From a virus (taxonomy: Duplodnaviria; Caudoviricetes), in IMG/VR virus record IMGVR_UViG_3300025276_000119, positions 1 through 31,933 of that record: a DNA stretch of 31,933 nucleotides. The stretch is one strand, 5' to 3'. Positions 1 through 31,933 of this stretch are shown piece by piece. The position numbers and the translations under genes were made by a program. Every line of letters starts with the position of its first letter. The stretch's first letter is position 1. The notes below the pieces were generated by a model. That model saw only the letters and a list, made by a program, of their open reading frames with translations, did no database searches and had not been told where the DNA came from.

Positions 1-248
1 ATCTTCAACACACCCCTATCTATATAAATAAATATTTATTCATATAAATAACTAGATGTATGCATAGTCGTTAGTATCAGTACGAATGCTTAGGGTGCAG
101 CTCGTATACTTAAGGCTATAACAATACGATGTAATTAGTACAGATTTATTAGTAAAATAATTTAAATTAATTTTATATATAACAATAAATATATATTGAT
201 ACAATATAATAGTGTTAATATAGTATATGTACATCGTTGTTATATACA

Positions 249-273
249 TACAATACAATACAGTACAATACAA
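249..273. repeat. (TACAA)-type pentamer tandem repeat
   Basis: tacaa tacaa tacag tacaa tacaa in the AT-rich non-coding left end. Confidence 0.6.
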
Positions 274-426
274 CCCCAAGCATTCTAAGCTGTGTCTGAG
301 CTACTTAAATAGATAAGCAATACATTTATATATAAGGCACAAAGAAAGCCGCTCAGAGGCAGCTTAAATAGATTGTATTAATATAGGCTATTTACATTGG
401 TTTAAATTGGTTAAATTATAAGGCAT

Positions 427-463
427 AAAAAAAACCGCCGTACAAATTAATGCAAAGCGGTTT
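427..463 (-). terminator. Intrinsic terminator of the leftward early operon
   Basis: Minus strand reads aaaccgct-t-tgca/ttaatt/tgta-c-ggcggttt followed by a T run, just downstream of the 485..712 stop. Confidence 0.75.
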
Positions 464-484
464 GGATTGGTTTTGATTGGTTTA

Positions 485-712
485 TTATATACTATTCTTT
501 TTTTCCCAATTTACTATAAGGTTAATACTTTCATTAATACTTTCATAAATTCCGTCTTGTTCGATTGCATCGGTTAAAATTTCATACGCAAGACTATTTG
601 AGCATTGAAAGGATTCATTTTTGACATCTAAAATATGCCAAAGGTTATCTATATAATAACCGTTGTTTTTCAGTAATCTTTTTGCTGCCTCAATTTCTTG
701 TAAAGTATTCAT
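485..712 (-). CDS. Hypothetical phage protein (75 aa)
   Basis: ORF in a tight leftward operon with A-rich leader ending aagctATG. Confidence 0.75.
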   Translation of the reverse strand: MNTLQEIEAAKRLLKNNGYYIDNLWHILDVKNESFQCSNSLAYEILTDAIEQDGIYESINESINLIVNWEKKNSI

Positions 713-715
713 AGC

Positions 716-1048
716 TTAGTGTTTTTTTAGTTTAGTTAACTTACCAGATCCGATTAAATAAAAATAATAGTTTTCTAAATTTACTTTTACCGACTGGGTA
801 CCTAAATACCACATTGGGTTAATTGTAGCGGCTTTTATAAACTGTTTAAGCGTATAGTAGTTTTCGTACGTTTTACGGCTTGTTTTTACTTTATCCGATA
901 CAATACAATCGAATTGTTTTATCTCTTCGCTAAGGCAAAATAAAAGAGCTTCGCTGTAGTTGTCAAAACTATACGAATTCATCATTTCCCTTTCTAATAG
1001 ATTAAAAAAGTACTTTTCTTTTCTTGTTTGTTTCACTTGGTATAGCAT
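716..1048 (-). CDS. Hypothetical phage protein (110 aa)
   Basis: ORF tightly packed between neighbours, leader actaaaaaaaaagctATG. Confidence 0.7.
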   Translation of the reverse strand: MLYQVKQTRKEKYFFNLLEREMMNSYSFDNYSEALLFCLSEEIKQFDCIVSDKVKTSRKTYENYYTLKQFIKAATINPMWYLGTQSVKVNLENYYFYLIGSGKLTKLKKH

Positions 1049-1058
1049 AGCTTTTTTT

Positions 1059-1706
1059 TTAGTGTATTAATAAACCTATTTTGTTGTTGTTGGTATTGAT
1101 TGCTAGTAAATCATCAGATGAGGCATTTACATAGCCTTGTTTTTGCATTTCGTCCATAGAATAGAAAATTTTAGAATGTCTGTCTTTGTTGACATCTACT
1201 AAATTATCGAATTTAGAACCTAGTGAATAAATTAGTACAAAATTGCTAGGTTTCCCGCTTACCAAATCAAACAATTTTTTGCTTTTAGTATATGCATAAA
1301 ATTTCACATTTGGGAATTGTAGCATTATTTCGAACCAATTTTTTATATACTCAAAATTGTAAAAATCTCCGCTGTCGTGTATTCTAATATGCGTCGCCTT
1401 TCGTCTTGTTATTGCATCAGTCATCTTTGCTTTAAACAGCTCACTATCTTTAGAAAGCAAATAACGTTTTTCATATGCTTTTTTCGTATTGGTCCAAATG
1501 TAACTACCTTTGTTCGCATAGCACAAAGAAACGCACGTATCAGCAAATGGGCACGTGATTTTTCCCGTACTATGAGATTTGTAAGCTGTAATCCCAAAAT
1601 TGTACAATCTTATATTATTTTCTTTAGACGTTTTGCGCATCTTACTATTTTGCGTCAAAATTTGATTGTGCTTTAATTCGATTAAATCGTTTTTAGTAAA
1701 TTCCAT
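1059..1706 (-). CDS. GP88-family protein (radical-SAM-like Cys motif)
   Basis: TCPFADTCVSLCYA (CX5CX3C), IRIHDSGDF and FYAYTKS motifs typical of phage gene product 88. Confidence 0.8.
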   Translation of the reverse strand: MEFTKNDLIELKHNQILTQNSKMRKTSKENNIRLYNFGITAYKSHSTGKITCPFADTCVSLCYANKGSYIWTNTKKAYEKRYLLSKDSELFKAKMTDAITRRKATHIRIHDSGDFYNFEYIKNWFEIMLQFPNVKFYAYTKSKKLFDLVSGKPSNFVLIYSLGSKFDNLVDVNKDRHSKIFYSMDEMQKQGYVNASSDDLLAINTNNNKIGLLIH

Positions 1707-1717
1707 AGCTTTATTTT

Positions 1718-1858
1718 TTAGTTTTCTTTTAACTCAGTAAGGATAACATTTAACTCATTAAGGTTAAATGTATGCAAATCTAATTTGTCTTGATTGTTGT
1801 GCGTTTCTTTTATAAGAAAGTTTATTTCTTTAATTAAATCGGGTTTTGTTAGTTTCAT
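1718..1858 (-). CDS. Small hypothetical protein (46 aa, not in ORF track)
   Basis: MKLTKPDLIKEINFLIKETHNNQDKLDLHTFNLNELNVILTELKKN*; first gene after the 1888-1918 promoter, leader aaactaaaaacgATG. Confidence 0.7.
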   Translation of the reverse strand: MKLTKPDLIKEINFLIKETHNNQDKLDLHTFNLNELNVILTELKEN

Positions 1859-1887
1859 CGTTTTTAGTTTTTAGGTTAACAATAAGG

Positions 1888-1918
1888 CAAATATAAACAA
1901 ATGTTAAAAACTACCAAA
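1888..1918 (-). promoter_or_regulatory. Bacteroidota-type primary-sigma promoter (-33 TTTG, -7 TATATTTG)
   Basis: Minus strand TTTG, 19 nt spacer, TATATTTG; matches the established TTTG/TAnnTTTG consensus and spacing. Confidence 0.8.
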
Positions 1919-2039
1919 TAAAATAAAAGAAAAAACGTGCGTACGCATTTACATTCTTTTCGCAAGCTCGCGTATACAAAAATATTTTTAAATAAAAAAA
2001 TGCTTAAAAATTTGCATTTATCAAAATTTGATCCGTTAA

Positions 2040-2110
2040 CCCCTCCCCTATCAATACATATAATAAATTATATACTTAAAGACCTGGGTTATTTACCTGC
2101 CCCTCCCCTA
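2040..2110. repeat. 11-bp direct repeat CCCCTCCCCTA x2, 60 bp apart
   Basis: Copies at 2040-2050 and 2100-2110 in the divergent intergenic region. Confidence 0.7.
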
Positions 2111-2213
2111 CCACCTGGAGGGAGGCTAAATTCTATGGTTTACTAAAAAACTAATTACTTTCGGAGTTCTGTAAAAAATTTAGAATAATATTTCTTAATT
2201 AAATAAATTAGTT

Positions 2214-2221
2214 TACATTTG
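2214..2221 (+). promoter_or_regulatory. Probable -7 promoter element (TACATTTG) for the rightward operon
   Basis: TAnnTTTG about 30 nt upstream of ATG 2253; no clear -33 box. Confidence 0.6.
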
Positions 2222-2252
2222 TTCAGAACTAAAAACTTAAAAACTTATAACG

Positions 2253-2522
2253 ATGACAAGAGAGGAGATTTTAATTGAAAAGATTAGACCGATGATATTC
2301 TGTCTATGGAACTCAAACGAGTCTATTAAGGCTGAGCAATTACTAATAGAGGTTACTTACTACCCTAAAGTTTTTATGGGTGATAATTACCCTGAAATAG
2401 AATTTACAATTGAATTAGGAGATGGTACTGTAATACCTAAAGATAAACTATCTAAAACCTTTACTGATATAGTAGATTCTATGGCAAAACATATATATAC
2501 TAGGCTATATAGTATACGCTAG
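2253..2522 (+). CDS. Hypothetical phage protein (89 aa)
   Basis: ORF following promoter and A-rich leader. Confidence 0.7.
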   Translation: MTREEILIEKIRPMIFCLWNSNESIKAEQLLIEVTYYPKVFMGDNYPEIEFTIELGDGTVIPKDKLSKTFTDIVDSMAKHIYTRLYSIR

Positions 2523-2616
2523 TAAGGTGTGAATAGTGAAAGTTGCATTTTGGAGCTTCCACACACACAGAATTTATACCACCCCCCCTTTTTATTAACG
2601 ATTAAAACTAAAAATT

Positions 2617-3105
2617 ATGAATGGACATTGGAAGAAACAGTTTAACTATGACTACTTAGGTTCTTACTCACTTGATGGTAAGAAAGAAGTGGTAGTATCT
2701 ATCAAAGGTGTAGATACAGCTAAGGTAACAGGTCAGGCAGGTCGTAAGGAAGATTGCTTTGTAGTAAACTTTAACGAGTTTGATAAGCCTATGATACTTA
2801 ACCGAACCAATGCAAAGGCGATAGAGAAAGTTGCAGGTAGTGGATTGGTAGAAGACTGGATTGGATCAAGTGTAACTCTTTACGTTGAGAAAGGTGTAAA
2901 AGCTTTTGGCGATGTAGTCGATGCGTTACGAATTAGAGATAAGAAGCCTAGCGAAACTAAGATGACTGAAACTATATACAAATCAATGCTTATGGCCATT
3001 GAGCAAGGTAAGGTAGCCCAGGTAGAGATGGCTATACCTAAGTATAAGATGAACAAGGAAATGTCTACGGTTATTTTAGAGCAAATTAAATTAGCAAAAG
3101 GATGA
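2617..3105 (+). CDS. Conserved phage protein, putative ssDNA-binding/annealing protein
   Basis: HWKK..YLG and KPMILNRTNAKAI..EDWIG..VTLY..ALRIR pattern of a widespread phage family; sits next to the RecE-like exonuclease. Confidence 0.5.
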   Translation: MNGHWKKQFNYDYLGSYSLDGKKEVVVSIKGVDTAKVTGQAGRKEDCFVVNFNEFDKPMILNRTNAKAIEKVAGSGLVEDWIGSSVTLYVEKGVKAFGDVVDALRIRDKKPSETKMTETIYKSMLMAIEQGKVAQVEMAIPKYKMNKEMSTVILEQIKLAKG

Positions 3106-3239
3106 TACAACTTATTTTATTTTGGATTTTAGATAGCGTAGATACTCCTAATTTTATTTGGGCTATATTTATAATACATTGTTTGTTTGCTTTTTTAAGG
3201 TTCGCAAGTGATGTATTGAAATCAATAGCTGACAGGTAA
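3102..3239 (+). CDS. Small hydrophobic protein (45 aa, not in ORF track)
   Basis: MIQLILFWILDSVDTPNFIWAIFIIHCLFAFLRFASDVLKSIADR*; ATGA overlap upstream and TAATG overlap downstream, exactly filling the gap. Confidence 0.7.
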   Translation: MIQLILFWILDSVDTPNFIWAIFIIHCLFAFLRFASDVLKSIADR

Positions 3240-4015
3240 TGATAGACTTAAACAATGACGAGGAGTACTACGGAGATTTTGACTATACTACAAACTCACA
3301 GTTAGGGTACGTTAAGCGTTCACCTGCTTACTATTGGAAGATGCGTAACGGAGGGAAGATAGACGCTCCTGCACTTAGGTTTGGTGCTTTGGTTCACACG
3401 TTGATACTTGAACCTGAGAAGTACCAAGAGAACTTTGTTGTATTTAATCCTGACGATAGACCTGAACAAGATAAGGGTATGACATCTAAGATTAATAAAG
3501 CTTGGAAGATTAAGTTAGACGAAGAGTGTAAAGATGGTCGCAAGTATTTAATGACTATGGAGCAATATCAGTTAGCTCTTAAACTAAAGAGAAAGCTATA
3601 TAATTGTAAAGAGTTTAAAGAGATTCTTGACAATTGCGAAACAGAAGTCCCTAAGACTTGGTTAGACTTTAACACAATGAGTAAGTGTAAAGGTAAAGCG
3701 GATATAGTAGTTACAGGAGGCGATGTGCTAGTCGATATTAAGACTACTGGTAAAGATGTAGCTGATTTCAGAAAGAGTGCTTACAGGTACGCTTATCACA
3801 GGCAAGCAGCGTTCTATTTAGATGGGTTTAACGCAAAGGAGTTTATCTTTGTAGTGATTGAATCGAACGCACCTCATCAGATTGGTATCTTTAGATGTTC
3901 TGAACACTTTATAGAACAAGGCAGACAAGAGTACATAGAATTACTAGAGAAGAAAAACAAATATTGTCAAACGGTTGTTGAAGCAAACAACCACATAATA
4001 CACGATGAACTATGA
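3239..4015 (+). CDS. RecE/exonuclease VIII-like PD-(D/E)XK nuclease (DUF3799-like)
   Basis: SPAYY, FGALVHTLILEPE, KGKAD..DIKTT and YHRQAAFY motifs. Confidence 0.85.
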   Translation: MIDLNNDEEYYGDFDYTTNSQLGYVKRSPAYYWKMRNGGKIDAPALRFGALVHTLILEPEKYQENFVVFNPDDRPEQDKGMTSKINKAWKIKLDEECKDGRKYLMTMEQYQLALKLKRKLYNCKEFKEILDNCETEVPKTWLDFNTMSKCKGKADIVVTGGDVLVDIKTTGKDVADFRKSAYRYAYHRQAAFYLDGFNAKEFIFVVIESNAPHQIGIFRCSEHFIEQGRQEYIELLEKKNKYCQTVVEANNHIIHDEL

Positions 4016-4428
4016 AGACAACAAAACAATCAAGACAAGGGGTTGATGCTTTAGATGTAGCTTTAAATTTAGTGTCTAAACATTGGGACGTACCAAGGGA
4101 ATTAATCTTAGGTAAGTCAAGAGAATTAAACATTATGAACGCCAGGCACTCAGCAAGGTATTACCTGTGTTCTTTAAATGTATTTACTTTAGCTGAAATT
4201 GGATCTTTAACTAATTGTGACCACGCTACCGTAATCAATAGTCGTAAGAAGTTTAACTACTATTGCCACAGCGATAAAGAGTTTGTTGATATGAAAGCTA
4301 AGTTTAACGGTGATATAGATTTAACTAAGACTGAGATGCTTAGAAATAGTTTAAGAGATGTGTTAAGTAAGCCCTCAATGGTGCAAGAAAAAGTAACCGA
4401 AATAATGTCGATTTATGAAAATAGATAG
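4012..4428 (+). CDS. DnaA C-terminal-like helix-turn-helix protein
   Basis: ILGKSR..IMNARH..TLAEIG..DHATVINS matches the DnaA domain IV pattern. Confidence 0.75.
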   Translation: MKTTKQSRQGVDALDVALNLVSKHWDVPRELILGKSRELNIMNARHSARYYLCSLNVFTLAEIGSLTNCDHATVINSRKKFNYYCHSDKEFVDMKAKFNGDIDLTKTEMLRNSLRDVLSKPSMVQEKVTEIMSIYENR

Positions 4429-4648
4429 AGTAGATGTGGCGCACGAAGAGATATTTGAGAACTGTGAAGAGTATTTAGTACTCTCTGTGCAAGCAAAAGG
4501 AGAAGATGAATACATCTCTAGGGCTTACCTATCAACGGATGGCGATATTTTAAAAGAAATATTAATAGATGAGATGAATAATAGCGAATTAATTGCTACA
4601 TTTATGCAAGAAGTTATTAACGATTATAAACAACAAAAACTACAGTAA
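4415..4648 (+). CDS. Hypothetical protein (77 aa)
   Basis: ORF overlapping both neighbours, acidic. Confidence 0.7.
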   Translation: MKIDRVDVAHEEIFENCEEYLVLSVQAKGEDEYISRAYLSTDGDILKEILIDEMNNSELIATFMQEVINDYKQQKLQ

Positions 4649-5004
4649 TGAGTAACTTAGAAATGAATGGTACAATCACTAAAGTTAGTGAAGTACAAAC
4701 AGGAACAGCTAAATCGGGGAACGATTGGAAGAAGTTAACTTTTGCAATAAAAACTGAGGGTGATTACCCTAAGACAGTTGCGTTCACAGTATTTGGTGAA
4801 GAGAAAGTTGACAATTTTATGAAGTTCAATAAGATTGGTCAAAAGGTAGACGTTAGCTTTAATGCTGAGTCAAGAGAGTACAACGATAAATTCTATACGG
4901 ATCTACAAGCGTGGAAAGTATTTACAACTAAAGCAGATGTTGAGGAAGCTGCTCCAGTAGGTGCAAGCGATGGATTCCATAAAGCTTCGGATTTACCATT
5001 TTAA
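4648..5004 (+). CDS. DUF3127-family single-stranded DNA-binding protein
   Basis: G..WKK..YPK.VAF.VFG, VDVSFN.ESREYN.KFYTDLQAWKV, C-terminal DLPF tail. Confidence 0.85.
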   Translation: MSNLEMNGTITKVSEVQTGTAKSGNDWKKLTFAIKTEGDYPKTVAFTVFGEEKVDNFMKFNKIGQKVDVSFNAESREYNDKFYTDLQAWKVFTTKADVEEAAPVGASDGFHKASDLPF

Positions 5005-5014
5005 ATACTAATTG

Positions 5015-5051
5015 ATGGGGGTCGCTTCGTGCGACTCCTATTCTTTTTTTT
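5015..5051 (+). terminator. Intrinsic terminator between SSB and replication initiator
   Basis: atgggggtcgc-ttcgt-gcgactcctat stem followed by T8. Confidence 0.8.
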
Positions 5052-5075
5052 AACTAGAAACTAAAAAAAATTATA

Positions 5076-5708
5076 ATGATGGCTAAACGATTTACGGACA
5101 CCGCTAAGTGGAGCGAAGATTGGTTCTTAGAGATTAAAAACCCACACAAATTATTTTGGATTTACGTTTGTGATAATTGTAATCACGCAGGTATATTTAA
5201 GCCTAATAAGAGAATGTTCGAGTTAATCTTAGGTGCTAGGATTGACATAAATATGTTCTTAGAAGAGATTAATTCCGACAAACAACGTATTTTAGAGCTT
5301 GCCAATGGTAAATGGTACTTAACTAAGTTTATTGAGTTCCAATACGGAGGTAAGCTTAACGAGAATAATAGAGTGCATAAGTCTATCCTGGAGATACTTA
5401 TCGCAAACAACATTACTTGGGAAGAAAAATCTATAGTACCTCAATTAGAGGTGAAGGATTACAAGCCTAAGGTTAATCCTAACATACCTAGCACCATCAA
5501 CGAAGTTATTGACTACTTCAAGCTAAAAGGTAGCTCAAAGATAGAAGGTGAGAAGTTTTACTATTTCTACGAGTCAAAAGATTGGTTAGTAGGGAAAACT
5601 AAAATGAAGAATTGGAAGATGTCAGCTTCGGGATGGATTGCTAGGAATAAAAAAGGTAAGCCTGATTCGGATTATTTAGGTGGTCAACTTCAAGCAATGA
5701 AAAACTAA
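5076..5708 (+). CDS. Putative replication initiator / replisome organiser
   Basis: MAKRFTDT.KW..WF N-terminus, C-terminal FYYFYESKDW.VGK.KMKNWK..A.GW domain, directly upstream of the helicase. Confidence 0.7.
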   Translation: MMAKRFTDTAKWSEDWFLEIKNPHKLFWIYVCDNCNHAGIFKPNKRMFELILGARIDINMFLEEINSDKQRILELANGKWYLTKFIEFQYGGKLNENNRVHKSILEILIANNITWEEKSIVPQLEVKDYKPKVNPNIPSTINEVIDYFKLKGSSKIEGEKFYYFYESKDWLVGKTKMKNWKMSASGWIARNKKGKPDSDYLGGQLQAMKN

Positions 5709-6640
5709 TGGCTTCTTACAGAATAACCTCGAAGCAAGAGGTGAACGACTATTGTAGGAAGATATACACTAAAGGGTACTCTAAAGGACTCTCTACAGGC
5801 ATATCACCACTTGACCCTCACTATACGTTTAGAAAAGGAGAGCTTACTATTATGACTGGGTTTGCCAACATAGGTAAGACCACCTCTCAACTTTTTCTAA
5901 TGATAATGTCAGCTAAACTCTACGGTTGGAAGTGGCTAATGTACTGCCCTGAAAACGAACCTGTAGGTGATTTAATGATTGATATAGCTGAGATGTTTTG
6001 TGGTGGTACTGCCGATAGAGATTTCAACGATAGAATTAATCAAGAAGAGTATCTTAAAGGTATTAATTGGGCTTACGAACACTTTACGGTTCTTACGTTT
6101 GATGAAACACCTACCGTAGAAGATGTGCTAGGAGCATTTCAAGACTATATGCAAGTGACTCCTATCGATGGTGTATCTTTAGACCCACTTAATGATTTAA
6201 AAGCAGGAGAGAAGCAATCTAAGTACGATTACTATTACGACGCTTTAAGTAATATTAGGAGGTTTATTAAAAAGAATAAGATAGCTTTTTACCTTGTGGT
6301 ACACCCAGGAACGGCAGCTAACCGAAGACGAAACGATGATGGTTCTAGACCTGCTCCGAATATGAGCGATGTAGAGTATGGTTCTATGTTTGGTAACAGG
6401 GCAGATAACTTTATTGTGTTTCACCGTAACCCACAATCGGAGCAATGGAATCAAACTGAGGTTCATATACAAAAGGTTAAGTTTCAGAAGTTAGTCGGAG
6501 TTCCTACGCCTGAAACAAGTCCAATCGCTTTGTTTTACCATTATGGTACACGCAGATTTAGGTATTTAAATCAGAACGGAAGTCCAATTGATCCGATTGA
6601 AATGGTAGATAGTAAATTAAAAACTAACGATATATTTTAG
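5708..6640 (+). CDS. SF4 (DnaB/Twinkle-like) replicative helicase
   Basis: GLSTG..LD, Walker A TGFANIGKT, SLDP (Walker B), LVVHP, KVKF motifs. Confidence 0.85.
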   Translation: MASYRITSKQEVNDYCRKIYTKGYSKGLSTGISPLDPHYTFRKGELTIMTGFANIGKTTSQLFLMIMSAKLYGWKWLMYCPENEPVGDLMIDIAEMFCGGTADRDFNDRINQEEYLKGINWAYEHFTVLTFDETPTVEDVLGAFQDYMQVTPIDGVSLDPLNDLKAGEKQSKYDYYYDALSNIRRFIKKNKIAFYLVVHPGTAANRRRNDDGSRPAPNMSDVEYGSMFGNRADNFIVFHRNPQSEQWNQTEVHIQKVKFQKLVGVPTPETSPIALFYHYGTRRFRYLNQNGSPIDPIEMVDSKLKTNDIF

Positions 6641-6642
6641 TT

Positions 6643-7296
6643 ATGAAGATATTAGAATTATTTGCAGGTAGTAGGAGTATTGGTAAGGTAGCAGAAGAAA
6701 GAGGTCACGAGGTTTTTAGTGTAGATTTAAAAGATTTTGAAGGTATAAGTTTAGCTAAAGATATTGAGAATTTAATACCATCTGACATACCTTTTAAACC
6801 TGATATGATTTGGGCTAGCCCGCCTTGTACTACTTACTCTATGGCAGCAATAAGTCATCATAGACCACTAGGTAAGAATAAATCGGACTTTGCTTTTAAA
6901 AGTGATAACTTGGTCAGAAATACTTTAAAAATAATTAACTATTTTGATTGTATTTATTATATAGAGAATCCAAGAGCAACTTTAAGAAAGCAATCTTTTA
7001 TGCAGGGAGTACCAAGAACAACTGTGTGGTATTGTACCTATGGAGAAGTAACTGCTAAACCTACTGATATTTGGTCTAACAATATTTACTCTATTTTTAA
7101 TCCAATAGGATGGCATCCAAGAACTGAATGTTTTAATGGTAATAAAAAATGTCATCACGAACCTGCTCCAAGAGGAAGTAGTACAGGAGTCCAGGGTATT
7201 AAAGGTAATTACAATAGGTCTAAAATACCTTATGAATTATGTTTAGAAGTTATTATAGCAACAGAAATAAAATTAAAAACTAACAACACATTTTAA
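6643..7296 (+). CDS. DNA (cytosine-5) methyltransferase-like protein
   Basis: Motif I LELFAG, motif IV WASPPC, motif VI IENP. Confidence 0.85.
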   Translation: MKILELFAGSRSIGKVAEERGHEVFSVDLKDFEGISLAKDIENLIPSDIPFKPDMIWASPPCTTYSMAAISHHRPLGKNKSDFAFKSDNLVRNTLKIINYFDCIYYIENPRATLRKQSFMQGVPRTTVWYCTYGEVTAKPTDIWSNNIYSIFNPIGWHPRTECFNGNKKCHHEPAPRGSSTGVQGIKGNYNRSKIPYELCLEVIIATEIKLKTNNTF

Positions 7297-7301
7297 AAAC
7301 T

Positions 7302-7571
7302 ATGAGTAATTTAGAGAAAATTATTGCGAACAACCCTAAGTCTAAATTTTTAATAGCAGATGGATACGATGATGCCGTAATCGGTCATTGTTCTCAAGCA
7401 AATAGATTAATATACTCTTACAAAGAATGTATTTCTATAGACTTATGTAGTGTAACAGATACAGACCAAGCCCCTTGTTATTTTGATATTGTAGATAACC
7501 TTCAATACAATGTTATAGGCTTTTATGTTGGTAAAAACAGACCAATTTGGTGTATGGATGAAGGCTTATAG
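7302..7571 (+). CDS. Conserved hypothetical phage protein
   Basis: ADGYDDAVIG..LIYS..YNV.G.YVG..PI pattern common in aquatic phages. Confidence 0.7.
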   Translation: MSNLEKIIANNPKSKFLIADGYDDAVIGHCSQANRLIYSYKECISIDLCSVTDTDQAPCYFDIVDNLQYNVIGFYVGKNRPIWCMDEGL

Positions 7572-7573
7572 TT

Positions 7574-7918
7574 ATGGCAGATGAGATGACAATGAAAGCA
7601 CTACAGTTGCTTAGAGAACAAGACCCGAATATGGATGAGATAAACAGTATGGATAAGTTTATAGCACACCAAAAAGAGGTTGTTCAAATGAGAAATCAGT
7701 ACATAGACTTTGCTAATCACCCTCAAGCAGAAAAGCTAAGAAAGAGGTTAAACGTGTTAGAGGATAGTTCGTTTGCTTTTACTTATGTGTACACGATGAT
7801 GATGGGTTACAAGAGAGAGTCTTTACTAGCCCAAGCGAATGAGATGGAGATGGCTAATGCTGTTATAGAGTTGAAAGCCGAACTAGACCTTGTTAATAAA
7901 CTAAACAAAGATTACTAA
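7574..7918 (+). CDS. Hypothetical protein, coiled-coil C-terminus
   Basis: 114-aa ORF in operon. Confidence 0.7.
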   Translation: MADEMTMKALQLLREQDPNMDEINSMDKFIAHQKEVVQMRNQYIDFANHPQAEKLRKRLNVLEDSSFAFTYVYTMMMGYKRESLLAQANEMEMANAVIELKAELDLVNKLNKDY

Positions 7919-7919
7919 G

Positions 7920-8762
7920 ATGAAAACAGTTAACTCATTAAGTGGAGGTAAATCCTCAAGTTATATAGCTTTAAATCACCCTGCTGACTACAATGTATTT
8001 AGTTTAGTAAGAACAAATGATAAATCGTGTATGTACCCTGATGCTAAGGTAAGGAAAATTGTAAGCGATAAGATAGGTTGTGAGTTTGTAGGAACAACAG
8101 AGCAAGACGCTATCATTAAAATTATGTTACAACTTTCTGAAAAGATAGATATTGATTGGGTTACTGGAGAAACATTCGAAGATGTTATTGATTACAAAGG
8201 TGGTTATTTACCTAATATGATGGTTCGGTATTGCACTACTCATTTAAAGATGATACCTATTTTTAAGTGGTGGAAAGAAAACATTAATGAAGTTTGCGAT
8301 ATGAGAATAGGTTTTAGAAAAGGAGAAGAACGCAGACAAAACAATATGTTAAATAAATTAAACGAGAATGGTAACGAAGAAATTAAAGTAATTGTAGGTA
8401 AAAGTGGTACTCGTAATAAGTGGGGTATGGTAGAGTGGAGAAAACCTAGTTTCCCTTTAATTGATAATGGTGTAGATAATAGAGCAATACAAGAATACTG
8501 GAATAAAAATAATGATATAGACTTTCCTAAAGGTTATTACAATAATTGTGTTGGATGCTTTCACAGAAGCCCAATGTTTTTAAATAAAATGAATCAAGAA
8601 CACCCAAATAAAATAGAATGGTTTGCTAAAATGGAAGAGATTAATTCACCTAATACGTTTAGAAAAGACGTATCTTACAAGGAAATAATGAAATACAACC
8701 CACAGTCTGAGTTGTCTTTTGATGATTTCTCTGAATGTGATAGTGGTTTTTGTGGACTTTAA
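7920..8762 (+). CDS. PAPS-reductase-like / PP-loop adenine nucleotide alpha-hydrolase
   Basis: SLSGGKSS PP-loop, RYCTTHLK, IGFR..E.RR, NCVGCF, C-terminal ECDSGFCG. Confidence 0.8.
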   Translation: MKTVNSLSGGKSSSYIALNHPADYNVFSLVRTNDKSCMYPDAKVRKIVSDKIGCEFVGTTEQDAIIKIMLQLSEKIDIDWVTGETFEDVIDYKGGYLPNMMVRYCTTHLKMIPIFKWWKENINEVCDMRIGFRKGEERRQNNMLNKLNENGNEEIKVIVGKSGTRNKWGMVEWRKPSFPLIDNGVDNRAIQEYWNKNNDIDFPKGYYNNCVGCFHRSPMFLNKMNQEHPNKIEWFAKMEEINSPNTFRKDVSYKEIMKYNPQSELSFDDFSECDSGFCGL

Positions 8763-8771
8763 AATTTAGAT

Positions 8772-9203
8772 ATGACTAAGAAAGAATACGAAGTATTGGA
8801 TAGGTGGGCGGATCGTTACGATGTAATTTATACACCAACCGAAAGTAAGGTATCGTTTTGGGATTTCACTTACGAGCTTAACGATATTAAGTATTATTGT
8901 GAGATGAAACAACGTAACTTCACTTTGGATTATGCTGTTCAGAATTATACTGACGGTTTACTCCTGGAGATGCACAAGTATGAACGCATCCTAAGAAGAA
9001 CCAAAAACGAAAAAGGCTCACAAGGTCTATACTTCAATTTCTTTAATGATGATAAAGCTTTAGTTTTTAATCTGAATAAATTAAAGATAGATAAATGGCA
9101 ATGGAAGACGATGCCTGAATCTACTGAGTTCTCAAGACGTAGATTTGTTCACAAGTACGTTACCTTTATTGATTATAGTAAAGGAAAATTATTTTATATT
9201 TGA
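8772..9203 (+). CDS. Putative PD-(D/E)XK nuclease-fold protein
   Basis: WD...CEMKQR and LLEMHKY pattern. Confidence 0.55.
   Translation: MTKKEYEVLDRWADRYDVIYTPTESKVSFWDFTYELNDIKYYCEMKQRNFTLDYAVQNYTDGLLLEMHKYERILRRTKNEKGSQGLYFNFFNDDKALVFNLNKLKIDKWQWKTMPESTEFSRRRFVHKYVTFIDYSKGKLFYI
9195..9202 (+). promoter_or_regulatory. -7 promoter element (TATATTTG) upstream of the candidate sRNA
   Basis: TAnnTTTG overlapping the stop of 8772..9203; no ORF lies between it and the next terminator. Confidence 0.55.
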
Positions 9204-9205
9204 GC

Positions 9206-9284
9206 ATTCTGCTATTATCCCCTCGTTATAGCGTTTTTAGTTTCTAGTAAAAAGGATTTCTCTTCGGAGTTGTCCTTTTTTTTT
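9206..9284 (+). ncRNA. Candidate trans-acting antisense small RNA (~80 nt)
   Basis: Promoter element, 5' hairpin (gctat/atagc), single-stranded gtttttagtttctagt complementary to multiple early-gene leaders, then terminator; 5' end approximate. Confidence 0.6.
9249..9284 (+). terminator. Intrinsic terminator
   Basis: aaaaagga..ctc-TTCG-gag..tccttttt plus T run. Confidence 0.75.
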
Positions 9285-9285
9285 A

Positions 9286-9293
9286 TATATTTG
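9286..9293 (+). promoter_or_regulatory. -7 promoter element (TATATTTG) for the 9311/9484 genes
   Basis: TAnnTTTG 17 nt upstream of ATG 9311. Confidence 0.55.
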
Positions 9294-9310
9294 AAAAAAA
9301 CTAAGAAACT

Positions 9311-9487
9311 ATGAACGAAGAAATCGCAAAGCTATTAGAGCAAAACGCATCTAACGTGTGCAATTCAGGCACAAAAAGCAGATTAGATATTGGAGGCGAC
9401 AAGGAAGTAGCAAAAGCCTGGAAGCTAATCCAAAAAGAGATTAAGCGAATTAACCCAAAGTTTTACGAAATAATTAAAGACAGATGA
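9311..9487 (+). CDS. Small hypothetical protein (58 aa, not in ORF track)
   Basis: MNEEIAKLLEQNASNVCNSGTKSRLDIGGDKEVAKAWKLIQKEIKRINPKFYEIIKDR*; ATGA overlap with the next gene. Confidence 0.7.
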   Translation: MNEEIAKLLEQNASNVCNSGTKSRLDIGGDKEVAKAWKLIQKEIKRINPKFYEIIKDR

Positions 9488-9675
9488 GTATAATAGAAGA
9501 GAAAGTAGTCGCTAAGATTTTAAAGCGAGCAGAGGTAGGTAAGTCTAAATATGGCACTACGATGGAGCGAACGGATTTAAGTCGCTTAGATTGGCTTGTA
9601 CACGCTCAAGAAGAGGCAATGGACTTGGCTGTGTATCTAGAAAAGATTATACAAGAAATAAAAAAGGGAGCTTAA
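9484..9675 (+). CDS. Small all-alpha MazG/NTP-pyrophosphatase-like protein
   Basis: R...G..KYGTT..R.DL...WL.HAQEEAMD..VYLEK, containing an EEXXD motif. Confidence 0.55.
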   Translation: MSIIEEKVVAKILKRAEVGKSKYGTTMERTDLSRLDWLVHAQEEAMDLAVYLEKIIQEIKKGA

Positions 9676-9686
9676 TAGCTCCTTTT
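9661..9686. terminator. Bidirectional terminator between convergent early and late blocks
   Basis: aaaaagggagct-taat-agctcctttt with A and T flanks. Confidence 0.8.
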
Positions 9687-9692
9687 ATACTT

Positions 9693-9848
9693 TTACGACC
9701 CACACGCTTCACAATCGTCATCGTCAATGCCGCACGTTTCGGGTTGGTCTTGATCAGTTAAGTCAACTATCCAACTATCCCAAGTGTTTCTTGCAACTTC
9801 TTCGTTGCGTTCTTTTGTTTTCTTTAATTCTTCTTCTTCTTTATTCAT
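9693..9848 (-). CDS. Small acidic Cys-tail protein (51 aa, not in ORF track)
   Basis: MNKEEEELKKTKERNEEVARNTWDSWIVDLTDQDQPETCGIDDDDCEACGS*; fills the gap between endonuclease and terminator. Confidence 0.75.
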   Translation of the reverse strand: MNKEEEELKKTKERNEEVARNTWDSWIVDLTDQDQPETCGIDDDDCEACGS

Positions 9849-9851
9849 CTT

Positions 9852-10235
9852 TTATTTAGGTTTTTCGTTTATCCAATCTACTGGGATCATTTTATCTGCC
9901 CACTTAATGTTATTCTTATCGCACCAATTAGAGTAGGTCGTCTTACTACCTTTAAACAACTTGTTTGTGTGTCGTTGAAAGACCATACGAATATCCTTGT
10001 CGGGGTGCTGTGCTATTACTAGCAGCATCTTCTTCCTGTCTGCTGTGGTGAAACGACCTTTTAACTCTAATATAATACCATTCGGTAAAATAACATCAGG
10101 AGTATACTTACGTTGTTCGGAAACTTCATAATGAAGATTAACAGTTTCGTACTCAAAAGGTACATTCTGTTCGTCAAGTTTACCGCAAACAACTTTCTCA
10201 TAGTTACTCCGAAATCTGTGGATTGTTTTCTGCAT
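9852..10235 (-). CDS. T7 endonuclease I-like Holliday junction resolvase
   Basis: FRSNYE, FEYE, YTPD.ILPNGI.LE.KGRF...DRKKM, DIRMVF; likely start at ATG 10235 (MQKTIH). Confidence 0.85.
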   Translation of the reverse strand: MQKTIHRFRSNYEKVVCGKLDEQNVPFEYETVNLHYEVSEQRKYTPDVILPNGIILELKGRFTTADRKKMLLVIAQHPDKDIRMVFQRHTNKLFKGSKTTYSNWCDKNNIKWADKMIPVDWINEKPK

Positions 10236-10509
10236 AAGTCTTTTTATTGTGACACGAGTGGCAAAGCGATTGAATGTTATCGGCACTTAGACTAGCACCT
10301 CCTTGCTTGATTGGTTTAATGTGGTCAACTACATCAGCAGGAACAACTTTACCCTCTTCTTCACAATGAAGACATAAAGGAAATTGATTAATCCACCAAC
10401 CCCTAAGCCTACGCCATTCAGGACCACGATAGAACGAAGTATCTCCACCCCAAGACTTGTTGTGGTCTACTGCTTTCGCTCTTCCTCGACCTTTAGGTAA
10501 TGTAGGCAT
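10204..10509 (-). CDS. HNH endonuclease (HK97 gp74-like, packaging associated)
   Basis: FY...EWRRLR, PLCLHC, VDHIKP..GG, NIQSLCHSCHNKKT. Confidence 0.9.
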   Translation of the reverse strand: MPTLPKGRGRAKAVDHNKSWGGDTSFYRGPEWRRLRGWWINQFPLCLHCEEEGKVVPADVVDHIKPIKQGGASLSADNIQSLCHSCHNKKTYAENNPQISE

Positions 10510-10516
10510 AGTAGTT

Positions 10517-10924
10517 TTAGGTTATAGTTAATTCAAATACTTCTCCCTCGGTTGCTTCGAGTAATTGAGAGAGAGTTCGTTTTGATGAAGTAATATCCAG
10601 TAGGGAATCGTTGTTGACCTGTCTAAAACTAGAGCCAACAAGAATACACCCTCTTGTGTCTGTATTAAAGTTTCCTTGATGAATAAGTATGTATCTTCTA
10701 TCTCGAACATCTTGCAATATAAAGTGTTTTTTGTACTTTTCAGAAGTTCTATGTAAGACTTTATAAACAGATTTAGGAACACAACTTACGTTAGTTTTAT
10801 TATCTTTCCAAGGAAGCTCTAAAGTCTTACACTCAAAAATCTTATCCAATCCATCAAATAAAGTTAACACACCTAGAGTCTGATTACCATCATCAATTAA
10901 CCTTGTTAAATATCCTTTTATCAT
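10517..10924 (-). CDS. DUF5675-family protein, putative endolysin
   Basis: TLG.L, TLELPWKDN..NVSCVP, ILIHQGN..DTRGCILVG; adjacent to holin. Confidence 0.75.
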   Translation of the reverse strand: MIKGYLTRLIDDGNQTLGVLTLFDGLDKIFECKTLELPWKDNKTNVSCVPKSVYKVLHRTSEKYKKHFILQDVRDRRYILIHQGNFNTDTRGCILVGSSFRQVNNDSLLDITSSKRTLSQLLEATEGEVFELTIT

Positions 10925-11304
10925 TTTTTAATTTTCTCTATAGACCTACCTGCAAAATAAGCAGCGTAAACAGTTATAAGTAAAGTTTGATATATTGGCT
11001 TGTAAGCTTCATTGATAGTAAACCCACCTATGTTGCCATCTAAGAAAGAAAGTAGGACTAAGATAAAGGTAAGGAATATAAGTATTAAAGGTCTTATATT
11101 CTTAGATAACCAATTATCCGCTTTCATATCAGCTTCCCATCTACGACTTACTTGCTCCTGGGCTTGCGACTCAGCTTTAACTAATAAGTCTTTCATAGCT
11201 TGTTTAGCTAACAGCTTTTCTTCTTTAGATGTGTTAAGGTTATCTAGGATTTCTCCTACAGACTTCAAAACATTACCGCCAAGTATATCAACTAATTTAC
11301 TCAT
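10921..11304 (-). CDS. Holin (3TM, GTA-holin-like)
   Basis: RWEADM..DNWLSKNIRPL, two hydrophobic segments, AYFAGRSIEK. Confidence 0.85.
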   Translation of the reverse strand: MSKLVDILGGNVLKSVGEILDNLNTSKEEKLLAKQAMKDLLVKAESQAQEQVSRRWEADMKADNWLSKNIRPLILIFLTFILVLLSFLDGNIGGFTINEAYKPIYQTLLITVYAAYFAGRSIEKIKK

Positions 11305-11462
11305 ACTTTCTTATTCTTCTTATAAGCTACATAAAAATTAAATATAGTATAAGCAATACCCAAAAGTAGAGCAGCGAATCTTAACGCTGTTTCTACCTCT
11401 GTGAAGCTTATTCCTATAGCACCACCATTTACTGCTATGTTTTTTATCAAGTCTTTATCCAT
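11301..11462 (-). CDS. Small membrane protein in lysis cassette (53 aa, not in ORF track)
   Basis: MDKDLIKNIAVNGGAIGISFTEVETALRFAALLLGIAYTIFNFYVAYKKNKKV*; TM segment plus basic tail, ATGA overlap with holin. Confidence 0.7.
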   Translation of the reverse strand: MDKDLIKNIAVNGGAIGISFTEVETALRFAALLLGIAYTIFNFYVAYKKNKKV

Positions 11463-11510
11463 CTTTCACTAGACTTAACATTGCTTCTAACCATTGTCTA
11501 AAATACCTTT

Positions 11511-11867
11511 TCATACCTCTTCAGATTGATGTTCAGATAGAAATGTAGATGCTTCTGATCTAGTCATTAAGCAATTTTTAGGATAAGCTTTATTCTTTCC
11601 AAGGTTAAGTAAAGAACTTAATTCACCATTAAGCCAACTAGCTTCGAGTTGAATAATATAAAACTTAGCTTTACCTATTTTTACCATAGGGTTATGACCA
11701 AACTTTCTACGATTGTATTCTCCAAGCTCTTTAAAGGTTGGATGTGTTACACCGTTTTGAATACCCTCTTCATCGTACTCAGGTATTCCGTAAGTACCTA
11801 CCAATTCGTTTGGAATTAGTTTATTGAATGTTGTGTTATCTAAACACAGAAATACATTTCCTCTCAT
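11511..11867 (-). CDS. Hypothetical protein (118 aa)
   Basis: ORF in late operon. Confidence 0.7.
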   Translation of the reverse strand: MRGNVFLCLDNTTFNKLIPNELVGTYGIPEYDEEGIQNGVTHPTFKELGEYNRRKFGHNPMVKIGKAKFYIIQLEASWLNGELSSLLNLGKNKAYPKNCLMTRSEASTFLSEHQSEEV

Positions 11868-11869
11868 AT

Positions 11870-12205
11870 TTACGATATTTTAACTGTTCCTCTATCATTC
11901 CATAAAAAACCTGCATCTCTTGGCTCTCTTGTTGGTAGACTAGAAACTGTGGTTGCATTATTTAAATTTAAAACATCATCCGATTTATTTTCAACGGATT
12001 TTACTAATATATGAAAGAAAGCTCGAAGTTTTTCCGCTGTAATGTTAGCGTTTTTAGTTTCAAACATATCCTCAATCATATCTAATAACTCAGCTCGTGT
12101 TCTTTTTTCATCACTAGATACAGCGACTTTGGTTAAAGTATTTCTTTTAACTAAAGATTTATATCTATCTCTAATTGATGTTGCTTTGTAATCGTTTTTT
12201 GCCAT
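11870..12205 (-). CDS. Hypothetical virion-associated protein
   Basis: C-terminal LPT..P..AG.LWND.GTVKIS motif seen in phage fibre-type proteins. Confidence 0.6.
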   Translation of the reverse strand: MAKNDYKATSIRDRYKSLVKRNTLTKVAVSSDEKRTRAELLDMIEDMFETKNANITAEKLRAFFHILVKSVENKSDDVLNLNNATTVSSLPTREPRDAGFLWNDRGTVKIS

Positions 12206-12217
12206 TTTGTTTGTTTT

Positions 12218-14080
12218 TTAATTACCGTAATCGCTTGAAAAATCATCGCTAAATGATGAGCCTGCTGAATGAGTAGTTGATCCTGCGTTATAATTCTGAG
12301 TAACTTCCTCCTGAGTTAAAGCTCTGTTATATAGTCTTGAGTCGTCTATTAGGTTACTGTAAAATCTAGTATTTAATGAATCTCTACCTATATACTTTAC
12401 TAGACTATTCGTAATATTAGCATTAGTTGTTGCTGTGTCAGTCTGAGCTACAGAATCAACGTACATAGTGCATAGCGATGAATCTCTAGTAATAACTACG
12501 TGATACCAATCACCTGAATTAAATACATCGTTTGAGTAGAAAGGTATACTACCAACGTACCCTGCGAATTTACTAGTAGTATTAAAAACTCCAATACCTG
12601 CAGAACCTACATCTGTCATAGCTCCACCTAAAGCGATTATAGAATTTAAACTACTACCTCCCGATAAGTAACTAGCCTTAAGCCAAGTTTCAATAGTAAA
12701 ATCACCCGTACCAAAGTCGATCGAATTATCATCAGCCACCTCAGCGTAACCACTTCCACCCAAGTTAAAACTATGTTCTCTTAGTCTTAATGGATTACCT
12801 AATATATCAAAGCCTTTGTTGTTAGGCGCTTGGATTAGGATTATCTCAGGTGAACCACTTTTAGCCCAATCCATCATACCCAACTGAGGTATGGTAGGTT
12901 GTTTGTCATCGTATGTAGCTCCGTTAATCGTTCCGTTGTTGCCTTCTCCTGAACTATCGTAAGCAATCGAACCTGCACCCTCACTCATTGCCCAATAGCC
13001 TTTTAAATTAGATAGAGCAATAGTCGAATTAGTGTTGTCCGTTACGAGATGATTAGGGTTGTTGTAATCGAAGGTTGCATCGGCTTGACTTAAGATTGTG
13101 TCGTACCATTGAATATCAGTAATAAAACCATCGAAATGTATACCTGATCCACCAGGGGCGTCTGCTCCAATAAATAAAGATGTTGTATCAGTTAAATCTC
13201 CACTTTTAGATGATATATCTACAGGTGTTTGAGCAATACCATTTATGTAACATATTGCATTACCATTCCTATCTGCGGATATAACAACTCGTTGCCAAAC
13301 ACTTGAAGTTAATGTTCCTAAAGTAAAGGGAACATTGCTTGTTCCATCGTTTAATTCCACTCTTAATACATTACTTGAGTCTAAATAAAAAGTAAACCCC
13401 CTTGTATCTCTTTTATCAATTATTCTTTGTAATTTAGCTGAATTTATATAAATCCAAAAACAATAAGTAAAATCATCAGTACCAACATTTAAACTTGAAG
13501 AGTTTGGAACTTCAACATTATCTACTGAACCATTAAAATCAAGAGCCTTACCTGTAAACAATTTGCCTACATTTGAATTACCTGATTTGTCGGGAACGAA
13601 TTGGGCTACTTCTTTTACGGATACGTTTGAAATTTGAGCTAAAGTTGTTCCACCTGAATTTGAAGCTACTAACAAAAATCCATCAGTAGATACAGCTGTA
13701 ATAGTTTTTATTATATTACCTGTTGCTACCGAAAAATTACTAAGGTTAACACCTCCAACAGTAGCCCTTAGACCACTCCCTGAAGCACTATCTACGTAAT
13801 ACTCAACATCGTATCTATTCCCAATAGTTAAAGATAAGTTTGTGCTTATCAAGTTAGTCGTTCCTGCTACAGACGTATCAACATTAGCCACGCCACCTGA
13901 AATAGTCCAACCTGCTTGCTTAGTCCAATCTGTATCAGTAGCGAAGTCACCATTAACAACCAACTCCCTACCTAATGTTTCACTCGTTCTAAATCCAAGC
14001 CACATCTTCAAACCGCTAGTAATAATTGACTTACCTACGTTTCGGATTGCTCCTATTACATTTGTGAATGATATTATCAT
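12218..14080 (-). CDS. LamG/concanavalin A-like lectin-domain virion fibre protein
   Basis: Two LamG-like repeats (DFTYCFW..F.G.I.D..Y..LS; DFTIETW..WYHVV..IDDSRLYNRAL), an ELVVNGDF..SNVSVKEV module, C-terminal FSDDFSSDY. Confidence 0.8.
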   Translation of the reverse strand: MIISFTNVIGAIRNVGKSIITSGLKMWLGFRTSETLGRELVVNGDFATDTDWTKQAGWTISGGVANVDTSVAGTTNLISTNLSLTIGNRYDVEYYVDSASGSGLRATVGGVNLSNFSVATGNIIKTITAVSTDGFLLVASNSGGTTLAQISNVSVKEVAQFVPDKSGNSNVGKLFTGKALDFNGSVDNVEVPNSSSLNVGTDDFTYCFWIYINSAKLQRIIDKRDTRGFTFYLDSSNVLRVELNDGTSNVPFTLGTLTSSVWQRVVISADRNGNAICYINGIAQTPVDISSKSGDLTDTTSLFIGADAPGGSGIHFDGFITDIQWYDTILSQADATFDYNNPNHLVTDNTNSTIALSNLKGYWAMSEGAGSIAYDSSGEGNNGTINGATYDDKQPTIPQLGMMDWAKSGSPEIILIQAPNNKGFDILGNPLRLREHSFNLGGSGYAEVADDNSIDFGTGDFTIETWLKASYLSGGSSLNSIIALGGAMTDVGSAGIGVFNTTSKFAGYVGSIPFYSNDVFNSGDWYHVVITRDSSLCTMYVDSVAQTDTATTNANITNSLVKYIGRDSLNTRFYSNLIDDSRLYNRALTQEEVTQNYNAGSTTHSAGSSFSDDFSSDYGN

Positions 14081-14101
14081 AATTTAAAAGTTTAAATTAG
14101 A

Positions 14102-14356
14102 TTAATATAAGGCTAATATGTCCGCTGCATCTGTACCTGTATTAAATACTTTTTTAACTTGAACTGCTAATACAGAACCGCTTGCTAGATTTTTAAAGGT
14201 AACATCATCGCCTGATATAGTTGTTACTTTAACATCTCCACCTGTACCAATGTATAGAACAGCTCCAGGCGTTACTAATACTTCTAATACAGCAGGGTCA
14301 ACTACTACTGCGTGAATTGCTTGTTGTGTTACTTTGTTAGTTGGAATGAATCCCAT
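14102..14356 (-). CDS. Head spike base-like protein (RcGTA Rcc01079-like)
   Basis: LYIGTGGDVKV..GDDVTFKN..GSVL.VQVKKV..TGT.A.DI.ALY. Confidence 0.65.
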   Translation of the reverse strand: MGFIPTNKVTQQAIHAVVVDPAVLEVLVTPGAVLYIGTGGDVKVTTISGDDVTFKNLASGSVLAVQVKKVFNTGTDAADILALY

Positions 14357-14403
14357 AATTTAAGTGTTTAGTTGTTGTTGTTAATTAATTGTTTAAAGTT
14401 GTA

Positions 14404-14463
14404 AAAGGTTGTGAGAGAACTAGGAAGAAAAAGGTAGCAAAAACCAAGCCCTCCCACACCTTT
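14404..14463 (-). promoter_or_regulatory. Long RNA hairpin immediately 3' of the large tail gene
   Basis: aaaggt-gtgggagggcttgg pairs with cctagttctctcac-a-accttt; G-U pairs form only on the minus strand; 19-nt pyrimidine-rich loop. Confidence 0.65.
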
Positions 14464-17400
14464 AAATTTTTTCTAAAAAAATCTCTCCTCCGTAAATTGC
14501 ATCTGATGTTGCAGAAACTCCAACCTTTAAAAGGTAGTATTTACTAACCGCTATTGTTTCAGTAGTTGTAAGTGAATTTCCTATGTTACTTGTACCTGTA
14601 AATATATTTGTAATCGTTGTGTTACTTATATCGCCTTTAGTCAAAGAAACAGAAAGCGATGAACTTGTTGTAACTCTAAAGCCTGTAATCCTATAACCAA
14701 TAGGTAAAAAGACCATTGCAAAAATATCGTTATCCCTACCAGCGGTTGAATCTGGTTGTATGCTTCCTCCGCTGTTTCTTGTGTAAATATTTGCTGAAAG
14801 GTCTGCAGAAACACTAAAGTCACTAGGCGCAAGCATATATTTAAATACAGATCCTACTGTTTGAGTTCTAAACCCTGTATTTTCTCCATAATGTCTACCC
14901 TCTATATTGTCAGCATTTAAGAAGTCAGTTGTTTTATCGTACTCAAAACCTGCCTCAGCTCCAAACGCTCCGCTGTCGTTAAATTGAACCTCTTTATTTG
15001 AGCCTCCTGGAGTTCCACCACCTGTAATTATGTTGGTTAAATCTGAATTTACACAAGAAATAACACTTCCTATAGGATAAATTAAATTAGGAATAAAACT
15101 ATCTACTAGTATTTGAGTTACTCCAACAGCAATTTCACTTCGAGATGTTACTATAACACCATTTGTTCCATCAGGATAACTCAATCTTAATTTTTGATTA
15201 TCGTAAATTTTAGCACTTGTTAATCCATCTATTTCAAACTTATCTATCGCAAATCCCGAACCTATAATTGTATCAGTAATACCGTAATTATCACTAGCCA
15301 AGTTACTGTCATAAATTGAACTTGTTTGTAGGACATTTTGATTTACTATACTTGAAGGGGTTTGTGTGTTAGGAAGTATTAAAGATTTAAAAGCAGGTGT
15401 GTTGTCAACTATAATAGTGCTTTCAGCCCCTCTACCTACGTTATACCATTCACCGCTCATTATTTCGCTTTGAGCTTTAAATGTACCGCCTAAAAAAGAA
15501 TACAACTTAAAAGCTTCATCGTCATTTAAACTGTACTTTAACAAGCGAAGAGGCGATATGTTATTAGATTGAATTTCAGCTTGTAATATCTCTAACGGCT
15601 CTATTTGTAGAGCTAAAAACTCGTGAGTCAGTAGTTGAGTTATATTTCTAAGATTAGGTACAGCAGGATTACCTACCTGAAAGTCAACAACGGGTCCCCA
15701 TTGAGTAGCTACTTGTTTCTGTATAGAGTATAATTTATTTAGTTCCGTACCACCTAATTGTAACTCACCTAAATCATAAGACTCTGAAGATGGTACTTCT
15801 GTTTGAGATGAAGAATATTGGAAACCACCTGCTACATCTTCAAATTCTGTGTTACCATTTACGGATAAATTTATACTTACACAAGTTGTACTTTCACTTG
15901 TAGGAGTAGGGTTGGTTATGTCTTGATAAGAAAATTGCGGTTGGGATCCATTCAAATACTCTCCCACTTGGTAATAATCGTTATTTGCTGTAAGTTGAAT
16001 TGAAATATCTCCTTGAATATTTGGCGGTTCAATATTAGCAACAAAATGAATCTGGGTACTGAAAGATTTTCCAAGACCAAAACTACCTGGAGTAACGCCT
16101 GCCGAACAAGGACCTGTAGAGTCGTTTATTATTATACTACCACCTGTTACAGGAACACCTTGCGTTACAATACTATTAGCTACAAGACCATCAGAAAAAG
16201 TTGCCTGTAAAGCATTATTAACAGAATCGTTATTATAACCTCTTGCTATTATTACTGTTGCAGGATTAGTCACCCACTTTAATTCAGTAGGTGTGTTTAA
16301 GTTTTGATTTGTAAGGTATTTAGTTGTAACGCCATTAGTTACAGATATAACTAAAGTTGCTGTAGTTAAAAAAGAACTATTTCTTACCGTAGGTGTTTGG
16401 TTGTAAGGTCCTCCATCGGGTGCTGTTGTACCAAAAGTAAAATCACTTGCTAAAAAATTCTCAATATGTCTTGCAGAAAAATCTAAAGTAAGATATCCTG
16501 CTTGATTTGTTTCTACTTGAATACCCCCTGCTATAAATGAAGTTGTTAAATCTGCTGTAGGACTAATAAAAAAATCAGTTCCACCTAAAATAAAATCAGC
16601 AGTTACACTTTCGTAAGATGGTTCGTAAGTAAATGCACTACCACCTAGAATTACATTAGAGCTTTGATCTATTGTTAAAACTGTATTTATGTTACTTGGA
16701 GTTGTTGCTTGATAACCACCCTCTATAACATTTAACGTACCTTGTTCATTGTCAAATAAAGTATTAGGTTGTAGAAAGTTATAAAAACCCTCCGCTAAAA
16801 ATCCTATTGTATTAAATGTTTTTAAGCAGCCATTAAAAACATCAGACCTTTTATAGTTATAAGCTTCATCGAAATTTGATATATCACCCTCATCGTCATA
16901 TTTTGTTTCTTTAGCAAAAGCTCCTTTAGCAGCTCCGTAAACATAAAAAGGTCCTGTAGTGGCTGCTGCACCGTAATCTTGTGGTCGCCACCAATTTATA
17001 GCCGTACGAACCCAATTTTTAGAGGCTCCGATTGGTGTGTCTACTCCATCTATATCCATTACACTACCAAACTCAAAAATATGATCAGCAATAGATTTCG
17101 GTTGGTTTTTTTCTCCCTCTCCTGAAAGTGTGTCTTTTTTTAATTTAGTGTAATATCCGTAAGAATCAGTTGATGTTATCTTACTAACATAAGGGTAAGG
17201 TGTGTTTTGTATTGCATCAAACCCAGGTTGAATCCAACCATACCACCAGAGTTCATTTTCAGTTGTTCCGTTTTTATATATTTTTATGTAGTGATTTTTT
17301 TCTCCTTTTTTTAATAGATCGTTATAAAGAAAGTTTTCATCAGAATTGTTTTTAATATAAACATTTAAAATACATTCAGAGCCAATAAAAGTTCTATCTC

Positions 17401-17557
17401 TTGTACCTCCACTTCCTGACCATTTAATTACAAAACCCTCGCCTTGCATATCAAATTCAGTAGAAGTACCTACAAAGTCTTTTTGGTAAATATCAACGTA
17501 CCAAATAGTCCCTTTTTCGCCTTTAATTAAACTATTTCTAATCTTTCCAAATGCCAT
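14462..17557 (-). CDS. Large tail tip / baseplate-fibre protein (1031 aa)
   Basis: Directly follows the tape measure gene; beta-rich; PGGS..EVQFNDSG.FG motif. Confidence 0.7.
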   Translation of the reverse strand: MAFGKIRNSLIKGEKGTIWYVDIYQKDFVGTSTEFDMQGEGFVIKWSGSGGTRDRTFIGSECILNVYIKNNSDENFLYNDLLKKGEKNHYIKIYKNGTTENELWWYGWIQPGFDAIQNTPYPYVSKITSTDSYGYYTKLKKDTLSGEGEKNQPKSIADHIFEFGSVMDIDGVDTPIGASKNWVRTAINWWRPQDYGAAATTGPFYVYGAAKGAFAKETKYDDEGDISNFDEAYNYKRSDVFNGCLKTFNTIGFLAEGFYNFLQPNTLFDNEQGTLNVIEGGYQATTPSNINTVLTIDQSSNVILGGSAFTYEPSYESVTADFILGGTDFFISPTADLTTSFIAGGIQVETNQAGYLTLDFSARHIENFLASDFTFGTTAPDGGPYNQTPTVRNSSFLTTATLVISVTNGVTTKYLTNQNLNTPTELKWVTNPATVIIARGYNNDSVNNALQATFSDGLVANSIVTQGVPVTGGSIIINDSTGPCSAGVTPGSFGLGKSFSTQIHFVANIEPPNIQGDISIQLTANNDYYQVGEYLNGSQPQFSYQDITNPTPTSESTTCVSINLSVNGNTEFEDVAGGFQYSSSQTEVPSSESYDLGELQLGGTELNKLYSIQKQVATQWGPVVDFQVGNPAVPNLRNITQLLTHEFLALQIEPLEILQAEIQSNNISPLRLLKYSLNDDEAFKLYSFLGGTFKAQSEIMSGEWYNVGRGAESTIIVDNTPAFKSLILPNTQTPSSIVNQNVLQTSSIYDSNLASDNYGITDTIIGSGFAIDKFEIDGLTSAKIYDNQKLRLSYPDGTNGVIVTSRSEIAVGVTQILVDSFIPNLIYPIGSVISCVNSDLTNIITGGGTPGGSNKEVQFNDSGAFGAEAGFEYDKTTDFLNADNIEGRHYGENTGFRTQTVGSVFKYMLAPSDFSVSADLSANIYTRNSGGSIQPDSTAGRDNDIFAMVFLPIGYRITGFRVTTSSSLSVSLTKGDISNTTITNIFTGTSNIGNSLTTTETIAVSKYYLLKVGVSATSDAIYGGEIFLEKI

Positions 17558-17567
17558 ACCTTTTTCT

Positions 17568-19658
17568 TTATCTGTAACCTTTTCTTCGTTGCGCTCTATC
17601 GAATACTATTAATAAATCATCTCCTGTTATTCTTACGTCAGGAATTGCAGTTGCACCTCCACCGCCTAAAGCGTGGTTAGGTATAATCGTTCCGCTTGAA
17701 CCTGGAACAAATAATTCAGGACCTCGCTCTCCTACTACGCTAGGTCTACCTACAGGTGGTCGCCCTCCATCGGCAAAACCTAATACTTTCATAAAGCTTC
17801 CACCAAATGATTTAGCACCACCTAAACCTGTTAATTGCATTAAACCTGCGAATATAAGTGCTTTAGCTATCATCTTACCTATGTCTATTATGAATTGTTT
17901 AGCAAAAGTACCAAATTTTTCACCGAAACTTATGGTTTGTTCCTCCATAACTCCGTTAACCTCTACAAATCTAGTCTGTTTTTCGAACAAACTAACAAAA
18001 CCCTCAGAGAAATTAGAAAGCATATCCGTTCCTAACTCATTTAAGCGTGTTATTTGTTCGGCTGAAACATCTAATAATACCCCAATTTTAGTTAATTCTA
18101 ATGCTGAAAATTGTGTTTTATCAGAAGATGTATCTACTCTACCACCATTAAGTTCAGATTTGTCTGTTGAAAAATCGCCAACAGATGTTATTTTTTTTGC
18201 TGTTATTTTATTTGCTTGATTTTTTAAAGCTCTTTGAGATAAAAATAAATCATCAGCCGCTTTTTTAGCAGCTATCATACCTTTAGAGATTTTACTTAAA
18301 GCTGTTCCGCTTCCTGCATTTAGCATACGGAAATCATCCATCTCTTTATTTAATTCTTTTTGAGCATCAGCTAATTTATCTGCTTCTTTTGATAGTGAAC
18401 TAAAATGACTAACCGCAAGAATTGATGAGGCTGCTATTAGTGTCATTATACCATCAAAGGTAGCTAAAGCTACAAGTACTGGAGCTGCCGCCGTTGCCAT
18501 AGTAGCCAAAGCACCTCCTATAAGCGTAATTATTGGTACTATAGCAGCTGCAGCTAATAATAAAACCCCTAAACTAGCGGCGATTCCTGCTACAGTTAAT
18601 ATAGTATTTTGAGTGTCTTTATCTAAATCAGAAAATGTATTTGCTAATTCTGTTATCTTTTCTATTACAGGTAGTAATCTTTCCGCTAAAAGTTCACCAA
18701 AAACAATTTGCAATTCGTTTATCGCAGATTGCATCTTCTTAATCTTACCTTGAGTGGTAGATTCCATTTTATCTGCCATTCTACCGAGGGCAGTTGTATT
18801 GGTTTCGTACTCAGTAGTAAGTTCAGTTACTTTATCTAAGTTCTGAGAAAGTATAAGTAATTGATTGGCAGCAGTTTTACCTACCAAGGCATAGGCATCA
18901 TCAAGCGATAATGTACCCGAAGCCATATCCTCCAATATACCTGTAAATGGAACGCCCTCTTTATTGAGTTCCATAAATATAGTCCTTAAACCTGTACCTG
19001 CTTTAGAAGCTTTAATACCACTATCCATAAGGACACCCATCATAGCAGATAACTCTTCTACGGAAACTCCCACAGCATTTGCCGAAGCTCCTGCGTGACC
19101 AAAAGCAGTCGAGAAAGTGTTAAGTTGTATAGAGGACTTGGCTGCTGCTAAAGCTAAAGTGTTAGCTATACTAGCTGCATCGGTTGCTTCTAAATTAAAA
19201 GCGTTTATGGAAGCTGATACGGTTTCTGCTGCTATGGCTAAACCCTCACCAGTTGCTAAAGCTAAATCAGCTATAGCTTCTTGCATACCCATTATTTGGC
19301 TAGGATCAAAACCTTTACGACCTAATATAAGTTGTAGTTCAGAAAATTCAGAAGCAGTAAATTGAGTTGTCTTACCAAGCTCTCTCGCTGTACCCTCTAG
19401 TTTTTTCATTTCAGACTCAGTAGCACCTGTTACTACGGCTACTTTCATCATACCATCCTCAAACTCAACAAAGGTGTCTACGGCTGCTTTACCTAGTGCT
19501 GCTAAAGGAGCTGTAACACCAAAAGTCAACATAGAACCCATACGAGCTGCTTGAGAAGAGAATCTAGCTAAACTTTTATTAGCCGAACCCATCCCTTTTT
19601 CTAGCCCCTTTACGTTAGCTGCTATAATTATCGATATGGTCTTTACTGAAAAACTCAT
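17568..19658 (-). CDS. Tail tape measure protein (TP901-type core)
   Basis: TAPL..G, FEDGM.KV, ARELGKTTQFTASE, GIKASKAGTGLR, C-terminal FADGG..VGERGPELFVP. Confidence 0.92.
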   Translation of the reverse strand: MSFSVKTISIIIAANVKGLEKGMGSANKSLARFSSQAARMGSMLTFGVTAPLAALGKAAVDTFVEFEDGMMKVAVVTGATESEMKKLEGTARELGKTTQFTASEFSELQLILGRKGFDPSQIMGMQEAIADLALATGEGLAIAAETVSASINAFNLEATDAASIANTLALAAAKSSIQLNTFSTAFGHAGASANAVGVSVEELSAMMGVLMDSGIKASKAGTGLRTIFMELNKEGVPFTGILEDMASGTLSLDDAYALVGKTAANQLLILSQNLDKVTELTTEYETNTTALGRMADKMESTTQGKIKKMQSAINELQIVFGELLAERLLPVIEKITELANTFSDLDKDTQNTILTVAGIAASLGVLLLAAAAIVPIITLIGGALATMATAAAPVLVALATFDGIMTLIAASSILAVSHFSSLSKEADKLADAQKELNKEMDDFRMLNAGSGTALSKISKGMIAAKKAADDLFLSQRALKNQANKITAKKITSVGDFSTDKSELNGGRVDTSSDKTQFSALELTKIGVLLDVSAEQITRLNELGTDMLSNFSEGFVSLFEKQTRFVEVNGVMEEQTISFGEKFGTFAKQFIIDIGKMIAKALIFAGLMQLTGLGGAKSFGGSFMKVLGFADGGRPPVGRPSVVGERGPELFVPGSSGTIIPNHALGGGGATAIPDVRITGDDLLIVFDRAQRRKGYR

Positions 19659-19664
19659 TACTTC

Positions 19665-20029
19665 TTATATTTTATTGAACTTAATTTTATCGTACTTCTC
19701 TAGTACTTTTTGTATGTGTTCTTTTGAAGCTATTTCTTTTTTCGGCTGATACTTTTTGTCCCAAGGAAGAGGTAATATATCTTTAGGTTTAAGATTCTTT
19801 TTAGAGTGAGGTTGCAAACATCCCATTAATATAGTTCTAGTTTGCTCCCATTGGTTCTGTGACATTTGCTCTTGGTGCGTTTTAAAGCCGTTTAAGCGAT
19901 TGTTAAAGGAACGTGGAGTTAAGCCATACAATTCATCGTATGATAGCTCCAACATCCCTAAACCAACCTCTTCTAGCTTATCCCAGTCAATATCTCCCTC
20001 TTCGGAATCTATCTCCTCTCCCTCAACTA
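19665..20029 (-). CDS. Tail assembly chaperone, frameshifted (gpT-like) segment
   Basis: Frame of ORF 19665..19955 stays open back to the slippery site (VVEGEEIDSEEGDIDWDKLEEVGLG-MLELSY); LTPR motif. Confidence 0.8.
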
Positions 20030-20326
20030 CTTTCCCTCAGCTTGAGGTTGGTCGAGTTGGAACGCTTCAAATATTTCACCTAACTTAGAGAAGTCTTCAT
20101 TATCCAACCACTCTTCGATGTCAGCTATTTTATAAGCAAACTTTTGACCATCTTTCTTAGCTCCGTATTTTAAACCGTAATAAGCAATAACTCCAATGTG
20201 GTCTATCTCAGAACCTAACTGATTTAACTCGTTTAGCTTTAATCCCAACTTATTGCAAATTGCTTTTAAGCATAAATAACTAAACCTGATTGGTCGATTC
20301 TGACCACCTAACTCTACCTTTTTCAT
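20027..20326 (-). CDS. Tail assembly chaperone (gpG-like)
   Basis: Position between tail tube and tape measure genes; ends EGK* on GGGAAAG. Confidence 0.8.
   Translation of the reverse strand: MKKVELGGQNRPIRFSYLCLKAICNKLGLKLNELNQLGSEIDHIGVIAYYGLKYGAKKDGQKFAYKIADIEEWLDNEDFSKLGEIFEAFQLDQPQAEGK
20030..20036 (-). other. Programmed -1 ribosomal frameshift site GGGAAAG
   Basis: G GGA AAG TAG; identical to the lambda G/T slippery heptamer; -1 frame open into the downstream ORF. Confidence 0.88.
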
Positions 20327-20350
20327 AATTTATTTTAATTGTTGTTGTTA

Positions 20351-21109
20351 TTAATACGTTCCTTGAGTTGATACTCCTGTACCTGTTATTGAAACAGAAT
20401 AGGTTGTGTTATCCTCGACTCCTGCATCCATAGACGCACTTGTAACAATTCCTAAACCTTCCCATTTCACGCCTGTATCTCTTTCTGAAAATCTTACCGT
20501 AACTTCGCTACGAGAATTAAGATCATTAAAGAACTCTTTAAAGTCTAAATCAGCGTTAACATCTTGCAAAGCATCCGTAGATAATTCAAAAGACCTAAGT
20601 CCACCCTCATTGTCTTGAAATCCTCCACTATCTTTCGTGGTGGTATCTCTCAAGTCCATATTGAATGAAACAGAAGCAGATGTACTATGTGCGATTGGTT
20701 CGTAGTCGTTATTAGTTTGACCCGATGTAATTACAATAACCTCTATAGCACCTTCATTTATTGTAGCTGTACCATCTGCAAAACTTAAAGTGTTAACGTC
20801 CCCTGGAAAAGTGTTAGTAAAATCTAAATAATAAAAATCACCATCATCTATGATACTACCAGCTCCAGTATAACCATTAGCATTTAATGTAGCTCTTATA
20901 ACGGATAATAATGCAAAGCCGTTATTTGATACTGATAATGTTTCTAACTCAGCGACATTATTTCCTGAACTATCTGTCGTATTTAAAATTTTAACACTAC
21001 CAACACCACTTAAAGGGCTTACTTTTAAAACTCTAATTCTAGTTACTTGAGCTACGTCAGCAGGTGATTTTTTGTAAACCAATAAATCCGATGCGTTTAT
21101 AATTGCCAT
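20351..21109 (-). CDS. Tail tube protein paralogue with ~120-aa inserted domain
   Basis: Shares MAI.NA.D, P.AHSTSAS.S.NMDLRD.TTK.SGG, GGLRS.ELS and DAGVE.NTT.SVS.TGTG with 21134..21541. Confidence 0.85.
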   Translation of the reverse strand: MAIINASDLLVYKKSPADVAQVTRIRVLKVSPLSGVGSVKILNTTDSSGNNVAELETLSVSNNGFALLSVIRATLNANGYTGAGSIIDDGDFYYLDFTNTFPGDVNTLSFADGTATINEGAIEVIVITSGQTNNDYEPIAHSTSASVSFNMDLRDTTTKDSGGFQDNEGGLRSFELSTDALQDVNADLDFKEFFNDLNSRSEVTVRFSERDTGVKWEGLGIVTSASMDAGVEDNTTYSVSITGTGVSTQGTY

Positions 21110-21133
21110 AATTAATGGATTTAAAAGTTAATA

Positions 21134-21541
21134 CTATACGTTTTGGAACAACTCTCCTGTACCTGTTAAAGAAACAGAGAACGTAGTATTTTCTTCTACA
21201 CCTGCATCTATTGAAATAGAAGTTATAAAGGCGTTACCTGTATATACCATACCTGTAGCACTAAATTCTATAGCTACGGCTGTTCTTGCGTTCCAAGCTG
21301 TCCATAACTCAAGTATGTCAGCAGAACCTGCATCGGTTGCTATATCTACAAAAGAATCTCCACTTAATTCGTAAGAACGTAAGCCACCTAAGTTATCTTG
21401 CCATCCTCCTGATGATTTAGTTGTTGAATCTCTTAAATCCATATTCATAGAAATAGAAGCCGATGTAGAGTGAGCTACAGGAACTAAAGACCCTCCAACT
21501 GTTACTTTAAGAACTACGTCTGTTGCGTTTAAAATTGCCAT
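21134..21541 (-). CDS. Major tail tube protein
   Basis: D.TTK.SGGW..L.GLRS..LSGD, YTG.AFITSIS, FSVSLTGTGEL. Confidence 0.88.
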   Translation of the reverse strand: MAILNATDVVLKVTVGGSLVPVAHSTSASISMNMDLRDSTTKSSGGWQDNLGGLRSYELSGDSFVDIATDAGSADILELWTAWNARTAVAIEFSATGMVYTGNAFITSISIDAGVEENTTFSVSLTGTGELFQNV

Positions 21542-21553
21542 TTTGTGTTTGGT

Positions 21554-21964
21554 TTATTGTTTAATAATTAAACAGTTAAATATTACGTTTTTGTAGAATA
21601 CTTCGGCTGATTTAAAGTACTCGTCATCTAGGGTTTCAAACCTAAACTTCGCTACATAACTCACGCCACTTTCGGTGTATGTCACCTCAAACAAATCTAA
21701 AGCTTCTACTACCGCCTTAGCTTGATTATATGTTACTTCATATCCGTCTGCAAAACAAGCTATCCTAATCGATACATCACAAGAATTTAACGAGTTGTTT
21801 TTACTCATAAAGTTACTCACGTTCGTTATCTCAAATGTAGTAGATGGATAGTTTACACCTTGGGGTATAATGACAGGAAACACCTTATTACTGCCGTTAG
21901 CAGCAGTAAAGGTAGCTGTGTTATTCAACTTAGTTACTATTTCTTTTCCTATCTCTTGAAACAT
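21554..21964 (-). CDS. Tail terminator / completion protein (DUF3168-like)
   Basis: KVFPVI.PQ..YP, AKAVVEALD; position before the tail tube gene. Confidence 0.7.
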   Translation of the reverse strand: MFQEIGKEIVTKLNNTATFTAANGSNKVFPVIIPQGVNYPSTTFEITNVSNFMSKNNSLNSCDVSIRIACFADGYEVTYNQAKAVVEALDLFEVTYTESGVSYVAKFRFETLDDEYFKSAEVFYKNVIFNCLIIKQ

Positions 21965-21968
21965 ATGT

Positions 21969-22535
21969 CTATTTAAATCCTGCTTGTTTAAACATTCTAT
22001 CTAACATTTTAGATACATCTCTTTCTGCTGTTGAAGCTATATTAGAACCTTTTTCGTTCATAACTTCTTTGTAGTAATTAGGTTGGTTTTTTATTCTACC
22101 TACCGACTTACCGTTTTTGTGAGTCCTTTCCTTTGTGCCATTAACTAACATCGCAGGTAAATTTCTACTCTTTTTACCTTTGACCCAAGTTTGGTTAAGG
22201 TGTTTTAATCGTGTTCCAACAAATAATCCAGGGTCTTTAGACCTTTTAGCTGTAATTATACCAATCGAATCCGCTATAGATTTACCGACTGATTTACTTT
22301 TAGTAGAAGCATCGTATCTTTGACCAGGAACTTTGTTCTTACTTCCTGATTTGTACTTTGACTTCAAAGACTTTACTGCTTTCATTGCAGCAGGTCTTAA
22401 TGCTTTGTTAATTTTAGTTCTAGCTGTTTTCTCGTTTGCACCGAGTTTCTTTAAACTAGACATTGCTGCTTCAAGACCTTTAACCTTTATTACTTGGTCT
22501 TTAGTTACTTGAGGTTTCTTTGAAAATATACCCAT
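21969..22535 (-). CDS. HK97 gp10-like neck protein
   Basis: Basic protein, IKVKGLE..L, LV.GT.ER, G.I..QP; synteny. Confidence 0.65.
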   Translation of the reverse strand: MGIFSKKPQVTKDQVIKVKGLEAAMSSLKKLGANEKTARTKINKALRPAAMKAVKSLKSKYKSGSKNKVPGQRYDASTKSKSVGKSIADSIGIITAKRSKDPGLFVGTRLKHLNQTWVKGKKSRNLPAMLVNGTKERTHKNGKSVGRIKNQPNYYKEVMNEKGSNIASTAERDVSKMLDRMFKQAGFK

Positions 22536-22910
22536 TTATACAGGTGATTGAGTTGGTAAGTCATCACTAATAAATATCTCTATAAATTCATTTCTAGGGT
22601 CAATTACATACCCAATAATATCTAAGTTTCTACCTGTACCTACTTCTTCTAAAACCCAGTTAGATTGTATAACTTTAGTTTCAGTAGAATATCGTATAGT
22701 ATAAACAAATCTACCGTAAGATACTAACTCTTTACCCTCGAATTTCTCCTCTATATCACGAAGAGATTTAACATTTTTATTAGCCCAAACAGTAGTTACA
22801 GTTGCATAAGTATTAGTTACACCACCGAAATTATCTTGAGCTGCTGTAAACGACTTTAAGTTCACACGAACATTAAAATCACCTGCTTTTATTTGACTTA
22901 TAAACGCCAT
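22536..22910 (-). CDS. Head closure / head-tail adaptor (SPP1 gp16-like)
   Basis: AGDFN.RV, QDNFGG, TVWA, TIRY; synteny. Confidence 0.8.
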   Translation of the reverse strand: MAFISQIKAGDFNVRVNLKSFTAAQDNFGGVTNTYATVTTVWANKNVKSLRDIEEKFEGKELVSYGRFVYTIRYSTETKVIQSNWVLEEVGTGRNLDIIGYVIDPRNEFIEIFISDDLPTQSPV

Positions 22911-23507
22911 CTAATAATAACATTTATAAGGTTGTAATAATATTTGAGAAGCCATAGGAAACGCTCGCTTTCTATCTTCTCTAAAATAATACATATCAGC
23001 TACAATTAATTTTATAGCTTGCTTGATTGCTTCGGGAGTGTCGGTTGCAGCATCACCAAATCCTGTTTTAAACTCATACCAAAATACATTAGCACAATTA
23101 TCCTTTAATGTAGGACTTATGAAGTTACTATTTAAATAAACTAACGATGGATTTGAATAAGAATCTATATAAGCTTCGTTGTTACCTTGAGCGGCACCAT
23201 TTACATCTATCCAATTAACGCAAGTTTGATTTCCGTTGTTTTTTAAAACACAATTAGGAAAAATTAATGAAGCTGAACTTATTACCTCATTAAAATACAA
23301 TCTATATTCGTGTGTTATAAAATGGCGATTACAATAGTTCTCAGCCATATCAGTAGCAGCATCTATGTAAGCCTCTAATAAACTTTGCTCGTCATTTGAG
23401 TCAATGCGTAGCTGTTCTTTAATTTCAGTATAAGTCACTACTTTTGTAGTAGGATTATCAATTAAAACTAAATCGCCTTGTATATTTAAGTTTGGGTCTA
23501 AATACAT
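22911..23507 (-). CDS. Head-tail connector (gp6-like)
   Basis: EIKEQLRID..E..LL..YI.AA...AENY, GFG...PEAIKQAI.L.VA.MY..RE, LLQPY. Confidence 0.85.
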   Translation of the reverse strand: MYLDPNLNIQGDLVLIDNPTTKVVTYTEIKEQLRIDSNDEQSLLEAYIDAATDMAENYCNRHFITHEYRLYFNEVISSASLIFPNCVLKNNGNQTCVNWIDVNGAAQGNNEAYIDSYSNPSLVYLNSNFISPTLKDNCANVFWYEFKTGFGDAATDTPEAIKQAIKLIVADMYYFREDRKRAFPMASQILLQPYKCYY

Positions 23508-23525
23508 AGATTAATTAAAAAAGTT

Positions 23526-23555
23526 AAAAAAGGGAAGCCCCGAAGGACTCCCTTT
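23526..23555 (-). terminator. Intrinsic terminator after the major capsid gene
   Basis: aaaggga-gtcc-TTCG-gggc-ttcccttt plus T run on the minus strand. Confidence 0.8.
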
Positions 23556-23571
23556 AATTAAATATATACTA

Positions 23572-24819
23572 CTAAGCCGAAGCTGTTAAAGAAGTGTTTT
23601 TCACAAATGATTTACCGTGAGATACACCCCAATCCATATATTGGTTAAGAACTAATCTAGTTTCTCCATTTATTGCTCTAGAATACGGATCTACCATAAT
23701 ATCTAGTCCACCGAACATTCCAACGTAAAGGTTAGAGAAGTCACCGAAGAAGAAATCAGCAGATGTATCTGCTACATTAGTACAAGCGTTAGTAAAGAAA
23801 GTAGGATAACCGTTGATTAAAGAACCTTGCATACCCGCATTTACTGCTGCTACTTGAGCTGATTGCTTTAATTGAGCCATCAATTTAGGAGAAGCTACAT
23901 AAGCTAAATTTCCATCAAGACCACCCTCTTCTGCAAGTTGCGCTTCTGCAAGAACAAAATCTAACATAATAGATGCGTAATCAGCAAAAGGAGTTGTTGC
24001 AGTAAATGTACTTGTTGCTAACACACCTAAAGATACAGGAATACCTGCTGCGTTTGCTGCTGTTTTAAATATACTTTCGTCAATTTTAGCTGCTGTTGCA
24101 CGACCTAAATCACGCATAATAGCTTGTTCTGCACTAGCTCCGTTTTGCAACAATAATTGCTTAGAGATGTTAACGTGAGAAGCTAAACGGAATGGAGTTA
24201 ATTCAACTTTAGTAAAATCGGCTCCACCATTATCTGATGCAGCAACTTCTGTTGCCCAATCTACACCTTGCGCTCCAACTACAGGAATTGTAGTGTTTGC
24301 TGCAAGACCAGTCATAATATTTGCACCAACTCTACTAAATACAGAGTTTTCTCTTAACGCATCAGCATAACCCATTACGTTTGTAGGAGCGATTGCTGAA
24401 CCTGCTTGAGAAACAGCACGAGATTCTAACATAAAAGATGGAATACCTAAACCGTCAATTGAACGACCTACTGAACGAGCTTCGTTTACAGCCTCTTCGT
24501 GCATTTCACGTTCTACTCCAGTTAATTTACCATCAGTAAAGTCATTAATTGCCTTAAAGAAAGAGAAATCTCTCACCTCTTTTGGCTCGTTGCTTACTGG
24601 TGCTACTACTTTAGAAGCAATCTCAGCGTTTAATTTTTCTTGTCTTTCAACCATTTCTAGTGATTTTTTTAATTCGTCTATTTTAGACATTTTCTCATCG
24701 TAAGAAACTTGCTCATCGGCAGTTAAATTACGTGACTCAGTTTTACAAAGCTCAAGTAAAGCATTCGCATCAGTAATGATACCTGCTCTCTCTTGCTTTA
24801 ATTCTACAGAATTTTTCAT
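23572..24819 (-). CDS. Major capsid protein, HK97 fold with N-terminal delta domain
   Basis: Coiled-coil N-terminus, ISKQLLLQ, GYP, FGDFS..VGMFGGLDI.VDPY. Confidence 0.93.
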   Translation of the reverse strand: MKNSVELKQERAGIITDANALLELCKTESRNLTADEQVSYDEKMSKIDELKKSLEMVERQEKLNAEIASKVVAPVSNEPKEVRDFSFFKAINDFTDGKLTGVEREMHEEAVNEARSVGRSIDGLGIPSFMLESRAVSQAGSAIAPTNVMGYADALRENSVFSRVGANIMTGLAANTTIPVVGAQGVDWATEVAASDNGGADFTKVELTPFRLASHVNISKQLLLQNGASAEQAIMRDLGRATAAKIDESIFKTAANAAGIPVSLGVLATSTFTATTPFADYASIMLDFVLAEAQLAEEGGLDGNLAYVASPKLMAQLKQSAQVAAVNAGMQGSLINGYPTFFTNACTNVADTSADFFFGDFSNLYVGMFGGLDIMVDPYSRAINGETRLVLNQYMDWGVSHGKSFVKNTSLTASA

Positions 24820-24822
24820 CTT

Positions 24823-25443
24823 TTACAGTTTACTTTTGAGCGTTAACTCGTTTGTTAATAAATTAATCATTGAAAGGTCTTCAACCTCTTCTTCTTTAAC
24901 TTCTTCGTTAGAACTATTAAATTCTTCTAAAGAACGTAAAGCGACATCAGTATCAGAATAAGCTCCAACACCAACTATAGAAACATCAAATAACCTTCCG
25001 ATTTTATTGATATTTCTCTTTGTTACATCACCGTCTTTACTCCAATCGTCATCCTCTACTGTAAAAGCAAAAGAAGATTCGTAAAGCAATCCCCTACGCA
25101 TAAGTTCAGCGACATCTCGCCCAACCGACGTGTTAGGTAATGTACCATCGTATCTTAAACCTAAATTATCTACGGACAATTTAAGCGTACCACCGTGATT
25201 TCTATCTAAGATAGAGTTCATATCGTGGTTAAATGTTAAAATTACATTATCATCTAATCTACCATCAAAAGCATTACGACCTATAGTTTCTCTAAACCCT
25301 AAATCTCTGCTCTCGTGATCAAATAAAGAAGCGTATCCGCTTACTTGAATTTCTTTTGAGTCTTCATTCATCCGAACCTCTATTGAAGCCTTAGAGTAAA
25401 CTCTAGTTTCTTTGTTATTCTTCTTCATTGTCTTCTTCTTCAA
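24823..25443 (-). CDS. HK97-family prohead protease
   Basis: GYASLFD..S.DLG.FRETI..AF, FNHD, SSFAF.V..D.W, LFDVSIV..AY; start may be the second Met. Confidence 0.92.
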   Translation of the reverse strand: MKKKTMKKNNKETRVYSKASIEVRMNEDSKEIQVSGYASLFDHESRDLGFRETIGRNAFDGRLDDNVILTFNHDMNSILDRNHGGTLKLSVDNLGLRYDGTLPNTSVGRDVAELMRRGLLYESSFAFTVEDDDWSKDGDVTKRNINKIGRLFDVSIVGVGAYSDTDVALRSLEEFNSSNEEVKEEEVEDLSMINLLTNELTLKSKL

Positions 25444-26695
25444 TATTGTTAATTTCTTCTCTTGATGTTCCTTCGCCTAAGTTATCTATTGGCAACATAT
25501 TAGATTGCATATAGAACAACTCAGAATTACCACCTACAGCGTTTAAGTCTTCATAAGACCTAACCTCATCAGGCGATAGTACACCGATGTTCACCAAAGT
25601 ACGGTAGTAATCTGCTCTCGACTTGGAATCACCTCTTAGAAGAGCGTTTACGTTAAACTTAAAATATTGCGTACTTTTTTTATTAAAAGGAATTAATTTA
25701 GAGTTTAACTCAGTTTCAATTCGTTTTAAGTAAGGTGTTATTGTGTGAACTACAAAGTCGATTTGTTGTGCTTCGACTGAATTGTAGCTAGTGTTTTGTA
25801 AATCGTTTATAAGGTGATTTGGTACTCTAAAGATTCGAGCAATATCACTTACTTGGAATTGTCTTGACTCTAAGAACTGTGCCTGGTTGTTAGGTAGCAT
25901 CTTAGGTACGAAATCCATACCCTCTTCGAGTATAGCTGTCTTACCTGTATTAGCTGATCCACCGTAATTGCTAGACCAAGACTCTCTAAGTCGTTTCGCA
26001 GTTTCGGGTTTAAGCACTCCAGGGTGTTTAAGTATACCACCTACAGAAGCTCCATTCTTAAAGAAAGAACCTGCGTGCTTGTTTAAAGCTAGTGAGATAC
26101 CTAAAGTTTCTGCTGCTGACTCGATAGGCGATTGACCCTCGATACCGTCAAGAGAAATACCCTTGCAATGTATCATATCTATCGAATTCACTCTACCTGT
26201 GTGTGGGTAGACAAATGTTGTGTTGTTTTGGTTTATTTCGTAATAAACACTTCTACCATCAGGCGACATATAGATGTCAACGTCAATGGCTTGTATAGGG
26301 TGAAGTCCAATAGGTAAACCTGCTCCGTTTCTCTCAATCCAAGCGTAGAAGTTTCCATCTAAGCTAAGGTCTACCAGCATTCGCTCATAGAACATAAAAG
26401 AGTTAAATAAATCAGAGGGTTGTTTACTTACTAAATCATTCAGGGGGGAATTTAATTTAGATTTTCTGTCCGTTTCAGGGTCAACTTGATATTGCGCTAT
26501 TGGTAAAGAAGCGATTGTTTCTGACAATACTCTAACGCAAGACCAAACCGCTGCGATTCGCATTGATTGTTCCTTTGAAACCAACTCTCCCGAAGCAGAG
26601 CCAAAAGCAGGACCTAGTATAGTTTGCCCATACAAATTTCTCTCCTCTTGCTCAGGAGCTTGCTTTCTTGTCGTAAAAATGTCGAATATACCCAA
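25415..26695 (-). CDS. HK97-family portal protein (TTG start)
   Basis: AVWSCV.VLSETIASLP, GNFYA.I.R, G.SPI, AQFLESRQF..IARIFRVP, LLRGD..SR. Confidence 0.95.
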   Translation of the reverse strand: MGIFDIFTTRKQAPEQEERNLYGQTILGPAFGSASGELVSKEQSMRIAAVWSCVRVLSETIASLPIAQYQVDPETDRKSKLNSPLNDLVSKQPSDLFNSFMFYERMLVDLSLDGNFYAWIERNGAGLPIGLHPIQAIDVDIYMSPDGRSVYYEINQNNTTFVYPHTGRVNSIDMIHCKGISLDGIEGQSPIESAAETLGISLALNKHAGSFFKNGASVGGILKHPGVLKPETAKRLRESWSSNYGGSANTGKTAILEEGMDFVPKMLPNNQAQFLESRQFQVSDIARIFRVPNHLINDLQNTSYNSVEAQQIDFVVHTITPYLKRIETELNSKLIPFNKKSTQYFKFNVNALLRGDSKSRADYYRTLVNIGVLSPDEVRSYEDLNAVGGNSELFYMQSNMLPIDNLGEGTSREEINNIEEEDNEEE

Positions 26696-26755
26696 ATTGG
26701 TTGTTTTTATGAAACGCCGTACAACTATAAATAGTAAAAACAGCGAAAATGTGAA

Positions 26756-27259
26756 CTAAATTTTTGAACTATTTTTAATTAATTTATAAGAAAGCCCTAT
26801 AAGTCTATGTATGTAGCTTGGACTATAACCCTTAATTAATGATATTTCTTGTATTTTTAGACCATATTCGAACCTTAAGTACATAACATCTCTCATTCCT
26901 TTGTGCTTTAAATTACTTAAATTATACCAAAGCAAGTCTGGCAATATATCGTAATTATCGCTTTTAAGGTGGTTTTTAGGCTCTCTAAGACGATAAGTGT
27001 TGTGAAAGGGACTCGATGTACTAATTACTTGATTGGTGACCACACGAGCCACGAAATACTCAAATTGGTTTGTTTCGTGCAAAGACTCAATCGTTTCATC
27101 CATTTGAGTCAGTAGAATTAGGTTTATATCTTGAATAAGGTCGTCTAAGAGGTGAATGTCGTTGTTGTTAGACAATACACTTGAGCAAATTGCTCTAATA
27201 CTTCCTTGATTGGAGGTGATTATTTCTTCTTTAGATAAAGAAAATCTCTTTGCTATCAT
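26756..27259 (-). CDS. Sigma-70/ECF-like transcription factor
   Basis: DDLIQD..L.L (region 2-like), RDVMYLRFEYGLKIQEIS..GYS...I (region 4 HTH-like); start uncertain (ATG 27259 or GTG 27271). Confidence 0.6.
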   Translation of the reverse strand: MIAKRFSLSKEEIITSNQGSIRAICSSVLSNNNDIHLLDDLIQDINLILLTQMDETIESLHETNQFEYFVARVVTNQVISTSSPFHNTYRLREPKNHLKSDNYDILPDLLWYNLSNLKHKGMRDVMYLRFEYGLKIQEISLIKGYSPSYIHRLIGLSYKLIKNSSKI

Positions 27260-28814
27260 ATCCTGTTCCACCTTGATTCTTGTTTTTCATCGACTCGCTT
27301 AATCCCATTAACACAGATACTATACCGTCAATTTTGTCGTTTGATTTTGCCTTATTAGGCTTTACGTTTCCTGCTGGATCTTCGGTTAACACTACGTTAG
27401 ACATCATCCATCTTAGCACAGGGTTTCCTGCGTGACGAATGTTTCCACTTAAAATTAGTGTTTCGAACTCTTTGGTAGCAGGTGACATAGTTCTGTAACC
27501 TTGACCTACAGGAATCATTGGGCATCCCTCTTCTGTAAGGTCGATTACGATTTGAGAAGCGTTCCATCTATCGTAGGCTATCATTTTAATATCGTATAAT
27601 TCGCTTAAATCACGAATCTTTTGCTTTATGTAGTTGTAATCGCAAACGTCACCAGGAGTAAAGATTACGTGACCTTGCCTGTGCCACTTAACGTAATCTA
27701 CTTTATCTCGTTCTGAGCGTTTGTAAGCGTTCTCTTCTGGTATAAAAAAGAACGGTAATATGTCGTAGCCATCGTTATCGTCAGGAAACAAAAGCGATAA
27801 ACAAGTAACATCTCGTGTAGAAGCTAAATCTAAACCTCCGTAACAAGCTCTTCCTTTAAGGTAAGCTTCATTTACAGGTACATCACCCTCCATCCACTTA
27901 TCGTCACTAATAAATTTAGTTTCGTTAGCAACCCATTGATTTAGGTGCAATCTACGGAAAGTGTTTTCGTATGAAGGTTCGTTTTTAGCTTTAACCGATT
28001 GTTGTTGCATATACTCTTCGGTGATGATAGTACCGAAGCCTGGGTTGGCTTTCTTTTGCACCTCAACGTCAAAGATGTCATCGTCTTTACCTGCCTCATA
28101 CACAACGCCTAAGAATGAGTCGTCTTCGATAGTACCCTCAATAAGTTTCTTCGCATAATCGTAAAGCTCCTTACAAATGTGGTCTTTTTGATGACCTGCA
28201 CCTGCTGTGGTAATACCAAGCATAAGAGGCTCTTTCCTTGCTCCCATAGAAGTAAGTAAAACATCATATAAATCTCTGTTTTTGTGAGAGTGTATCTCAT
28301 CAAGTAAACAACAAGAAAGGTTTAGTCCGTGCTTAGTATCTGCGTCTGCTGAGATTACTTTGTAGTACGATCCAACTTTATCGTAAGTAATTGAATCTCT
28401 GTAAGTACCTGCTCGTTTAAGTAACTCAGGATTTTGTAAAACCATTTGCTTTGCGATAGAGAACGATAATCTAGCTTGTTCTTTATCGGCTGCTGCGGAA
28501 ACAATCTCAGCTCCTTTCTCTCCATCTGAAAAAAGCATATAGAGAGCGATACCAACCATTAAATTAGTCTTACCATTCTTACGAGGTATAAACACAAAGC
28601 ATTGTCTAAATCGTCTTAATTTGGTCTTCTTAGATTTCCAACCGAATAGAGGGCGGATAATGTCATCCTTTTGCCACTCTTCAAGTATAAACTTCTGACC
28701 TGCTAAATCGCCTTTAACGTGTTGACAGAACATCTCGATAAAGTCTACAGCTCTCTTGGCTGACTTCTCATCGAAATACCATTTGGTTTCGTCAATGTGT
28801 TTAAGGTTATTCAT
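27231..28814 (-). CDS. terL: Terminase large subunit
   Basis: LEEWQ, Walker A PRKNGKT, LLDEIH, ITTAG, GGLDLA, YDRWNA, KIDG. Confidence 0.96.
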   Translation of the reverse strand: MNNLKHIDETKWYFDEKSAKRAVDFIEMFCQHVKGDLAGQKFILEEWQKDDIIRPLFGWKSKKTKLRRFRQCFVFIPRKNGKTNLMVGIALYMLFSDGEKGAEIVSAAADKEQARLSFSIAKQMVLQNPELLKRAGTYRDSITYDKVGSYYKVISADADTKHGLNLSCCLLDEIHSHKNRDLYDVLLTSMGARKEPLMLGITTAGAGHQKDHICKELYDYAKKLIEGTIEDDSFLGVVYEAGKDDDIFDVEVQKKANPGFGTIITEEYMQQQSVKAKNEPSYENTFRRLHLNQWVANETKFISDDKWMEGDVPVNEAYLKGRACYGGLDLASTRDVTCLSLLFPDDNDGYDILPFFFIPEENAYKRSERDKVDYVKWHRQGHVIFTPGDVCDYNYIKQKIRDLSELYDIKMIAYDRWNASQIVIDLTEEGCPMIPVGQGYRTMSPATKEFETLILSGNIRHAGNPVLRWMMSNVVLTEDPAGNVKPNKAKSNDKIDGIVSVLMGLSESMKNKNQGGTGYDSKEIFFI

Positions 28815-29048
28815 TATTTAATGCGTTCCATCAATTAATGATACACCGTGTTTAAATCCATCTATAAAATCTTGTGTAGTTGTTGCATCCTCAAAAGCCG
28901 TTTCATTAATTGTGTATTTACCCAACACAAATCCAACTTCATTACCTAAATCCCCAAAGTCACCACCTTTATATGTTATGTCTTGCAGTTTACGGATAAT
29001 GTCTGACTTCATTTCTTCAAAATCTTTCATATTTTTAAGGTTATTCAT
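28800..29048. repeat. 15-bp direct repeat TTTAAGGTTATTCAT at the starts of terL and the upstream ORF
   Basis: Copies at 28800-28814 and 29034-29048; both encode MNNLK. Confidence 0.85.
28818..29048 (-). CDS. Hypothetical protein inserted between terS and terL
   Basis: 76-aa ORF overlapping the terS stop. Confidence 0.75.
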   Translation of the reverse strand: MNNLKNMKDFEEMKSDIIRKLQDITYKGGDFGDLGNEVGFVLGKYTINETAFEDATTTQDFIDGFKHGVSLIDGTH

Positions 29049-29517
29049 CGTTATTAAAGAAGTTTTCTATTTTGATGTCGGGAGTTTGAGCTTGTTGCTC
29101 GATTGAATTTACCTTAGCCCGACTCGATGGAGTTAAACCAAATTCTTTAAGAAGTTGAAAGACTCTAACAAAAGATTGATTAGCAATCTGAACTTCTGGT
29201 CGAATAACAGTCTTAGCGTTACCCTCTCTAGTTACTTGAACATCTGTCGCACCTAAATCGTTTATGACTTGCTTGGCTGCCTTGTATTCGCTGTATGAGT
29301 CACAGAGCAATTCTAGTGCCAAAGCATCTGCGTTGGTAAGCACAGACATATCGTGAAGCACAACTCCTAGCTCTAAGAAAGTCTTTTGCCCATCCTCGCT
29401 TAACCAGGTTGGTGTAGGAGGTATAACCGAGGGAAGTTCAGGCTCGTTAGGATTTAACCTATCTTGTCTTAGAGTTCCACGTTGTTTTTTTATTTCTGTA
29501 GGTAATCGGTTTGGCAT
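29041..29517 (-). CDS. terS: Terminase small subunit, P27 family
   Basis: PTEIKK.RGT, P.P.WLS, D..AL..LC..YS, EFGLTPSSRAK. Confidence 0.93.
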   Translation of the reverse strand: MPNRLPTEIKKQRGTLRQDRLNPNEPELPSVIPPTPTWLSEDGQKTFLELGVVLHDMSVLTNADALALELLCDSYSEYKAAKQVINDLGATDVQVTREGNAKTVIRPEVQIANQSFVRVFQLLKEFGLTPSSRAKVNSIEQQAQTPDIKIENFFNNDE

Positions 29518-29524
29518 AACACTT

Positions 29525-29532
29525 CAAAGATA
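29525..29532 (-). promoter_or_regulatory. -7 promoter element TATCTTTG for terS
   Basis: TAnnTTTG ending 7 nt before the terS ATG, implying a nearly leaderless mRNA. Confidence 0.55.
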
Positions 29533-29544
29533 ACATTATTTCCT

Positions 29545-29640
29545 AAGAAAGAAAAAAGTAAAACAAAAAAGAAAGAACTATCCTTATCCTTATCCTTATC
29601 CTTGTCTATAGGGGTATCGTTGACCCCTAATTGACCCCTA
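29545..29640. repeat. Repeat cluster, candidate replication origin
   Basis: A-rich tract, (TATCCT)x4 at 29579-29602, TTGACCCCTA x2 (29620, 29631) and inverted TAGGGGT at 29609. Confidence 0.55.
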
Positions 29641-29741
29641 AAATGTTATTTATTGATAATGAGATGTTTAAGCCTTAATTCGTGTATTTTGGTCAAAATT
29701 TATATGGGGCTAAGAAATTTTACAAACAAATTAACATTTAC

Positions 29742-29772
29742 TTGTGGATTAACAAATGTTGATGTACATTTG
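29742..29772 (+). promoter_or_regulatory. Bacteroidota-type promoter (TTG, 20 nt, TACATTTG)
   Basis: Consensus and spacing, upstream of the leader agaaactaaaaac and ATG 29797. Confidence 0.75.
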
Positions 29773-29796
29773 CCTTAAGAAACTAAAAACAGAACT

Positions 29797-29964
29797 ATGA
29801 AATCAAAAGAAAAATACTTAACTTCGTTAGCAGATATTAAGGTTAAAATTGTAGACGAAAAAGGATTTGTTGTAGGAGATAATACAATGTTAGTTTTAGG
29901 ACTTCAATATGGTACTTTATACGATAAAAATGCTTACAAAGGTAAGCGTAAAGAAAAAGAGTAA
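29797..29964 (+). CDS. Small hypothetical protein (55 aa, not in ORF track)
   Basis: MKSKEKYLTSLADIKVKIVDEKGFVVGDNTMLVLGLQYGTLYDKNAYKGKRKEKE*; TAATG overlap with the next ORF. Confidence 0.7.
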   Translation: MKSKEKYLTSLADIKVKIVDEKGFVVGDNTMLVLGLQYGTLYDKNAYKGKRKEKE

Positions 29965-30152
29965 TGTGGTACAAAGGAACTTTAACTGATAAAAACACTA
30001 AAAGAAAGAATGGGCAACCAAACTCTATTAAATATAGAAGCCAGGATCTATCTAAAGTTTTTGATTTTCTTACTGCTTATATAAAAGATTGTAACTTAAC
30101 CGATGTCGGAATAAGAATAAAACACGAGCCATTAAACAAAAGAGATTTATAA
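29964..30152 (+). CDS. Hypothetical protein (62 aa)
   Basis: Translationally coupled ORF. Confidence 0.65.
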   Translation: MWYKGTLTDKNTKRKNGQPNSIKYRSQDLSKVFDFLTAYIKDCNLTDVGIRIKHEPLNKRDL

Positions 30153-30400
30153 GTGAGCAAGCCACTTGAACGCTGCACTAAACCACCCCAAGCTTTAATC
30201 CAAATACAGGATTAGGTGTATTAAATTTTTAGGGGTGGTACTTATACGAGAGCTTCCTGCGTGAGTGGAGCATATAGTGAAAAGTCCTGCTCGTAGGAAA
30301 TAGGCAGGCAAATACAGGCGAGATGTAAAGATCGATTTACTTTACTTTTGTTAATACCGAAAAGTAAGGTGTGTTTGAGAAAATTTCACACCTTACTCTA
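30151..30400 (+). ncRNA. Candidate structured RNA / leader
   Basis: At least six stems in ~250 nt of non-coding, locally GC-richer sequence. Confidence 0.45.
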
Positions 30401-30421
30401 GGTTTACTTAAGAAGACTCAG

Positions 30422-30628
30422 ATGACTACAAGACAACAGTATGTAAAAAGTAAATATCAATGCGTGGCTGGAGTTATGACTAAAGGCGTAATTAAATGGC
30501 GTGTAAATATGGCAGGAGTAGGACGTGTTAATTTAGATTCTGAAAGAGAATGCGCTATTGCTGTAGATAAAATTAAAATAAGTCAAGGTAAAAACCCTGT
30601 GAATATACTAAAGAGAGTTAAAGAATAA
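30422..30628 (+). CDS. Stand-alone AP2-like DNA-binding protein
   Basis: SKY..V, KWRV, SERECAIAVD pattern; start at ATG 30422 preferred to GTG 30371, which lies inside a hairpin. Confidence 0.55.
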   Translation: MTTRQQYVKSKYQCVAGVMTKGVIKWRVNMAGVGRVNLDSERECAIAVDKIKISQGKNPVNILKRVKE

Positions 30629-30666
30629 TATTGTAGTGGTCAACAAAGAACTTAAACAAGACTAAG

Positions 30667-30861
30667 ATGGATATTACATTAAAAATAACTAGAGGTAAAG
30701 ACCAAGAGCTTAATTTAACTGCAAAAACTATGAATGAATTGGTAGATAAAATCATAGAATGGCAATTATGGGAGAATCAATCTTTAGATTACTACAAAAA
30801 TAAAGGTAATGGTAGGTTAGAAAAGGAAAAAGAAAGTGGGTATTATTATTTTAAAGACTAA
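30667..30861 (+). CDS. Hypothetical protein (64 aa)
   Basis: ORF with A-rich leader. Confidence 0.65.
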   Translation: MDITLKITRGKDQELNLTAKTMNELVDKIIEWQLWENQSLDYYKNKGNGRLEKEKESGYYYFKD

Positions 30862-30864
30862 GAT

Positions 30865-31089
30865 ATGAATGAACGAGTCATTGACTACTACCTAGAGATA
30901 GGTTGGTGGATTCAAGTAAGTCCTTTGGCTAACGCAGGTTCAGGTTGGATTTGTGGTGTTTACAAGCGAGGTGCTAAAACAGGTAACTGGAGTACACAAT
31001 ACTCTAAGCACTTTAAAACTCCTAGCGAGGCTTACTCCTGGGGAGATATAATAATCGATGCAGAAATTAACAAAGAAAAAACATTATGA
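30865..31089 (+). CDS. Hypothetical protein (74 aa, Trp-rich)
   Basis: Tightly packed ORF. Confidence 0.7.
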   Translation: MNERVIDYYLEIGWWIQVSPLANAGSGWICGVYKRGAKTGNWSTQYSKHFKTPSEAYSWGDIIIDAEINKEKTL

Positions 31090-31169
31090 TACAGAACGTA
31101 ATAATTTTAATCGTGACTATATTGTCCGTTATTTTAGTAGTAGAACCATTTATTAATAAAGATAAATGA
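31086..31169 (+). CDS. Single-TM micropeptide (27 aa)
   Basis: MIQNVIILIVTILSVILVVEPFINKDK*; ATGA overlap. Confidence 0.5.
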   Translation: MIQNVIILIVTILSVILVVEPFINKDK

Positions 31170-31205
31170 TACAAACTTTTTCATTAATCATTAAAGCAAT
31201 TAAAG

Positions 31206-31352
31206 ATGGTTGGAATAATCACAAAAGCTCTAAGAGCATCAATCAAGAGAGGTATGACCTTAAAGGTTACACAGAGATACCTAAGGATGAAATACAAAAT
31301 TGCTGTAAGTTTAGTTGTTCTGACTAACAGATTAAAGAACCTAAAAAAATAA
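31206..31352 (+). CDS. Small basic protein (48 aa, not in ORF track)
   Basis: MVGIITKALRASIKRGMTLKVTQRYLRMKYKIAVSLVVLTNRLKNLKK*; stop 3 nt before the next ATG. Confidence 0.6.
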   Translation: MVGIITKALRASIKRGMTLKVTQRYLRMKYKIAVSLVVLTNRLKNLKK

Positions 31353-31355
31353 ACT

Positions 31356-31553
31356 ATGGCTAAGTTTAAATGTAACAAGTGTAACTCCACTATAAAGGAG
31401 ATTAAGAAACACACAATGAAAATAGTTGATGGAGAAGTAGTTTGTCCCGAAGCTGTTTGTTGTGACGAGTTTATGGAGTCAGTTAGAGAAGAGGGGAATG
31501 GATTTGGTGGTATTATTAAACGACCAGGCGGAACAGTAGCAAAGAAGTTTTAA
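31356..31553 (+). CDS. Small zinc-ribbon protein
   Basis: FKCNKC..CCDEFM. Confidence 0.65.
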   Translation: MAKFKCNKCNSTIKEIKKHTMKIVDGEVVCPEAVCCDEFMESVREEGNGFGGIIKRPGGTVAKKF

Positions 31554-31555
31554 GT

Positions 31556-31816
31556 ATGTTGTATTTATTTAGTTACGAAGATTCAGAGTTAGACGATAAG
31601 GATTTAATAGTTTACTTTACTGTAAGAGGTTTTGATGAAGTTAGAGATTTCACCATTAAAAACTTTGTACCAAAAGATTATGCTCTTGGTTACAATGGAG
31701 ATAATCAAGAAGAAATTTACGATTACTACCCACAAGACTGGTTTGAAGAAACTGTGACAAAGGAAGATTTGAAACAGATCGTTAAAGATTACGAAAATAA
31801 GATAAAACTAAATTGA
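31556..31816 (+). CDS. Hypothetical acidic protein (86 aa)
   Basis: Last ORF of the rightward arm. Confidence 0.7.
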   Translation: MLYLFSYEDSELDDKDLIVYFTVRGFDEVRDFTIKNFVPKDYALGYNGDNQEEIYDYYPQDWFEETVTKEDLKQIVKDYENKIKLN

Positions 31817-31933
31817 GTTTAATAGCTTGCTTGTGCTTAATTTGGGGGTGCATTTTAGGGTTTGTTTTTTCAAACATCGACTCAGACTAGGGTGGGGGGG
31901 AACCCCAACAACCCCTTTGGTATAGGCAGGACG

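Follow-up and report, generated by a model that had tools for sequence, protein, structure and literature searches.

Between a 143-aa gene (8772–9203, plus strand) and the gene starting at 9311, the window (the whole stretch of DNA analysed; 31,933 nucleotides, a whole 31.9-kb virus record) carries a compact plus-strand unit at 9195–9284. It opens with a -7 promoter motif TATATTTG (9195–9202; TAnnTTTG, Bacteroidota sigma-ABfr type), which overlaps the Tyr-Ile-stop codons of the upstream gene. A predicted non-coding small RNA of ~78 nt follows (9207–9284, plus strand; start at ~9207 predicted; assignment by fold and conservation). Its parts, in fold order, are a small 5' hairpin with an anti-start-codon part (9211–9232; by fold, and seen in the window's clade), an open U-rich seed that is single-stranded and has its complement in the leader tag ACTAGAAACTAAAAA (9233–9248; unpaired probability mostly 0.6–0.9 or higher), and an intrinsic terminator with a cUUCGg loop and nine U (9249–9284; by fold, and by plus-strand polarity in relatives). 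The core of the unit is 9223–9248. Neither strand has an ORF running across the unit, and the fold of the predicted RNA has a z of -4.0, with 0/200 shuffles as good. Directly past the terminator lies a second -7 motif TATATTTG (9286–9293, plus strand), a feature absent from the original prediction; it would drive genes 9311 and 9484, and would close the unit off from the genes downstream. A similar motif past the terminator was judged by eye to be present in many relatives. The gene at 8772–9203, whose last codons carry the first promoter motif, is a usual but dispensable neighbour of the unit and gave no family match in PHROGs, Pfam or NCBIfam.

The original prediction described this stretch as a candidate phage small RNA antisense to the translation starts of many early and replication genes; every string and coordinate that it gave is present in the sequence. 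AAACTAAAAA occurs in eight copies in the window versus 0.85 expected (0/100 shuffles reach eight): six in leaders of early-class genes, one inverted in the unit and one inside a late gene. An exact match of 16 nt (12046–12061, minus strand), the longest to the unit and one that the original prediction missed, lies within a late coding region. As a sponge site in late gene 12205 this match was dropped, as it is not kept in nine distinct readable homologous stretches. Searched against Rfam, the window gave one unrelated sub-threshold match only (E up to 1), and five relatives gave none. A search for RNA data sets containing the stretch returned none, and two unlabelled and two RNA contig sets, out of seven listed runs, gave no RNA coverage, the two RNA sets being ones without the phage.

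The record encodes a HK97-like head, a non-contractile-type tail, an exonuclease, an SSB and a DnaB-like helicase. Early and late labels of its genes are our own assignment from strand and module. As had been noted before, no CI or integrase is recognisable: integrase and repressor families were found neither among 55 window proteins with PHROGs nor among 26 with Pfam, and integrase, resolvase and HTH_3 were absent in 5/5 long relatives, each of them incomplete (rated 38–83% complete). TAnnTTTG motifs stand before first genes at 2214, 1895 (minus strand), 29765, 9286 and 29532 (minus strand); this promoter type lies outside the coverage of the sigma-70 promoter scan. TAnnTTTG is the Bacteroidota -7 consensus (sigma-ABfr type), with RNA starting 4–5 nt downstream (PMC6847099), which makes Bacteroidota the likely host phylum. 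BLAST against cultured phages, with the unit region and with the initiator (gene 5076, described below), returned no close relative; the genome collection yielded no close integrated relative, and a close initiator in 1/52 loci (L212, a 25.9-kb contig in a bin).

Several other features of the window were recorded. A sigma-70/ECF-like protein is encoded between terminase and portal (26756–27271, minus strand; TIGR02937, E 2.7e-7, below the cut-off) and is possibly a late-gene regulator. The genes at 28814 and 29048 (minus strand), for the terminase large subunit and a preceding 76-aa product, begin with the same 15 bases (MNNLK), which suggests an insertion with a duplicated start. Two divergent intergenic regions (29570–29645 and 2036–2125) contain short repeats (CCTTAT and GACCCC units; CCCTCCCCTA twice), possibly origin or packaging sites. 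A GC-richer stretch of ~190 nt without ORF (30153–30345) folds at -39 kcal/mol over 30180–30345 and is followed by a promoter motif at 30343; it has no Rfam match. Two tandem genes (20351–21541, minus strand) both match the same major tail protein family.

Conservation of the unit was followed in 98 sequences (the window and L001–L097). The promoter motif, a 40–55-nt U-rich anti-leader stretch and a plus-strand terminator were present in 89/89 viral loci with the upstream gene. The unit is also kept in four loci without that gene (L038, L039, L040, L043; from the cassette scan), so that promoter motif and terminator are found in 93/93 scored loci. These represent 86 distinct contigs (seven fetched twice), 52 distinct units and 46 distinct 5' parts (types); the distant L054–L058 (initiator identity 26–37%), with neither the upstream gene nor a convincing unit, were left out. 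Among metagenome loci (79 examined, one truncated; L321 left out as probably the window itself) the unit was present in 78/78 usable ones, with 11 new 5' parts, this set overlapping the viral set heavily.

Under the promoter motif the codons TAT ATT TGA are fixed in 43/43 types against background frequencies of 61%, 40% and 15%, respectively; synonymous choices common elsewhere occur there in none of these types. In 46/46 types the plus-strand form of the terminator is the more stable one, and its U-run is always at least seven long. The anti-AUG trinucleotide CAT is present in 44/46 types versus 16 expected; the exceptions, the window and L028, both read CGT there, so that pairing to AUG remains possible through a G-U pair. 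No conserved antisense ORF was found, the minus-strand ORFs that start from these ATGs being 1–47 aa long and in varying frames. Because the types are related, these conservation counts are not independent of one another. In L323, 28/429 bases differ in the upstream gene and 0/140 from its last codons onward. The promoter-seed-terminator cassette anticipated for relatives is borne out in this comparison, as a stand-alone unit of plus-strand polarity that is, on these grounds, real and under selection. A decayed minus-strand gene leader, named beforehand as one finding that would speak against a small RNA, is not what the lack of a conserved frame and the plus-strand terminators indicate.

In three relatives (L038, L043, L049) the units carry two or three consecutive segments of the anti-leader or anti-AUG kind, suggesting two seeds. 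Pattern scans for look-alike units found a terminator in 40/114 and in 14/57 matches; the scans are noisy, so the breadth of the unit outside the family is a lead only. Units with promoter, anti-leader stretch with CAT, and terminator were seen in phage contigs without the 8772 gene (L138, L108, L104, L113, L119, L139, L296, L209). Two of these have a gene that resembles an initiator when judged by eye, a 223-aa gene in L138 that ranks second among the starts and a 259-aa gene in L139 that ranks fourth.

The main predicted target in the window is the start region of gene 5076–5708 (5053–5084, plus strand), where the unit matches 5053–5067 (15/15) and 5072–5079; the predicted pairing has a 15-nt perfect stretch and a bulged extension. 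The gene encodes a predicted replication initiator/replisome organizer of 210 aa, located directly before the DnaB-like helicase gene 5708–6640 (PHROGs). The protein has no Pfam or NCBIfam match. Its AlphaFold model (pLDDT 78.5, pTM 0.50) matches viral proteins annotated as replication initiator, replisome organizer, DnaD-domain and Lin1244/Lin1753-like (E 4.5e-6 to 9.3e-4); a PDB fold search with the model gave nothing at E 0.001 or better, matches, including Rep initiators, lying at E > 0.4. The assignment as initiator is accordingly a prediction, and the name is used below in that sense. A terminator-like hairpin with U-run precedes the initiator leader directly (5014–5050, plus strand; by sequence and fold), and a hairpin of -8 kcal/mol or better stands before this leader in 29/40 loci. 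The U-run of 5014–5050 is also able to pair with the A-run of the leader. With such a hairpin in front, expression of initiator and helicase would depend on read-through or antitermination, an arrangement that would fit a dose-limited gene. A small protein, the greater part of which is a DnaA C-terminal HTH domain (PF08299, E 4e-11), is encoded at 4012–4428, and the start of this gene is the top predicted target in three relatives.

Pairing energies of the 26-nt core at gene starts were compared with those of 300 dinucleotide shuffles. Shuffles pairing as well as the core numbered 0/300 at 5076, 0/300 at 2253, 4/300 at 29797, 7/300 at 1858 and 10/300 at 31556; 34/300 at 1706, 36/300 at 9311, 95/300 at 712, 116/300 at 1048 and 123/300 at 2617. 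A p of 0.05 or better was reached by 5/28 early and 1/27 late starts; the early mean pairing was reached by 11/300 shuffles, the late mean by 197/300. The late start at 19955 beats the shuffles (4/300 as good) yet is poorly accessible. Net energies with opening costs included, calculated for ten starts (kcal/mol), were -16.5 for 2253, -15.8 for 5076, -12.4 for 29797, -10.8 for 9311, -10.1 for 1858, -9.0 for 1706 (in the coding part), -6.2 for 712, -5.0 for 19955, -4.9 for 2617 and -2.6 for 1048. If accessibility is ignored, some coding stretches equal the best starts in pairing with the unit.

After the initiator, the best accessible targets are promoter-proximal. The second predicted target is the start of gene 2253 (2227–2270, plus strand; matches at 2227–2236 and 2246–2253), the first gene after the promoter motif at 2214. 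Weaker predicted targets are the starts of gene 29797 (29778–29802, plus strand; match at 29778–29790), first after the motif at 29765, and of gene 1858 (1850–1875, minus strand; match at 1859–1870), first after the motif at 1895. The start of gene 9311 (9299–9320, plus strand), which adjoins the unit and did not figure in the original prediction, is a possible target by its net energy, with a shuffle result within chance. The further string matches at 2605–2614 (gene 2617), 1715–1724 (gene 1706) and 724–733 (gene 712) were confirmed as strings. Among the matches originally listed, those at 5076, 2253, 29797 and 1858 thus exceed chance, and those at 1706, 712, 1048 and 2617 do not. Silencing of the whole early class, as first proposed, is overstated, since only the five early starts counted above beat the shuffles; early genes other than the initiator are also without overall covariation (see below). 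The target set is the initiator and promoter-proximal genes, not the whole early class.

Seeds of the relatives fall into the dialects ACTAAAA, ACCTAAA and ACCAAA (written in target sense), and the initiator leader is of the same dialect in 7/7, 11/12 and 24/32 pairs, respectively. On the initiator start, own RNA gives -24.3 and foreign RNA -16.4 kcal/mol (52 pairs; 0/10,000 permutations, uncorrected for kinship); in L074, on a long branch and with a unique seed, the own initiator gives -28.0 against -13.1 for others. The own-versus-foreign scan took in 661 starts out of 1,435 ORFs (795 with a window homologue), foreign being the mean of eight other-dialect RNAs. Own RNA was better at 38/38 initiator starts, at 24/27 for 2253 and at 4/4 loci for 9311; over 198 late starts the difference was +0.4 kcal/mol. 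Ranked among the genes of its locus, the initiator start comes first in 19/37 and in the top three in 31/37 (1.5 firsts expected), with poor ranks in L085 (21/30), L095 (7/20) and L061 (6/23); in four new metagenome types with an initiator the ranks are 1, 1, 2 and 4. The longest exact match to the unit falls in a start region in 26/39 loci, and 13 of those are the initiator's.

Kinship was taken into account with a tree of initiator and helicase (39 rows, four dialect changes), on which 17 pairs on separate paths were of our own choosing. When RNAs were swapped within these tree-independent pairs, own RNA was better at the initiator start in 10, worse in 3 and tied in 4 (sign test p 0.046; Wilcoxon p 0.003). 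A shorter stretch around the start gave 12 better and 2 worse (n=16). Among other starts, the exonuclease gave 9 for and 0 against of 11, and 2253 gave 6 for and 1 against of 8. Early starts other than the initiator gave 59 for and 46 against of 133, and late starts 17 for and 10 against of 35, both with a mean near zero. Covariation of seed and leader, which had been expected for the early leaders generally, is therefore found with the initiator leader and is lacking overall for the other early genes. A compensatory change at 2253 between the window and its nearest clade was also expected; the swap between the window and L005 was neutral. The RNA of L005 outpairs the window's own RNA at the window's 5076 and 2253 starts.

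Units were aligned by identity alone to 143 early starts in 31 loci, and the mismatches were tallied. Those G-U-compatible for a plus-strand RNA outnumber the mirror kind (254 vs 133; 24 loci positive, 3 negative, 4 zero). The non-wobble pair C/A vs A/C is skewed too (158 vs 66), so that G-richness of the RNA accounts for part of the asymmetry. The covariation could also stem from a leader dialect common to the whole genome, imposed by the host or by homogenisation of repeats.

Architecture, conservation, polarity and covariation with the initiator leader are established by sequence comparison, and on this basis the unit at 9195–9284 is very probably a small RNA gene. As to its role, we consider it probable that the ~78-nt RNA acts in trans, mainly on the start of its own phage's initiator and more weakly on the first genes of early units, as a delayed negative feedback. 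The RNA would be transcribed by the host RNA polymerase from a promoter of the type that serves the early genes, and its terminator hairpin would stabilise it and let it build up. The open U/G-rich seed would dock on the A-rich leader needed for initiation in Bacteroidota, a process that relies on adenines at positions -3, -6, -12 and -13 upstream of the start (PMC6847099). Pairing extended over the AUG would then block 30S loading at the initiator start, and less strongly at the first genes of early units. Initiator dose would be capped and early expression wound down, and late leaders would be spared. Such feedback may time a lytic cycle, maintain a carrier state or keep out kin; the early-to-late switch and the dormancy repressor of the original prediction fit the comparisons equally.

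A real RNA could instead have mainly foreign targets: either co-infecting kin, through their initiator and early leaders (which would give superinfection exclusion or a carrier state of the resident phage), or host mRNAs whose leaders are similar; we regard this as unlikely. The leader tag is common to clade kin, so the RNA would hit kin equally, and the stronger pairing of the L005 RNA at the window's starts agrees with such an aim, as do several units (L049 and L038) that resemble patchworks of two or three generic start regions. A precedent is c4 RNA, which mediates heteroimmunity between P1 and P7 (PMC12197685). The own-genome preference in the independent pairs fits kin exclusion and not a host target. 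Further points against this reading are that tag plus ATG is no commoner than its reversed control in four Bacteroidota genomes that are not the host's (9 vs 8, 13 vs 17, 24 vs 25, 17 vs 15), that an integrase was found neither in the window nor in 5/5 incomplete relatives, and that a single genome-collection locus out of 52 has a close initiator.

It is rather improbable that the unit is an inverted copy of a leader repeat beside an ordinary end-of-operon terminator, which homogenisation at the DNA level keeps like the leaders and which has no regulatory role. Leader tags are indeed repeated in each genome (93 copies at most 45 bases from a start, 51 elsewhere and 53 in units), and the promoter motif overlaps coding codons. 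A mere repeat does not account for position and architecture fixed in all scored loci, for synonymous sites under the promoter fixed in 43/43 types, for a unit that outlives loss of the upstream gene, for an anti-AUG kept in 44/46 types without a reading frame, or for the preference for the start of one gene and the wobble-type mismatch bias. It is quite improbable that the long early mRNA carries the unit as a cis-acting tail at its 3' end, which folds back over ~4 kb onto the initiator start once transcription has reached 9248 and shuts off the finished message. The unit is the 3' end of the initiator's operon, on the same strand, and ends at the operon terminator, but a conserved promoter motif stands directly before the anti-leader stretch, and the targets 1858 and 29797 are on other transcription units.

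The tag could also be bound as DNA by a phage regulator, with copies standing after early promoters and an inverted copy after the promoter at 9195. This is very improbable: tags closely follow the promoter motifs at 2214, 29765, 1895 and 9286, and the phage encodes the DnaA-C-terminal-type HTH protein at 4012, but the best match, at 5053, has no promoter motif before it, and the anti-AUG in 44/46 types and the G-U bias would be left unexplained. A live or decayed start of a minus-strand mini-gene, read from late read-through transcripts, is hardly credible: the minus strand does read leader plus ATG in 44/46 types, but its ORFs of 1–47 aa shift frames, the window and L028 are without ATG, no minus-strand promoter motif is near in the window, and terminator polarity is plus in 46/46.

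The trans-acting small RNA that we favour has partial counterparts among known systems. FopS and GibS of Bacteroides thetaiotaomicron are alike in their single-stranded 5' seed, intrinsic terminator, several targets and pairing in the initiation region without Shine-Dalgarno sequence; FopS RNAs of Bacteroides repress by pairing to or covering start regions, and FopS has a sigma-ABfr promoter, the type of the unit's motif (PMC11697453). They are host-encoded and multicopy and act on sugar-uptake operons (PMC11697453); binding to RbpB-type proteins and susC-type targets mark the class. The unit, in contrast, is single-copy, lies in a phage, has no Rfam match and has a seed that tracks the phage's own initiator leader. 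Among plasmid copy-number antisense RNAs, CopA of R1 and RNAI of pT181 limit synthesis of a replication initiator; each is encoded in cis, opposite the rep leader, and complementary to it throughout. The RNA described here is likewise predicted to limit an initiator, but is trans-encoded, 4.1 kb away, and mismatched.

Among phage RNAs, c4 of P1/P7 acts near the ribosome-binding site of its own phage's genes, with sequence differences giving kin specificity; its loops, formed by folding of the RNA, regulate an antirepressor of a temperate phage (PMC12197685). The unit differs in its linear seed, in having the initiator (the gene before the helicase) as main predicted target and in lacking an Rfam match. 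A c4-type setting was not found either: none of the window proteins scanned matched a repressor, antirepressor or integrase, and the five incomplete relatives gave no HTH_3 or integrase. The small RNAs sar (P22), OOP and aQ (lambda), VpdS (VP882) and PreS (lambda) also tune phage development or replication post-transcriptionally; sar, OOP and aQ act on one switch gene each and PreS on host dnaN, and VpdS and PreS work with Hfq (PMC12197685). The unit, for its part, lies 4 kb away from its main predicted target, and its pairing with several starts is imperfect. In its working the unit would resemble FopS/GibS and, in principle, c4, but neither Rfam nor its targets place it with them. The available text of PMC12197685 describes no phage RNA acting on its own initiator, and a literature search over titles and abstract openings (subscription journals mostly outside its reach, supplements not included) found no paper on such an element.

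In the available text of PMC12197685, the targets of phage small RNAs are a single switch gene or genes of the host, from which an own-initiator target in trans would differ. A phage RNA that acts in this manner and co-evolves with a private leader tag would reveal by what means replication is limited, and the early phase ended, in phages that have no recognisable repressor and infect hosts lacking Shine-Dalgarno sites. It is conceivable, if on balance doubtful, that Bacteroidota phages lacking a repressor time their development or a carrier state with one small RNA and a clade-private leader tag, tag and RNA co-diversifying into mutually insensitive groups. If so, a tag on the initiator and on promoter-proximal early genes, read by an RNA, would be an RNA-only counterpart of repressor-operator immunity, and the look-alike units in unrelated contigs (L138, L104, L113, L139, L296) would point to a widespread class. 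The natural cognate and non-cognate pairs of RNA and leader could become orthogonal translation switches for Bacteroidota.

Follow-up and report, generated by a model that had tools for sequence, protein, structure and literature searches.

A conserved hairpin in the tail module of uncultured marine phages is a likely antisense RNA directed at the tail chaperone start

A stem-loop located directly downstream of the tail-hub gene of an uncultured phage is likely an antisense RNA. Its loop would pair with the start of the tail assembly chaperone gene and is predicted to lower translation of the G/GT proteins and of the low-copy tail-initiator genes that follow, a reading to which we assign a probability of about 0.6. 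The window, i.e. the whole stretch of DNA analysed, comprises 31,933 nucleotides.

Between 29517 and 9693, every ORF is encoded on the minus strand. The proposed target is preceded by two major tail protein genes in tandem (20351..21541, PHROG 1407). The gene of a gpG-like tail assembly chaperone of 99 residues (20027..20326) separates them from the tape measure protein gene (17568..19658; PHROG and Pfam PF10145 matches). A G_GGA_AAG slippery site precedes the chaperone stop codon (20030..20036) and the -1 frame is open to 19665, corresponding to a GT extension. The assignment as a G/GT gene is based on this slippery site, the open frame and the position between tube and tape-measure genes; the shift-prone heptamer and the role of G/GT are described in PMC5009743. 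A distant homologue of the chaperone matches PHROG 183 ("tail chaperone protein"). The similarity of the chaperone model to the HK97 chaperone 2ob9 is weak (Z 4.3, rmsd 3.7, 79 residues) and tied with unrelated top rows, and Foldseek returned no significant match for the model. The gene following the tape measure (14462..17557, 1031 residues) probably encodes a tail-tip or baseplate hub, as judged from its position. The protein has no match in Pfam, PHROG or cultured phages. Its model is of low confidence (mean pLDDT 42.5), and its best Foldseek rows are baseplate and tail-tip proteins with non-significant E values of 0.024-0.12. A terminator scan predicted one terminator after the capsid gene and none outside a gene between the chaperone and the hairpin.

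The hairpin spans 14404..14463 on the minus strand, with the 5' arm overlapping the hub stop codon. It contains 19 pairs, including three G-U, as well as one U.U mismatch and one bulged A. The predicted energy is -22.7 kcal/mol (z = -4.31), a value equalled or exceeded by none of 200 shuffles, while the plus strand forms a weaker fold (-12.9, z = -1.89). The preliminary description had proposed a stem of about 20 bp right after the hub stop, with G-U pairs favouring the minus strand, and both points are borne out. The 19-nt loop it had drawn is also that of the minus-strand fold (14425..14443). This U-rich loop, which measures 15-21 nt in 58 homologues, carries on its 3' side the 9-nt core CUACCUUUU (14429..14437), the predicted seed.

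The 58 distinct homologues fall into 13 stem families that share the single loop core CUACCUUUU. Because this set was picked by the presence of the core, its invariance rests on covariance-model and motif-free searches. Motif-free scans and two covariance models yielded no hairpin of the same type with a changed core, and none was found in extra scans with divergent chaperones. One of the models, R2, was built from alignment A6, and about 10 of its 48 rows are reverse-strand or noise. Among 22 divergent hairpins, the core accounts for 9 of the 10 invariant columns. RNAalifold gave no consensus for the sequence-only alignment A2, since one stem family does not align with another; instead, a structure was named by hand for a subset of 14 sequences. 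In alignment A4, both sides have changed at 10 of 18 pairs and 79.6% of cells are paired, which none of 500 shuffles reached. Changes within stem families are mixed, with three kept and four broken in one family and 13 kept and three broken in another. The fold of the mRNA strand is better in 51 of 52 hairpins, by 6.8 kcal/mol on average, and G-U pairs are present in 45 of the 52. The geometry is also conserved: the core lies 7-49 nt past a stop codon in 52/52 hairpins, and 0-2 unpaired nucleotides separate it from the 3' arm in 56/58.

The hairpins appear to constitute a structured RNA family absent from Rfam, with 58 distinct members here. Rfam searches returned nothing at the hairpin, up to E 5 in the window and at the gathering score in six relatives. 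The motif was not found in three supplementary files of a catalogue of viral structured RNAs (PMC10690425), although it may be listed in the other files of that source, and our literature search found no report of a tail-hairpin element. The system was found in no cultured phage, and the family appears to be one of uncultured marine phages. Among cultured phages, the chaperone matched Cellulophaga phage phi10:1 only, and R2 found no hairpin there. The host is probably a member of Bacteroidota: Shine-Dalgarno-like words occur in 2 of 51 leaders and A is found at -3 in 29 of 51. The sole chaperone match in a genome collection, a 26-kb contig in a Porticoccaceae bin (L143), was not taken to indicate the host. 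A scan of bacterial genomes with a loose DNA pattern was dropped, as it returned chance matches only (about 22,000 estimated).

The conserved predicted partner of the loop core is the chaperone gene start, not the hub leader. The loop is complementary at 11 of 11 positions to +3..+13 of the chaperone mRNA (20314..20324, minus strand; codons Lys2-Lys3-Val4-Glu5), a match that the preliminary description had missed. This primary predicted target lies 5.9 kb upstream of the hairpin and has a duplex energy of -15.4 kcal/mol. The site occurs in 62 of 65 phages with a hairpin and in 1 of 7 without, with 85 of 157 loci unscorable. In a co-occurrence count (n = 67), 55 phages have both hairpin and site, three only the hairpin, two only the site and seven neither. 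Across 1.57 Mb from 141 representatives, the complement of the 9-mer occurs 151 times on the sense strand, 129 of them at the chaperone start. The three hairpin-bearing phages without a full site retain it with one mismatch (L264, L182) or as an 8-nt core (L216, L217). L127 lacks the full chaperone site, and its hairpin region is outside the sequence examined. In phages without the hairpin, the genes that follow the hub adjoin one another up to the lysis-type genes, so its absence is real. These cases represent few independent events (one 14-tip clade, L079 and L071), and L071 has kept the site. As one clade lives without it, the hairpin is dispensable.

Codon usage and site turnover point in the same direction. 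In a tree of 140 chaperone genes, Val4 shows three synonymous changes, the lowest of 13 four-fold sites (median 15). Lys3 stays AAG with three changes, against a median of nine at 20 two-fold sites, while codons 2-6 of other late genes contain 342 AAA and 126 AAG. The 5' codons of the chaperone are constrained in general, with no changes at Lys2 and four at Gly8. Amino-acid changes have broken the in-frame site in three separate lineages (L395/396; L400/402/405; L111/117/119/120), and there AAAAGGUA is found in the chaperone leader instead. Leader copies of the site occur before chaperone and hub genes only. No compensatory base change between the tail-loop core and its target was found, and the support consists of presence/absence and site turnover. 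Duplex energy singles out neither target: in 14 loci the chaperone site is never the top one, ranking 2-21 among 310-1304 sites, and in the window the hub site ranks third and the chaperone site fifth among 1304 late-strand sites. A small local stem just 3' of the target (20292..20305, minus strand, chaperone codons 8-12) leaves the target single-stranded. Its GGUC/GACC pairing has the compensatory variants GGCC/GGCC and GGCG/CGCC; it is not specific to the hairpin system, since most hairpin-less phages keep it too.

One feature of the loop is not accounted for by the chaperone site. In 54 of 58 hairpins the core is preceded on its 5' side by a G, which cannot pair with the A of the site and points to another constraint. 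The loop could be bound by a protein or by another RNA, such as a host or early replication mRNA, with the chaperone match a by-product of the Met-Lys-Lys-Val-Glu start. The chaperone N-terminus is indeed conserved as protein among 61 homologues. In addition, AAAGGUAGC, which is able to pair with the G, makes up replication-gene codons 151-153 in 8 of 12 distinct homologues, namely in 8/10 of those with the hairpin and 0/2 without. However, this site is deep in the coding sequence and coincides with a conserved Lys-Gly-Ser, and another partner would leave the leader copies unexplained, including those where the codons have changed. We consider this explanation unlikely.

It is also conceivable that the pairing is real and non-repressive, with the mRNA between chaperone and hub being closed into a loop, which would stabilise it or return terminating ribosomes to the chaperone start. 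The targets are upstream of the hairpin on the same strand, and a terminating ribosome would touch the stem because of the short distance between stop codon and core. Kissing contacts that enhance translation occur in plant RNA viruses. On the other hand, the target spans the start codon or the first five codons, and a 30S subunit has to occupy this region. Initiation in Bacteroidetes is tuned by mRNA structure, according to excerpts of PMC6847099, and long-distance cis pairing was tested for OppZ and did not account for its regulation, as reported in excerpts of PMC7398697. These points make a non-repressive contact distinctly unlikely.

According to the preliminary description, the loop acts on the hub start and limits the hub protein. 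The 12-mer it names, at 14425-14436, is exactly complementary to 17557-17568 (-11..+1 of ORF 14462..17557); the window contains two copies in total against 0.04 expected, and the extension across a 2-nt bulge is reproduced by duplex folding. The resulting -16.4 kcal/mol is slightly better than the value for the chaperone site. The 12/12 complement covers the 10 nt that separate the hub AUG from the stop codon of the tape measure, and in several lineages this short spacer is little more than AAAAGGUA. AAGGUA is found in 29 of 67 hub start regions, compared with 5 of 691 other late start regions and 0 of 143 start regions of major tail proteins. This enrichment may partly stem from the Arg-rich end of the tape-measure protein. 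Among 48 distinct hub start regions of hairpin-bearing phages, the full 8-mer AAAAGGUA is present in 7, the G-U-tolerant RRAGGUA in 16 and neither in 25. The expected covariation between loop and hub leader is therefore not seen: the core is unchanged while about half of the hub start regions have no site. The longest complement between loop and hub does not exceed 7 nt in 36 of 44 pairs, of which the window has the longest. L061, whose hairpin is one base off that of the window and whose chaperone start is the same, has no complement in the hub leader. An antisense contact with a start region of the same operon thus gains strong comparative support, but the hub fails as the target in most relatives, and it is very unlikely that the main function lies there. 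With the motif in 1 of 691 start regions of other late genes, none of which is enriched, the hub leader (17557..17568, minus strand) looks like a secondary, lineage-specific site.

Situated between the tail and lysis genes, the hairpin could instead be a leaky terminator of the ordinary kind or a stem that blocks nucleases, with a chance match of the loop to the chaperone. It is intergenic, directly after a stop codon, and the stem base carries 3-4 consecutive U in 50/52 hairpins; the stem may well perform such a task too. However, an invariant 9-nt loop core is not required of a terminator, and the co-loss with the chaperone site would be unexplained. The hairpin was not called by the terminator scan and its loop of 15-21 nt exceeds the expected 3-8 nt, whereas the clear terminators of this phage (23552-23533, 9682-9667) have 4-nt loops and long U-runs. 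There is little likelihood that this is the whole function.

A signal at the DNA level is highly improbable, be it a promoter of the Bacteroidota type within the loop or a pair of inverted recombination sites on either side of the segment from chaperone to hub. The G-U-rich, strand-specific stems point to an RNA function. TACCTTTT resembles the -7 box TAnnTTTG given in PMC7366714, TTG is found 20 nt upstream in the largest stem family, a sigma-like protein is among the phage products, and loop and target are formally inverted repeats. However, the last G of the box is present in 0/58 hairpins, TTG at the -33 spacing in 19/58, no copy precedes the first late gene, and there is no recombinase among the 53 annotated ORFs of a record rated 47% complete. 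In DNA contigs of four runs across 12000-22000, no strand change was seen among the 15 joints listed out of 30, but contigs drop rare forms, so that an inverted form may have escaped this comparison. An anti-Shine-Dalgarno decoy was rejected, given a poor match to the 16S 3' end and sites that are not at Shine-Dalgarno spacing.

For the preferred reading, antisense control of the chaperone start, the following mechanism can be proposed. The late transcript through the hub gene would carry the hairpin, which may act within the long mRNA or, once cut out as an RNA of about 60 nt protected by its stem, in trans. The seed, shorter than one helical turn, would be exposed in the 3' part of the loop, and the 5' part would form a U-rich linker. 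Pairing of the seed with the unstructured, A-rich start region would not need Hfq and, within -11..+13, would block initiation. Abundant tube genes upstream would therefore be spared and G/GT held down; the tape measure and the hub would also be held down, by coupling or polarity. As the hairpin would be made only when transcription passes these genes, the result would be negative feedback. Some lineages, including this window, carry a second copy of the site at the hub start.

A second start-directed antisense element, already suspected in the preliminary description, is probably that at 9205-9285, where the replication operon ends, complementary to 5048-5067. It covaries base by base with its replication-gene leader in relatives, and a compensatory change of seed and target is present. 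For 7 of 9 distinct replication-gene leaders, the best complement among about 230 sites is located immediately ahead of the terminator, at a distance of 2.3-4.1 kb downstream. With some hesitation, a general protein-free "end-to-start" antisense design with at least two uses in a 32-kb genome may be envisaged, although we regard it as doubtful. The tail loop would reach about 6 kb back on the same message and meter chaperone, tape measure and hub against the tube protein, and the terminator-linked tract would meter the replication gene. The replication mRNA may be a further partner of the tail loop in trans, which would link late to early expression.

The arrangement is best read as antisense feedback from the operon end, as with OppZ and CarZ of Vibrio cholerae, the host being a member of Bacteroidota that probably lacks Hfq. 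OppZ and CarZ are 3'UTR-derived autoregulatory sRNAs, in which an RNA from downstream in the operon is complementary to an internal gene start of its own operon (PMC7398697, excerpts). Likewise, the phage hairpin is encoded in sense orientation, downstream of its target within one late gene block, and the complement of its seed is conserved at a start of the same operon (62/65 versus 1/7; 129/151). OppZ and CarZ spare the upstream genes, resulting in discoordinate expression and negative feedback (PMC7398697), a likeness we propose for the phage from sequence. There are also differences. The phage element belongs to a structural operon and has its seed in the loop of a 20-bp stem, whereas that of OppZ and CarZ is in a 5' single strand. 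It is internal to the late block, with genes continuing downstream, while OppZ and CarZ share the Rho-independent terminator of the operon; the element at 9205-9285 is nearer to that layout. OppZ and CarZ are released by RNase E as stable RNAs and depend on Hfq, while for the hairpin a release by processing is a prediction and its host probably lacks Hfq, based on Bacteroides, for which PMC7366714 describes no obvious Hfq.

Similar to the hairpin, c4 RNA of P1/P7 and CI RNA of P4 are on the same strand as their targets, belong to the same transcription unit and likely present loop complements (PMC12197685, PMC4825925). They control immunity or an antirepressor, are near their targets and have Rfam models, while the hairpin is 5.9-7.6 kb past the tail gene start. 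A loop-presented complement to its own transcription unit would thus be a shared way of working, not membership. STnc6030 of prophage BTP1 is a phage RNA acting on tail gene mRNA, as proposed here, but it is a long cis-antisense RNA from the opposite strand involved in superinfection exclusion (PMC12197685). In lambda-type G/GT, which has the same kind of slippery site and open -1 frame, chaperone dosage matters and the frameshift sets the G:GT ratio (PMC5009743), whereas the hairpin would set the total amount at initiation. No initiation-level control of the G/GT amount was found in the literature searched.

How one late gene block yields hundreds of tube subunits and few tape-measure and tip proteins is explained only in part. 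The G/GT frameshift fixes a ratio, not an amount, and a conserved RNA at the chaperone start would add a layer of control. If true, this would be OppZ-like feedback in a phage, within a phylum apparently without Hfq. Antisense control by RNA encoded farther down an operon is a principle known from OppZ and CarZ; its predicted use on a tail-chaperone start would be new.

The stem-loop reported in the preliminary description is borne out. It lies on the minus strand at 14404-14463, directly after ORF 14462..17557 (the hub gene, 1031 aa, probable tail-tip or baseplate hub), and forms 19 pairs, including 3 G-U, around a 19-nt loop, with a folding energy of -22.7 kcal/mol (z = -4.31) against -12.9 kcal/mol for the opposite strand. 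The 12-mer of the loop matches positions -11 to +1 of the hub gene (17557-17568) exactly, with no third copy in the window. The loop also matches positions +3 to +13 of ORF 20027..20326 (minus strand; site 20314-20324) at 11 of 11 bases. A further copy of the loop core (14429-14437) is found at 14529-14537 (minus strand), within the final 70 nt of the hub coding sequence.

Related loci were collected by hub and chaperone protein searches of viral, metagenome and genome collections, a sample biased toward close relatives (best matches up to 80 per search). Among them, we found at least 58 distinct hairpin versions in 13 stem families, located directly 3' of the hub gene or past at least one further gene, up to 3.3 kb away. 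In a 14-sequence alignment, 10 of 18 stem pairs are altered on both sides and the paired fraction was reached by none of 500 shuffles, values that relatedness may inflate. The mRNA strand folds better than the opposite strand in 51 of 52 versions. Only CUACCUUUU and one additional U are the same in all of 22 divergent versions compared. In 56 of 58 versions, 0-2 nt separate the core from the 3' arm, and on its 5' side stand 5-11 unpaired bases, mostly U. The base just before it is G in 54 of 58, which the chaperone site does not explain. Motif-free scans and two covariance models yielded no version with a different core among the gathered relatives, and no base-for-base compensation was found within the core. 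The hairpin has no Rfam match, and no published account was found in mostly non-subscription literature, including part of the supplements of PMC10690425. By these comparisons, the hairpin is a genuine phage RNA element, conserved and so far uncatalogued. Readings as a terminator, a promoter or a DNA inversion site each fail a defining test or account for less.

The hub leader was originally proposed as the partner of the loop. As the main partner it fails in related phages, the comparison suggested with the proposal itself. Among 48 distinct hub start regions of hairpin-bearing phages, 7 contain AAAAGGUA, 16 only the G-U-tolerant RRAGGUA, and 25 neither. The longest loop/hub complement is 7 nt or shorter in 36 of 44 pairs, the maximum being that of the window. 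The related locus L061 shares the window's chaperone start and, nearly unchanged, its hairpin, and has no hub site. Start regions of the hub gene contain AAGGUA in 29 of 67 cases, against 5 of 691 for those of the other late genes; in several lineages the short spacer upstream of the hub AUG is filled by this motif. The most fitting reading of the hub start is a putative second site, used by some lineages.

ORF 20027..20326 is identified as the G/GT tail assembly chaperone by its position, a frameshift site (G_GGA_AAG with an open -1 frame; cf. PMC5009743), a PHROG match obtained with a distant homologue and, weakly, its predicted fold (Z 4.3 against 2ob9). The heptamer is located at 20030-20036 (minus strand), directly before the stop codon; part of the hairpin-less clade has one extra codon after it, and locus L079 carries a different heptamer at this position.

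The start of this gene is a well-supported predicted target, different from the one first proposed. In 1.57 Mb of sequence from 141 representatives, the sense strand contains the complement of the 9-mer core 151 times, 129 of these at the chaperone start. The hairpin could be scored for 72 of 157 distinct chaperone start regions (L154 manually, on 1.3 kb of downstream DNA), the other 85 having too little downstream DNA. Among the 65 phages with the hairpin, 62 have the site; among the 7 without the hairpin, 1 has it. An earlier count (n = 67) gave 55 with both, 3 with the hairpin only, 2 with the site only and 7 with neither; its Fisher value ignores kinship and is given no weight here. In the hairpin-less phages, the genes following the hub abut, which makes the absence of the hairpin genuine. 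These phages comprise one 14-tip clade, L079 and L071, which amounts to about two concordant losses and one discordant. The site is imperfect despite the hairpin in L264/L182, L216 and L217. Its rank by duplex energy is between 2 and 21, never first, out of 310 to 1304 sites.

When synonymous changes are counted on a tree of 140 chaperone genes, Val4 has 3, the lowest number among 13 four-fold sites, and Lys3 retains the less used codon AAG with 3 changes. The first codons are constrained anyway; Lys2 shows no change. In each of three separate lineages, the in-frame site is disrupted by a change of amino acid or codon, and the chaperone leader carries AAAAGGUA instead; two of the three have sister branches carrying both copies. 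The L400 chaperone leader has the same spacer-plus-AUG layout as the hub leader of the window. Variant purine tracts (GAGAGAG, AAGGAA) occupy the chaperone leaders of L127, L264/L182 and L226, where relatives carry AAAAGGUA. It is possible that L127, whose available sequence ends short of the hairpin region, has a changed loop. The target is left unpaired, 5' of a small conserved stem at 20292-20305 (minus strand, codons 8-12) that shows compensatory synonymous changes and is found in most phages without the large hairpin too.

The window spans an entire linear virus record (31,933 bases; completeness rated at 47%), and its gene content is that of a long-tailed phage of the HK97 type. On the minus strand, from 29517 to about 9700, lie the genes for terminase, portal, protease, capsid, connectors, two major tail proteins and tape measure, together with lysis-type genes; the replication genes are on the plus strand. 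A sigma-factor-like gene lies between the large terminase and portal (26756-27271, minus strand), as in many relatives (28 distinct start regions). The two major tail proteins are tandem paralogues (20351-21541, minus strand) with a 61-nt repeat 780 nt apart. Wherever a habitat is named, the sequencing runs containing the window are marine. SD-like words precede 2 of 51 genes and A is at -3 in 29 of 51, a pattern also described for Flavobacterium (PMC6847099), and Cellulophaga phage phi10:1 is the only cultured phage that the chaperone matches (33% identity). For these reasons we infer a Bacteroidota host. In phi10:1 (KC821618.1, L268), the chaperone-like ORF at about 14990-15340, between gp084 and gp086, is unannotated. 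L172 and L165 share one 36.5-kb contig with two chaperone loci (IMGVR_UViG_3300020469_000117), possibly an assembly concatemer or terminal repeat. L143 (JAYQEC010000017.1), a hairpin-bearing 26-kb contig of the same phage family in a Porticoccaceae genome bin, is probably mis-binned phage DNA.

A sister element is found at the end of the replication operon. A single-stranded tract before the terminator (9205-9285, plus strand) is complementary at 19 of 20 positions to 5048-5067, the leader of ORF 5076..5708. Nine distinct leaders of this gene were compared. In 7 of them, three of which belong to close relatives, the top-ranking complement out of about 230 sites falls in the last 60 nt or so ahead of a terminator located 2.3-4.1 kb downstream; in L080 this complement takes second place, and L047 lacks it. 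Tract and leader vary together between lineages, a covariation stronger than that of the tail hairpin. At the level of sequence, this demonstrates the use of downstream-to-start complementarity in the phage group. The odds for the predicted pairing of the tail hairpin are thereby improved, although this support is indirect. The same replication gene contains AAAGGUAGC at 5524-5533 (plus strand, codons 151-153), complementary to the loop core and the conserved G and present in 8 of 12 distinct homologues. It is a possible third target, in trans; its conservation may merely reflect a conserved Lys-Gly-Ser.

The hairpin would work like OppZ and CarZ (PMC7398697). Unlike them, it does not end at an operon terminator, presents its predicted seed in a loop and probably acts without Hfq (PMC7366714). 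Loop presentation is shared with the c4 and CI RNAs (PMC12197685, PMC4825925), to which Rfam does not assign the hairpin.

We infer the function of the hairpin from sequence comparison: the most likely mechanism is pairing of the loop with the chaperone start, which would reduce initiation. The core near the 3' arm and the U-rich 5' side would permit a helix of less than one turn without threading. The hairpin could be active either after processing or from inside the long message. Since the core lies 7-49 nt past a stop codon in 52 of 52 versions checked, ribosomes on a translated message could open the stem, although this placement would arise in compact phage genomes anyway. The tube genes upstream lack the site (0 of 143 start regions), so a discoordinate effect is expected, in which tube subunits would be many and initiators few.
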